Shown: positions 1-64,000, numbered from the stretch's first letter. The stretch: DNA of 64,000 bases from Cenarchaeum sp. (GCA_965212015.1 OZ243037.1:224001-288000); one strand, 5' to 3'. A program made the numbers and translations. The notes: generated by a model not told the origin, from the letters alone.

Positions 1-10009: not shown

Positions 10010-10544
10010 GATAATTGCCTAGAACCGCTGATCCTTATACTTTTCTGTTCAAAATTGTTCAGTAGGCGAAATTATTTTTGAGCGTCAGTATAGTAGGGCA
10101 ATCAAACGGCTCAATATTTATTACATAGAAAAATGAGCAAATCTTTAAGATCAGGAATCTTTGACTAATTTTTTTGATCACTGATTTTTCACATGCACCA
10201 TGGATGCAAAAAATGAAAAACCCTCCTGGGCCTATCAACGTAACAAACACACCATGGATTCGACCGTATGGTTGGAATGATTTTTGTATCGCCTCCTGAA
10301 ATCCGGGATAACATTATCCTGTATGGATCGTGCGTGATGCCAATCGCTGAATTGTCCGAATTTTTAAAAATTTTCAGCCAAATCAGTTCATCGGTTTTTT
10401 AAAACAAAATCACATGCATATCTGATTAATGAATCTGCCACTAATGATTCAGGTATATGTGGTATGATAACTCTGACTATCGACCAATGATTTGTTGTCG
10501 TAGGACATAACATTGTTAAATGCGAGACAGGAGTTTATCCACCT

Positions 10545-10832
10545 TCAATCTATTTTGCACGGCAACCAATAACCAACATCATCCTCCTCCCAACACCCTA
10601 TACCTGTCTCTAGTAATTTTTCATTTGGGACTCTATTGCCTGATTCGTCAATAATTTTACAATTTGGTTTTTGCTGAAAACGTGGTTCACACTGTATATC
10701 ATAACCATAATCCCAAAGTATCGATGATTCGTGTAATTTCTTGGAATTATTTAAAGAAATTTGTCGATCTGTCAGAATATATGCTGTCATGACGATAAAA
10801 ATTATTATGACTATATAATATCTTAGTTTCAT
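10545..10832 (-). CDS. Hypothetical protein with N-terminal membrane anchor
   Basis: MKLRYYIVIIIFIVMTAYILT signal/TM followed by a Cys-containing domain. AT-rich. Start moved from the ORF-track 10889. Confidence 0.55.
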   Translation of the reverse strand: MKLRYYIVIIIFIVMTAYILTDRQISLNNSKKLHESSILWDYGYDIQCEPRFQQKPNCKIIDESGNRVPNEKLLETGIGCWEEDDVGYWLPCKID

Positions 10833-11012
10833 GATAAAAAATAAAAAATGGGCTAAATTAATGATGCGGATCCGACTGAAAAACACCATAAATGATGTGT
10901 TTTTGACGTGATTTCCAACAATATTGTTTTAGCAAACTCGAGATATCGCGATATCGTGCTCTGATCCACGTCAAATATGGAGGTCGGATCGTGAAAATGA
11001 CGGCAGAGGTGA

Positions 11013-11225
11013 TTGGAACGCCTACAATATTCCTACCTATTTTTTTACACAAGAACCGGAATGAATTATATGGTGACTTGGTCTGAACCCTACGGGTTGA
11101 TCCTATCCAAGAATCAAAAAATCATATTATGGGTAATGATCGGAGGCGCCATAGGATATTTTATAGCAGATATGGTGGCAGAAACAGTGGCAGACATCGT
11201 AATTGAGATAATTGAAGGACGTTAG
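11013..11225 (+). CDS. Small hypothetical membrane protein
   Basis: TM-like IILWVMIGGAIGYFIA. Start uncertain. Confidence 0.35.
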   Translation: MERLQYSYLFFYTRTGMNYMVTWSEPYGLILSKNQKIILWVMIGGAIGYFIADMVAETVADIVIEIIEGR

Positions 11226-11615
11226 ATAATGATATACTTGCTACGAAAATAGTTTCTATAATGACGGCAGAAGGCGATCGGGACGCTTACAGCATCCCTA
11301 CCATTTTTTATTTTTTGATATCATTGGGATTTGACACGAATAGGTTTGCCCCTGATCGGATTATGTGGCAACTTGGACATTCACAAAATAAGAAAAAATA
11401 GGCTAGTTCAACGCAGCCTTATCACGTAAGATCTGAACATTAATACGATGAATGCTCTAATAAACTTTTTATGGATCCGTAGTTCGACGATAGAATCATC
11501 ACGCAAGATCTGATAGACCGGGGCTCAAATTCACACGCCAGAATCCTCTTGAATTCCTCTTTTCTCAGCTTTATACTTTTAATCCGTGGAACCGATAAAA
11601 GGAAAAATATCCTAA

Positions 11616-11709
11616 TGGACCGGATGGGATTTGAACCCATGACCCTTGCGGGATTTGTAAATCCTTACGCAGTGTGAGTGCGTCATCCTAGCCGCTAGAC
11701 GACCGGTCC
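11616..11709 (-). tRNA. tRNA-Val(CAC) with a 21-nt non-canonical intron at 44/45 (11645-11665)
   Basis: GGACCGG acceptor stem, anticodon arm ACGCA-CTCACAC-TGCGT, T arm ATGGG-TTCAAAT-CCCAT. The extra 21 nt form a bulge-helix-bulge. Confidence 0.9.
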
Positions 11710-11760
11710 GTATTATCCATATTATAGGAAGTTTTTGTATCTTTGGGCTTGCCAAAACGG

Positions 11761-11928
11761 CTATTTCTTGACGCCCAGATTCCTGTTTTTCAGGCGTAAA
11801 TAGTTGTTTCTGCACTTTCTGCACCGCGTGGCGGCAATAGAGTTTCTTGCCCCGCAGTAAAAGCATATTTTCATGTGGAGGCGCGCCTTTTGCGCTATCT
11901 GTTTTTTTACAACATCGGTTATGGGCAT
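11761..11928 (-). CDS. rpl40e: 50S ribosomal protein L40e
   Basis: MPITD...KICFYCGARNSIAATRCRKCR...LRLK. Confidence 0.95.
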   Translation of the reverse strand: MPITDVVKKQIAQKARLHMKICFYCGARNSIAATRCRKCRNNYLRLKNRNLGVKK

Positions 11929-11962
11929 GCCTGAACCTACCTCAAAACCCCTCACTATTAAT

Positions 11963-12880
11963 TTAATCGGACTGGCCTGATATTTTCGTGGCCAGCAGCA
12001 CGGGTACCTCGGCGGGGCGCTTTGCCACCGGAATGTTTGCCCTGTTGAACATCGATATCTTGGATTCGGCGGATCCATAGTTTCCCATCACTATGGCGCC
12101 GGCATGGCCCATCCTCTTTTCCTTCGGGGCGGCCCTTCCGGCAATGTATGCCACGACGGGCTTTTCAAACCCCGAGTCTATTATTTTCTGGGCCAAAAGC
12201 TCCTCTGCATCCCCGCCGATCTCCCCTACGATCACCAGCCCCTGCAGCTTTGGGGCGTCCTTTACCATGTCAAATGCGTCGACAAGCCTGGTGCCGTTTA
12301 CGGGATCCCCGCCGATTCCAAGCGTCATGTACTGGCCGAATCCCATCTGCGTCAGCGCATTGGAGATCTCGTACAGCAGCGTCCCGCTCTTTGATAGCAC
12401 GGCAATGTCTCCTGCCCTGAAGGGGCTTGCGGGCATTATTCCCACCTTGATTATCCCGGGTATTATCACCCCCGGCGTGTTGGGCCCTATCACTATGGCG
12501 TCTTTTTGCTTTGCCATCTCTAGCAGCTCAAGGGTGTCACGTATGGGCACGTGCTCCGGAATTGCAACCAGCAGCTTGACTCCAGATTCCAGCGCGTCTT
12601 TTGCCGCACCCAGAAAAAACTTTGCCGGAACAAAGAGAATGGAGATTTTCGCCCCTGTTGCGCCGACTGCCTCGCCTACAGAGTCGTATATCGGAACACC
12701 GTCGAATTTTTCGCCGCCCTTGCCCGGCGTTACCCCGGCTGCAATGTTTGTGCCGTATTCCCGCATGAGTCTGGTGTGCGTCGAGCCGAACTTGCCTGTT
12801 ATTCCCTGGACGATTACGGGCTTTTTCTTATAGTCCGAATCCCCGGGATCGCCGCACAGCAGCTCAAAAATGTCGGTCAT
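11963..12880 (-). CDS. sucD: Succinyl-CoA synthetase alpha subunit
   Basis: VQGITGKFG, GVTPGKGG, GPNTPG, RMGHAGA. Confidence 0.97.
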   Translation of the reverse strand: MTDIFELLCGDPGDSDYKKKPVIVQGITGKFGSTHTRLMREYGTNIAAGVTPGKGGEKFDGVPIYDSVGEAVGATGAKISILFVPAKFFLGAAKDALESGVKLLVAIPEHVPIRDTLELLEMAKQKDAIVIGPNTPGVIIPGIIKVGIMPASPFRAGDIAVLSKSGTLLYEISNALTQMGFGQYMTLGIGGDPVNGTRLVDAFDMVKDAPKLQGLVIVGEIGGDAEELLAQKIIDSGFEKPVVAYIAGRAAPKEKRMGHAGAIVMGNYGSAESKISMFNRANIPVAKRPAEVPVLLATKISGQSD

Positions 12881-13983
12881 TTTTTTACCCCCATTACGGC
12901 GGCATTGATTGCCTCCTCCACCGTGTCATAAAGTTTGGTCTTTGAATCCTTTAGCATGTCCTTTGCCTTATCGGACTCTGCACCGCGGAGTCTTGCAAAG
13001 ACCGGCAGGTCGATCAGGTGCGAGTCGTACGCCTTGATGAACGCAGCCGCAACCGTTGTCGTTTTTACGATTCCGCCATACAGGTTTACCAGAATGCACC
13101 TTACCCTGTCCATCTCGCTGATCAGAGTCAGCGCCTCGTATACGGATTCCGGCGTGGCGCCGCCGCCAACATCCAAAAAGCACGCGGGCCTTCCCCCGCT
13201 GTCGGCAAGCATGTCAAGAGTCGACATTACGAGTCCGGCGCCGTTTCCTATCACGGCTATGTTGCCGTCAAGCTCCACGAGTGAAAACCCGTTTTTCTCC
13301 GCCCTTTGCTCCAGCTCGGATATCTTTTGATACTTTGCCATCTCGTTGTGCCTGAAATTGGAATTGTCGTCTGTCATTATCTTGCCGTCAAGCGCAAGCA
13401 TCGAGCCGTCGCCGGTTATCACCAGCGGATTTATCTCTACTAGCTCTGCCTCCTTTTCTATTGTAAGCTTTGAGAGCCTCTGCAGTATGTCTGCAAGGGC
13501 GTCAGCCGACCTTCCCTCGAGGTTCATCTCTTTTGCAATTTTGTGTGCCGTACTGCGGTCGACGTGCCCGCGTCCCACCTCCGTTATGATCTGATCTTTG
13601 ATCGACTCTATCTCCATTCCGCCCTTTGAGGACGCAATCACCGTATAGCACCTCTTGCTCCGGTTCAAAAACAGCGACAGATACAGCTCTTTTTTGATGT
13701 CTGCCATTTTTTCAAGCATGACTGCCTGCGCCCGTTCGCCCTTTATGCTCATCTCCAATACCTGCGGATATTTCAGCTCAAACTCGTCGTCGCTGCCGCA
13801 CTTTTGGATTCCGCCTGCCTTGCCCCTTCCGCCGACTGGAACCTGGATCTTGATTACAAACGGATAGCCCAGCTCCCCGGCGTCCTTTCGCCCCTGTTCG
13901 ATGTCCCTCGAGGTCCTGCTAGGCGGCATGTTTATGCCGTATTCCCTGAAAAGCTCCTTTGCCTGGTACTCCAATAGGCGCAT
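12877..13983 (-). CDS. sucC: Succinyl-CoA synthetase beta subunit
   Basis: LLEYQAKELF, GGRGKAGG, EINPL, GNGAGL, FLDVGGGA. Confidence 0.97.
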   Translation of the reverse strand: MRLLEYQAKELFREYGINMPPSRTSRDIEQGRKDAGELGYPFVIKIQVPVGGRGKAGGIQKCGSDDEFELKYPQVLEMSIKGERAQAVMLEKMADIKKELYLSLFLNRSKRCYTVIASSKGGMEIESIKDQIITEVGRGHVDRSTAHKIAKEMNLEGRSADALADILQRLSKLTIEKEAELVEINPLVITGDGSMLALDGKIMTDDNSNFRHNEMAKYQKISELEQRAEKNGFSLVELDGNIAVIGNGAGLVMSTLDMLADSGGRPACFLDVGGGATPESVYEALTLISEMDRVRCILVNLYGGIVKTTTVAAAFIKAYDSHLIDLPVFARLRGAESDKAKDMLKDSKTKLYDTVEEAINAAVMGVKK

Positions 13984-14023
13984 GTAGGTGTCATCCCCGT
14001 AATGCCTTATATTCGTATTATCG

Positions 14024-14353
14024 CTATTTCAGCTGGATCTCTAAAAGCGAGACAATCTGCAAGAACCGGTCGCGGCTTTTTCGAATCAGCCTGCTTGGAT
14101 ACTCGTCTATGGAAAAGACAAACTGCTCGTGAATGGTGGGCGGCATGACGCCACCGGAGACTATCCTCTGCTCGACTATGTGGCTTCTGCCCAGCGTGCA
14201 GACTATCTCCTCGTAGGAGCCCTCCTCCTCCTCTAGTGTCTGCCTGTACAGCACGATGGGTGCATTGGTGCGGCTGACCACGCCGGAGCCCTTTCTTAGC
14301 AGCTCGACTAGGTGCCGTATCTGCCATGCGTCAAGGCTGATCTGCTTGACCAT
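14024..14353 (-). CDS. Hypothetical protein
   Basis: 109-aa ORF co-oriented between ileS and sucC. Confidence 0.75.
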   Translation of the reverse strand: MVKQISLDAWQIRHLVELLRKGSGVVSRTNAPIVLYRQTLEEEEGSYEEIVCTLGRSHIVEQRIVSGGVMPPTIHEQFVFSIDEYPSRLIRKSRDRFLQIVSLLEIQLK

Positions 14354-14407
14354 GCTGGTAATACGCAGAGTTTCTATTTATCATGCACGTGTAAAGATTT
14401 TTTGTCA

Positions 14408-17400
14408 TTACTCGACTGAAATTCGGATTTTTTGACCGTCTATATCGTCGTCCTTGTACTGCCTGCACGACTGTACAAAGTCGATTTTTTCGACCCTGAC
14501 TAGAAACGCGAGATCCTTTGTCTTTTCCCCCAAAAGATCCCGCTGCCCCTCATCCAGGCCCAGTATGGATGCCACGCGCAGCATATCGGTGGGATTGTAC
14601 CCCCTCTCCTTTCTGAGTGTCTGAAGCCGTCTTGCAATGTCCTTTACCAGTCCACGCGCAATGTTTCGCGACGTGGAGACGAACACCACAAAATCCCCGC
14701 GACTCGCCACCGCGTGGCCCTCCTTTGAGTCAAAATCCACCGTGAAATCCTCGCTGTCCAGGGTTATCCTGCCTTTGCCTGCGTCAAACCCGCATGTTCC
14801 GTCCTTGCGCAGGCTGGCGACTATCTGCCCGGGATCTGTGGCCTCAAAGCTGCTTACCAGGGCGCCCATGGACTGTTTTGCCCTGGGGCCGACTCTGCCC
14901 CTTTCCAGCCCGATTCTGGGGGCTACGGGGAGGTTTAGATCCATTAGCTCCATCAGCCGCCCCAGGCCGCCGGATGCCTTGATCTCGTGTATGGTGTATT
15001 TTTCCACGTTTAGCTGCGAGAGCAGCAATCCTGAGAGCGACTCTAGCTTTTCTTTTTGTTCTCCGACCACACAAATGACTGCCTCATCAAGCGGCCACCT
15101 GCGCTTTAGCTTTCCGCTCATCCTTGCTGCGGCGGAAACGGAGACTGCCTCCTTGAGCAGATCAAATGACTCCTCGACTGCGTCGTTTTCCATGGCGTCT
15201 TGCGCTGTAGGCCACGATTCAAGCAGGATGCTCTCCTTGCCGGCAAACGTGCCTAGGTACAGATAGTCACTCGTGTACGGGCACAGCGGGTGCACCAGCA
15301 CGTCAAGCGTCCTGAGTACTTTTGAGAGTACTGCGTATATCGCGCGCCGCCTCCCTTTTTTGGAGTCGTCCTCGTCCCACAGCTCCTCTCTGATTATCGG
15401 AACGTAAATCTGGCTTAGCAGGTTGATTATATAGTCCTCAAGCGCCCTTGCGGACTCGTGAAACCTGCACGCGTCGCTTAGCTCGCCGCATTTTTTGATC
15501 AGCTTTTGCAGCTTTGATAGGAGCCACACGTCTGGCGACTGCAAAAGATTCTCCTCCCTTGCCCATGCGACAGTCGTGTTTTTGTCAAACCCGTCATACT
15601 CGCTGTTCTGCCTGAAATACAGGTGCAGGTGGTACAGCGTGCTGAGTACCTGGTACGGCCTCGACATCATCTCGTCTGTGCTAAAGCTCAGCGGCTCAAT
15701 CGGGCTTGACTTCCACATAAAGTAAAACCGAACCAGATCCACCGGATATTCTGTCAGCAATTCCTCCGCGTCGATTACGTTTCCGAGGCTCTTGCTCATC
15801 TTGCCGCCGTTTTTGTCAAGCACGTGGCCCTGAAACAGAAACGACTTGTACGGGGACGTGGGCGAATCACTGCGTATCACGTTTTCAATCAGCAGCGTGT
15901 ACGCCCAGCCCCTGGTCTGATCAATGCCTTCTGTAAAGAATTCTGCGGGAATGTACCTGGAATATGCCTCGTCTGTCAGCGAGGAGAACGGCGCAGCACC
16001 GCTGTTGTGCCACGTGTCTAGCACGAACTGCTCCCTCTCTGTGTCAGTACTGCCGCATTTTGTACACCTTGTCCTGATGCCATCTATCCACGGCCGGTGC
16101 AGCTCAAAGCTCTCCCCGTCGGGAAGATCCACTGCCGCATTGATAATCTCCTGCCTTGAAAAAAACCAGTCCCTGTTTTTGCACTCGGCACAGTTCCACG
16201 CGGGAATGGGGCATCCCCAGAACCTCTCCCTTGAGATGCACCACGGGTGCCTCTCCCGGACTATTCCAAGAAAGCGGTTCCTTGGGGCCTCAAAGAAATA
16301 TTCGACATTTTCAGCGGCCCTGACTGCCTTGTCTTTTAGCCTGTCCAGCTTGTAAAACCACCCCCTTCGCGCCATCCATATTATCCTGTGCCTGGAGCGC
16401 CAGCAGAGCGGATACTTGTGCCTGATTTTTCCAATCTTGACTAGGGCGCCTTTTTCCCTCAGATCGTCGACTATGCGCCTGTCTGCGTCCCTGACAAAGA
16501 GCCCCGCGTACCTGCCTGCATCTGCGGTGAATCTTGCCTCGTCGTCAATCGGGTTAAACACGCTTACGTTGCGCCTCCTTGCAATCCTAATGTCCTCCTC
16601 GCCGTTGGCAGGGGACAGGTGCACCAGCCCGCTTCCCGTGCTTGCGTCGACAAACTCTTCGGCCACTGTGGTGTGATAGTTTTCCTTTTCTGCGAGCTTT
16701 TGCAGCGCCGGAATCTCGTCGTACAGCGGGTGGATGTATCTCTTGCCCTCAAACTCGGAGCCTTTTGCAGTCTTTATAATGCGGTACTCTGTGATTTTTG
16801 CCTCCTGTAACAGCTCGTCGGTCCTGCTTTTTCCGACTATCCACATCTCCTCTCCCACTGTAATGTAATTATAGTCCTCGTTCGGATTCAGGCCCACCAT
16901 TGCGTCTGTTACCAGCGTAAAGGGCATCGTAGTCCAGACAATCAAAAACGCGTCGTCGTCTGCCAGCCTTACCTTGTAGTAGAGCGAGGGATCCTGCACC
17001 TGCTCGTATGCCTGGCCCACCTCTGCATGGCTCAGCGACGCCTGGCAGCTGGGACAGTATGCGATTACGGTATAGTCGTCCTCGAGTATTCCGCCCTGCA
17101 TGGCCTTTTTGAGCAGCTGCCACTCCCTTTCGATGTACCTGTCGTCATACGTCCAGTATGCGCCGTCCTGATCAAGGGACATGCCGAGCAGGCCGTCCAC
17201 CTTGACCCACTTTTTGCTGTATTTTTTTACAATTTTTTTGCACTCGGCTACGAGCTTTTCTATTCCGACCTCCTCCATCAGCTCCTTTTTGCCCCCCTTT
17301 ACCCCGAGCTCCTTTTGCGCCTGCAGCTCCACTGGCAGTCCCTGCGTGTCCCATCCTGCGTTGAAGACTATGTCCTTGCCGCGCAGCGTATTGTACCTGT

Positions 17401-17593
17401 ACCAGAAATCCTTTATCACCCTCCCCCTGAGGTGTCCTGCGTGCGGCGTGCCGTTCATCGTGGGGGGCCCCTCGATGAACATGATCCGATCCCTTTTTGA
17501 CCCGGAGATCTTTTCTTGCAGGTCTATTCCCGCAAGGTGCCGCCTCATATGATCCTCTATCTTTTTGGAGTCGAACTCTTTTGAAAGATCCAT
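14408..17593 (-). CDS. ileS: Isoleucine--tRNA ligase
   Basis: EGPP...PHAGH (HIGH), GWDTQGLP, WTTMPFTL, WCISRERFWG, EGIDQTRGW, KMSKS. Confidence 0.97.
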   Translation of the reverse strand: MDLSKEFDSKKIEDHMRRHLAGIDLQEKISGSKRDRIMFIEGPPTMNGTPHAGHLRGRVIKDFWYRYNTLRGKDIVFNAGWDTQGLPVELQAQKELGVKGGKKELMEEVGIEKLVAECKKIVKKYSKKWVKVDGLLGMSLDQDGAYWTYDDRYIEREWQLLKKAMQGGILEDDYTVIAYCPSCQASLSHAEVGQAYEQVQDPSLYYKVRLADDDAFLIVWTTMPFTLVTDAMVGLNPNEDYNYITVGEEMWIVGKSRTDELLQEAKITEYRIIKTAKGSEFEGKRYIHPLYDEIPALQKLAEKENYHTTVAEEFVDASTGSGLVHLSPANGEEDIRIARRRNVSVFNPIDDEARFTADAGRYAGLFVRDADRRIVDDLREKGALVKIGKIRHKYPLCWRSRHRIIWMARRGWFYKLDRLKDKAVRAAENVEYFFEAPRNRFLGIVRERHPWCISRERFWGCPIPAWNCAECKNRDWFFSRQEIINAAVDLPDGESFELHRPWIDGIRTRCTKCGSTDTEREQFVLDTWHNSGAAPFSSLTDEAYSRYIPAEFFTEGIDQTRGWAYTLLIENVIRSDSPTSPYKSFLFQGHVLDKNGGKMSKSLGNVIDAEELLTEYPVDLVRFYFMWKSSPIEPLSFSTDEMMSRPYQVLSTLYHLHLYFRQNSEYDGFDKNTTVAWAREENLLQSPDVWLLSKLQKLIKKCGELSDACRFHESARALEDYIINLLSQIYVPIIREELWDEDDSKKGRRRAIYAVLSKVLRTLDVLVHPLCPYTSDYLYLGTFAGKESILLESWPTAQDAMENDAVEESFDLLKEAVSVSAAARMSGKLKRRWPLDEAVICVVGEQKEKLESLSGLLLSQLNVEKYTIHEIKASGGLGRLMELMDLNLPVAPRIGLERGRVGPRAKQSMGALVSSFEATDPGQIVASLRKDGTCGFDAGKGRITLDSEDFTVDFDSKEGHAVASRGDFVVFVSTSRNIARGLVKDIARRLQTLRKERGYNPTDMLRVASILGLDEGQRDLLGEKTKDLAFLVRVEKIDFVQSCRQYKDDDIDGQKIRISVE

Positions 17594-17701
17594 GCGTGAA
17601 TTCCAAGCAATAACACGGCTAAATTAGTCTTACAATTGATTACCGCGGGGGCCAAGGCGGCGCCGGGCACTTGCCGCTTTTGCGCGCAGGCGCCCGCACC
17701 T

Positions 17702-18271
17702 TTAGGATCGTTTCGTGACCCTGATTATCTCGTCTTCTGTGACAATCCAGTCCATGCCGACATCATCAGAGGTGACCGGGATGGATTTTACCATCTGTCT
17801 TGAATACGACACTGCAAATGACACGGTGTCGGTTTTTGCAAGAAACCGGTCATAGTATCCGCGCCCGTATCCGAGCCTGGAGCCGTCCCTTGAGAGTCCG
17901 ACAGACGGGACTATTGTGACGTCGGGATTCTCGCACGGCGGGGCGTCCTCTCTGGGCTCCATGATGTCATATGCGCCCCTCTCCATTCCCTCCATGCCCG
18001 TTATCTGCCTAAAGTGCATCTCTTTTTGTGCAATCCTGGGAAGGCAGACCTGTCTTCCGCGGCTCAGCGCGTCGAGCATAATGTCGTGCGTCAGGATCTC
18101 GCTTCCCGTCGGATAATAGCACGCGACTGACTGTGCATCCCTGAACTCCCTGATGGTGCCCAGCTTGCGGAATATCTTTTGGCTGACTATTCCTATCATG
18201 TCGTGCGAGTTGGCGTCCCTTCTCTCAAGCAGCATCTTGCGGAGCGCCGACTTTTTAGGATCCTGGGCCAA
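17702..18271 (-). CDS. 5-formyltetrahydrofolate cyclo-ligase
   Basis: KSALRK, EP, RLGYGRGYYDRFL. Confidence 0.95.
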   Translation of the reverse strand: MAQDPKKSALRKMLLERRDANSHDMIGIVSQKIFRKLGTIREFRDAQSVACYYPTGSEILTHDIMLDALSRGRQVCLPRIAQKEMHFRQITGMEGMERGAYDIMEPREDAPPCENPDVTIVPSVGLSRDGSRLGYGRGYYDRFLAKTDTVSFAVSYSRQMVKSIPVTSDDVGMDWIVTEDEIIRVTKRS

Positions 18272-19121
18272 GTCCCCCGCTCAGTGACGCCGCCATTACC
18301 GTGTTTTTTAGCAGCATTGCGACAGTCATCGGCCCCACGCCCCCGGGAACCGGGGTGGCGTACGACGCCTTTTTGATTATCTCGTCATAATCCGCATCCC
18401 CCGCAAGCTTGCCGCCGCGTCTGGAAATGGCGACATCGATGACTATTGCGCCGTCCCTTATCATGTCCGGGGCAAGCTCAAATGCGTCCCTGTTGCCCAC
18501 TCCGGTAATTACAATGTCTGCGCTCCGGCAGTGTCCTGCAATGTCCCTTGACTTGGAATGGCACACGGTGACAGTGGCGTCCCGCTCTAGCAGCAGGTTG
18601 AAAAGCGGCCTTCCCACAAGGCCGCTGCGGTTTATGATTACCACGTGCTTTCCCGCAAGCCCGATATTGCAAAAATCAAACATCTCCATTATTCCAGACG
18701 GGGTGCATGCGATCAGGGCGGCCTTTTTCATGGAGAGCAGCCCGGCATTGTGCGGCGTCAGCCCGTCGACGTCCTTTGTCGGCAGAATCCTCGAGACTGT
18801 CTCAAACGCATCCAGGCCTGCCGGCAGCGGCATCTGCACGAGTATCCCGTGGACCGCACCGTCGCAGCTTAGCCGCTCGACGAGCTGGTTTAGCTCGTCT
18901 TGCGATGCGGATTCGAGCCTGTGATCTCTTGTGGCGATTCCCACCTCCTGGCACGCCCTGTGCTTGTTTTTTACGTATGTTGCCGACGCGGGATCATCGC
19001 CTACCAGCACGGTCGCAAGGCACGGATTGACGCCCCGTGACTTTAGTATGTCCACTGATTTTTTTACCCTGTCTTTTACTGACTGTGCGATGAGATTGCC
19101 GTCGATCTTGGTTCCGGGCAT
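18255..19121 (-). CDS. folD: Bifunctional methylene-THF dehydrogenase/cyclohydrolase
   Basis: YVKNK, GILVQMPLP, KDVDG, CTPSG, TPVPGGVGPMTVAML. Confidence 0.96.
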   Translation of the reverse strand: MPGTKIDGNLIAQSVKDRVKKSVDILKSRGVNPCLATVLVGDDPASATYVKNKHRACQEVGIATRDHRLESASQDELNQLVERLSCDGAVHGILVQMPLPAGLDAFETVSRILPTKDVDGLTPHNAGLLSMKKAALIACTPSGIMEMFDFCNIGLAGKHVVIINRSGLVGRPLFNLLLERDATVTVCHSKSRDIAGHCRSADIVITGVGNRDAFELAPDMIRDGAIVIDVAISRRGGKLAGDADYDEIIKKASYATPVPGGVGPMTVAMLLKNTVMAASLSGGLGPGS

Positions 19122-19229
19122 TGCGTGTAGTGCGGTTTTTTGCTATTTATTCCTTGGATTGTACCGCATTGATCCCGTTTATGGCATTACCCGTGGTTTA
19201 TATCAAATCCCGCGGCCATTACCTCTGAT

Positions 19230-20189
19230 TTGCCCGGAAAAGTGCGCATGACAAAAAACGGAATATCATACGAGACTCCCCGGCACACGGTGGCCCTTGA
19301 TCCGCGGCGGGCAGACAGGTGCGGCATAAACTTTGTCTCACACGCGCACATGGATCACCTTCCGGCCTGCAACGGCGGCGTGATCCTTGCATCAGTCGAG
19401 ACCGGCCGGATTGCCGGCCTGAGGGGATTTGGGATGGAAAACCGCGTCGAGAGCATGGAGGGATTTACGATGATAGACAGCGGGCACATTCTCGGGGCGC
19501 GGGGGCTGCTGACTGACGATCTTTTTTACACGGGGGACACGTGCGGCAGGAGCAGGGGGTTTCTTCCCGCGGCGCGAATCCCGGAATGCAAGACCATGAT
19601 TACAGAGTGCACGTTTGGGCTGCCAGAGTTCGAGTTTCCGGAAATCCGGCATATAGTCTCGCAGGTAAACGGGATAATTGCAGACATGTACTCCAAGGGC
19701 AGGCCCGTAATACTGATGGGATACGAGCTTGGCAAGGCGCAGACGCTCAGCGATTTGTTTGGGCACTGGGAGCCGCTTGTATACCACGACTCTGTAAAAA
19801 AAATGAACGACCTGCACCGGGATCTCGGAATAAGCCTGAGGCCGGCACCGGGGCACACGGAGGCAGAATCGGCGGGAATTCTTGCGAAAAAGCCGTGGGT
19901 AATGATTGCCCCGATGATGTCCGAGAAAAACCCGTTTGTTCTCCGCATGAAGTCCGAGTATGACGCGATAACTGTGGGCTTTAGCGGGTGGGCAAAGTCC
20001 AGACGGTTTGCATTCGGACGCCGGTGCGACTATTCGATTCCGCTCAGCGATCACTGCGACTTTGGCGAGCTAGTCGCGATGGTAAAAAAATCCGGCGCCG
20101 AAAAGGTGTACACGACCCACGGGTTTGTCGGCGAGTTTGCAGCCAGCCTCAACGGAATGGGAATCGACGCGCGGCCGCTTTTGGCCTAG
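19230..20189 (+). CDS. Metallo-beta-lactamase/beta-CASP nuclease
   Basis: SHAHMDH, GHILG, YTGD, ECTFG, LGKAQ, SDHCDF, THG. Confidence 0.9.
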   Translation: MPGKVRMTKNGISYETPRHTVALDPRRADRCGINFVSHAHMDHLPACNGGVILASVETGRIAGLRGFGMENRVESMEGFTMIDSGHILGARGLLTDDLFYTGDTCGRSRGFLPAARIPECKTMITECTFGLPEFEFPEIRHIVSQVNGIIADMYSKGRPVILMGYELGKAQTLSDLFGHWEPLVYHDSVKKMNDLHRDLGISLRPAPGHTEAESAGILAKKPWVMIAPMMSEKNPFVLRMKSEYDAITVGFSGWAKSRRFAFGRRCDYSIPLSDHCDFGELVAMVKKSGAEKVYTTHGFVGEFAASLNGMGIDARPLLA

Positions 20190-20419
20190 GTGCGCACGAA
20201 CCTTTTGCACGCGCACTCTGGCACTAGGCACGTCTCTGATTCTCCGATGTGCCTGTCTGCGCCGTGGCCGCACCGGACGTCCTTGCACGTGCCCCTGCCT
20301 GTCTCCCTCCGGATCACACTCTGTGCGATAGAGTTTGCCTTGTCCCTGGCGTACCCCTTTTTGTCCATGTAAAAGTGGACAATCTTGTTGTACAGAAGAT
20401 CCGAATCAATCCTTGCCAA
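20186..20419 (-). CDS. Small Cys/His-rich hypothetical protein
   Basis: 77 aa with CKDVRCGH...H...CLVPECAC, downstream of the Lrp gene. Confidence 0.7.
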   Translation of the reverse strand: MARIDSDLLYNKIVHFYMDKKGYARDKANSIAQSVIRRETGRGTCKDVRCGHGADRHIGESETCLVPECACKRFVRT

Positions 20420-20662
20420 CTAGCGTCCGCCCTGGGAGGGTATCTGGTGAAGCGTTACGGTGGAGCGAATCCTGGGAATCTTTCTTATCTTGCGGACCGT
20501 CCCGTCAAGGCCCTCCTTTGACCCTGCCTGAATCTTGCAAAAAATGTCATAAATGCCGTACGTGCCACGCACCTCGATTACCTCCGATATCCCGCCCAGC
20601 TCATCTATGATTTCCGTCTCCTTTCCCAAGTCGCACTGGATGAGGACGTATACTGTCTCCAT
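20420..20662 (-). CDS. Lrp/AsnC ligand-binding (RAM) domain protein
   Basis: YVLIQCDLGKE...GTYGIYDIFCKI...IRKIPRIRSTVTL. Start set at ATG 20662. Confidence 0.9.
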   Translation of the reverse strand: METVYVLIQCDLGKETEIIDELGGISEVIEVRGTYGIYDIFCKIQAGSKEGLDGTVRKIRKIPRIRSTVTLHQIPSQGGR

Positions 20663-20772
20663 GTCCATTGGCATGCGGCTGTATTTTATATAATCATGCC
20701 TGATCCCAATTCCCGCAAGAGCCGTGCGCCTAGAATCATATATGTGCGGCCTCCCCTTATACATGGCAAGCC

Positions 20773-21537
20773 ATGAGGGCCATATTTTACGTGATAATTC
20801 CCGCCGTGGCGTTTGCACTCGTGCTTGTAAACGCGTTTTTTGGCCACATGATCTTCGAGTCCGGCGATCTGGTTCTCAACAAGTATGCCATTTACATACA
20901 CCTGCAGCCAGAATGGGACAGCCATCCAAGGAACATAATCTATGACGTCACCAATTCGTGGTACAGGACCGGTGACGCACCCGGGCCTGCAAATGCGACA
21001 TACAACGAAAACCGCCTGCAAAAGATCAACGGCAGGCAGTTTGTGGAGCTAAAGCACGGCTTTAGCGACTGCAGGGACGAATGGAGCCCGATCATATACC
21101 GGCAGGCCATAGACGCCGTGCGCCACGAGGTGGACTATCTCTACGGCGTGCAGCTAAGCGCCAATCCCGGAATCTCGGTTTATCCCGACGTGGAAAACAC
21201 GGGGCACGACTCTGGACAGCAGGCTCAAAAAATCCGGGACGGCTATGCGCAGTTCATACCCGTGTGCACGTCAAGGGAAAAGACCACCTACGACTATAGC
21301 ATAAGGACCGATGACGTGGGATTTGACGTGTATTTCGTGGCATCGCAGCAGCAGGCAGAAGATTTCTACGGCGGGGATTTCGGCCATTACGGCGAATCCG
21401 GATGCTTTGCTCGCAACATGAAGAGCTTTAGCGGCACGTGCGACGTGGAGAGGGGCGGCGGCCTGCTGGTGATAGTTCCCGACGAGCTAGAGTCCTCCAC
21501 AAGCAAGATTACCGTAAACCTGTACGAGAGGGACTAG
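20773..21537 (+). CDS. Hypothetical membrane-anchored protein
   Basis: 254-aa ORF with an N-terminal TM segment. Confidence 0.75.
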   Translation: MRAIFYVIIPAVAFALVLVNAFFGHMIFESGDLVLNKYAIYIHLQPEWDSHPRNIIYDVTNSWYRTGDAPGPANATYNENRLQKINGRQFVELKHGFSDCRDEWSPIIYRQAIDAVRHEVDYLYGVQLSANPGISVYPDVENTGHDSGQQAQKIRDGYAQFIPVCTSREKTTYDYSIRTDDVGFDVYFVASQQQAEDFYGGDFGHYGESGCFARNMKSFSGTCDVERGGGLLVIVPDELESSTSKITVNLYERD

Positions 21538-21845
21538 CCAAAGCTGACATACCTGTCGTAGCGCTTTTCAATCTCCTTGTTTTGGCCGTCCATTATCCTG
21601 CGGATCTCTGCTGTCTTGCGGTCCCTGACGTACTGTGTAATCTCGCCATATGCCCCGTCGGCAGGATACGACTCAAAGACCGGCGCGAGCATGCCAAAGT
21701 ATTCTGCCGCCTTGGCGCGAAACTCTTTTCTTGTGGGTTTTTTATGCCCTGCCAGGCGGAACCAGACGGTGGCCCAGCTTGCCCCCACTATGTGCGGCAG
21801 CAGATCAAAGGCCCTTGCAATCTCAAACTCTTGATCGTATCTCAT
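21534..21845 (-). CDS. Hypothetical protein
   Basis: 103-aa ORF overlapping the hemB 3' end on the same strand. Confidence 0.75.
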   Translation of the reverse strand: MRYDQEFEIARAFDLLPHIVGASWATVWFRLAGHKKPTRKEFRAKAAEYFGMLAPVFESYPADGAYGEITQYVRDRKTAEIRRIMDGQNKEIEKRYDRYVSFG

Positions 21846-22818
21846 CTTGCATCATCTCTGCGGCGGTCTTTGCAAAATACGTGACTATCATGTCTGCACC
21901 GGCCCTCTTTATGGAGTGCAGTATCTCGCAGACCAGATCCTTTTCTTGCACCCATCCTTGCAGCGAGGCTGCCTTGACTAGGGCGTACTCGCCTGATACG
22001 CTGTATGCGGCAATCGGGACGTTAAAGCGCCTTTTTGTGTGTGCGATCAGATCCAGATAGGACAGGGCGGGTTTTATCATTACCACGTCTACGCCCTCGT
22101 TAATGTCGGCCTCTATCTCCCTGAGTGCCTCGCGCGCGTTGGTGTACGGGACCTGGTACGTCTTTCTGTCGCCGAATTTTGGCGCACATTCGGCCGCATC
22201 GCGAAACGGAGAGTAAAACGACGATCTGTGCTTTGCCGAATGCGACATTATCGCCACGTCTGAAAACCCCTGCGCGTCAAGCGCAGCCCTGATTGCTGCG
22301 ACCTGTCCGTCCATCATCGCCGACGGGGACACCACGTCGGCGCCTGCCTTTGCCTGGCTTGCCGCAATCCTGGCAAGAACCTCCGTGCTTGAATCGTTGT
22401 CTATCCTGCCGTCCTTGACTAGTCCGCAGTGGCCAGACGTCGTATACTGGCACAGGCACACGTCTGACATGACAGTAATCCTGTCCGTATAACTGCCCTT
22501 GATATCTGCGATCGCCTTTTGCGTGATTCCGTCTGCGTCAAACGCAGACGATCCTGCGTCGTCTTTATTTGCGGGGATTCCAAACACCATCACCGACGAG
22601 ATTCCAAGCCCCAGAATATCGTCGATCTCGCCGGCTATGTCGCCGAGCGGAATCCGGTGTATGCCCGGCATGGATTCTATCTGCGTTTTTTCCCCAAGGC
22701 CCTCCTGTACAAAGACTGGACAGATGAGATCACCTGGCAGGAGTGCAGTCTCCCTGACTAGGCCCCTCATGCTTTCTGACGACCTGAGTCTCCTGAGACG
22801 CCTGGTTGGAAATGACAT
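21823..22818 (-). CDS. hemB: Porphobilinogen synthase
   Basis: RLRRLR, DVCLCQYTTSGHCG, SAMMDG, FYSPFRDA, MIKPA, YSVSGEY. Confidence 0.97.
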   Translation of the reverse strand: MSFPTRRLRRLRSSESMRGLVRETALLPGDLICPVFVQEGLGEKTQIESMPGIHRIPLGDIAGEIDDILGLGISSVMVFGIPANKDDAGSSAFDADGITQKAIADIKGSYTDRITVMSDVCLCQYTTSGHCGLVKDGRIDNDSSTEVLARIAASQAKAGADVVSPSAMMDGQVAAIRAALDAQGFSDVAIMSHSAKHRSSFYSPFRDAAECAPKFGDRKTYQVPYTNAREALREIEADINEGVDVVMIKPALSYLDLIAHTKRRFNVPIAAYSVSGEYALVKAASLQGWVQEKDLVCEILHSIKRAGADMIVTYFAKTAAEMMQDEIRSRV

Positions 22819-22848
22819 GCCGTTGTCTTGGCTTTTGCAAATATAATT

Positions 22849-24111
22849 CTAGTCGGATTCCTTTTTGTAATCAAACAGCCTCGAGGCGGCATTGACGACT
22901 TGGGAGTCGCCCTGCTCTGAGGCCTTTCTCAGGTTGTTCATGGGGACTGACACGGTGCTTTCAATTATTGCCTTTGTCAGGTCCTCGATTATCTTGATCT
23001 CGCCGGCATCCCTGCTGCCCAGCATCTGCAGCGCCTTTTGGAGCTCTTTTTTTCTCAGCGAGTCGACGCTTTTAAAGACGTCCTTTACAATCGGTTCGGC
23101 ATCCAGTCTGTTCATGACGGCATTGACTGTTGGGATTTCATCGTTTATTATGCTTTCAACTGTCTTTACCTTGTTCATCCTGTTTCTCATGTTCTTGTCG
23201 ACCATCTCTGCAATCTGATCCAGGTTCATCAGCTTGATTCCCCCGAGTGTGGCCACCTTTTCATCAACCGTTCTGGGGTTGGACAGATCCAGAATCATCA
23301 TGCCGCCGGCTCTCTCCTTTAGCGCCCCGACTATCCTGTCGTATGTCACCAGAAAATACGGCGCAGTAGTGGCCACGAACAGGACGTCATAGTTGTTGAA
23401 TCCCCCAAGCACGTCCTCGAACCTGGCCGACCTGCCCCCCATCGTCTCGCAAAAGGCCTGCGAGCGCCTGAGCGTCCTGCTTGTCACATCAAAGCCGTAT
23501 CCCCTCCTGCCGAGCGACTTTGCGACAAGCGTTGATACCTCGCCGGTGCCGATGATCAGGATTTTTTTGGACTTTAGGCCGTCAATGTTCTCCTCTGCCA
23601 GCTTTACTGCCATGGAGCCCACCGAAATCCCGCCCTGGCTTATTCCGGTAGAGTTTCTAATCCGGACCCCTATCCGGATTGCCTTGTCAAACAGCGTGTT
23701 TAGCTTTTCGCCTGACGCCCTGACTGATCTTGATGCCGTGATGGATTCCTTGATCTGTCCCAGAATCTGCTCCTCGCCTATCACCATCGAGTCCAGTCCT
23801 GATGTGAGCCTCAGCAGGTGCTCAAGGACGCCGCCGTCTGTGGCGAATCTCACCTCCTCGAGTGCCTCCTTTTCCAGTCCGGCAAGCGACGCCCATGTTT
23901 TTTTGATCTTTTCTGCGTCAAAATCCGGCGACGCGCCGAACAGCTCTACCCTGTTGCAGGTCTGCACTATAACGCACTCGTCCAGGCCCGAATGTTCCAT
24001 GAACCTTGCCAGCGCCGAATCCCGGTCCTTGAAGGTAAATCTTTCCAGAACGTGTATTGGCGCGGTGTGAAAGGTTATCCTTGCATTTACCAGCTTTTGC
24101 TTCATTTCCAT
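22849..24111 (-). CDS. hemA: Glutamyl-tRNA reductase
   Basis: TCNRVE, SGLDSMVIGEEQILGQ, IGTGE, DLSNPR. Confidence 0.96.
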   Translation of the reverse strand: MEMKQKLVNARITFHTAPIHVLERFTFKDRDSALARFMEHSGLDECVIVQTCNRVELFGASPDFDAEKIKKTWASLAGLEKEALEEVRFATDGGVLEHLLRLTSGLDSMVIGEEQILGQIKESITASRSVRASGEKLNTLFDKAIRIGVRIRNSTGISQGGISVGSMAVKLAEENIDGLKSKKILIIGTGEVSTLVAKSLGRRGYGFDVTSRTLRRSQAFCETMGGRSARFEDVLGGFNNYDVLFVATTAPYFLVTYDRIVGALKERAGGMMILDLSNPRTVDEKVATLGGIKLMNLDQIAEMVDKNMRNRMNKVKTVESIINDEIPTVNAVMNRLDAEPIVKDVFKSVDSLRKKELQKALQMLGSRDAGEIKIIEDLTKAIIESTVSVPMNNLRKASEQGDSQVVNAASRLFDYKKESD

Positions 24112-24755
24112 TCCTTTAGAAGAGTCATTGCCCGTCTCTGTGCCATGTTTAGCTTGCCGTCTTTTATTAACTGTTCAATCTCGCCGTCGCCTGCCAGCCT
24201 GTACAGGTATCTTTTTCGCTGTGCCTGCGTGCCAAGCCTCTTTTTTGCCTCCTCCCTCATGCGCTCCTGCAGCCTTATCTGCAAAACGTCCTCTTTTTTT
24301 ATGACCTCCCTTAGCACTCGTTCTGCCTTTTGCGTTATTTTTTTGGCCATGACGGGGCTTTTTCCGCCAGTCGATACGGCCACCTGGACTGAATCCAGTA
24401 TGTTTATCACCGAGGGGTGTGCAAAATCGCTGGATTTTGGATCATCAGAGGCGTAGGCAAAACAGTTCATCGCCCTTGCCTTTTTTGCGATTTTTCTGTT
24501 CAGCTCGTGATCGTCTGTGGCGGCCATTACCATGCGGGGCCTGTATCCTGAGAGAAATCCGGCGCCTTTCAGCCTTGCCTCCTTGAAGCGGATTTTTTTT
24601 TCAGCCGCGTATTTTTTGATCTGAGGGCCTGCCGTCTCGGCTATTACCAGTATCTTGCAGTCCTGCGTGCGCAAAGAGTTGATTTTTTTCAGGGCCTCGG
24701 CGCCTGCCCCGACTATGATTACCAGGCCCCCGTGAAGGTGCAAATCGACGATCAA
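24102..24755 (-). CDS. Precorrin-2 dehydrogenase/sirohydrochlorin ferrochelatase (SirC/CysG N-terminal type)
   Basis: IIVGAGAEALKK, MAATDD...LN, DFAHP, VSTGGKSP. TTG start at 24755 inferred. Confidence 0.9.
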   Translation of the reverse strand: MIVDLHLHGGLVIIVGAGAEALKKINSLRTQDCKILVIAETAGPQIKKYAAEKKIRFKEARLKGAGFLSGYRPRMVMAATDDHELNRKIAKKARAMNCFAYASDDPKSSDFAHPSVINILDSVQVAVSTGGKSPVMAKKITQKAERVLREVIKKEDVLQIRLQERMREEAKKRLGTQAQRKRYLYRLAGDGEIEQLIKDGKLNMAQRRAMTLLKEWK

Positions 24756-24789
24756 TCGATTCTGCAGGTGTGATTTTCTATTTAAAACT

Positions 24790-25248
24790 ATGATCGCCTC
24801 CTGCAGGCGACGATCCCGGCGGCCGGGAATCTTCTTTAGGTACTGCCTGCATATTGTGGCCGTGGACAGATACAGGATGCTAGTGTGTGCCGGAATTGTG
24901 GCGGTGGCCGTCATGGCGGTGTTTTTCGGCAAGGACGTGCTGCGCGGACACATTGCATTGCAAGAGTACGAGATCTATGTCGATCCGCTCATCGACAAGC
25001 AAAACCTGTTTGTCACGGGCCGCGTCACCATACAGAACACCGGCGGCCAGCCGCTAACCAACGTGGTTGTGTACTTTGGCGGCGGCGACACGCTGGAGCT
25101 TGGCACGCTTGATGCGGGGCAAATGGTGATAGTCTCGCCCCCGCCTGAGGACGCGATGCGCCACGTCATGGTTTCCGCCGATCCGGACATCTTTGTGAGC
25201 AAGGCATACCGGGAGCCGCCAAAAATGGTGGGCATGATGGGCTCGTAG
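24790..25248 (+). CDS. Hypothetical membrane-anchored Ig-like protein (true start probably near 24856-24877)
   Basis: TM segment then [16 protein letters not shown] (CARDB-like). Confidence 0.7.
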
Positions 25249-25292
25249 GTTCTTACGAGCAGTTAAATGACATTGCCTGCAAAACACCCTGT

Positions 25293-26117
25293 TTGAGGTT
25301 TCTGGCGTCGGGAAAGGTAAAGGACATTTACGAGCTAGACGATTCTAGCCTCCTGTTCCGGTTCAGTGACAGGGTGTCTGCGTATGACGTAAAATTCAAA
25401 GAAGAGATACCCAAAAAGGGCCGCGTCCTGTGCGCATTTGCGCAGTACTGGTTTGAGAACATACCCGTGGACAATCACTTTGTCAAAAAAAAATCCGACA
25501 CTGAGATTGTGGTGAAAAAAATGGACATGGTGCCCATGGAATGCGTCGTCCGGGGCTACCTCTACGGGAGCCTGGCAGACCGGTGCTCCAGGGGGCTGGC
25601 AGATCTTCCCGACGGCGCAAGCGGGCAGCTTGCATCGCGCCTTCCGCGGCCGGTATTTGATCCCACCACAAAGTCCGAGCACGACGTCCCAGTCGACAGG
25701 CAAAAGGCGCTGGGAATGAACCTTGTAACTGCGCGCGAGTTTGACTGGCTTGAATCCAAGTCCATTGAGATCTATGAGGCCATGACTCGAATCGCAGACG
25801 GTGCGGGATTTGTTCTTGCGGATTTGAAGCTGGAATTTGGCAGGCTTGGGGGCAGGCTGGTGCTGGGCGACTCGATCGGGCCCGACGAGCACAGGCTGTG
25901 GCTCAAGGACGACTATCGTGCGGGGCAGATACAGCAGGCATACGACAAGCAGATTCTGCGCGACTGGCTTGCCGCACAGGGATATCAAAAACAGTTCGAC
26001 GAGGTGCGCGGTGAGGGCAGGCAGCCAGTTGCTCCGCCCATTCCGGATGCAATCATACAAAAAATGACACAGCGGTACACTGTTGCCTGCCAGAGAATCA
26101 CCAGTCGGGCACTCTGA
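25293..26117 (+). CDS. purC: SAICAR synthase
   Basis: [34 protein letters not shown]. Confidence 0.96.
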
Positions 26118-26250
26118 CTCGAATTAGTTTTTGCCTGACGCACGGCATGGCGGGTGTTTTGCGGCACATTTGGCACATTTTGGGGCATTGCCGCAAAATC
26201 CGGCATTTCTGACTGTTATCAAATATGTTGGTCAGTTATCATGCAAATAA

Positions 26251-26410
26251 TAGCATAATTATACGTATTATAGTACAATTATACATATTGTAGCACAATT
26301 ATGCACATTGTAGTACAATTATACATATTGTAGCATAACCATGCATATTGTACCACAACTATACATATTGTAGTGCAACTATGTATATGATAGCATATTT
26401 ATGAAAATAG
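26251..26410. repeat. Eight degenerate 20-bp tandem repeats (consensus TAGYACAATTATACATATTG)
   Basis: Exact 20-bp register starting at 26251. Dyad TACAAT-N7-ATTGTA in the best copies. Upstream of an ArsR-type gene. Confidence 0.9.
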
Positions 26411-26529
26411 TAGTGTTAGCAGATATGTTGGTCCGGCTACGATATGTTTGGTAGCAAAAAAAATTAATGCGATTGGACAAAAAAACCTGATGCTGGTAAT
26501 TTTTAGCTTGGCTGCAGATATCACAACAC

Positions 26530-27042
26530 ATGTCTGCGCTGCTAGAAAAGCAAATCCGGGTGAACCGAATAATGACTACGAGCATAAATCAGGCAAAGGC
26601 CATAGAGGACAAATCCCGCGCAAGGATAATCGAGGTGCTGTACCACAAATCGATGAATGCCGAGCAGATTGCCAAGCAGCTAAAAAAATCCGGCCAGAAC
26701 AAGGCCCTGACTACCATAAGGCACCACCTTGAAATTCTCAAGGAATCGGGCCTAATAGAGATAGTAAAGATCGAGGAAACGAGAGGGGCGATAACCAAAT
26801 ACTATGGAACGTCGACCAAACTGCTAGGGTATAATGCCCCAGAGGATTTCGACAAGAGATACTCCTCTGTCATAAAAAACACCTCCAAAAAACTCGAAGA
26901 CATACTGGAAAAAATTGCCCCAAAGGCAGCAATGTCTAAAAAAAAGCCAGATCCGTTATACTCCCAGTATGTAGTAACGGAGATAGTCAACAGGGCCATG
27001 GCGCAAGCCATGGAATGCACGCAAAAACCCGGAAAAAAATGA
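26530..27042 (+). CDS. ArsR-family winged-helix transcriptional regulator
   Basis: EDKSRARIIEVL...NAEQIA...TTIRHHLEILKESGLIEI...KYY. Confidence 0.9.
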   Translation: MSALLEKQIRVNRIMTTSINQAKAIEDKSRARIIEVLYHKSMNAEQIAKQLKKSGQNKALTTIRHHLEILKESGLIEIVKIEETRGAITKYYGTSTKLLGYNAPEDFDKRYSSVIKNTSKKLEDILEKIAPKAAMSKKKPDPLYSQYVVTEIVNRAMAQAMECTQKPGKK

Positions 27043-27073
27043 GGGATCCGGAGGCTGCGCCGTTTTCCCGTAA

Positions 27074-27532
27074 ATGCCGGCCAAAAGACAAAATGACTGC
27101 CACGGTGCCAAGAAAATGAGCGGCGTACCTGATCCCGGGGTAATCCGCCTATTCCGGGAAAAAAATCTGGTCTTTATCGCCACCGTAATGGGTGACGGTT
27201 CACCGCAGCTGTCGCCGGTCTGGGGTGATTTTGCAGACGGCCACATACTGATAAACACCGCACAGGGAAGGGTAAAGCACAAAAACATCCTGCGGGATCC
27301 CAGGGTGGCAGTCTCTGTGGTCGGCAGCGCCGATTCACTGGACATGACTGCCATACGAGGCAGGGTAGTTGAGATAATCCCGGATTATGACTATGTACAC
27401 GCCGACAAGCTTGCGAAAAAATACATGGGCCTAGAAAGATATCCGTACAGGCGCCCCGGTGAAAAAAGAATCATACTAAAAATAGCGCCCGAAAAGATTT
27501 TTGTCATGCCAGAGATGCGCACCGATCCGTAA
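27074..27532 (+). CDS. PPOX-class F420-dependent oxidoreductase (start possibly 27116)
   Basis: ATVMGDGSPQLSPVW, KHKNILRDPRVAVSV, LAKKYMG...R. Confidence 0.9.
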   Translation: MPAKRQNDCHGAKKMSGVPDPGVIRLFREKNLVFIATVMGDGSPQLSPVWGDFADGHILINTAQGRVKHKNILRDPRVAVSVVGSADSLDMTAIRGRVVEIIPDYDYVHADKLAKKYMGLERYPYRRPGEKRIILKIAPEKIFVMPEMRTDP

Positions 27533-27542
27533 AAGTGATATA

Positions 27543-27564
27543 TTTCTAAATTCGAATTTAGAAA
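27543..27564. repeat. 22-bp palindromic dispersed motif, copy 1 (perfect)
   Basis: TTTCTAAATTCGAATTTAGAAA. Confidence 0.85.
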
Positions 27565-27640
27565 CATTCCAAACCGTCAGTGCGGAATCATTGCGCAAAA
27601 GACAGACAGGGATTCTTAAAAAAAATAGTTGACGGTGCTA

Positions 27641-28012
27641 CTAGCGACGTTTCCTACGTTTTGGCCCGCTCTTCTTTGCGGTGGTTCGTCTCTTTCGACG
27701 CTTTGTGACCTTTTTTGTAGTCGTTCGTCGCTTTCGGCGTTTTGTAACCTTCTTTGCAGAGGTTCGCCTCTTTCGGCGTTTTGTGACCTTTTTTGTAGTC
27801 GCTCGTCTTTTTGTTGTTTTGCGCTTCGCCCCGCTTTTCTTTGCGGCAGTTCGCCTTGTTCGGCGCTTTGCGCCTTTCTTTGCGATGCTGCTCTTTCTTT
27901 TTGTTGCAGCTCGCCTCTTTTTGGTGGCTTCTGCCTTTACTTTTGCGTTGCGCTTTCTTGTGCGTGCACCTCTTTTGGCTGCTGCACTGCGCTTAGCTTT
28001 TGATATTGCCAT
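27641..28012 (-). CDS. Lys/Arg-rich histone H1-like/protamine-like basic protein
   Basis: 123 aa dominated by K, R, T and A, with three copies of KKVTKRRKRRT. Confidence 0.8.
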   Translation of the reverse strand: MAISKAKRSAAAKRGARTRKRNAKVKAEATKKRRAATKRKSSIAKKGAKRRTRRTAAKKSGAKRKTTKRRATTKKVTKRRKRRTSAKKVTKRRKRRTTTKKVTKRRKRRTTAKKSGPKRRKRR

Positions 28013-28143
28013 TACTTGACACGATAAACATTGTCTCTTATGTGGTACAAGTCACGATTTTTTGCTTTAATGATGTATTTTTTTGATCAAATTGCAACAT
28101 GCGATCACATTATTACATGCGATCACAACGATCTGTATCCGGC

Positions 28144-28638
28144 TTATGGGCTGGGGCAGTTCAGCAGGCAGACTATGCCAATGTCCTGTGATGACTGGAT
28201 TTTTGTAGGTATGATTCCAATCTTGTACTGTCCGTCCTCGTCAAATGGAATGTCAAACTGCGTGGTCCACGTGGATTCCTTGCCTGGCTGCAGGTAGTAA
28301 TCAAGCAAATCCTCGTCTGAAAACTCGCCAAAAACGGGCTGTGTTTTTCTGTCATTTTCGTCTATTATATGGAACTGCCCGCCTGACATTCTTGTCTCCT
28401 CCTCGCCCAGATTGGTGGCCCTGATCCGTATCTTTACAAAGACATTATCTGGCGTATTTTCCTCGTTTCCGCCGTGTGTTCCCTCGTATTCTATGACATA
28501 CCTGACCGGACCCACCTGTACTGCCTCCCCTGCATCCACATAGATCAAGTCCACCTGGAATTCGTCGTAATAGTATATTGCGACTGCGACTGAGATTGCC
28601 ACTCCGACCACCACCGCTATCATTCCTATTTTTACCAT
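28144..28638 (-). CDS. DUF4352-like membrane-anchored Ig-fold protein
   Basis: TM then FVKIRIRATNLG...F.IIDEN...LQPGKE...FDIP. Confidence 0.8.
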   Translation of the reverse strand: MVKIGMIAVVVGVAISVAVAIYYYDEFQVDLIYVDAGEAVQVGPVRYVIEYEGTHGGNEENTPDNVFVKIRIRATNLGEEETRMSGGQFHIIDENDRKTQPVFGEFSDEDLLDYYLQPGKESTWTTQFDIPFDEDGQYKIGIIPTKIQSSQDIGIVCLLNCPSP

Positions 28639-28892
28639 TTCCTGACCATGAAATCCGGCCGTATATAGATGATATTTGCGGCAAACGGAGGGGTTTAGCT
28701 TTTGTTCCTGAGTATAATTGATCACAAGAGTTGATCTGGGCCATGTGGGTGTTTTGGGGCTTGGATGCCGCATACACGCACGAGTGTTAAACCCCCCCTC
28801 AGATCGGGTGTTTTTGAAAAAACCGCGCCGTGCCTAGGACGGGTGGATGTGCCGGGGGGTTTAGCTTTTGGGCGCAAATGCCGGTTTTTGGC

Positions 28893-29351
28893 TCAGAACG
28901 TCTTCATCAGATAGTGGGCCGTCTTGTCGCTCATCTCTGCCACTCTTTTGATTGCATCGCCAAAATCGCCCTGGTTTAGCTGCTCTTTTTTGTCCAGGAC
29001 TGCGTAAACGCCGACTAATTTTTTGCCGTCCTCGTCTGAAAACTTGCATATGGCCTGAATCGACTGGCAATAGTCTGCAACCTTTTCCTCAAAGTTCTCC
29101 TTTTCGCTGTCTGTGAGCTTGAGATATCTTGCATTCTGGTTGTTTTTTAGGGGGCATTTTGCACCCAAAACCAGCACGCCGGGCTGGGTTTTTGGCTCAA
29201 ATATCTCCAGTCTGTTGCCAAAGCTTCCGATGTGCCTTATCAAAACCCGAAACGAATCCTCGTCTGTCTTTGCATTCTTGAAGGAGTAATTCTCGTGCAC
29301 CAGCCACCGCTCCACGCTGTCCATAAGATGCCTGTCGCCCAACACGTGCAT
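28893..29351 (-). CDS. DUF2299-like hypothetical protein
   Basis: VERWLVHENYSF N-terminus, typical of this archaeal family. Confidence 0.65.
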   Translation of the reverse strand: MHVLGDRHLMDSVERWLVHENYSFKNAKTDEDSFRVLIRHIGSFGNRLEIFEPKTQPGVLVLGAKCPLKNNQNARYLKLTDSEKENFEEKVADYCQSIQAICKFSDEDGKKLVGVYAVLDKKEQLNQGDFGDAIKRVAEMSDKTAHYLMKTF

Positions 29352-29407
29352 GCCGTCTTTTGCCTAATATTATGATGCTGGTTGTTTTACTGCGTGCGTT
29401 ATTCATG

Positions 29408-29429
29408 TTTCAGAACTCGAGTTTAGAAA
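29408..29429. repeat. 22-bp palindromic dispersed motif, copy 2
   Basis: TTTCAGAACTCGAGTTTAGAAA, with flanks in reverse orientation to copies 1 and 3. Confidence 0.75.
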
Positions 29430-29452
29430 TATCGCAAACTGCGGGCGCGCAG

Positions 29453-29683
29453 TTAAATGTCGAGGCCTATGCCGCGCTCGACTTCGACTTGCGGCCAGAC
29501 CAGCAGGTTAAACACGATTCCTATCACGGCGAGCACTATTCCAAGATACATGCAGTTTTTCGCCTTTCTCGGATCGTCGCGACGCAGCACAAAGTATGCT
29601 ATTATGCCGCCCACAAGGCCGAGAAAAATAGGGAGCAAAAACCACCAGTTGCTTTTTTGCTTTTCTGGATACATTACACGCAA
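29453..29683 (-). CDS. Small two-TM membrane protein
   Basis: SNWWFLLPIFLGLVGGIIAYFVLRRDDPRKAKNC. Confidence 0.8.
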   Translation of the reverse strand: MRVMYPEKQKSNWWFLLPIFLGLVGGIIAYFVLRRDDPRKAKNCMYLGIVLAVIGIVFNLLVWPQVEVERGIGLDI

Positions 29684-29701
29684 AAACTCCGGCCGATGTA
29701 A

Positions 29702-29950
29702 TTATGTCTTTGCTGCAAGTTTTTTTTGCTCCTGTGTTATCTCTATTTCCACGGACTCTAGTGGGTCTGCCACCTGGTTGCGCCTTATGGCGAACATCTT
29801 TGGACGATCAAAGTCTGCCGTGCAGTCGGGGCATGCATAGACTAGTATCCTGTGCTCGTTTGGGGCCTTTGGATTTGAGAGCCTCGGATAGTATACCAGC
29901 CTTGCGCCGCAATCAACGCAATACCTGTTGGCTCGCCGTGTTCTGGCCAA
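29702..29950 (-). CDS. Small zinc-ribbon protein
   Basis: CVDCG...CPDC. Confidence 0.75.
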   Translation of the reverse strand: MARTRRANRYCVDCGARLVYYPRLSNPKAPNEHRILVYACPDCTADFDRPKMFAIRRNQVADPLESVEIEITQEQKKLAAKT

Positions 29951-30041
29951 TGCAAACCTCCTGCATTGTATGGTATATGCGATCAGTTATTTGATCTATC
30001 TAGTCTAATTAGATGCACCAAATGGTATTCTGCGATCAATA

Positions 30042-30063
30042 TTTCTAAACTCGAATTTGGAAA
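30042..30063. repeat. 22-bp palindromic dispersed motif, copy 3
   Basis: TTTCTAAACTCGAATTTGGAAA, with the same flanks (ATA...CATT) as copy 1. Confidence 0.8.
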
Positions 30064-30151
30064 CATTTCTGCATGGCCTGCCTGAGAGTATCTGGCGTGC
30101 CTGACTGCAAGCCGAGAAATACTCAAATAAAAAAAACCGCGCACCGTACCC

Positions 30152-31165
30152 ATGACAAAGTCGTACGGCAGGATGGATTCGACATGGAATGAGGCCAAGA
30201 TCCGCGCTATGCTTGAGGACGCATCAAACATGGCAAGAGAGCACGATGCGTCATTTTGCGTCGGCCAGAGCGGGGATGGTGACATTGTCATATCACCCGA
30301 CAAAAAAGGCCATCCGCTCTACATATTTGCATGCGGGGTGACGCCTCAAAAAACTCGCAATTATCGGAAGGACGCCTCTAGTCTGAAAGAGATTGAAAGG
30401 AAACTAGAGGAAGAGTTTTGGGATGACGCGGCGTATCATCATTATGCCATAGATGCGATGGTTCCAAGGGTGTACGAGTGTCTGGTGTATGGAATAAAAT
30501 CATACGGCGCCTTGAGGTTTCTCTCGGAGGGACGGATGCAGCTTGCACACGTGCTGGGGGATGCCAAAAAAATGACAAATAAACACGGTGTGCCGTTCAT
30601 TGTGGGCTGGAGCAAGGAAAACGGGATAATGATGGCCCCGGTATCCAGACAATCCCGGTTTGTGGAATCTCTGGCATGTATAATCAGCAAGTCAGGATAC
30701 TGGAATATCTCTGACATGCATTCATCGAGGATATTCCGCCCGGATTACTATGTTGTGGGAAAACATGAAATTGATACTCTGGATCGTCTTGACAATACGG
30801 GCGCACTGTTCATGCTGTATGAGGGCATGGCGTATGGAAACAAAAGGTACGGGGCATTTCGCGTCAATATGGGCCGGGATATGGCAATTGCACAGCTGGA
30901 AAACGCATTCGAGGATGCGGCAAAACTCTCCACGTTCCGTAAAGTGCAATTTTACGTTGGACTGAATAACCAATCCGGCATATCTGTGCAGAAGAAAAAA
31001 GAAGCGCTGTCGGGCATAATACTGTACGTATCGTTTACTGTGAATCCAAACGAGCTGTATGACGGGACCATACTGTCGTATGACGGGATAAAATCCGCTG
31101 CGCGCGATGCGTATGATGAATGTTATGATGAATTCATGAGGATGCAAAAAGCCAGTCAGAAATAA
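30152..31165 (+). CDS. Hypothetical protein made of three ~115-aa internal repeats
   Basis: 337-aa ORF with a recurring K(S/R)YG...(L/F)(E/G)DA...F.VG...I motif. Confidence 0.75.
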   Translation: MTKSYGRMDSTWNEAKIRAMLEDASNMAREHDASFCVGQSGDGDIVISPDKKGHPLYIFACGVTPQKTRNYRKDASSLKEIERKLEEEFWDDAAYHHYAIDAMVPRVYECLVYGIKSYGALRFLSEGRMQLAHVLGDAKKMTNKHGVPFIVGWSKENGIMMAPVSRQSRFVESLACIISKSGYWNISDMHSSRIFRPDYYVVGKHEIDTLDRLDNTGALFMLYEGMAYGNKRYGAFRVNMGRDMAIAQLENAFEDAAKLSTFRKVQFYVGLNNQSGISVQKKKEALSGIILYVSFTVNPNELYDGTILSYDGIKSAARDAYDECYDEFMRMQKASQK

Positions 31166-31322
31166 AGCATCCTGCCGTAGACACTAGCCATTGCCGACAC
31201 GCCCGCATCCGTCTGATATTGCCTGCTAGAAAACACGCATGTCCGGTATTTTTGATCCCGTCGTGCCGGACATGGCTAAAAAACCCAATCCTTGGTACTG
31301 ATTCATCATTACGACCCTGGGT

Positions 31323-31427
31323 CTAATCGTCCACGTCACAGTCTTTTCTGCAACAGTCACATTGTTCTAGCCTGCATTGCCATTCGATATAGCAATCACA
31401 TTCGTCACAGTCACACCATACCAGCAT
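31323..31427 (-). CDS. 34-aa Cys-rich acidic peptide (metallothionein-like candidate)
   Basis: MLVWCDCDECDCYIEWQCRLEQCDCCRKDCDVDD. TATA-like TTTAATAA about 25-30 bp upstream. Confidence 0.6.
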   Translation of the reverse strand: MLVWCDCDECDCYIEWQCRLEQCDCCRKDCDVDD

Positions 31428-31726
31428 AAAACAATAAAACCTGACAGCCTTATTAAACTTCAATCCCTGCCGTGGTGCGGGACTCGTACTACACCCATAT
31501 GCAAAACTCACGCCTAGTCGCAGCGGGGCACGACTTTGCACACGGCCGTGGCAGGATGTCGGGGGTGTAAATTTCCGCATTGTATGACTGGCATTGTCGG
31601 GCCAAAAAAGCCAAGCGGCAGAACCGGCCACGCATGAAGGCCCGCCAATACGGGCTTTCACAAAGGCAAAATCGCGCATTTGCACGGTTTTTGAATCCTG
31701 CATGCGCGTCGATATTGAAAAATAGG

Positions 31727-31800
31727 CGCCGCCCGTCAGATTTGAACTGACGGCCAACGGATTAACAGTCCGACGCTCTACCACGCTGAGCTAGGGCGGC
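31727..31800 (-). tRNA. tRNA-Asn(GTT)
   Basis: GCCGCCC acceptor stem, anticodon loop CTGTTAA, T arm GTCAG-TTCAAAT-CTGAC. Confidence 0.96.
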
Positions 31801-31843
31801 AACAGGATCGTTTGGCGCTAGAAGCGATTTAATCCTTGCGTAG

Positions 31844-32155
31844 CTAGTTGAACTGCCCGAAATAGTCCCTTATCTGGCCGGCGTACTGCTCTACAATGTC
31901 GACTATCTCGGCGTGCTCCTTTTGTGCCGGCTCCCTCTTGTGAAACACCTGAAACGCACTCAGCGCAGAGCCGACCATCTCGCCTACGAAAAACCCGCAC
32001 AGAAAATCACCCGGCCTCTCTGCCCTCCACACTTCGCCTATCCGGGGAGACGCGCCGGATTTTTTGTACAGCTGTAAGGTCTGCTCTATGAGAAAGACGG
32101 TCTGTTTTTTGAACTCTGGATCTAGGGCCATCTGCGATTCGAAGCTATTTTTCAA
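31844..32155 (-). CDS. Hypothetical protein
   Basis: 103-aa ORF overlapping the end of rpl6. Confidence 0.75.
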   Translation of the reverse strand: MKNSFESQMALDPEFKKQTVFLIEQTLQLYKKSGASPRIGEVWRAERPGDFLCGFFVGEMVGSALSAFQVFHKREPAQKEHAEIVDIVEQYAGQIRDYFGQFN

Positions 32156-32696
32156 TTCCCTTTTTCTTGTCGTATACGTAAATGCCGTCTAGAAACACAC
32201 GGTGATCCTTGTTTTTCACCTTTGTCTTTTGCTGTATGTTGGCCGCCGTCTGGGTGACGTCTGTCAGAACCGTCCCCGTCACTATGACGTCCTCGCCTTT
32301 TGCAGTCACGCTAGTCTTTCCCACAATGCTGGCAACTCGGGCCGCGCGCTCGCCCTGAAAGTTCTCGACTAGGATCTGTCCGTCCTTTGTCTTTACCGTT
32401 ATGGGAAAGTGCGCATACACTATCTTTAGCTTTATGGTGTAACCCTCCTGCACCCCCTCGAAGAGGTTCCTGATTATAGAGTGTGCCGTGTTTAGTATGG
32501 CATAGTCCTTTTTTCTCGTCCCGGTCGCCTTTAGCTTTACCTTGCCGTCTGCAACCTGCAGGTGCACCGGGATCTTTTTGAAGCTCTTGTGCGCCTTGCC
32601 GAGCTTGCCGCTTATCTTGAGCATGCTCTTGTTTAATGACGCCTCGACTCCCTCGGGAATCGCCATTTCGCGCTCTGTGTGCGTATTAGTAGACAT
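32145..32696 (-). CDS. rpl6: 50S ribosomal protein L6
   Basis: IPEGV, YAHFPI, NFQGER, KDHRVFLDGIY. Confidence 0.97.
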   Translation of the reverse strand: MSTNTHTEREMAIPEGVEASLNKSMLKISGKLGKAHKSFKKIPVHLQVADGKVKLKATGTRKKDYAILNTAHSIIRNLFEGVQEGYTIKLKIVYAHFPITVKTKDGQILVENFQGERAARVASIVGKTSVTAKGEDVIVTGTVLTDVTQTAANIQQKTKVKNKDHRVFLDGIYVYDKKKGIEK

Positions 32697-33078
32697 ATCC
32701 TATCAGCAGTCCCCCTATTCCCTTTTGCAGCGCCTCGTGGTGCGACATTACGCCCTGGTTTGTAGTCACAAGCAGCATTCCCCTGTTGTATGACGGGAGG
32801 TACTGCTGCTCCCAGTACGTGTATTCGTCCTTTTTTACCTTGAACCTGGGCGATATTGCGCCGCATTTTGTAATCTTGGCCATCAGCTTTATGTGGAATT
32901 TTCCACCGCGCTTGTCGTCGACGTGCTCAAATTCGCCGATATAGCCGTCCTTTTTTAGCGTATTGAGAACCTCGACTCCGAGGTTTGAGGTGGGGTATAC
33001 CAGGCAGTCCCTTTTTCGGCGCGTCTCGGTATTGTACAGCGTCACAAACAGGTTTGCAAGGATATTGGTGGCAGGCAT
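32686..33078 (-). CDS. rps8: 30S ribosomal protein S8
   Basis: GYIGEFEHVDDKRGGKF, CGAISPRF, TTNQGVMSH. Confidence 0.97.
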   Translation of the reverse strand: MPATNILANLFVTLYNTETRRKRDCLVYPTSNLGVEVLNTLKKDGYIGEFEHVDDKRGGKFHIKLMAKITKCGAISPRFKVKKDEYTYWEQQYLPSYNRGMLLVTTNQGVMSHHEALQKGIGGLLIGYVY

Positions 33079-33084
33079 CTTATA

Positions 33085-33264
33085 TCACCGGTGTTTCTTG
33101 AATCCCAAGGATCCTGCGACTTCTCTGAAGCATCGTCGGCATATCATGAGGTTGTACTTTTGAATTACCGCCGTATAGTCTCCGCATCTTTTGCACCACT
33201 TTGAACCCCTTCCAAAGTCGTGCTTTTTTCTTCCCGTAAACTCGTATGACCTGTTTTTTACCAT
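33085..33264 (-). CDS. rps14: 30S ribosomal protein S14 (absent from ORF track)
   Basis: Manual translation MVKNRSYEFTGRKKHDFGRGSKWCKRCG...KYNLMICRRCFREVAGSLGFKKHR. Confidence 0.95.
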   Translation of the reverse strand: MVKNRSYEFTGRKKHDFGRGSKWCKRCGDYTAVIQKYNLMICRRCFREVAGSLGFKKHR

Positions 33265-33785
33265 TATACTATCTCAACTCCAAATTCGCCGGATACAAAA
33301 TCCTTTGCCTCCGGGGCAGTTATCCTGTGGGCCTTTCCCACGCTTGCCTTGTGCTTGCTCCTGGTCCTTATGCCGTATCCTGGCCTGGTAAGCACCATTG
33401 CTACATCAAGGCCGAGGATGCCTATTGCCGGATCGTACTTTACCCCCGGAATGTCGATATGCTCGCGTATCCCGAATGAAAAATTTCCAAAGCCGTCAAA
33501 CGATCTGCCCTTTACCTGGTTTGCCTTTGCCTCAAAGAGCCGCTTTGCTAGTGCGATGGCGTCATCCCGGCGTATGGTCACCGTGACTCCGATCGGCTCG
33601 CCCTTGCGCACCCCAAAGTCCCTCTGCGTCTCTTTTGCGTTGCGCGAGCACGGCTTTTTGCCTGAGATCTGGGCCAACGCCTTTTTTGCCACCTCGATTG
33701 CGTCGCCTGACTTGCCCACTCCCATGTTGAGCACTATCTTTTCAAGTGAGATCTTTTTCATTACGTTTTGTACCTGTTGCGCCAT
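33264..33785 (-). CDS. rpl5: 50S ribosomal protein L5
   Basis: EKIVLNMGVG, FGVRKGEPIG, GNFSFGIREHIDIPG. Confidence 0.97.
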   Translation of the reverse strand: MAQQVQNVMKKISLEKIVLNMGVGKSGDAIEVAKKALAQISGKKPCSRNAKETQRDFGVRKGEPIGVTVTIRRDDAIALAKRLFEAKANQVKGRSFDGFGNFSFGIREHIDIPGVKYDPAIGILGLDVAMVLTRPGYGIRTRSKHKASVGKAHRITAPEAKDFVSGEFGVEIV

Positions 33786-33789
33786 CTTG

Positions 33790-34506
33790 TCACCTGATCT
33801 GTATTACGGGTTTGTCCTTTCCTACCGCCATTATAATGTCCGTCGGAATCTCGATTTTCCTCTGCTCTAGCTTTATTGTGGCCATCTTTGAGAGCACAAA
33901 CGTGCCGTCTCTTATCTCGACTACCGTGCCAATCTGTCCGGCGTTGATTCCCTTTGTCACTATAACTTGGGTGTCTTTTTCCAGTCTTATGGTCTGGAGT
34001 ATCTTTTGCTCTGGAACCTGTATGAGACAGGAATCCCCTATGCCTACCTTTTCCTCGCTGAACAGTGATCGCCCGTCATGCAGGCCGATCTGCGTCTTGC
34101 CGCCCTTTGTGGACACCTTGCTTGTGACCTTGCAGAGCTTTTTGGTCTTTTCTGCCGCGTCGATTTTTATCGGCTTTAGTATGGTGCCGTCATTTGGAAC
34201 CATCCTGTATATGTCGCTTACATTTGCCAGCTCTACTATATCCATCAGTCCGATTCCGTGGTGAAGTGATTTTCTTTTTACGCCGTCTACTGTGACGTTT
34301 CCAGAATAGATTGACGTCTTGGCCTCCCTCAGCGTGGTCACCTTTTTTATCGTGTCCCTCAGAAACACCGCAGACGGAATGGAGACGTGCTTTGAGTGCG
34401 CGCCGGGCCTTACCGTGATGACAAACCGCTTGTCTTTTCTCGTAATTCCCCAAAACTGCGGGGCCATCTGCCGTTTGAGCTTTTTGCTGCCTGCAATACT
34501 TACCAT
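33790..34506 (-). CDS. rps4e: 30S ribosomal protein S4e
   Basis: LKRQMAP, PGAH, GLMD, HDGR. Confidence 0.96.
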   Translation of the reverse strand: MVSIAGSKKLKRQMAPQFWGITRKDKRFVITVRPGAHSKHVSIPSAVFLRDTIKKVTTLREAKTSIYSGNVTVDGVKRKSLHHGIGLMDIVELANVSDIYRMVPNDGTILKPIKIDAAEKTKKLCKVTSKVSTKGGKTQIGLHDGRSLFSEEKVGIGDSCLIQVPEQKILQTIRLEKDTQVIVTKGINAGQIGTVVEIRDGTFVLSKMATIKLEQRKIEIPTDIIMAVGKDKPVIQIR

Positions 34507-34967
34507 TAATCGTCATCCTCCGCCGATTTCTTTGCAGGCTGATCTGGCTCACCCTTGGCAGTTTCCTTTTTCTCTGTGGACTCTTTTTCAGGGGCCTGCT
34601 CTTTTGATCCCTGCTTGAAATCCTTGCCCTCCAGCCTTGAGATTCTCCACGAATCCGACGTGTTCAGGCCGGTGACTATGACGTTGGACGTGTGGATTAG
34701 CACGTCGAACTTGTCGCCCTGACCCTTTTCCTTTTTGATTCCATCTATTGCCACGCTGCACGCCTGAGTCGAGACCCGCGAGACCTTTCCGCTGACATCC
34801 GTATACTCGCCCCGGACGACTTTGATCGTGTCGCCTTCCACAACCCTTATGCTTCTCTTGCCGTATTTTTTTTGCAGATCCTTTGAGAGCGCGCTTCCCA
34901 TCTGGTTGCTCCTAGTGCGCAGCGATGCCCGGTAGATCTGGTTGTTTCTCATCTTTGTCGGCTTCAT
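34506..34967 (-). CDS. rpl24: 50S ribosomal protein L24 with charged C-terminal tail
   Basis: [33 protein letters not shown]. Confidence 0.95.
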
Positions 34968-35402
34968 CTATACCACCATCGACGCAAGATTTGCCACCCT
35001 TGGCCATTTTTCTGAAGCTTCTGCGGATACGGGACCCTTGATGTCGGTGCCCTTCATCTCGCCCTCCGGCGTTGTAAGGACGGCCGCATTGTCCTCAAAG
35101 GAGACCCTGACTCCGTTTAATCTGTGAATTGCATACTTTTGCCTGATTATTACCGCGCCGTGAACCTGCTTGCGCAGCTCCGCCGGGCCCTTTTTCACTA
35201 CAACATTTACAAAATCCCCTACCGCCGCAGCAGGCAGTCTGGATACCCTCGTCTTTGTCTTTTGCACCATGACTATCTCTAGTGTCTTGGCGCCGCTATT
35301 GTCTGCGCACACTATCTGTGCGCCGACGGGCAGTGATCTTGTGACGTACGGCCTGAACTCCTCTACGCCCTTTGCCTTTCCGCGATTCCTGCCCTGTGAC
35401 AT
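34968..35402 (-). CDS. rpl14: 50S ribosomal protein L14
   Basis: CADNSGAK, FEDNAAV, KGTDIKGPV. Confidence 0.97.
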   Translation of the reverse strand: MSQGRNRGKAKGVEEFRPYVTRSLPVGAQIVCADNSGAKTLEIVMVQKTKTRVSRLPAAAVGDFVNVVVKKGPAELRKQVHGAVIIRQKYAIHRLNGVRVSFEDNAAVLTTPEGEMKGTDIKGPVSAEASEKWPRVANLASMVV

Positions 35403-35731
35403 TATTCCTTAACCTCCACTATGACATAGGATACCGACTTTGCGATGGGACGGCATTCGGCCGCAAGCACCCTGTCGCCTTCCTTGACGTCCAGATTGGA
35501 AGGCACGTGCGCGTGAATGCTGCTCTTGCCGCGTGCGTATCTCTTGAACTTTGTAAAATAGACTGGCGATTCCCTCTCTATTACCACCGTGTTTTTGGCC
35601 TTTGCGCTGACGACGTTTCCCTCAAACAGCTTGCCTCTGATCGCAAGCGTCCCGTTAAACGGATTGTTCTTGTCGTTTTCGTCTGCGGGCCTTTTGGGCT
35701 CTGGCACTGTGAGGCCTATATTGCGGGTCAT
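35402..35731 (-). CDS. rps17: 30S ribosomal protein S17
   Basis: MTRNIGL, PFNGTLAIRG, KFKRY, ECRPIAKSVS. Confidence 0.96.
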   Translation of the reverse strand: MTRNIGLTVPEPKRPADENDKNNPFNGTLAIRGKLFEGNVVSAKAKNTVVIERESPVYFTKFKRYARGKSSIHAHVPSNLDVKEGDRVLAAECRPIAKSVSYVIVEVKE

Positions 35732-35991
35732 TTCCTTGCCAACCTCTCGTGCGGCCTGCGTGCCAGCAAGGCCCCATGAACCTCCCTGTGGGCGCCGTTC
35801 CACGAAAACCTCCACGTATTGACGTCTTTTGGGATCATTTTGGAACCTGATCCGGTGTCTATTACAAACATGTTTTTTGTTTCATTTATCACGGTTCCAT
35901 TTAATCCTATGATTTGGGGGTTGCGTGACTGCACAATCTCCGCCCTGAGGCCGATTATCTCGTGTGACGGCATGTTCTCTGGCGTGATCAT
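35728..35991 (-). CDS. rnp1: RNase P protein Rpp29/Pop4
   Basis: HEIIGL, G.VINETKNMF, RPHERL, in its conserved position. Confidence 0.93.
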   Translation of the reverse strand: MITPENMPSHEIIGLRAEIVQSRNPQIIGLNGTVINETKNMFVIDTGSGSKMIPKDVNTWRFSWNGAHREVHGALLARRPHERLARK

Positions 35992-36191
35992 TCTTCTTTT
36001 ACCTCGTTTAGCCTTGTCATAATCCTTGCAATGTCGTGTTTTAGCGGTTTAAGCTTTCCGCTGTCCTTTCTCAGGGTTCCCTTTGCAGCCTCTACTTTGA
36101 GCTTTGCTAGCTCCGAGCGTGATTCCTGGAGCTTGCCTTTTAGATCCTTTTCATTGAGGTTCCTTATCGTCTTCATGCTGATTCTGCTCAT
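35988..36191 (-). CDS. rpl29: 50S ribosomal protein L29
   Basis: [10 protein letters not shown], and position after rps3. Confidence 0.95.
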
Positions 36192-37132
36192 TTTAGCTTG
36201 TTCTCCTCTTCTTCTAGCGTCTCCATGTCCTTCATCTTTTCTGCCTCGACGGCAATCTGCTCTGACTCGGTGCTGATCTTTGGCTGGCCGTTGTCGGGTG
36301 CGGAATCGGCAGTATTGTCCGGCTCAGAACCGCCCCCGCCTGCTGTGGAATCCGCAGTCTTGTCCGGCTCAGAACCGCCCCCGCCTGCTGTGGAATCCGT
36401 AGTCTTGTCCGGTGCTGAATCCTCCTTTTTGTCCGGTGCGGAATTCTTGTCTGCTGTGGAATCCATCTCTTTGCCTAGCGAGGGATCCGTCATCTCCTTG
36501 ACGTCAGTCTGCGCTGCTGCCTTTGGGACGTCCTTTGGTTTTTGGACCTTTAGCTCAAACTCTGGGACAAACTTTTCCTTTCTTGCGATTCTTATCCTTA
36601 TTCCAATCAGGCCCATTGGCGTCTTTACGTGCGCAATGTCCTCGTCCACTATCACCTCTGCGTGGTGTCCGGCCCTTGGGAGTATCCCGGCGGTGTGTTT
36701 TTCAAACGCGGATCTGTCGCCTCTGAGCTTGCCGGAGATTGTTATCTGCACGCCCATTGCATTGTTTTCCATCACCTGCTGCAGGGTCCACATGGTGGCG
36801 CGCCTAAACGCAGTTCCGCGCTCTATGTGGGATGCCATCCTGTTGCACATTACGCTCGGCGAGAGCTCCGGCTTGTCTATCTCGATTACCGTTATCTGCG
36901 GGTTTTTCAGCCCGAAATCCGTGCCAAGCTTTTCTGTGAGCTCCCTGATGCCCACGCCCTTTCTTCCGATTACTATTCCGGGTCTTGTGACGTGCAGCGC
37001 CACCTTTGTTCCGGTGGGCGTCTTTGAGATCTCGGCGTGTGAGAATCCTGCCTCCTTTATCTGATCCCGCAGATAGTCCTTGAGCAGCATCATGTTATAG
37101 TTGTCCTTGATTACGTTTTTGACAGTCGACAA
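36188..37132 (-). CDS. rps3: 30S ribosomal protein S3 with long acidic repeat tail
   Basis: [22 protein letters not shown], plus a ~115-aa low-complexity tail. Confidence 0.97.
36315..36404. repeat. Two 45-bp tandem repeats in the rps3 tail
   Basis: TTGTCCGGCTCAGAACCGCCCCCGCCTGCTGTGGAATCCG(C/T)AGTC twice. Confidence 0.9.
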
Positions 37133-37134
37133 TT

Positions 37135-37602
37135 CTAAACCTCCAGTGCCACGAGCTCCACGTGGGTCATTACGTTGTTGTTCGGCGTCGCCCTGCCCAT
37201 TGCGCGCGGGATGAATCTTTTTACAATAACTCCCTTGTGCACGGTGGCATTGACTATTCTCAGCCTGTCCATGTCCATTCCCTTGTATTCGGCATTGGCC
37301 TCCAGGTTGGCTAGCAGCTTTATGAACTCAGTTGCCGATTTTTCGGGATACCTTCCCGACATGACCCCCGGATCGGACCTGTGGCCGACTTGTTCCTTGA
37401 AGCGCTTGAAGGGAACCGCCCTTTTCTTCTCGATTACCGCCTGAAGAAAGTCCTTTGCCTTTTCAATGGACATTCCCTTGATTTTCACTGCAATCTCCCG
37501 CGCGTGCTTGTGGGATATCTCCTTTTCTCGCAGGGATGCGCGCACATGCCGCGTCGGATCATAACCCTGAAAAGCATAGCTGAACTGTCCCATATCCATC
37601 AC
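37135..37602 (-). CDS. rpl22: 50S ribosomal protein L22
   Basis: [22 protein letters not shown]. Confidence 0.96.
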
Positions 37603-37994
37603 TTTAGTGGCACATAGAGGCTGGATCTTGACGCGCCAACGCCGGGGGCGCCGTGTGAAACCCGCTTGTTTGTAATGACGTATTCGCCGATATAGTGTCC
37701 TATCATCTCTGTAACAATGTTTACTGCCTGAAACTCCTTTCCAGAGTACACGTTTACTGTGGCACCCACCATGTACGGCAGGACTATGAGATCCCGTATG
37801 TGCGTCTTTATGGGATTCTTGCTTTTACCCGCCTTTGCGTCCTTTATCTCCTGAATCAGCTTGCGTTTTCCGTCGGTAATCCCGCGGGTAAGTGATCGTC
37901 TCTGCCTCGAGTTAAACAGCCTGAATATGTTGTCCAGCGACATGCCCTCAAGCTCGGCCAAGGGCCTTCCCCTGTATTCAAAAATCTTGGCCAT
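37599..37994 (-). CDS. rps19: 30S ribosomal protein S19
   Basis: FEYRG, IKTHIRD, MIGHYIGEY, HGAPGVGASRSS. Confidence 0.97.
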   Translation of the reverse strand: MAKIFEYRGRPLAELEGMSLDNIFRLFNSRQRRSLTRGITDGKRKLIQEIKDAKAGKSKNPIKTHIRDLIVLPYMVGATVNVYSGKEFQAVNIVTEMIGHYIGEYVITNKRVSHGAPGVGASRSSLYVPLK

Positions 37995-38035
37995 CGCTGC
38001 TCTCCATTGGTAAGAAATTGGATTTTGTGACCATA

Positions 38036-38302
38036 TTATAGCATTCCTATCTTTGTTGCCAGATCCCTTGCTTTTTCGGTGTTTTCAAACTGTATGAACG
38101 CCTTTTTGCCGTAGATGGTTCTTGCCGTATTGATGCTCGTCGCCCTTTGGTTGTACAGTATGTCGACTGCCTCCATTATCTCCGGCTTGCTTGCCGTCCT
38201 TTCCACGATAAAGCAAACCTTGCTCTCTTTTTCCACCATCTCGAATGTCTTTTCCGTAATGTGGGGCTTTATGACGATCTTTGTGGCCTCTTCTATGTTC
38301 AT
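38036..38302 (-). CDS. rpl23: 50S ribosomal protein L23
   Basis: PHITEK, F.V...ASK.EI, KKAFI. Confidence 0.95.
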   Translation of the reverse strand: MNIEEATKIVIKPHITEKTFEMVEKESKVCFIVERTASKPEIMEAVDILYNQRATSINTARTIYGKKAFIQFENTEKARDLATKIGML

Positions 38303-39111
38303 TTGATTTTCACCATCAGTTCCAGATGCGGGGATTTTATCTTGGCGATTTCCGCTATGGCGCCCTTTGAGTATACGGTTAGCCTTATCGGATCGGATCC
38401 CGGCGCCAGATCCAGCACGCTGAGATCCCTTACGGCCCTGGCAGTGACCCCGGGAAACCCGCCTATGGCCCTTGAGATCATTTCTGCCGACTTTGTGACA
38501 AACAGCACGCTTGTGCCGATCTTTTTTGGCCTGCCCCTCAATGCGGACTTGCCCGTGCGGGGCTTTCTCCTGCGGAGCCTGTCGATATCCCCGGTGAGGT
38601 TGAGCGCGTCGAGAACCTGCTTCATCTCTTTTGCCTTGGATACCTTTTCAATGTCATCGGACACTATAATCGGAAACGACTCGATGCCGTCTATTATGTG
38701 TCCCCTTGATTCTACCAGACTTTTTGATGCAGTAGCGGCAATGGCCGAGCACAGTGCCAGCCTGTTTTCCTTCTTGTTGATGCCCTTGTGGATTTTCTTG
38801 TCCACGTTGGGGGGGTGCGCCTGTCTTCCGCCCCTGACTGATGCCACCTCGCCTGCCTCGCCGCCCCGGCCGCCACCGCCGCCCTTCATCCTGGCCACCC
38901 TTGATCTTCCGTGACCCGTTGGGGGATCTAGCGAATCCGCAGAGACGTCCATTCCAGCGGTGGGATGCGTTCCCTTTGGCTGGAACCGGTGCGTGTTGAG
39001 GTTGGTGTATACCCTGTGAATCAAGTCCTTCCGGTACGGCGTCTCAAACACCATCGGAACCTCCACTTGCGAGTCCTCCTTGCCGTCTATTGCAAGTGAC
39101 TGCACCTTCAT
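38299..39111 (-). CDS. rpl4: 50S ribosomal protein L4
   Basis: GHGRSRVAR, RGGRQAHPP, LAPG. Confidence 0.96.
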   Translation of the reverse strand: MKVQSLAIDGKEDSQVEVPMVFETPYRKDLIHRVYTNLNTHRFQPKGTHPTAGMDVSADSLDPPTGHGRSRVARMKGGGGGRGGEAGEVASVRGGRQAHPPNVDKKIHKGINKKENRLALCSAIAATASKSLVESRGHIIDGIESFPIIVSDDIEKVSKAKEMKQVLDALNLTGDIDRLRRRKPRTGKSALRGRPKKIGTSVLFVTKSAEMISRAIGGFPGVTARAVRDLSVLDLAPGSDPIRLTVYSKGAIAEIAKIKSPHLELMVKIK

Positions 39112-40100
39112 ATTACGATCTCCAGTATGTTGGGCTTGATTATTTTTTTGGGCGCGTTTCTTATCTGGGATCTAAGCTTTATCATTCTCTTGTACGTGCC
39201 GGGTATCGAACCCTTTAGGATGATAAAGTCGCCCTTTACCTCGCCGAAATGCTTGTAGCCCCCGTCGGGATTGATCCTAATCTCGTCTTTTTCCGTGTTG
39301 CCAATTGCCATTATCCTCTTGTTGTACTCTAGCCTCTGGTGGAATCCCATCTGTCCGGCCCTTGGAACGGTATACATTACGTTCTGCGGCGATATCGGTC
39401 CGAGCGAGCCTATCTCTCTTACGGTCTTTCTGGACTTGTGCTGTTTTCTTTTTGCGCCCATTCTCTGGATTACGCCCTGCCATCCCTTGCCCTTGGTAAT
39501 CGACGCCACATCAACGCTAGAGCCAAGCTCAAAGACCTGGCCTATCTTTACCTCCTTGCCGAGAAGATCCTTCAGGTATGCAAACTGCTCCTGTATGGTG
39601 CCTCCCTGCACCGAGGCCTCAAAGATATACGGCCGTTTTTGCTCCAGTCCGGCGGCACGCGGCGATACTGCCACTATTCCAAATATGTGGCTGATGCGGC
39701 CGAGGGATTTTTCCGCACCCTCAAGTGCGCCCTCTTTGTTTTTTAGCATAATCTGTTTTGAAATTGCCTTGGGCATGTCCTCTGCAAACACGTCGAATTT
39801 TGCGTGCATTCCATAGTGATCCTTTGCGTATCCCCTGATTCCAAGCACCAGAATCGGCGGGGTGGCCAGCACCGTGCACAGGCTTACGAGCTGTTTGCCG
39901 GCATTTGGCGTGTGCTCCCTGTCATCGATGCTTGCAATCTGGATGCATCCTGCCTTGAATCCGACGTGGGCAAGCAGCTTTGGCTCCTTGGATTCCACCT
40001 GCGGCCATCCCCTGATTCGGGCCTCCATGCTTTTGGCGCGTCCCCTGGGGGAATATGCCATGCTTCCCCTGCGGGGCTGGCTGTGTTTTCTGTGTCCCAT
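39108..40100 (-). CDS. rpl3: 50S ribosomal protein L3
   Basis: PRRGS, GFKAG, TKGKGWQG, PRAGQMGFHQR, KGSIPG. Confidence 0.97.
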   Translation of the reverse strand: MGHRKHSQPRRGSMAYSPRGRAKSMEARIRGWPQVESKEPKLLAHVGFKAGCIQIASIDDREHTPNAGKQLVSLCTVLATPPILVLGIRGYAKDHYGMHAKFDVFAEDMPKAISKQIMLKNKEGALEGAEKSLGRISHIFGIVAVSPRAAGLEQKRPYIFEASVQGGTIQEQFAYLKDLLGKEVKIGQVFELGSSVDVASITKGKGWQGVIQRMGAKRKQHKSRKTVREIGSLGPISPQNVMYTVPRAGQMGFHQRLEYNKRIMAIGNTEKDEIRINPDGGYKHFGEVKGDFIILKGSIPGTYKRMIKLRSQIRNAPKKIIKPNILEIVI

Positions 40101-40255
40101 TGATAAACGAAAATCATGTGCCGTTTGGTTTTATATGTATCTATGAAATCCGGCGCGTTTGATCAGTCGGGAGCTGGCGCGGCAAAATCCGGGAGGTGCT
40201 GCGGGCATTGCGATTCTGGCGACACGCTGTTTATTAGTATGACGGGGCCAGTTTT

Positions 40256-41068
40256 TTGATGAGTCTTGCGCGGGCCGTAACGGACATCAAGGCAGAGTTT
40301 GCACAAAAATACGAGGGAAACGCCCACGTCTGCGAGGTGATTCCCCGCGGCCCGACACAGTCGCTGCCAATTGATTCGGACACCTTGAAAATGCTGCACG
40401 CATTTGCAAAAAACAACCCCATATACTGCAGCTCCTTTGTGATGCGGCTAAAAGGCGCCGACTGTACCGTGTACGAGGGGGACATTAACAGCTACTGGAT
40501 AGACAGCATCAAACACGACACGAGCTATGCCCCGTTTTATCCCACCTGGATTCTTTCTGCATACGTGCTTGCCGTCACTGCGAGGGGCCTTGGCGTCTTG
40601 CATGCAGTCGATGTCGGCTCCGGCGACGGGCGAATCGCCTACTGCTGCGCGGTGGCCGGACTGAAGTCGTACGGCCTGGAGATAGAGCCGAGTCTAGTCG
40701 AGCTTCAAAAAGGCATTGCGGCAGGTACGGGAGTGGGGTTTGACTCTGTACTTGCAGATGCGACGCAGTTTGAGTACTCGTCGCTGGATCTGGAGCGTCC
40801 GGGATTCTTTATTGGGGGACTGCCGGAGGTGGGGGAGATTCTGGCAGGAAGCGTGATTGAAAAAAACCTCGCCGTCGCGCACTCTGAGTTTGTCCTGACT
40901 GGCACCAACGCGGCAAGAAAGACGTCCCGTGACGGCTCAAAGTGGGGATGGGGGGATCTCATCGGGCGCTTTGGACTAAAAGTGGACGAGACAGTCACGC
41001 TGCCGACTAGGTGGACGATGGATCAGCTGCTGGGCACGCCGTACGTGTTTGCCTCGCGCCGCGTCTAG
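40256..41068 (+). CDS. Putative class I SAM-dependent methyltransferase
   Basis: VDVGSGDGR, GLEIE, ADA, and FYPT motif. Confidence 0.75.
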   Translation: MMSLARAVTDIKAEFAQKYEGNAHVCEVIPRGPTQSLPIDSDTLKMLHAFAKNNPIYCSSFVMRLKGADCTVYEGDINSYWIDSIKHDTSYAPFYPTWILSAYVLAVTARGLGVLHAVDVGSGDGRIAYCCAVAGLKSYGLEIEPSLVELQKGIAAGTGVGFDSVLADATQFEYSSLDLERPGFFIGGLPEVGEILAGSVIEKNLAVAHSEFVLTGTNAARKTSRDGSKWGWGDLIGRFGLKVDETVTLPTRWTMDQLLGTPYVFASRRV

Positions 41069-41124
41069 CCTGACTGCGGATCCAAAAAAGCCCGGATTTG
41101 AATTACAATAAAACGGAAAAAAAG

Positions 41125-41994
41125 CTAGACTTGTTGCGCTTGCATTCGTGCAAGCCAGTCTGGCTTCTGCGGCTCCTCGTGCGTCTCTGCAGTAGGCTCT
41201 GGAAGAACGGCAGTCTCTGGTGCATTTGGAAGGACTGTAGTCTCTGGTGCATTTGGAAGGACTGTAGTCTCTGGTGCATTTGGAAGGACTGCAGTCTCCG
41301 GCTCTGGCGCCTTTGGAAGCTTTGTCTCGACGTCGGACTGTACGTCAAGGTATGACACTGCGGAATCCTGCAGGTGCTTTGGAGGTGACTCTAGCGTCTG
41401 CTGGACTTCCATGTTGAGATCAACAATCCTGCGCTGGACGTTTGAAATTTCTGCATTCTCGTGCGTGATTCGCTCTATCAAATCAGTCGCACGCGTGGTG
41501 ACCGTATCGAACACCGGTTCGGAAATCTCGTTGCTCTTGAATTGCACCTTTGCGTCAAACACCAGCATCTTTACTGCCTTTAACTGCTCGTCTAGATCCC
41601 CCTGCCTGACTTCGAGCTTTGAATTGATCTCTTTTTCGGTATCGGTAAATGCGACTAGCTGGGACTTGTACTTTTCGTTGATTATCGCAGCATCCTCTTT
41701 CATCTCGTCGTTTTCTGAGACAATGTCCATCATGGCCTTTAGGCGCCTCAGGGTGAGCCCCTTTTCTCGCAGCAGCCGCTGCGACTCGAGCCTCCACTTT
41801 GGAATGTATATGACAGTCTCGCCCTGCACGACTAGCTGCTCAAAGGATGTCTGCTGCAGGCCCTTTGAACCGCAGTCTATGCCGACAGTCTGGATGCTTC
41901 CGTCAATGTCAGTCATTGTCCCAATGACCCTTCCCATTATACTGCCATACATGTCCTTGACGGATTTGCCGATGAATTCCATATTGTCGCTCAT
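41125..41994 (-). CDS. cdvA: Cell division protein CdvA
   Basis: FIGKSVKDMYG PRC-barrel N-terminus, IP.W, coiled coil, Pro-rich tail ending WLARM. Confidence 0.88.
   Translation of the reverse strand: MSDNMEFIGKSVKDMYGSIMGRVIGTMTDIDGSIQTVGIDCGSKGLQQTSFEQLVVQGETVIYIPKWRLESQRLLREKGLTLRRLKAMMDIVSENDEMKEDAAIINEKYKSQLVAFTDTEKEINSKLEVRQGDLDEQLKAVKMLVFDAKVQFKSNEISEPVFDTVTTRATDLIERITHENAEISNVQRRIVDLNMEVQQTLESPPKHLQDSAVSYLDVQSDVETKLPKAPEPETAVLPNAPETTVLPNAPETTVLPNAPETAVLPEPTAETHEEPQKPDWLARMQAQQV
41212..41292. repeat. Three 27-bp tandem repeats in the cdvA tail
   Basis: AGTCTCTGGTGCATTTGGAAGGACTG(T/C) three times, encoding VLPNAPET(T/A). Confidence 0.9.
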
Positions 41995-42128
41995 GGGCTA
42001 GGATTTTGGGATGCCTATAACCGGCAGGATGTGAGAAATATTTTGAATTTTGGTTAGAATAAATTAACCAAACAAAACCAGGCCCGCGTTTAGCAATTTT
42101 AAAATCTAGCAGATTCCATCCCATATCC

Positions 42129-42422
42129 ATGTTAGACAAAGACGGCCTGTCTCAGATACTAGGCGTGGTCTCAAAGCGGTGGACGGACATGTCCCGGGAT
42201 CCGGGCAACAAGGCCCTAGATACGCTTCCGAACAGCTTTTGGATGAATGCCGCCGGAGGAAGGGCCGGGGGCGGAAAATGGGTCACCATGCTGATGTACA
42301 CCGAAAACGCCGCAGACGCAGACACGTTCAGGGAGGTGCTCCAAAAGTGGCAGATGAAGGGAATGCAGCCAAAACAGGAATCCGGACCGGATCTGATTCA
42401 AATCGGCAGAAAGAAAAATTAA
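42129..42422 (+). CDS. Hypothetical protein
   Basis: 97-aa ORF upstream of thyX on the same strand. Confidence 0.65.
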   Translation: MLDKDGLSQILGVVSKRWTDMSRDPGNKALDTLPNSFWMNAAGGRAGGGKWVTMLMYTENAADADTFREVLQKWQMKGMQPKQESGPDLIQIGRKKN

Positions 42423-42445
42423 AGCGTTATGCGGCCTGATGTGCG

Positions 42446-44074
42446 TTGAGAAGCGAGTTTTCTGCAAAAGAGAGGAGGGATTTGCTGTCCCATTTTTCAA
42501 ACGCCGACGGGCCCGTGTTTGCGATAACCACGCCGCGCCAGGTTGATCGCGGCGCACTGATGTCGAGATACAGCCGGACTGACAAAAGCATGCGGCGCGT
42601 ATTTCTTGACGAGTTTCTAAAAAACAGGGATCGCGGAGACGAGTTTTACAACAGGGTCCTAATAGAGTACGGTGATGATTCCGTGGCGGAGCTTGGCGAG
42701 GCGCAGATTGCAATCGAGGGCATCTCAAATATCGCCGTCAAAAAAATAGAGGACAGGAGAATCGGCCTGTCGTATCTGGAAAAATCCTCGAGGTACGTGG
42801 CATGGGACAAAAAGACCGGCGGCCGGTACCGTTTTTACTGCGATCCCGACATTATGGATTCCAGGTTTGCAGATGACTATGTTGATGCGTGCAATACGGC
42901 GTTTGACGTGTACTCTGAAAACATCGAACCGATGACCAGGTACATACGGGAAAGATATCCGATTGAAAGGTACGACTTTAAGAGCTCGACAGGCAAGGGC
43001 GAAAAAAAATTCTCCGGCCTAAGGGCAGAGTCGGACATAAAGTCGGCACAGATGGTGTACCGCGGGTCTACCAGGGCCAAGGCCCTTGATGTTCTGAGGG
43101 GACTGCTTCCCGCATCAACTCTGACCAATGTGGGAATCACGGGAAACGGCAGGGCCTTTGAGTACCTGCTGACGGTACTTTACGGCTCTGGCCTGCGCGA
43201 GGAGCGCGGCTTTGCCTCAAAGATAAAGTCCGAGCTGGAGACTGTGATAAAGTCGTTTGTCAAGAGATCCGACGAGCCGCACGGCAGGGCCCACCAGAAA
43301 TACCTGCGAGACATCAGGGGCGTGGCAAAAACACTGGCAAAAAAACACGCCGTGAAAAACCCGGTACGCGGGCCGCTCACCAAACTGGTGGAATACGAGC
43401 CTGAGAAAAAGGCAATCGACAAGATAGTGGCGGCGCTGATGTATGAGCAGTCCGGCGGTGCAATGCTGCACCAGACGCTGCAGGCGGTCAAAAAACTCCC
43501 GATGCGAGAAAAAACGGGGATAATCTCAGAGTGTGCCGGACTGAGGCAAAACAGGAGGCACAGGCCCACGAGGGCCTTTGAGATGACAGACTATACGTTT
43601 GACCTGCTAAACAACTTTGGAATGTTCCGTGACTTTCACAGGCACCGCGTCCTTACGCTGGGCAGGCAGCTGCTAAGCGCGGATCACGGATATGCCGTGC
43701 CAGAAGAGGTGCGCCTGCTGGGAATCGAGGGATCATACAGGGACTGCATGGACCGCTCAAAGGCGGTGTTTGAAAGGATGAGAAAAAAACTCCCAGAGCA
43801 GGCCCAGTACGTGGTGAACTTTGGATACAACTATCCGTACTATATGCGGCTCAACCTGAGGGAGGCCACCCACCTAATAGAGCTGCGCACCGTCCCGCAG
43901 GGGCATGCCGATTACAGGAGGGTCGCCCAAGAGATGTTCTGGCAGATACGCCGGGTGCATCCCTCGCTGGGCGGGATAATCCGGCACGCCGATACCAACG
44001 AGTATGATCTAGAGCGGTTCGAATCTGAAAAAAAAACAGAGGAAAAAAGGCGCAAAGGCACAAAAAAACTATAA
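42446..44074 (+). CDS. thyX: Flavin-dependent thymidylate synthase (long two-domain form)
   Basis: [39 protein letters not shown]...QGH..YR. Confidence 0.93.
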
Positions 44075-44099
44075 TACGGAAAACCCGCACACCACGGTA

Positions 44100-44519
44100 T
44101 TGGCAGACAGGATACCCCCGGGCATCAAGGAAAAGCTCACCGCCGCACAGTACGACGTGTGCGTCAACAAGGGCACAGAGCCCCCGTTTTCGGGAAAATA
44201 CCTCGACTGCAAGGACGACGGGGCGTACTGCTGCGTCTGCTGCGGCGAGGATCTCTTTGGATCCGATACAAAATTCGACTCCGGCTCGGGCTGGCCGAGC
44301 TTTTGGGGCGCGCTCTCTGAGGAGAAAATAGAGCGTGTCTCTGATACGAGCTGCGGGATGCGGCGCACCGAGGTGAACTGCAAAAAATGCGGCTCGCACC
44401 TGGGACACGTCTTTGATGACGGCCCCGAGCCGACCGGGCTTCGCTACTGCATAAACTCGCTGTCGCTGGATATGAGGCCCCGCAATAAAAGCCAAAGTGC
44501 GGATGATCTGGTGAGATAA
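44100..44519 (+). CDS. msrB: Peptide methionine-R-sulfoxide reductase
   Basis: GTEPPFSG, KFDSGSGWPSF, HLGHVFDDGP, RYCINS. Confidence 0.97.
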   Translation: MADRIPPGIKEKLTAAQYDVCVNKGTEPPFSGKYLDCKDDGAYCCVCCGEDLFGSDTKFDSGSGWPSFWGALSEEKIERVSDTSCGMRRTEVNCKKCGSHLGHVFDDGPEPTGLRYCINSLSLDMRPRNKSQSADDLVR

Positions 44520-45526
44520 TGCGGATAATACTTTGCGGTTTTGGCGGCGTGGGGCAGAGCCTGGCAAAGCTGTTCGAGTCGCGCGCCGAAGATCTGTACG
44601 TCCGGTACGGACTAAAGCCCCGGATTGTGGGCGTCTTTGACAGCGGGGGCAGCACCTCGGATCAGTCCGGACTGGATCTCGGCGTGCTGGTGGATGCAAA
44701 AAAGAAAAAGGGATCGGTGAAATTTTATTCAAACAGGGGCGGACCTGCGGGGGCCGACATGATATCGGACATGGACGCCGACGTCCTGATAGAGACCACG
44801 CCGAGCAACTATACCGATGCAGAACCGGGCATGACGCACATTACTGGCGCGATGAGGCGCGGCATGCACGTGATATCTGTAAACAAGGGCCCGCCGGCGC
44901 TGGCGTTTCCGTCCCTGGTGGAGCTGGCAGCATACAACAGGGTGCTGTTTCGCTTTAGCGGTACGGTGGGTGGCGGGACGCCTATTCTAAGCTATGCAAA
45001 AAACAGCCTGCAGGGCGAGAGGATTATATCGTTTGCGGGGATTCTCAACGGGACTACCAACTATATCCTGACTGGCATGGCAGAAGGCAAGTCGTATGCC
45101 GCCGCCCTGGCTGATGCCAAGCAGAGGGGATACGTCGAGGCAGACGAGTCCCTTGATCTCGACGGACTTGATGCTGCGGCAAAGCTGGTGATACTGGCAA
45201 ACTGGACGATGGGCATAAACGCGGTACTTTCTGACGTGGACAGGACGGGAATCCGCAAGGTGACTGCAGACGACGTCAAAAAGGCGGCGCGTGACGGCTG
45301 CGCAGTAAAGCTGGTGGCGTCCTGCGACAGGAACCTTGTCGTCTCGCCAAAAAACATACCGCTAGACGATCCAATGTGCGTCAACGGCACGCTAAACGCT
45401 ATTGCATTTACGTCTGAGCACTCGGGAACACAGACCATAATAGGCCGCGGGGCCGGCGGGATGGAGACGGCAAGCTCCATACTCCGGGATCTGCTTGACA
45501 TACGCAAAGAGATAGCGGGAAATTGA
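44519..45526 (+). CDS. hom: Homoserine dehydrogenase
   Basis: GFGGVG, NKGP, VGGGTP, GILNGTTNYIL, GRGAGGMETAS. Confidence 0.95.
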   Translation: MRIILCGFGGVGQSLAKLFESRAEDLYVRYGLKPRIVGVFDSGGSTSDQSGLDLGVLVDAKKKKGSVKFYSNRGGPAGADMISDMDADVLIETTPSNYTDAEPGMTHITGAMRRGMHVISVNKGPPALAFPSLVELAAYNRVLFRFSGTVGGGTPILSYAKNSLQGERIISFAGILNGTTNYILTGMAEGKSYAAALADAKQRGYVEADESLDLDGLDAAAKLVILANWTMGINAVLSDVDRTGIRKVTADDVKKAARDGCAVKLVASCDRNLVVSPKNIPLDDPMCVNGTLNAIAFTSEHSGTQTIIGRGAGGMETASSILRDLLDIRKEIAGN

Positions 45527-45999
45527 GATCCAACCTGGTGTCCAAGACGGAATCCGGCGACATGCTCGAGGAGATCTCGGCTGCCTGGAAGATGGACGTT
45601 CCGAGGACAAAGAACCTCAGGGTCTACAGCATTGCCGATGACGCGCAGCTCATAGTGGGAAGGGGACTCAGGGCGCTCCGGATAGGCGGCCAGTACGTCC
45701 CGTTTCTCTCAGAGACGCAGACGCTTGAAAAATTTCCCCGCGTTACAGTAGACATGGGGGCGGTACGGTTCATGTGCAAGGGGGCAAACGTGATGCGGCC
45801 GGGAATAAGGGAATTCTCAGAGTTTGAAAGCGGGGATTTGGTGTGTGTTGCAGAGGAATCCCACAACAAGTTTCTGGCAGTAGGCAGGTCGCTTGTGTCC
45901 AGCGGGGATGCGCAGTCCATGGAAAAAGGCGAGGTGTTAAAGAACCTGCATTTCATATCCGACCGGTTCTGGGACTCTGCAAAAGAGATTAACGACTAG
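45523..45999 (+). CDS. PUA-domain RNA-binding protein (MCT-1/Tma20-like)
   Basis: VTVDMGAVRFMCKGANVMRPGI, LHFISD. Confidence 0.9.
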   Translation: MRSNLVSKTESGDMLEEISAAWKMDVPRTKNLRVYSIADDAQLIVGRGLRALRIGGQYVPFLSETQTLEKFPRVTVDMGAVRFMCKGANVMRPGIREFSEFESGDLVCVAEESHNKFLAVGRSLVSSGDAQSMEKGEVLKNLHFISDRFWDSAKEIND

Positions 46000-46588
46000 G
46001 CTGCGTTGTGGCCCTAGAGCCGTCCTTGTCGATTACAAGAATATCAATGCCGTCGCCGCTAAAGGCGTCCCGTATGGTGGCAGAGTGTATCGCCTTTGTC
46101 GCAAGATCCACTGCCTGCTGCTCTGTCATGTTTTCCTTGAACTGCGGATCAAGCACGCCGAGGGCCATCTCTGCTCCGGTGCCTACTGCCGCATAGTCGT
46201 CTGGCAGGACGGAGCCCAGGGGATCAAGCGTGTAAATGACGGCCTTGTCCACCATGCCGCCCACTATGACCTGTGTTAGCAGCGGAAAAAACCGCCTCTC
46301 GTACATCATGTTTGACATCATTTTTGCAATCGAGTTTGGCGGCACGTCGCGTTTTAGCTCCATTTTGCGGATCTTGGCCAGCGCCGAGATTTGCAGCGCG
46401 AGAATCTGCATGTCTGCTACGAGTCCGGCGCATGCGGCGCCCACGTTTGGGGTTATTTGAAATGTTTTCTTTGTGCTCTTGCTGACCAAAAAGTTTCCGT
46501 ACGCAATCCTTTTTTCGCTTGCAATGACTACCCCGCCGTCGTACGTTATGCCCACTGCTGTGGCGCCTGGCATGTACATATACGACAT
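45989..46588 (-). CDS. psmB: Proteasome beta subunit
   Basis: PGATAVGI, GVVIASEKR, AGLVADMQ, DPLGS, GTG...ALGVL, RDAFSGDG. Confidence 0.94.
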   Translation of the reverse strand: MSYMYMPGATAVGITYDGGVVIASEKRIAYGNFLVSKSTKKTFQITPNVGAACAGLVADMQILALQISALAKIRKMELKRDVPPNSIAKMMSNMMYERRFFPLLTQVIVGGMVDKAVIYTLDPLGSVLPDDYAAVGTGAEMALGVLDPQFKENMTEQQAVDLATKAIHSATIRDAFSGDGIDILVIDKDGSRATTQPSR

Positions 46589-46683
46589 GACACAGGTGGA
46601 TTCGGGGCATAATAAAGGGTTTTCTAAGCCAGGGCGCCTTTTGGCGCGGGGCGGCAAAGTGGCAATATTATTATAGAAATGCA

Positions 46684-47115
46684 ATGCCCGATTCCGGTAT
46701 GGGCGCAGAGTTCGGGGGAGGCAAGCTTGCAGACGCTGCGTTTATGGGGCTTCGCTCTGCAATCGGCGTCATCTTTATCGTTCACGGATACTCAAAGATA
46801 GGAAACGACGGTTTTATAGGCTGGATTGGATCGCTTGGAATCCCGCCGGAGCTGGGCATGCTAGTGGCAGTAGGCGAGCTGGTGCCGGGAATACTGCTGA
46901 TAGTAGGGGTCCTGAGCAGGATATCTGCATCCATACTGTCTGCAATAATGCTCGGTGCGATATTTTACATCAAAAAGGCAGAGATGCTGACTGGCGAGAA
47001 CTCTTACGAGTTTGACCTTGTACTTCTTGCGGCGTGCCTGGTAATAATGGTGATGGGGCCCGGCCGCATATCGCTTGCAGGCGCGGCAAGAAGGATTCCG
47101 CGCATACTGCACTAG
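46684..47115 (+). CDS. DoxX-family membrane protein
   Basis: LRSAIGVIFIVHGYSK, EL..G.LLIVG..SR, GPGRISL. Confidence 0.9.
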   Translation: MPDSGMGAEFGGGKLADAAFMGLRSAIGVIFIVHGYSKIGNDGFIGWIGSLGIPPELGMLVAVGELVPGILLIVGVLSRISASILSAIMLGAIFYIKKAEMLTGENSYEFDLVLLAACLVIMVMGPGRISLAGAARRIPRILH

Positions 47116-48461
47116 CTTTTTGCAAATTTTTCGATAATCAGGCACATGCATCTGGTCGTCTTTTTGAGCAGATCGATGCGGGCAAACTCGTTTGGCGAGT
47201 GTATCCTTGCAAACATGTACGTGCAGCCTATGGCGACGCACGGCGCCCCTAGCACGCCGGCAAACGCATGCATCGGGCCGGTGCCTGCGTTGGACACGCT
47301 GAGAATCGACGAGCCGAAAACCTCGCCGGCTGCATCCCTTGCGTTTGCGACAAGCGGCTCAAGCGGGCTGGTGCGAGATGCGGCCTCGCCGTGATACACC
47401 CTTATGCGGACATCAGAATATCCGCGCGATTCGAGATGGCGCCTCAGCAGGGCCGTCTGTTTTTTGGGATCCATTCCGGGAACCAGCCTAAAGTCGATTT
47501 TTGCTGTGGCCTCCGACGGAAGCACGGTCTTTGCGCCCCGGCCCGTATATCCGGATGAGAATCCCGCAATGTTGCACGTGGGCTCTGCTGCCAGGGCCCT
47601 CTTTGCCGCATTTCCGCTTTTGCCGCCGACAAACTCTTTTACGCCAAACTCTTTTTTGATGTCCGCCGCATCAAACGGCTCTTTTGATATCATGTCCATG
47701 TCAGCACCGGTCAGCCGCTCTGCATCCCTGTACCAGTCGCGGATCAGTATCCTTCCGTCCGAATTTCGCATGGTGTGCAGGGCGCCTATCAGGCGCCACG
47801 CGGGGTTTTTAATCAGCACCGCAAGGCTGGAATGCGCGTCCCTCTTGGACTCTTTTACCGTCATCTCTACGAACAGCAGCCCCTTCATTCCCAGGCTGAT
47901 TATCGGAACGCCCCGTGCATTTACAAAGCCAAACTCCCATATCACGCCGTCGCACGCAAGCCTGGACTTGAATTTTTTCAGGTACCGCTCAACGTGGGCG
48001 CTGCCGGTCTCCTCCTCGCCTTCGATGGCGAACTTTATGTTGCACGGCACGTCGCCGTGCGCCTTTAGGTGCGCCTCGACTGCCTTGATTCGGGTCATCA
48101 GCTCGCCCTTGTCGTCTGATGAGCCGCGCCCAAAGATCTTGTTTCCCCGTATGCGGCCCCCAAACGGGGGGTCCTTCCACAGCTCAAGGGGCTCTGCTGG
48201 CTGCACGTCGTAATGGTTGTAGAACATTAGCGTTTTGTGCGGATTTGATCTCGACTTTACGTGGCCGTACACCATCGGTGCTGCGCCGTCAATCCTCAAA
48301 ATCTCCGAGCGTATGCCGGATTTCTCGAGGGTTTTTTTTACCAGCCTTGCGCATTTTTCAATCCCCTCGTTTTTTGCCGAGACGCTGGGCTGCCTGATTA
48401 GCTCCTGCAAGTCGGCAATCAGGCCGGGGAACATTCTGTCTGCGCAGGCAAGCACCTTCAT
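47112..48461 (-). CDS. M20-family metallopeptidase
   Basis: HYDVQPA, GRGSSDDKG, EGEEETGS, HSPNE. Confidence 0.93.
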   Translation of the reverse strand: MKVLACADRMFPGLIADLQELIRQPSVSAKNEGIEKCARLVKKTLEKSGIRSEILRIDGAAPMVYGHVKSRSNPHKTLMFYNHYDVQPAEPLELWKDPPFGGRIRGNKIFGRGSSDDKGELMTRIKAVEAHLKAHGDVPCNIKFAIEGEEETGSAHVERYLKKFKSRLACDGVIWEFGFVNARGVPIISLGMKGLLFVEMTVKESKRDAHSSLAVLIKNPAWRLIGALHTMRNSDGRILIRDWYRDAERLTGADMDMISKEPFDAADIKKEFGVKEFVGGKSGNAAKRALAAEPTCNIAGFSSGYTGRGAKTVLPSEATAKIDFRLVPGMDPKKQTALLRRHLESRGYSDVRIRVYHGEAASRTSPLEPLVANARDAAGEVFGSSILSVSNAGTGPMHAFAGVLGAPCVAIGCTYMFARIHSPNEFARIDLLKKTTRCMCLIIEKFAKS

Positions 48462-49324
48462 GGGACCGTCACATCATACGGGCGCATTACTGCGGCAATC
48501 TCGCCGCACAGGTCAGTCGCCACTGCGTGCAGGCCCAGCCTTTCTTGCACCCCTATTCCCGCAAGGCCGTTGAAAAAGGCCGCCGCTGCCGCCGCCTCTA
48601 GCGGATTGCGGTTTTTTGCAAGCATTCCTGCGACTAGTCCGGAGAGCACGTCCCCCGTGCCGCCTACAGTCATGGCAGGCGCGTTTTTCGGATTAACATA
48701 CGTGGTGGTGCCGTCAGATATGACGTCAGTTGCGCCCTTTAGCAGTATCGTAACTGAGTGTTTTTCTGCCATTCTCTGTACTGTGGCGCTGCGCGGCCCG
48801 ATTGATTCCTCTGGCAGCACCCCAAACAGCCTCTTGAATTCCCCCGCATGCGGCGTGAGCACCGAGTTTGTGTCCGGAACAGCATCCAGCATGTCCCCTA
48901 CCAGCGAGCCTGCATCCAGGACCATTCTCACATCGCAGTCTGCAAGGGATTTTATCAGTATTTTTAGCGCCTCATTGTCTGCCACTGCAAGGCCCATGCC
49001 TATTGCGGCAGAATCCGTCCCCTTTGGAATTTGTCCCAGCAGCTTTCTTGCCGCGCCGCGGGTGAGCTTTTGATCAACTAGCGGGATTGCGATCAGGTCC
49101 GGCGATGCGCTGCGCGTCGCCTGTATGTTGATCTTTGGGACTGCCGTGTACACCAGGTCGGTGCCGCAGCGGAGCGCGGCAAGCGACGCGAGGATGGGCG
49201 CCCCGTGATAGAGATAGCTTCCGCCAACCACAAGTACCGTCCCGTTGTCGCCCTTTCTGGATCCGGCACTCCTTGCCGGGACGAATTTTTTTACCACATT
49301 TCCGCATAGTGTTTTTGCAGACAA
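48458..49324 (-). CDS. nnrD: ADP-dependent NAD(P)H-hydrate dehydratase
   Basis: KGDNG.VLVVGGS..YHGAP, LTPHAGEF, GGTGDVLSG. Confidence 0.93.
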   Translation of the reverse strand: MSAKTLCGNVVKKFVPARSAGSRKGDNGTVLVVGGSYLYHGAPILASLAALRCGTDLVYTAVPKINIQATRSASPDLIAIPLVDQKLTRGAARKLLGQIPKGTDSAAIGMGLAVADNEALKILIKSLADCDVRMVLDAGSLVGDMLDAVPDTNSVLTPHAGEFKRLFGVLPEESIGPRSATVQRMAEKHSVTILLKGATDVISDGTTTYVNPKNAPAMTVGGTGDVLSGLVAGMLAKNRNPLEAAAAAAFFNGLAGIGVQERLGLHAVATDLCGEIAAVMRPYDVTVP

Positions 49325-49377
49325 ATTACACCCTCAACTCTGTATTGACGAATAAACCTTGGCATGTGCCGGCAGGC

Positions 49378-49680
49378 TCAGTCGTTTTCGGCACCGGGAA
49401 AGCTTGCCTCATAGTCCCTCTCCATTGCCTCCTTGTTTTGCTCATCGACGCTGTCGGCATCCTGCTTTTGTACGGTGATCTCTATCCGCTTTGTGTCCTT
49501 TGTGAGCCACGACACCTTGATGAGCCCCATGATCTCCAAATCCAGCAGAATCTTGTTGAGCCTGTCCGGGGCCGCTGAGATCTCGTCCTTGACTAGCGCC
49601 TTTGTGAGCTCAACGTCCGTCATTGACTTGTTCTCCTTGATCTTTTCGAATATGGTGTTTTTTAGCGGAACTGCCATCAC
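49378..49680 (-). CDS. Hypothetical winged-helix-like protein
   Basis: LNKILLDLEIMGLIKV, directly downstream of cdc48. Confidence 0.75.
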   Translation of the reverse strand: MMAVPLKNTIFEKIKENKSMTDVELTKALVKDEISAAPDRLNKILLDLEIMGLIKVSWLTKDTKRIEITVQKQDADSVDEQNKEAMERDYEASFPGAEND

Positions 49681-49683
49681 TCA

Positions 49684-51849
49684 TCAACCGTAAAACATCT
49701 TGTCCTGTGCGCTTGGCACCACGTTGGACATCCCGTCCTTGACCGTGCTGTACCACTGGTCGACCTCCTTTGTGATTGACGGGTGAATCTTTTTTAGCGC
49801 CGCAGCAAAATTGCCGCTGTTGATTTTTGCCGCGCCGTCCTGCATGGCGCTTACCGCAGCTTCCCTGCACAATGCGGCAAGATCCGCGCCGGTATAGTTC
49901 TGGGTGGACACTGCAATCTCTGTAATCTTTACGTCCGGCGCCAGCGGCATTTTTTCTGTTAGTATCTTTATTATCTCCAGCCTTCCCTTTTCGTCGGGGG
50001 GCTGCACGTAAAGCAGCAGGTCCAGCCTTCCGGTCCTTAGCAGCGAGCGGTCTAGCAGGTCTGGTCTGTTGGTGATTCCCACCACGACCACCCTTGATGA
50101 TATTCCCTCCTCCATCTCGGTGAGTAGCTGGCTGAGAGTCGTCTCGCCGGCACCGTCCTCGCCTGCCTTGAATCTTGCAAGCGAGTCTAGCTCATCAAAG
50201 ATTACCACGCAGGGAGACGAGGCCTTTGCCTTTCTGAATATCTCGCGTATGGCCTTTTCTGACTCGCCGACCCATTTTGAGAGGATTTCAGGCCCCCTTA
50301 CAAGTATCATGTTTGCGTTGCTTTCTGCGGCCAGCGCAAGTGCAAGCAGCGTCTTGCCGCACCCGGGCGGGCCGTAAATCAGCGCGCCCTTTGGGGGCCT
50401 TACCCCCATCTTGCTGAACTTGCCCGGATCCTGCATTGCCACTATAAGGTTGTCCATAAGCGCGCTTTTTGCGTCCTCCAGCCCGCCAACGCTGCTCCAC
50501 CAGACCTTTGGCCTCTCCACGTAAAACTCCCGCATTGCGGTGGGCACCACCTCGTGCATTGCGTCATAAAAGTCGACTAGCTTTATCTCCATTGACTGGA
50601 GGACCGAGGAGGGAATCTTTTCTGTCTCGAGGTCTATCTTTGGCAGGTATCTCCGTATGGCCTTCATTGCCGCCTCGCGGCACAGCGACTTTATGTCAGC
50701 ACCGGTGTATCCGTGCAGATCGGATGCCAAATCCTTAATGTCCACGCCGTCCGATATTGGCATTCCCCTGGTGTGGATTTGGAGCACCTCCAGCCGGCCG
50801 TCCTCGTTTGGAACGGAAATCTCGACTTCCCTGTCAAAGCGTCCCGGCCTTCTCAGGGCGGGATCGACGCTGTCTGGCCTGTTGGTGGCGCCAAGTACTA
50901 TGACGTTTCCCCTGTCAGTCAGGCCGTCCATGAGTGCCAGCAGCTGTGCTACCACCCTTTTTTCCACGTCCCCGTACGCATCTTCCCTCTTTGGCGCGAT
51001 TGCGTCTATCTCGTCTATGAATATTATGCTCGGCGAATTGTCCTTTGCCTCCTTGAATATGTCGCGCAGCCTTGCTTCTGTCTCGCCATAGTACTTGTTC
51101 ATTATCTCGGGGCCGTTGATGAGGTACATGTTGGCCTCCGATTCGCTTGCCAGCACCTTTGCCAGCAGCGTCTTGCCGCACCCGGGAGGGCCGTACAAAA
51201 GGATGCCGCTGTGCGATTCCACGCCGAGCCTGCTGAACAGCTCTGGATGGCGCAGCGGCAGCTCTACTATCTCCCTCATGGCCTTGATCTCGGTGCGGAG
51301 TCCCCCAACCTCCTCGTATGTCACGCGCAGCTTTTTGTCCACTGCTGCCTCTGTGAGTATGGTGAGTGCGGTAGTGCGGTCTATCTTTACTATGTTTTTC
51401 GGGGAAATCTTGTTGATTTTAAAGTCCATCGAGTTTCCAAGTATCATTACGGATATTTCGTCTCCCTGCGAGAGCGGCAGCCCCTTTAAGCGGTTTTTTA
51501 CGAAATCCGTAAACTCTTTGTCCACCGTAACAGAGTCGTTTACCGGCATCAGGACGACTGATTTTGCGGCCTTGCTTGCCGCCTTTTTGATGTGTACAAT
51601 GTCGTTTAGCGTGGCGCCGATGTTCTTTCTTGTCTGCCCGTCAATCCTTATTATCTCGGGATGCTTTTCGTCCTCGTCAGTCGGCCACACCACTGCGCAG
51701 CTGGAATTGGCCCCGGATATCTCTATTATCTCGCCGGGGGTGACCTTGAGAAAATCCATGGCGTCCGGGCCGATTCGCGCGCGCTTTTTGCCTACATCCC
51801 TCTGCTTTGCCTCGCCGATTCTCATCTGCATGTGATCCTTGCGCGCCAT
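49684..51849 (-). CDS. cdc48: CDC48/VAT-family AAA ATPase
   Basis: Two AAA modules (GPPGCGKT twice, DEID/DELD, PALRRPGRFD), plus N-domain. Confidence 0.96.
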   Translation of the reverse strand: MARKDHMQMRIGEAKQRDVGKKRARIGPDAMDFLKVTPGEIIEISGANSSCAVVWPTDEDEKHPEIIRIDGQTRKNIGATLNDIVHIKKAASKAAKSVVLMPVNDSVTVDKEFTDFVKNRLKGLPLSQGDEISVMILGNSMDFKINKISPKNIVKIDRTTALTILTEAAVDKKLRVTYEEVGGLRTEIKAMREIVELPLRHPELFSRLGVESHSGILLYGPPGCGKTLLAKVLASESEANMYLINGPEIMNKYYGETEARLRDIFKEAKDNSPSIIFIDEIDAIAPKREDAYGDVEKRVVAQLLALMDGLTDRGNVIVLGATNRPDSVDPALRRPGRFDREVEISVPNEDGRLEVLQIHTRGMPISDGVDIKDLASDLHGYTGADIKSLCREAAMKAIRRYLPKIDLETEKIPSSVLQSMEIKLVDFYDAMHEVVPTAMREFYVERPKVWWSSVGGLEDAKSALMDNLIVAMQDPGKFSKMGVRPPKGALIYGPPGCGKTLLALALAAESNANMILVRGPEILSKWVGESEKAIREIFRKAKASSPCVVIFDELDSLARFKAGEDGAGETTLSQLLTEMEEGISSRVVVVGITNRPDLLDRSLLRTGRLDLLLYVQPPDEKGRLEIIKILTEKMPLAPDVKITEIAVSTQNYTGADLAALCREAAVSAMQDGAAKINSGNFAAALKKIHPSITKEVDQWYSTVKDGMSNVVPSAQDKMFYG

Positions 51850-51857
51850 ACAACCAC

Positions 51858-52139
51858 CTATTTCATGTCTACTGACATTCTGCTCATGTTTAGGACCTCA
51901 AACTCGCTTACGCCGTCGACTGAACGTACGGCCTTTTCTAGCGAGTCCATCTGTCCTTCCTTGTCGCCTAGGACAAACTCTGCCTTTATGAAGTGAAGCC
52001 CGAATGCCAGCGGCTCCTTTTGGTGCCGCCTGATCGTTATGCCGTCCTTGAGGGCGCCTTTTATGTTCTCGGCCACCCTGTCCAGATCTATCTCTGTTCC
52101 GGTAGGAAGGATCTTTACTACCAGTAATAACTGCGCCAT
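51858..52139 (-). CDS. ef1b: Elongation factor 1-beta
   Basis: KILP...EPLAFGL...D.LE..V..VDGV. Confidence 0.93.
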
Positions 52140-52140
52140 T

Positions 52141-52320
52141 TTATGGCCCCGTAAAGCTGCACGAATCGCACGTATAGTTTCTGGCAGCCTCCCTGCAGCT
52201 CTGGCACCTCCAGATCAGCACGGAATCGCAATTGGGACAGTTGAATTTTACGCACTTGTCGTTGGGCATTATGTGTCTGTTGCAACAGCTGCAAACCGGA
52301 AGCGATATGGCAGATGACAT
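52141..52320 (-). CDS. Zinc-ribbon protein (DUF1610/HVO_2753-like; absent from ORF track)
   Basis: Manual translation [59 protein letters not shown]. Canonical neighbour of EF-1beta. Confidence 0.9.
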
Positions 52321-52713
52321 GTATCACGATTCGGCTATGAACCGAATTTATATCTTGCTTGCTGTAATCTGGCTAATATCGATCAAAAACCACCCGGATT
52401 TGAAGGCCATGTCCAAAACCGGCACTAATCAGATGTCTCGTGCAGTATCAACCCTGTAGGGTTCGGCCCACATCTGTTTCAGATACGGGGGATTCTACGG
52501 GAAATGGCGGAATTCGGGGAACGGCAAACCTCAAAACAACCGGGCATTCCCACATGCTGTACTAGTGTGTGACCTAAAATGTGGTCTTAAAAACCCCGAG
52601 AAAACCGAACAACTGTCCGAATCATAAATGCGCATCACCTGCATGCCATAACAGCGAACCGAGAATTCTGGCTGATTATGGCCGGATTCGCATAATAACT
52701 TATAACAATCCTG

Positions 52714-54660
52714 GTGGTACATAACCTGATGCGTCGCTCCTATTACTCTGATGGCATTTGCAAATTTCTGGATTCAGACAGCAATGAAATACTGACAGAA
52801 CTGCGTGAGAATGACATGTTTGAACCGGATAGAAATCAAGAGCAGGCATGGAAAAAACAGATCGAGATATTGAAAAGCCAGCTCCATGATCTAGAATCAG
52901 GACATATACTATTCGAATACACCATACCCAGAATGGGCAAGAGAGTAGACACTATTCTGATCTATGATGATTTTGTATTTGTTATGGAATTCAAGGTCAA
53001 CAAGACCGTATATCAGAAACAAGACGAGGATCAATGCATTGATTATGCACAGGATTTGAAGAATTTTCATGAGGAGAGCCATTGTGCCTCCATAATACCA
53101 ATTCTGGTTTCAACAAAGGCAAAAACAAAAGACAGCACAAAGATAACAAAATGCACAAATGGAGTATACGATATTGCATATGCAAATAAAGACAATATAA
53201 TCAAGGTCATCAAACACGTATGTGATAAGACTTCTGACTGTCAGATAATGCCCTCAAAGTGGGAAAAATCAGCATACCATCCCACGCCGACAATTACAGA
53301 AGCGGCAATGGCACTGTGCAGTAATATTTCAGGTCTTGAGGACATAACCAGATCTGATAAAAATACGAGAAATCTGGGCATTACCACTGATAGAATTTGT
53401 AAGATAATAGAACATTCAAAAAATTCTGGCTTGAAATCCATATGTTTTGTTACGGGTGTTCCTGGATCTGGCAAGACACTTGCCGGACTCAATATCGTTT
53501 GTGGTACGCAGAATAAAAAAAATAAACATGCCGTACTGTTGTCAGGTAATAGTGCACTTGTGGATGTGCTAAAGGAATCACTTGAAAAAGGCGGAGGTTG
53601 TTTAGAAAAATATGGAGGATCTGCGGCGGCTGCTCTCATACAACACATCTCAAAATTTCGGGACACAGCATTTGGAGTTAAAGCACCTTTGGAGAATATT
53701 ATTGTGTTCGATGAGGCTCAAAGGGCATGGTCTGCAAAAAAACTATCCAAAAACAACAGGAACAAGAATCGAAATGATTCAAAAATGTCTGATCCGGAAT
53801 TACTGATCAACTCAATGAACAAACATAATGGCTGGGCAGTCATGGTATGTCTTATAGGTGAAGGCCAAGAAATTTATGATGGAGAGGTTGGACTTGCAGG
53901 CTGGCTTGATGCGATAAAAAAATATCCAAAATGGCATGCATATCACCCAAAAGAATTGGAAAGCATTGAATACATCGATGAGAATGCGTCAACCGTACTA
54001 GATGGCATAACACACACGAGATATCCTGAACTGCATCTTGACACATCCATCCGATCCTTTAGGGGTGAAAATCTTGCGATGTTGGTCAAGAGAATTCTGG
54101 ACTGTGATGTTGACGGTGCACGCAAGACACTGGAAAGTTTGGAGAATTATCCAATCGTCATAACACGTGACATAAACAAGGCAAAGCAATGGATGAGAGA
54201 TCAAGCTAAAGGCACGGCACGATTTGGAATTATAGCAAGCTCTGGTGCGGAAAGGCTAAAACCGTACGGCATATACGTAAGAAATCCCATCAAGCCTACA
54301 AAATGGTTCCTTGCAGACAAGGAAGACATGCGATCCTCGTATTATTTGGAGGATGTCGGAACGGAATTCTACATACAGGGATTGGAGCTTGATTGGGCGT
54401 GTCTTGCGTGGGATGCAAACTTGAGATATGAAAATGGAAAATGGTCGCACCACAAGTTCTTTGGAAATAATTGGAGATCCATTCGACAGGAGAGAGAACG
54501 CACTTATTTGCTCAATTCGTATCGTGTACTATTGACTAGGGCCAGACAGGGCATGGTCATCTTTGTACCTAAAGGTGATAAAACAGACAAGACCAGAGAT
54601 CCAGAGTTTTATGACGGTACGTACGCGTATCTCAAAGACATAGGACTGGAAGAAATTTAG
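52714..54660 (+). CDS. DUF2075 (Schlafen group 3-like) P-loop helicase with N-terminal nuclease-like domain
   Basis: FEYTIPRMGKRVD...MEFK, GVPGSGKT, FDEAQRAW, GEGQEI, QGLELD, NSYRVLLTRARQG. Confidence 0.9.
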   Translation: MVHNLMRRSYYSDGICKFLDSDSNEILTELRENDMFEPDRNQEQAWKKQIEILKSQLHDLESGHILFEYTIPRMGKRVDTILIYDDFVFVMEFKVNKTVYQKQDEDQCIDYAQDLKNFHEESHCASIIPILVSTKAKTKDSTKITKCTNGVYDIAYANKDNIIKVIKHVCDKTSDCQIMPSKWEKSAYHPTPTITEAAMALCSNISGLEDITRSDKNTRNLGITTDRICKIIEHSKNSGLKSICFVTGVPGSGKTLAGLNIVCGTQNKKNKHAVLLSGNSALVDVLKESLEKGGGCLEKYGGSAAAALIQHISKFRDTAFGVKAPLENIIVFDEAQRAWSAKKLSKNNRNKNRNDSKMSDPELLINSMNKHNGWAVMVCLIGEGQEIYDGEVGLAGWLDAIKKYPKWHAYHPKELESIEYIDENASTVLDGITHTRYPELHLDTSIRSFRGENLAMLVKRILDCDVDGARKTLESLENYPIVITRDINKAKQWMRDQAKGTARFGIIASSGAERLKPYGIYVRNPIKPTKWFLADKEDMRSSYYLEDVGTEFYIQGLELDWACLAWDANLRYENGKWSHHKFFGNNWRSIRQERERTYLLNSYRVLLTRARQGMVIFVPKGDKTDKTRDPEFYDGTYAYLKDIGLEEI

Positions 54661-54754
54661 GGCGAATCCGAACATGCAGATCGTGTGAAAAATCTAGAAT
54701 AAGATTGGCAATCTCGAATTGATTTTTTACTGTCTAGATGAATTCCTCAAAACT

Positions 54755-55738
54755 TCAAAGCGATTCTGTCAGATATTTCTGCACTCCGTCCTTGCCTGAA
54801 CCGTATTTTTTCTCAAAATCTGTAGCAAGTCTGGATATGCACTTGGATATCTCATCATCAATAGAGTGATTCTTGAGTATCTTTGATGCCACATCGTCCA
54901 CCCATTTGAGAACCTTTACGTGATAGTTTTTCTCCTCGCTAACAAAATCCCACAGTTCACGCCCTATCAACAGCCTTTTCTCCCAGTCCGTCATGTATTT
55001 CTTGACCAGTCCTATTGATACCGTGTTGAGGCCACGCTTGCCATATGTGATTCCTAGCCGGGCAAATTGGTTCTTTTTTTTCTCGGTTTCATCGAATTTT
55101 TGATTAAACCTGTCGATCTGATCCTTGTTGACGTTGTTTGGGCCGCTTTTAACCTGTATCCAATATGTGGAATCACCGATCTCCTTTACGATATCATACC
55201 ATTCCCCCCGCTCTCCCATGCGGGCGCCACTGTTGCCGATCATGTATTCCAGGGACATTCCCATGGAGGTAACGATGGAACGGGTAACGGCCTGATAAAC
55301 GTTGAATCTGATCACCTCCTCTGGAACCTGTAGGTTCAACGCCCGGATTAGAAACGGATTCATGTTTATCTCGCTTAGCGACAAACTGTTCATGTTGTGC
55401 AAAAACTTGTGAATTATCCTGTGCATGGTGAATCTTATCCAATTCTCCGGAAGGGACGAATTTGGATTGATATGCTCTTTGATTTTCTCTGCCATTTTTC
55501 GTTCGTTATCACGAAGTGTTATCTCTGTCTTGTCGCCACTGCGTATGAATTTGGCAGTTTTGAAATCGGTATTTTTGAAGGCTTTCAGGGTGGAGAATTG
55601 TGATGCCAGAATTTCAGCTTTTTTGCCGAAATTGCCTTCTTTTTTTAGCAATACGGTTAGAAAATGAAAGACTTCGGAATCTGGCAACACCAAGTCGTAA
55701 TCGCTTTCAATATTAAGTATTTTCATAATGATCGGCAC
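54755..55738 (-). CDS. Type II restriction endonuclease, EcoO109I/PmeII-like
   Basis: NPFL...TSMG..LE...D...QVKSGPN..N...G.TYG...GRELWDF (PD-(D/E)xK-like). Adjacent to a C5 methyltransferase. Confidence 0.82.
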   Translation of the reverse strand: MPIIMKILNIESDYDLVLPDSEVFHFLTVLLKKEGNFGKKAEILASQFSTLKAFKNTDFKTAKFIRSGDKTEITLRDNERKMAEKIKEHINPNSSLPENWIRFTMHRIIHKFLHNMNSLSLSEINMNPFLIRALNLQVPEEVIRFNVYQAVTRSIVTSMGMSLEYMIGNSGARMGERGEWYDIVKEIGDSTYWIQVKSGPNNVNKDQIDRFNQKFDETEKKKNQFARLGITYGKRGLNTVSIGLVKKYMTDWEKRLLIGRELWDFVSEEKNYHVKVLKWVDDVASKILKNHSIDDEISKCISRLATDFEKKYGSGKDGVQKYLTESL

Positions 55739-55835
55739 AAATCACATGTTGATGTGCCGTGTCTTCCAGCATGGCTTGATTTCTGTTAATATCTGCCCAA
55801 ATTGCTGTGTGTATGAGTAGAAAAAATTACAAACT

Positions 55836-57020
55836 TTAAATGAATTTTTTTATCGCAGCGGCAATTGTCCTTGCTAGTTCTATTGGGACTGCCTCGCCAA
55901 TCATCCGGTATTTCTGGGTGACGGATCCTACAAACTTCCAGTTGTCTGGAAATCCTTGCAGTCTTGCATATTCTTTAACTGATAGTGGGCGAAGTTCATC
56001 CGGATGACAAATACAGCTTCCAAGCTGTGCCGGCGATGTAATCAATGTTGGAGCCGGTGCGTCCCATGACAATCTGCGGTAAAATCCACGTCGTCCTCCC
56101 TGCTTGCCTTTTTTTCTTGGATCTGACGAGTCCGCAGCACCCCCCATTGCTTCTCTTTTGAGGCGTTCCGGCAAGTCAATCCAGCAACCTCCTGCCGGGA
56201 CATATTTTAGATATTTTCCCCATTTTGGAAAATTGATGTGTTCTTTTTCGCGATCATCTAGTCCAACCAATGCATCCCGCAAAGTTCTCCACGGCTTTTT
56301 ACCAATCACTTTGGTATTTTTTGGATCTGCAAACTTTGCCTTTTTTTCAATCTCCTCAAAGATCAATTCGGGATCCGCCACTCTGGATCCTATGAGCACA
56401 AGCCTCTTTCTTTTTTGCGGAACTCCATAATCTGCGGCATTTAGCAGCTTCCATTTTATTTTATAGCCGCTCACTTTTTCAAACTCGTCTATAATCTCCT
56501 CAAAAAGCGAGCCGTATTTTTGTGATTTGGTAATCTTTTTTCCAGAATCTGACATTCTGTCATAGAATGAGACGTGTTTTTTGGCAGCCGATACAAGACC
56601 CGGTACGTTCTCAAAGACAAAGAATTTGGGTTTTATGTCGTTTATTATTCGAATGTACTGCAAGAGGGCAAAGCCGCGCTTGTCCTTGAAGCCTCGTCTT
56701 TTTCCGGCAGTAGAAAACGACTGGCACGGCGGACCGCCTATGATGATGTCCACCTCTCCTTTCTTCATGGATGCCTTTTGGAGTATGTCTGATGATCCTA
56801 TGTTCGTTATGTCTCCCTCATCGCATGATATGCGTGGCCTGTTCTCCCTTATTGTGTTGCAGGCAAATTTTGTAATATCGTTGGCGTATTTTGTGGAAAA
56901 ACCGGCCTTTTCAAACCCCAGATCTAGGCCCATTCCGCAAGTAAAGAGCGATATTATTGTGGGTTGAATTATCTGCTGTTTTTGTTGTTTATGAGCAGGG
57001 CGGATTTTTTGTCTGTACAT
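55836..57020 (-). CDS. DNA (cytosine-5)-methyltransferase
   Basis: SLFTCGMGLDLG, GGPPCQSFS, ENVPG, YGVPQKRKR, RPLSVKEYARLQGFPD, IGEAVP. Confidence 0.96.
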   Translation of the reverse strand: MYRQKIRPAHKQQKQQIIQPTIISLFTCGMGLDLGFEKAGFSTKYANDITKFACNTIRENRPRISCDEGDITNIGSSDILQKASMKKGEVDIIIGGPPCQSFSTAGKRRGFKDKRGFALLQYIRIINDIKPKFFVFENVPGLVSAAKKHVSFYDRMSDSGKKITKSQKYGSLFEEIIDEFEKVSGYKIKWKLLNAADYGVPQKRKRLVLIGSRVADPELIFEEIEKKAKFADPKNTKVIGKKPWRTLRDALVGLDDREKEHINFPKWGKYLKYVPAGGCWIDLPERLKREAMGGAADSSDPRKKGKQGGRRGFYRRLSWDAPAPTLITSPAQLGSCICHPDELRPLSVKEYARLQGFPDNWKFVGSVTQKYRMIGEAVPIELARTIAAAIKKFI

Positions 57021-57135
57021 CGTATACGATCAATCCTTGTGAAATAAAAGTATTAATGTTGCTGGTTATATTGTAATAACCTTATAAGGATCTTAACCAT
57101 TATATCTACTAAAAAACATGATAAAGTGTATTTAA

Positions 57136-57360
57136 ATGAAATTCGATCAAAAAGGAAGACGAATAAAAGAGAAAATACACTATGCCGAAAAACTGAATTC
57201 AGGTGATATTGTAGCTGATTTGGAATCCAGATATGCGGGAATCGCAGATTCGGCCATAGAGGTGGTTTTTGAAATGGCTAATAAGGACGAGATCGAGGAG
57301 ATTCATGCGGTTTTACGTGAGATACAGCCATATTCCTCAAAAATTAACACATTTATCTGA
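57136..57360 (+). CDS. Small hypothetical protein leading the drmAB operon
   Basis: 74-aa ORF divergent from the methyltransferase, ending 16 bp before the helicase start. Confidence 0.55.
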   Translation: MKFDQKGRRIKEKIHYAEKLNSGDIVADLESRYAGIADSAIEVVFEMANKDEIEEIHAVLREIQPYSSKINTFI

Positions 57361-57376
57361 TCACTGTGTTTGATAT

Positions 57377-60300
57377 GTGTTGATTAGAACACATCTTGTG
57401 AAAGCCCTTTATAGCGATCTTCTTGGCCCAAAAGGTGGAAATAAAGAACGCTTTGAAGAACCATTTTTAAACTATGAATTAGGTATTTTGAATTCATCAT
57501 TTTCTTTGAAATCTGATATTGAACAAATAATTTTAGATTCTGAGATAAACTCAGATCCTGCAGAAATTAATTATGAAGAATTAGATTCGCCAAAGATTGA
57601 GAATACTCAAAATTCAGATAACATACGTCAAGACATTGATACTGAACTTAATCTTAAATCTGGTGCTTTATCACTTGGCCTCTCATTTGTTGTAGAAGGT
57701 GATAATCCAAAATTGAAAATATGTGGTACATGGGCCAGATATTTACAGGATAAACAGATTAATAATACTGGCAGGATATTTAATCGATATCCTAATTTTT
57801 TTGTAACTGAATATGATGTAAAAAATTCTCAATCTCGAATAATAAAAGAATTAAAAACTGGTGTGGATGGAAGTAATATAACACATCCAGGTGTTGTTCT
57901 TCATATTTTCAAAAAAGAAATAAAAAACACTAAATGGATTATCAAAATTTTCTTAGAAAATAAGACAAAATATGATACAGAAAAAAATCAAACTGAAAAA
58001 GATAGGATCTTTCAACCTCAAATTAGAGTGAGATTATACAATTCCAAACTAGTTGATCTGGATTCAGATCACCAATTTGATCATAGAAATTATGATAGTG
58101 ATGATTTACTTTATCTGAATTATAGAACAAAAGCTAGGGGTTATCTTTGTGCAGCGGTTTGGGACGAAATTGATCCAGAAAAAGATCAACAAAGTGAAAT
58201 TGGAAAAATGACATGGCCAGATTCTTTATCTGTGCCGGAGAATATTAGAAACACATTCATTAATCCTAGTGTCAGAACCGAATACCTTCCATTATATACT
58301 ATATTGCAACCTGATCAAAAGAATAAATCTACTTTTAGCGCATCAGTATTATCAGAATCATGGAATATTGAAGATATTGATGATCATTTACGATCAATAC
58401 CACAAAATTACAATAATTGGATAGAATCACAAAAAACAATTTTAATGAAAAATAAAAATTTAGGATTAATTGATAAGAAATTAAAATCAATTGGTGACAA
58501 CAACCTTCAACATTGTCTTGATATAAAAAATCGAATTGATGAGGGTATAGATTTTTTACAAACTAATGAAAAGGCTAGAGCAGCATTCTGTTTTATGAAT
58601 GTAGTAATGAATGATAAACGACTTTATGATGAAAATAAATCTTTGGATTGGAAAGAATTCCAAATGGCATTTATTTTACAGAGTCTAAAAGGTGTAAGTG
58701 GTGTATCAGAAATTGATCGAGAGGTCGCAGATGTTCTCTGGTTTCCAACAGGTGGAGGGAAAACAGAGGCATATTTGGGAATTGTAATCTTTGCCATAGC
58801 ATACAGAAGATTAACATCACGTGGCAAATTGAGTAATGATGGTGGCGTATCGGTAATCTCTAGATATACGTTAAGACTACTCACAATCCAACAATTTCAA
58901 CGTGCATTGGGGGCGCTCATCGCTGCGGATATACGGAGAGTCGAAAATTGGCTGCCAAAAGATGCCAAGGGTGGATCTAGAAAAATCTCAGATCCATACA
59001 TGCTTAAACGATTTGAAGGCGGTAAATTGTGGGGAAATCAACGCTTTTCAATTGGAATGTGGATCGGCAGTGAAACTACTCCCAAGGATTTTTGCTATGC
59101 AACTGGAAAAAAAGGCAAAATATTTCTTAACTGTGAAGGTGCATTATTACCGCAGTGGGATAAAAGAAGAAAATTTACATCAGACAGAGGAGGAGATCCG
59201 GCACAAATACAGACATGTCCTGTTTGTAAAAATATACTGTGTCTTTCCAAAGAACAAAAAAGTAGTGGAACCAAAACTTTAACCTGGATAATTAATTCTC
59301 CAAAATCATTAGATGATCTAAAAAATATTCCAAAAAAAGAATTTGAAAATTCTAGAATGACTCTTGAAAAAAATCCTATATTTGATTTCATCTGTGATTC
59401 ATCAACAGATAAGCATTATTATCGATTAACCATGGAAATTTCATCTAAGAGAAGTATCGATAGACAATCAGTTGATTTGTGGTGGAGATCATTTGTCAAA
59501 CCACAATTGGATCCTAATATTGATAATGAACCATTGGAGTCTACAGCTCCATCAATGCCAGGGTATTTTTTCTTGCAGATTCCTGGTTCCAGACGACCTC
59601 ATGATTTTGCGATTTTTTGTACTCATAAAGAATGCAAGCTAAACAATACAAAATGGTTTGAAAAAATTGAAGGAAAATATAATGCAATAATTCCAGAACC
59701 ATTTCAAATTATTGATTCACCTGGAATCTCTAGATCAGTTCCAATCTCTGCATTTACTTCTGATGAACAAATATATTTCCAATGTCCTAGTTTATTAATA
59801 GCTACTGTAGATAAATTTGCCAATCTTCCTTTTGAACCAAAATGCTCTTCACTTTTTGGAAATGTTGATGTAGTTCATCCTTGGTATGGTTATGGTAGAC
59901 GTATTACTTTTGAAACACCAATACAACAAAGAAGCAGTAATCGACGAATTCAAACTGAATTTTCCGATCTGAAAGATATTGCCGGATTTAATCCTCCATC
60001 ATTAATCTTACAGGATGAATTACACTTGATTGAAGGGCCACTTGGAAGTATGGTGGGAATATATGAAATGGCCGTTGATGTTCTTTCTAATGATGGAACT
60101 AGACCAAAATATATTGCATCAAGTGCAACGATCAAAGAATCTAAATCTCAGGTTGGTACAATTTTTAGACGTGATGTTAATGTTTTCCCACCCCTAGGAA
60201 TCAATTCCTCTGATAATTATTTTTCAGAGATTAAAGAAGATATAGGATGTGTTGGTAATAATGCAGGTAGATTGTATCTAGGAATATCTTCAACAAAATC

Positions 60301-63300
60301 TACTGTTACACTTCCAATCAAAGCACAATCGATAATAATGAGTGAGATTTTTAAAATAAAATCAAATCCAGAAGGCTATAATCTAACTGATTATGAAAAA
60401 AATAATTTGGAGGATGCGATTGAACCATATTGGACATTTGTTTCATATTTTACTGATTTACAAATTTTAGCAAAGTTTGAAAATTATTATTCTGAAAATA
60501 TCATTGATTATGTTTCTAAGTGGAGCTCGATAAAAATACCCAATTCTCATTCAAACGCATCTCCTAATTCTGTAAAACCAGGATTAAGGTTTTTTCCTAT
60601 CAAACTTGATCGTAATATAGAAATTTCTAAAATAATAGTTTATTGTACTAATTCTAACGGAAAAATCAAAATTGCATTATATAAAAATGGAGATCCAATA
60701 GGAAATATGATTCACAAATTTGACTATCAAAATTGTAAGATTGGCGAAAATTTGTTTGAATTACCCGATCTTTTTAGTATTAAAAATAATGAAAAAATCT
60801 GGATAGCAATAATTAATGATTCTGAAGACACAATTTTTGAAACAGTTTCTACAAATTATGGTTCTCTTGAAAGTGTAGGTAATGTTCATGAAGATTTTCC
60901 AGATATAATTGAAAATCTAGATAAATTTTCTGGAAATTCAATAAAACTAAGTCTTAATTCTTTTAGGCAATTGCATACAAAAAATAATATTCGATTATCC
61001 AGTGAGACTAAATCTGAAGATCTTGTTAGAAATCTAGACCGACTTAAATCTCGCATGGATGTAGATTCTCTACAAACATCACCAGTTTTTGGAACTGGAA
61101 TAGACATTGATCGTCTGGGTCTGATAGAAATAATGAATCAACCTAAAACAAATTCTGGTTATATCCAATCATCTGGTCGTGTAGGACGAACCAAGCCAGG
61201 ATTGGTGATTAATTGGCTCCGTGCTGGAAGGGCTAGAGATCTAAATCACTATGAAAATTTTATCGGCTATCACAGAATGTTACATAGATTCGTTGAGCCT
61301 GTAACTGCATCACCATTTTCTGATGAGGCAATGAAATTATGTCTTGGCCCAATAATAGTGGCAATTCTACGTAATGCTAGATCCGTCTTAGGTAATCCAA
61401 TCAATACTGGATGGGTTACAGATGCAGGAACGGTTAGAATGGATGAACATAGAAATGATCCGGAAATAATTGCCATTGAAAATATTTTGGAGCAAATTTC
61501 CTCATCAGAATTTATAGCAAAATTTAGAAGAATGCAGAAAATACATTTCAAGAATTTATTTAAAAAATCAAAAGGAAATTGGCATGAAATGGCAAAAGAT
61601 TTGAAGGATAACATCACACCATTATTTACATATGCAGAAAGAAGACCACATGTGACACCATCAAATAATGTGGTACTTGGAACTCCCAATCACACAGATT
61701 TAGGATTAGAAGTCGTGTATGAAGACACTCCAAACTCTTTACGACAAACTGAATCCACATCAACTTTTTTTAAATCAAGTGTAGATACCGTTCAAATTAG
61801 ACCATCACAATTCATAACAAGATATGGTCCGGGTACTCTGATATCTAGAAAAACATCCACTTGGGTAATTCCATCACTTGGAGAATTAGTCTCCAATCTA
61901 AACGGTATAGGAAATTTTGAAGAATCCGATACCTTGGGAAATCGAGAGCTCTATAAATATGAAGTAAAAGATTCAAGAATGAAACGTATCATACGTCGAT
62001 TTAATCCAAAAACAAATTGGGAAAAACTGAGATTTTTCTCCATGCCGACAAATTCTTCACTTACTATAGAAGACATCAAACCAGTATATCGTTGTAATGA
62101 ATTTCCACAATGGGCTATATGTCATAATAAATTACACCCTTCTAAAAAAATCCTATCTAAAACATCTTATGATAACCATATCTTGAGTGTCAAATGTCCA
62201 GAATGTGCTCGATTATCTAGCAATGCGTATAGTACTGAATTTTACAGTGTTCGATATGTACTGGCCTGCAAAAATGGCCACTTAGGAGATCTCAAATGGG
62301 AGTTTGAAATTCATCGATCGACGAATTCTAAATGTTCTGGGGATGTATTCGAATGGATTACATCTGAAAATAATGATAATGTGGAAATTATATGTTTAGG
62401 ACATTGGGATAAAAATAACAATTCTTTTATTTCTAGTAATTGTCATGCTCGCACTACATATTTTGATCTTAAAATAAAATCAAAAAATGGACAGCTTGAT
62501 TGTACTGCACAATTTGCCGAATCAGGTAATGATCCTAATGGATGTGATAGGATCAATGGAATATCACAAGCAAAAATGGTAAGCAAGACTCAGATGAGTA
62601 TAAGAATGCCAGTTATAATGACCACGATGGAAATTCAAAGATATAAAGGAATTCTTTTTGAACTCTATGAACCACTGATATTGGTAATTAAAACACTTTT
62701 TAAATCAACAAATTACACGAAGGAAGATTTTATAAAATATTTGGAAGAAGAAAAAGAAGATGGAACAAAGGGAATTACCAATAATATGATCAGACAAACT
62801 CGCACTGCAACAGATTCAGTTTTTTATGATGTAATTAAGGAAATTATAAAATTTGCTAGAACTAAAGACTCAAAACACGGATCATTATCGGAATATCAAT
62901 CATTAGAAGAAGAATTATTAAGCTTGGAAAATCAAACTCGTGATAATGGTACGGTTGTTCAAGTTGGGCCGGATGATCCTCCTACGGATATTCGATTTCC
63001 AATCTCATTTTCTGCTTCGGGAATAAATTTTGAAGCTATGCCATTTGGGGACATAAAAGTAACACAAATTCAATCTGGATATACTAGAGAAATTTCTCCA
63101 CCCATAATCGAAAATTCTCAAGAGCTCGCTGACGAACAAAACGATGGACGACGAATAGGTAATTTTGTTTCTTTTTCTGCAAAATTTACTGATGAAAATG
63201 ATAATACTTGGTATCTAGCAAATCAATTAAAAGGAGAAGGTATATTCATTCATCTTGATCCAGAACATCACAAAAATGCAATGGATATCTTTAATAATTT

Positions 63301-63844
63301 TAAATCAGAAGATTTTAAAAAATGGAAAAACATTCATGAACAGACAGTAGAAAAAAACACTCCTATACTTAAACAAATTCAAAATAAGGAAGACAAACAG
63401 AAAGATTTTGATGCATTGGAAATGGAAAATATTCTTACGAACCCTCTTTTTGTTTGGTGGCATTCTTTTGCACATGAATTAATCAATCAACTTGCGATTG
63501 ATTCAGGTTTTATGGGAGTATCATTAGGCGAGCGTGTATACTGTATACAAAAACATGAAGGACGTTATTCTGCTGGCATATTCATTTATGCTTCTAGCCC
63601 TGGTGCTGATGGCACACTTGGAGGACTTACTAGCCTAGTCGATAAAAACATTCTTCCCAAAATTATTGAAAAAACTCTAACAAAAATCAATAATTGTTCA
63701 AATGATCCAATATGTTCGGATAGAAGAATTAATGACAAGAGACGTACTGGAGCAGCATGTCATATTTGTTTGATGAATTCGGAAACATCTTGTTCATATA
63801 GGAATAGATTTCTTGATAGAAATTTGGTAATGAATACATTATGA
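57377..63844 (+). CDS. DISARM DrmA helicase - DrmB (DUF1998) fusion protein
   Basis: DrmA part: WFPTGGGKTEAYLG, RYTLRLLTIQQFQR, TVDKFA, QDELHLIEGPLGS, SSATI, YIQSSGRVGR, PNSLR. DrmB part: IRPSQFITRYGPG, ACKNGHLGD, GEGIF, HSFAHEL, DGTLGGL, CSNDPIC, AACHIC...SETSC...N.FLDR. Confidence 0.9.
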   Translation: MLIRTHLVKALYSDLLGPKGGNKERFEEPFLNYELGILNSSFSLKSDIEQIILDSEINSDPAEINYEELDSPKIENTQNSDNIRQDIDTELNLKSGALSLGLSFVVEGDNPKLKICGTWARYLQDKQINNTGRIFNRYPNFFVTEYDVKNSQSRIIKELKTGVDGSNITHPGVVLHIFKKEIKNTKWIIKIFLENKTKYDTEKNQTEKDRIFQPQIRVRLYNSKLVDLDSDHQFDHRNYDSDDLLYLNYRTKARGYLCAAVWDEIDPEKDQQSEIGKMTWPDSLSVPENIRNTFINPSVRTEYLPLYTILQPDQKNKSTFSASVLSESWNIEDIDDHLRSIPQNYNNWIESQKTILMKNKNLGLIDKKLKSIGDNNLQHCLDIKNRIDEGIDFLQTNEKARAAFCFMNVVMNDKRLYDENKSLDWKEFQMAFILQSLKGVSGVSEIDREVADVLWFPTGGGKTEAYLGIVIFAIAYRRLTSRGKLSNDGGVSVISRYTLRLLTIQQFQRALGALIAADIRRVENWLPKDAKGGSRKISDPYMLKRFEGGKLWGNQRFSIGMWIGSETTPKDFCYATGKKGKIFLNCEGALLPQWDKRRKFTSDRGGDPAQIQTCPVCKNILCLSKEQKSSGTKTLTWIINSPKSLDDLKNIPKKEFENSRMTLEKNPIFDFICDSSTDKHYYRLTMEISSKRSIDRQSVDLWWRSFVKPQLDPNIDNEPLESTAPSMPGYFFLQIPGSRRPHDFAIFCTHKECKLNNTKWFEKIEGKYNAIIPEPFQIIDSPGISRSVPISAFTSDEQIYFQCPSLLIATVDKFANLPFEPKCSSLFGNVDVVHPWYGYGRRITFETPIQQRSSNRRIQTEFSDLKDIAGFNPPSLILQDELHLIEGPLGSMVGIYEMAVDVLSNDGTRPKYIASSATIKESKSQVGTIFRRDVNVFPPLGINSSDNYFSEIKEDIGCVGNNAGRLYLGISSTKSTVTLPIKAQSIIMSEIFKIKSNPEGYNLTDYEKNNLEDAIEPYWTFVSYFTDLQILAKFENYYSENIIDYVSKWSSIKIPNSHSNASPNSVKPGLRFFPIKLDRNIEISKIIVYCTNSNGKIKIALYKNGDPIGNMIHKFDYQNCKIGENLFELPDLFSIKNNEKIWIAIINDSEDTIFETVSTNYGSLESVGNVHEDFPDIIENLDKFSGNSIKLSLNSFRQLHTKNNIRLSSETKSEDLVRNLDRLKSRMDVDSLQTSPVFGTGIDIDRLGLIEIMNQPKTNSGYIQSSGRVGRTKPGLVINWLRAGRARDLNHYENFIGYHRMLHRFVEPVTASPFSDEAMKLCLGPIIVAILRNARSVLGNPINTGWVTDAGTVRMDEHRNDPEIIAIENILEQISSSEFIAKFRRMQKIHFKNLFKKSKGNWHEMAKDLKDNITPLFTYAERRPHVTPSNNVVLGTPNHTDLGLEVVYEDTPNSLRQTESTSTFFKSSVDTVQIRPSQFITRYGPGTLISRKTSTWVIPSLGELVSNLNGIGNFEESDTLGNRELYKYEVKDSRMKRIIRRFNPKTNWEKLRFFSMPTNSSLTIEDIKPVYRCNEFPQWAICHNKLHPSKKILSKTSYDNHILSVKCPECARLSSNAYSTEFYSVRYVLACKNGHLGDLKWEFEIHRSTNSKCSGDVFEWITSENNDNVEIICLGHWDKNNNSFISSNCHARTTYFDLKIKSKNGQLDCTAQFAESGNDPNGCDRINGISQAKMVSKTQMSIRMPVIMTTMEIQRYKGILFELYEPLILVIKTLFKSTNYTKEDFIKYLEEEKEDGTKGITNNMIRQTRTATDSVFYDVIKEIIKFARTKDSKHGSLSEYQSLEEELLSLENQTRDNGTVVQVGPDDPPTDIRFPISFSASGINFEAMPFGDIKVTQIQSGYTREISPPIIENSQELADEQNDGRRIGNFVSFSAKFTDENDNTWYLANQLKGEGIFIHLDPEHHKNAMDIFNNFKSEDFKKWKNIHEQTVEKNTPILKQIQNKEDKQKDFDALEMENILTNPLFVWWHSFAHELINQLAIDSGFMGVSLGERVYCIQKHEGRYSAGIFIYASSPGADGTLGGLTSLVDKNILPKIIEKTLTKINNCSNDPICSDRRINDKRRTGAACHICLMNSETSCSYRNRFLDRNLVMNTL

Positions 63845-64000
63845 ATTCATATTCTTTAGGCAATATTGAATCTATTGGAGCTTCAGGAAAAGCTTGGGTC
63901 GGATTTCATGCCGTTGATTTAGCAGATATGTTTTTTGAAGTACTTCGTTCTGCTAAAAAATCAATACAAATCTCTTCATTCTCCACAGGATATCAAAGTA
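63841..64000 (+). CDS. Probable phospholipase D-family nuclease (DrmC-like), truncated by window end
   Basis: ATGA overlap with the drmAB stop. MNSYSLGN...FFEVLRSAKKSIQISSFST resembles the PLD N-terminal strand. The HKD motif is outside the window. Confidence 0.6.
   Translation, partial: MNSYSLGNIESIGASGKAWVGFHAVDLADMFFEVLRSAKKSIQISSFSTGYQS

Follow-up and report, generated by a model that had tools for sequence, protein, structure and literature searches.

The locus described here lies at the 3' end of a 64,000-nucleotide stretch of Cenarchaeum sp. DNA (the window). It probably encodes an anti-virus system of the DISARM family, a reading to which we assign a probability of about 0.78. The system would sit on a low-GC, horizontally acquired island and comprise a divergently oriented C5 methyltransferase and a coupled operon of a single-chain DrmA-DrmB protein (DrmAB), DrmC and a further gene, X, with a neighboring restriction endonuclease as a local add-on. 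The features are given below in window coordinates; residue numbers inside the large protein refer to DrmAB.

52714..54660 (+): DUF2075/Schlafen-group-3 helicase protein, 648 aa, PADLOC candidate PDC-S41 (PDC-S41 5.2e-245; Pfam SLFN-g3_helicase 1.3e-70)
54755..55738 (-): EcoO109I-family Type II restriction endonuclease, 327 aa (Pfam RE_EcoO109I PF14511, 2e-16)
55836..57020 (-): C5 cytosine DNA methyltransferase, 394 aa (PF00145, 8.6e-72)
57136..57360 (+): small 74-aa ORF directly upstream of DrmAB, a weakly supported candidate gene
57377..63844 (+): DrmAB, the DrmA-DrmB single chain of 2155 aa, which probably starts with the TTG at 57380
57497..57658 (+): aa 41-94, an acidic stretch of low conservation; its counterpart in the alignment with Serratia DrmA is the autoinhibitory trigger loop (residues 176-232)
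58742..58765 (+): helicase motif I / Walker A FPTGGGKT, aa 456-463, invariant in 36/36 aligned fused homologues
60011..60025 (+): helicase motif II QDELH, aa 879-883 (Q879, D880, E881 and H883 invariant)
60509..60976 (+): insert of ~150 aa with a jelly-roll beta-sandwich fold, aa ~1045-1200, lying after helicase motif III and before motif VI
61166..61189 (+): helicase motif VI QSSGRVGR, aa 1264-1271 (Q1264, G1267, R1268, V1269, G1270 and R1271 invariant)
61769..61795 (+): fusion linker, aa ~1465-1473, placed by the ends of split homologues and bridged by contigs of two studies
61796..63841 (+): DrmB-homologous part (OB-connector-DUF1998 module), aa 1474-2155 (PADLOC DrmB, NCBIfam DrmB_fam, Pfam MZB)
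63695..63793 (+): DUF1998 zinc-cysteine cluster C2107, C2113, C2128, C2131 and C2139, invariant in 36/36 fused homologues
63841..64000 (+): 5' part of drmC (PLD nuclease, 181 aa whole), which ends at 64386 (8386 of locus L003)
64383..65846 (+): gene X, 487 aa, after drmC and beyond the window end (8383-9846 of L003)

Translation of 57377..63844 (+) runs through 2155 aa free of internal stops, as a preliminary description of this DNA had claimed. Translation probably initiates at the TTG at 57380, given that homologues of the protein begin with MIRTHLVK. Residues 1-1464 match DrmA and residues 1474-2155 match DrmB. In PADLOC these are the models DrmA (PDLC02571, E = 0, residues 3-1051 and a second stretch) and DrmB (PDLC02583, 3.1e-107, residues 1470-2154). 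In NCBIfam, DrmB_fam scores 312.8 bits, above its cut-off of 240, and DISARM_DrmAL scores 983.6 bits, 15 bits below its curated cut-off of 999; Pfam MZB is found at aa 2031-2132. Both model sets therefore hit one and the same protein, as had been anticipated.

The single-chain helicase-DUF1998 architecture shared by the naturally fused systems of the YprA family (ARMADA, Druantia DruE, Dpd DpdJ and MrfA), as described in an excerpt of Bell 2025, suggests that the large helicase might instead belong with one of them. Such an assignment is nevertheless very improbable. All 13 PADLOC families found at E<=0.01 are DrmA or DrmB, with DruE and DpdJ absent from among them, which agrees with the motif types initially recognized, and the only PDB sequence matches are DrmA 7s9v_A (1.2e-86) and DrmB 7s9v_B (3.7e-29). 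The protein closes with DUF1998, the DrmB profile reaching its last position (604/604) at residue 2154, and carries no C-terminal nuclease, its neighbors show no match to BrxHII or PglX, and it is followed by the PLD nuclease DrmC. PADLOC v2.0.0 has no ARMADA model, and the exclusion of ARMADA therefore rests on architecture and context. Furthermore, the DrmA part nests in a phylogenetic tree among canonical split DrmAs, with which it shares 36-46% identity. Judged from its sequence, DrmAB is a fused DISARM-clade DrmA-DrmB, joined end to end, and the original reading as a fused DISARM protein stands.

The junction can be placed precisely. The C-termini of split DrmAs align up to residue 1464, those of the insert-bearing forms ending a few residues past a conserved SLRxxE motif, and residue 1474 corresponds to position 5-6 in three of the four split DrmBs and to position 28 in the fourth. 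The linker thus measures ~9 aa, and its nucleotides fall inside the interval 61730-61810 proposed earlier. Since drmA and drmB of split relatives abut or overlap by a few bases, one error, a lost stop or an indel, could join the two genes; such an assembly or sequencing artefact is, however, exceedingly improbable here. Contigs from two studies span the region 61315-62300: those of run X1 match it with 0 differences, and those of run X2, which belongs to a different study, differ by 7 substitutions and by a 1-nt deletion that a 1-nt insertion offsets (61614/61616). In both, the junction, where the preliminary description had considered a stop or frameshift, is read through without a stop. Moreover, 72 of the 120 fused homologues listed are full-length proteins of 2024-2255 aa that carry the insert and share the same junction at 35-83% identity over the DrmB part, and S1454, R1456, E1459, R1475 and P1476, which flank the junction, are invariant in the 36 fused homologues aligned.

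The fusion is a recurrent layout among sequenced relatives, and its rarity had been overrated: the fused form occurs in at least 120 protein clusters (90% identity), all 120 homologues listed carry both the helicase and the DrmB part, and some bacterial fused forms are already titled "DISARM system helicase DrmA" at NCBI. Its descent was analyzed in a FastTree phylogeny of 142 DrmA helicase regions, midpoint-rooted without an outgroup, from which 24 of 150 representatives were left out as fragments and in which "split" means solely that no DrmB part lies on the same protein. DrmAB falls into an all-fused clade of 10 rows (support 100), which is sister to one split insert-bearing DrmA; both lie within a 19-row insert clade (support 100) that is itself nested among split DrmAs. 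In this tree the fusion is a derived state, at least eight changes are needed between the fused and split states, and a single gain suffices to account for the jelly-roll insert.

DrmAB looks functional, as Walker A, motif II, motif VI and the DUF1998 cysteines are kept down to 38% identity (invariance scored over 36 aligned fused homologues). The region aa 41-94 is unconserved in the same 36 proteins. phmmer aligned DrmAB residues 3-130 with residues 136-266 of 7s9v_A, and DrmAB is without the N-terminal 135 residues of class-1 DrmA; the coordinates of the Serratia trigger loop were taken from an excerpt of Bravo 2022 (PMC9142583). The jelly-roll insert is carried by 78 of the 120 fused homologues among the matches listed and by seven split DrmAs of 1150-1652 aa, and is missing in all four split relatives of the same phylum. 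Its AF2 model (pLDDT 88.9) resembles a cyanophage A4 capsid chain (VIA Z 16.7, rmsd 2.6, 147 aligned), with further fold matches to a Bxb1 tail-tip chain (Z 14.6) and a PHR domain (Z 11.6).

The PLD-like gene reported over the DrmAB stop was recovered with a 4-nt overlap (start at 63841). The full-length protein matches PADLOC DrmC (PDLC02614, 2e-22) and PLDc_2 (4.3e-18), and its HKD motif, which had been expected beyond the window end, is intact: H124, K126, D131, G138, S139 and N141 are invariant in nine sequences. The PLD domain takes up residues 33-163 of 181, so that DrmC is too short to hold an N-terminal four-helix bundle as well.

By sequence comparison, the set of methyltransferase, DrmAB, DrmC and X is conserved in relatives. 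Locus L033 contains a methyltransferase (68% identity), vsr, DrmAB, DrmC and X, and L034 has the gene set of L033 but with DrmA (1474 aa) and DrmB split. Genome G251 (locus L028) encodes DrmAB (61%), DrmC (74%) and X (46%), its methyltransferase (50%) being displaced by three IS transposases. For the 74-aa ORF, tblastn found a 30% identical segment over 66 aa in G251 (L028 8427-8609; E 5e-7, small database), likewise situated upstream of the fused DrmAB. The GC content is 0.32 for DrmAB, 0.29 for DrmC and 0.255 for X, versus 0.51 for window bases 1-52000, and the four other genomes of the genus contain only split DrmA/B (28-56% identity over matched segments, 31% over the longest); both observations argue for a horizontal origin. 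The PDC-S41 protein upstream (gene GC 0.41), a homologue of which lies near DrmA in 1 of 80 related loci, is probably a neighboring, independent defense candidate.

Gene X starts 4 nt before the end of drmC, and DrmAB, drmC and X are thus three translationally coupled genes with 4-nt overlaps at both junctions. The AF2 model of X (pLDDT 88.4) shows tandem OB folds followed by a helical, winged-helix-like tail. Its top fold matches are weak (best VIA Z 4.5), and every one is to a DNA-binding protein with tandem OB folds: HIN-200 (Foldseek E 6.4e-4), RPA70, BRCA2 OB and Stn1/RPA32. Apart from X itself the family counts 57 clusters, all without a Pfam domain, and in a table comparison the longest contig of 24 of the 57 equals in size that of a fused DrmAB match. 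An X profile matched 7 of 80 related loci, all archaeal, with X directly 3' of DrmC wherever intact. In a sample of 401 genomes of the phylum, X was found in six: four with DrmA/B, one (G206) in which it adjoins a helicase and a DUF1998-PLD fusion, and one with a fragment containing a stop. Compared with real DrmEs, the X profile gives an hhalign probability of 1.2%.

X could in principle be an unrelated passenger of the island outside the defense system: it has no Pfam, PADLOC or NCBIfam match, and it was found neither in 7 of the 11 phylum-sample genomes matching P0001 nor in the bacterial loci among the 80. We regard this as distinctly unlikely given the overlap of its start with the drmC stop, its retention in G206 beside a differently fused helicase system, and its position after DrmC in loci of Nitrosopumilaceae (fused and split), Methanomethylicaceae, Bathyarchaeia and Thorarchaeota. 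X is therefore described here as a putative conserved, previously undescribed DNA-binding-like partner gene; going by its predicted fold, it would most likely bind exposed single-stranded DNA, or bridge it to a nuclease.

On the opposite strand upstream of DrmAB, the C5 methyltransferase and the EcoO109I-like endonuclease reported initially were both recognized by Pfam with the E-values listed above. The best PADLOC match of the methyltransferase is DrmMII (PDLC02650, 354.2 bits), nearly tied with MTase_II (338 bits), and the motifs FxGxG, PCQ, ENV and QxRxR are readable in its translation. The endonuclease has no PADLOC or NCBIfam match. Homologues of it are found in none of 80 DISARM loci, and a tblastn search of L028, L033, L034 and L058, loci that are fused or close relatives, did not find one either. 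With its adjoining methyltransferase it forms a putative Type II restriction-modification pair that is conserved in genome G227, in which an endonuclease homologue (31% identity) directly follows a methyltransferase 56% identical to the one described here.

It is thus possible, though unlikely, that the methyltransferase serves the EcoO109I-like pair only, and that DrmAB-DrmC-X is methylase-independent, distinguishing self from non-self solely by DNA structure, or uses another enzyme such as P0007. G227, with its stand-alone pair, is not among the 11 genomes matching P0001. The GC content of the methyltransferase (0.44) and endonuclease (0.43) versus 0.32 for DrmAB indicates that the two may have a separate history. 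P0007, a second C5 methyltransferase, follows X on the same strand at a distance of 285 bp, and the split relatives G012 and L064 carry a methyltransferase at that position. In addition, DISARM is reported to sense DNA structure and to restrict phage without methylation sites too (Bravo 2022, PMC9142583, in excerpt). On the other side, the closest relative of the methyltransferase among the loci examined (68%, L033) divergently adjoins a fused DrmAB without an endonuclease homologue, the G251 enzyme (50%) is found near that genome's fused DrmAB, and P0007 has a host-like GC content (0.515) and is matched in only 14 of 61 family genomes, a sporadic distribution. The methyltransferase is likely to act as DrmMII in this system and to serve the endonuclease as well, and a methylation mark common to DISARM and the restriction pair is plausible.

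The mechanism favored for the DISARM-family reading is carried over in all its steps from a class-1 bacterial system that is ~30% identical (Serratia DrmAB; Bravo 2022, PMC9142583, in excerpt). By analogy, the methyltransferase would mark host cytosines, and the N-terminal acidic loop would keep the fused helicase off until free-ended single-stranded DNA of an invader displaces it. The helicase would then translocate with ATP beneath the DUF1998 "canopy", and the DNA would be degraded by DrmC or another nuclease. The fusion would merely hard-wire the 1:1 pairing of DrmA and DrmB needed by DISARM, and the tandem-OB protein X would stand in place of the DrmE or DrmD of canonical classes. The endonuclease would be a local add-on, probably relying on the same methyltransferase for protection, and one methyl mark would therefore serve both restriction and DISARM.

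A broader and more tentative proposal, somewhat short of even odds, is that these loci represent an archaeal DISARM class. In such a class, an RPA/HIN-like tandem-OB and winged-helix X would be essential, would handle or sense single-stranded DNA in place of DrmE or DrmD, and would travel with helicase-DUF1998-PLD cores of any fusion pattern; the fused jelly-roll DrmAB would be one lineage, able to share its cytosine mark with a restriction enzyme. If so, the core patterns would include split A and B, fused A-B as here, and a helicase with a B-C fusion as in G206.

Among known systems, the locus shows the DISARM core of DrmA, DrmB and a DrmC following the DrmB part. The usual separate, adjacent drmA and drmB, which an excerpt of Bell 2025 (bioRxiv 10.1101/2025.09.15.676423) describes as consistently lying on separate genes, are replaced by one ORF as a variant feature. 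Class 2 is composed of DrmE-DrmA-DrmB-DrmC-DrmMII (Ofir et al. 2018, as summarized in excerpts of PMC9252829 and PMC11529989). Like it, the locus encodes a DrmA-type SF2 helicase, a DrmB OB-connector-DUF1998 module, a PLD DrmC and an adjacent C5 methyltransferase, and is without an N-terminal EVE-like domain, SNF2 DrmD or N6A DrmMI. Unlike class 2, it joins DrmA and DrmB in one chain, inserts a jelly-roll into the helicase, has a short DrmC (181 aa) and places the tandem-OB X after it, and no DrmE was found: no neighbor matches a DrmE model, and a search of the 99.7%-complete genome with NF038316 gave no match. The absence of DrmD and DrmE noted upstream extends to both sides of DrmAB. The best DrmD-model match in the genome (379.6 bits, cut-off 610) lies ~470 kb away, with a model that gives matches in 14 of 14 control genomes too, and a scan of the ORFs between 52714 and ~68300 revealed no N6A methyltransferase.

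Compared with the class 1 DrmAB of Serratia sp. SCBI (PDB 7S9V/7S9W), the acidic loop aligns with the trigger loop, and the 1:1 assembly required there (Bravo 2022, PMC9142583, in excerpt) is hard-wired here; unlike that complex, the protein lacks the first 135 residues, has covalently joined parts and an extra jelly-roll, and is accompanied by neither DrmD nor DrmMI. ARMADA type I, as far as excerpted from Bell 2025 (10.1101/2025.09.15.676423), has a helicase with a C-terminal Vsr-type nuclease, a BrxHII-like helicase and a PglX-like methyltransferase. It shares with the locus a large single-chain YprA-family helicase with DUF1998 and a methyltransferase in a defense operon, and archaeal members exist; here, by contrast, the nuclease is a separate PLD protein and the methyltransferase is of the C5 type, and there is no Vsr-type C-terminal nuclease, BrxHII or PglX. 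As in EcoO109I-type pairs, an RE_EcoO109I endonuclease adjoins a C5 methyltransferase, and the gene order is that of G227; unlike a stand-alone pair, it abuts a DISARM operon, and the nearest relatives of its methyltransferase are at DISARM loci without the endonuclease. Finally, L034 (a Cenarchaeum sp. MAG record) has the same order of methyltransferase, DrmA, DrmB, DrmC (171 aa) and X (482 aa) together with the jelly-roll insert, and its DrmA and those of the metagenomic split insert-bearing proteins P0186-P0192 are 42-46% identical to the DrmA of the window. In L034, however, drmA (1474 aa) and drmB are separate: its DrmA stops a few residues after SLRxxE, where the fused form reads on.

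The locus represents a known system in variant form and is no rarity: the fused chain first noticed in the sequence is real, and its reading as a DISARM DrmA joined to a DrmB is correct. The features of the locus are as follows.

Features of the locus, with GC by gene (0.51 in window bases 1–52000)
52714–54660, + strand: DUF2075/Schlafen-group-3 helicase protein, full-length match to PADLOC candidate PDC-S41 (5.2e-245); GC 0.41
Upstream of DrmAB, − strand: adjoining C5 methyltransferase (GC 0.44) and EcoO109I-family endonuclease (GC 0.43)
57377–63844, + strand: DrmAB (P0001), one ORF without interruption, 2155 aa; GC 0.32
From 63841, 4 nt within the DrmAB stop, + strand: drmC, 181-aa PLD protein (PADLOC DrmC 2e-22, PLDc_2 4.3e-18); GC 0.29
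Start overlapping the drmC stop by 4 nt, + strand: gene X (P0006), 487 aa; GC 0.255
66131–67108 (10131–11108 of L003, the stretch running past the window end), same strand as X and 285 bp past it: second C5 methyltransferase (P0007); GC 0.515

PADLOC, NCBIfam and PDB agree that P0001 is made up of DrmA and then DrmB, each of them complete, which bears out the order proposed in the preliminary description. PADLOC matched DrmA with E = 0 (PDLC02571) and, over residues 1470–2154, DrmB with 3.1e-107 (PDLC02583), and all 13 PADLOC families with E ≤ 0.01 were DrmA or DrmB, in line with the earlier assignment of the chain to the DrmA/DrmB type. The NCBIfam model DrmB_fam scored 312.8 bits (cut-off 240) and DISARM_DrmAL 983.6 bits, slightly under its cut-off of 999; the only PDB sequence matches were Serratia DrmA (7s9v_A, 1.2e-86) and DrmB (7s9v_B, 3.7e-29). 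Because homologues begin with MIRTHLVK, translation probably starts at the TTG of position 57380.

The junction was located by comparison with four split pairs from the same phylum. Residue 1464 aligns with the final 2–4 residues of the split DrmAs, and residue 1474 with residues 5–6 of the split DrmB in three pairs, the fourth alignment beginning at DrmB residue 28. DrmA and DrmB are thus joined end to end, with a linker of about 9 aa (nt 61769–61795). Split DrmAs that bear the insert described below end a few residues past a conserved SLRxxE motif, and fused forms continue into IRPSQF; S1454, R1456, E1459, R1475, and P1476, which flank the junction, are invariant in 36 fused homologues. An assembly or sequencing artefact is ruled out for practical purposes as the origin of the single chain, since contigs from sequencing runs of two studies bridge the junction. 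The contig from run X1, which may be the source sample, spans 61315–62300 with 0 differences, and that from run X2 spans the same interval with seven substitutions and, at 61614/61616, a 1-nt deletion and a 1-nt insertion that compensate each other. Both read through the junction without the stop for which the preliminary description had allowed. No RNA data were listed for this stretch.

The DrmA part carries an insert at P0001 residues ~1045–1200, between motif III and motif VI, which is missing from split relatives in the phylum. Folded with 41 homologues, it is predicted with confidence to be all-beta (pLDDT 88.9), and the model resembles jelly-roll sandwiches in VIA, with which Foldseek concurs.

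Structural matches of the insert model (VIA)
Cyanophage A4 capsid chain 9jwb_Z: Z 16.7, rmsd 2.6, 147 aligned
Bxb1 tail-tip chain: Z 14.6, rmsd 5.8, 170 aligned
Carbohydrate-esterase CBM-like domain: Z 13.9, rmsd 2.7, 145 aligned
PHR domain: Z 11.6, rmsd 2.9, 135 aligned

Our guess from the model is that the insert might be a binding module; fold likeness alone gives no function.

The window is G000:C1:224001–288000 in a single-contig genome of 1.76 Mb, and the sequence was followed beyond the window end. There, the HKD residues of DrmC that the preliminary description had proposed to look for past the window (H124, K126, D131) are present and, together with G138, S139, and N141, invariant in nine relatives. 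The PLD domain of DrmC occupies residues 33–163, too much of the chain for it to hold also the N-terminal four-helix bundle that Bell et al (2025), in the part drawn on here, describe for most DrmCs and suggest to be linked with split genes. DrmC is 155–183 aa long in many split loci, and in the fused locus of Schekmanbacteria (L060) it reaches 285 aa, with an N-terminal extension of 127 aa. By inspection, DrmC length shows no simple correlation with the fused or split state, which bears on the suggested link.

Past X, host-level GC resumes at P0007 and a FAD-dependent oxidoreductase-like gene; within the family, P0007 has orthologues only here and there, with matches in 14 of 61 genomes and a best identity of 68% inside the genus. 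The PDC-S41 protein is a separate defence candidate within the same low-GC island. At the island borders, we found no att-type flanking direct repeat and no tRNA within 20 kb from window position 56001, the window tRNAs lying only at 11.6 and 31.7 kb. The tRNA-Val (CAC) call at 11616–11709 (− strand) is 94 nt, longer than standard, and may contain an archaeal intron; it coincides with a local GC dip (0.39–0.42 at 8–12 kb). Directly 5′ of DrmAB, a 74-aa ORF (57136–57360, + strand), with a weak counterpart 5′ of the fused DrmAB of genome G251 (30% over 66 aa), might encode a small regulator or be fortuitous.

Gene X had no Pfam, PADLOC or NCBIfam match and no usable match in the ESM Atlas. Pfam domains are absent from all of its 57 other clusters, one of which is titled Nitrosopumilus sp. 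hypothetical protein; for 24 of the 57, the longest contig is identical in length to that of a fused DrmAB match (manual table comparison). An X profile matched seven of 80 related loci, all archaeal and two of them profile members, and in every intact case X lies directly 3′ of DrmC. X loci occur in Nitrosopumilaceae (fused and split), Methanomethylicaceae, Bathyarchaeia (4e-30), and Thorarchaeota (1e-14). In a 401-genome sample of the phylum, X was found in six genomes, four of which contain DrmA/B; that of G063 is a fragment containing a stop. The AF2 model of X is confident (pLDDT 88.4, pTM 0.90), and its fold matches, weak yet uniform, are to tandem-OB DNA binders: HIN-200 (Foldseek E 6.4e-4, prob 0.99), RPA70, BRCA2 OB, LEF-3, and Stn1/RPA32 (best VIA Z 4.5). 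The C-terminal part is helical, with winged-helix-type matches.

X is not recognisable as DrmE: there was no NCBIfam DrmE match, and hhalign against two verified DrmEs gave a probability of 1.2%. Among the genes 3′ of DrmC or 5′ of DrmA in ten bacterial and archaeal loci, PADLOC gave no DrmE; NCBIfam located genuine DrmEs, unrelated to X, in L069 and L084. A DISARM-like layout of another kind occurs in another family of the phylum (G206; L127, G206:C115, 3982–11728), where a DEAD-box/Helicase_C protein of 797 aa has an X homologue (473 aa, E 9e-38) as its divergent neighbour. A 784-aa protein there combines DUF1998 (MZB) with a PLD nuclease, in effect a DrmB–DrmC fusion, and N6/N4 methyltransferases flank the X locus. 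Conserved and unannotated, X is a concrete candidate for a missing working part of archaeal DISARM.

The upstream methyltransferase matched DrmMII first in PADLOC (354.2 bits), with generic MTase_II near (338 bits). It is 68% identical to a methyltransferase lying divergently beside the fused DrmAB of a Nitrosopumilus sp. MAG (L033), where a vsr gene intervenes, and 50% identical to one near the fused DrmAB of G251. In the latter (L028, 1917–6025), three IS transposases (DDE_Tnp_1, IS66, DDE_3) part the methyltransferase from DrmAB. Neither the 80 DISARM loci nor the fused relatives yielded a homologue of the endonuclease. G227, which is not among the genomes of the phylum sample that match P0001, has an endonuclease homologue (31% identity) next after a methyltransferase that shares 56% identity with that of the window. 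A second EcoO109I-family homologue (G000:C1:335803–336492, 239-aa frame, 26% identity) lies ~48 kb past the window end. Because its relatives adjoin both fused DrmAB and an endonuclease, the methyltransferase family serves both contexts. A less likely alternative assigns the methyltransferase to the endonuclease pair and not to the DISARM block, and the pair's GC above that of DrmAB and the second methyltransferase past X speak for it. The window methyltransferase may serve endonuclease and DISARM simultaneously, as the preliminary description had suggested, and the arrangement is a natural setting in which to ask if a single methyl mark can serve two defence layers.

Fused DrmAB is more common than had been implied. 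A search with the DrmB part, limited to proteins of 1185–3772 aa, gave 132 matches, and all 120 of those listed also contain helicase parts, so that there are at least 120 fused proteins among the matches listed. The insert is present in 78 of the 120 (72 of these being 2024–2255 aa), 26 are 1605–2065 aa without insert, the named ones bacterial (Schekmanbacteria, Streptosporangiaceae), and 16 match partially only. Among those listed, a few named bacterial proteins are already titled "DISARM system helicase DrmA" or "DUF1998 domain-containing protein", and thaumarchaeal-type ones are mostly without name, the named ones being "hypothetical protein". Genome annotation therefore misses these systems, and the DrmA model falling just under its cut-off is a likely explanation. 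Four bacterial-type fused proteins were checked, and all matched the DrmA and DrmB models.

Among the best 150 helicase-region representatives (50% identity), 13 have both parts on one protein. The 80 species-representative loci, retrieved by an alignment query, comprise two fused (L033, L060), 70 split, and eight with DrmA only. In the phylum sample, 11 of 401 genomes match P0001, with fusion only in G251 and the window's own genome; four other genomes of the genus have split DrmA/B only (28–56% identity over matched segments, 31% over the longest). Larger genomes of the genus (G415, G431, and G437; 3.2–3.9 Mb) have several split DrmA/DrmB-like loci each (7–14 matched segments), some with internal stops, and a Nitrosopumilus sp. 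MAG record (L058) holds a decayed copy, in which DrmA and X survive only as fragments of 487 and 298 aa. In the literature covered, including part of Bell et al (2025), whose supplementary tables may list such proteins, we found no description of a fused DISARM DrmA–DrmB, nor was DISARM in Thaumarchaeota found described.

A possible mechanism can be drawn from part of Bravo et al (2022). P0001 residues 3–130 align with Serratia DrmA 136–266, so that the acidic, unconserved loop at residues 41–94 corresponds to the trigger loop. By analogy, cytosine methylation would mark self DNA, and invader single-stranded DNA with a free end would free the acidic loop; ATP would next drive translocation, and DrmC would degrade the DNA while X binds the single strand. 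Fusion would fix DrmA:DrmB stoichiometry at 1:1, and a natural single-chain DrmAB could be simpler than a co-expressed pair for biochemistry and cryo-EM. Gene X and the common methyl mark are the parts worth following.

Relative to known systems, ARMADA is excluded by architecture: the chain lacks a C-terminal nuclease, neither BrxHII nor PglX is among its neighbours, and a separate PLD protein is present. The earlier statement that neither DrmD nor DrmE lies upstream holds; in the whole genome, the DrmE model NF038316 matches nothing and the best DrmD match (379.6 bits, under the cut-off of 610) is 470 kb off. A FastTree phylogeny of DrmA helicase regions had 142 rows: 126 of the 150 representatives (the other 24, being fragments, were left out), another 11 fused proteins, four split proteins of the phylum, and the window. 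It was midpoint-rooted without outgroup, with SH-like supports and "split" meaning that no DrmB part is on the same protein. The window falls in a clade of 10 rows, all of them fused (support 100), whose sister is a split DrmA of 1531 aa; both lie within a larger clade of 19 rows (support 100), to which the insert is confined, a single gain, and which itself branches from within the ordinary split DrmAs. The fused state requires at least eight changes on this tree. In our reading, the fusion is a secondary and recurrent state and does not go back to the fused YprA ancestor. According to Bell et al (2025), as far as the part drawn on goes, DISARM alone among the YprA branches consistently has separate genes for the helicase and the DUF1998 canopy; the window locus and its relatives show that this split has been undone or redone repeatedly.
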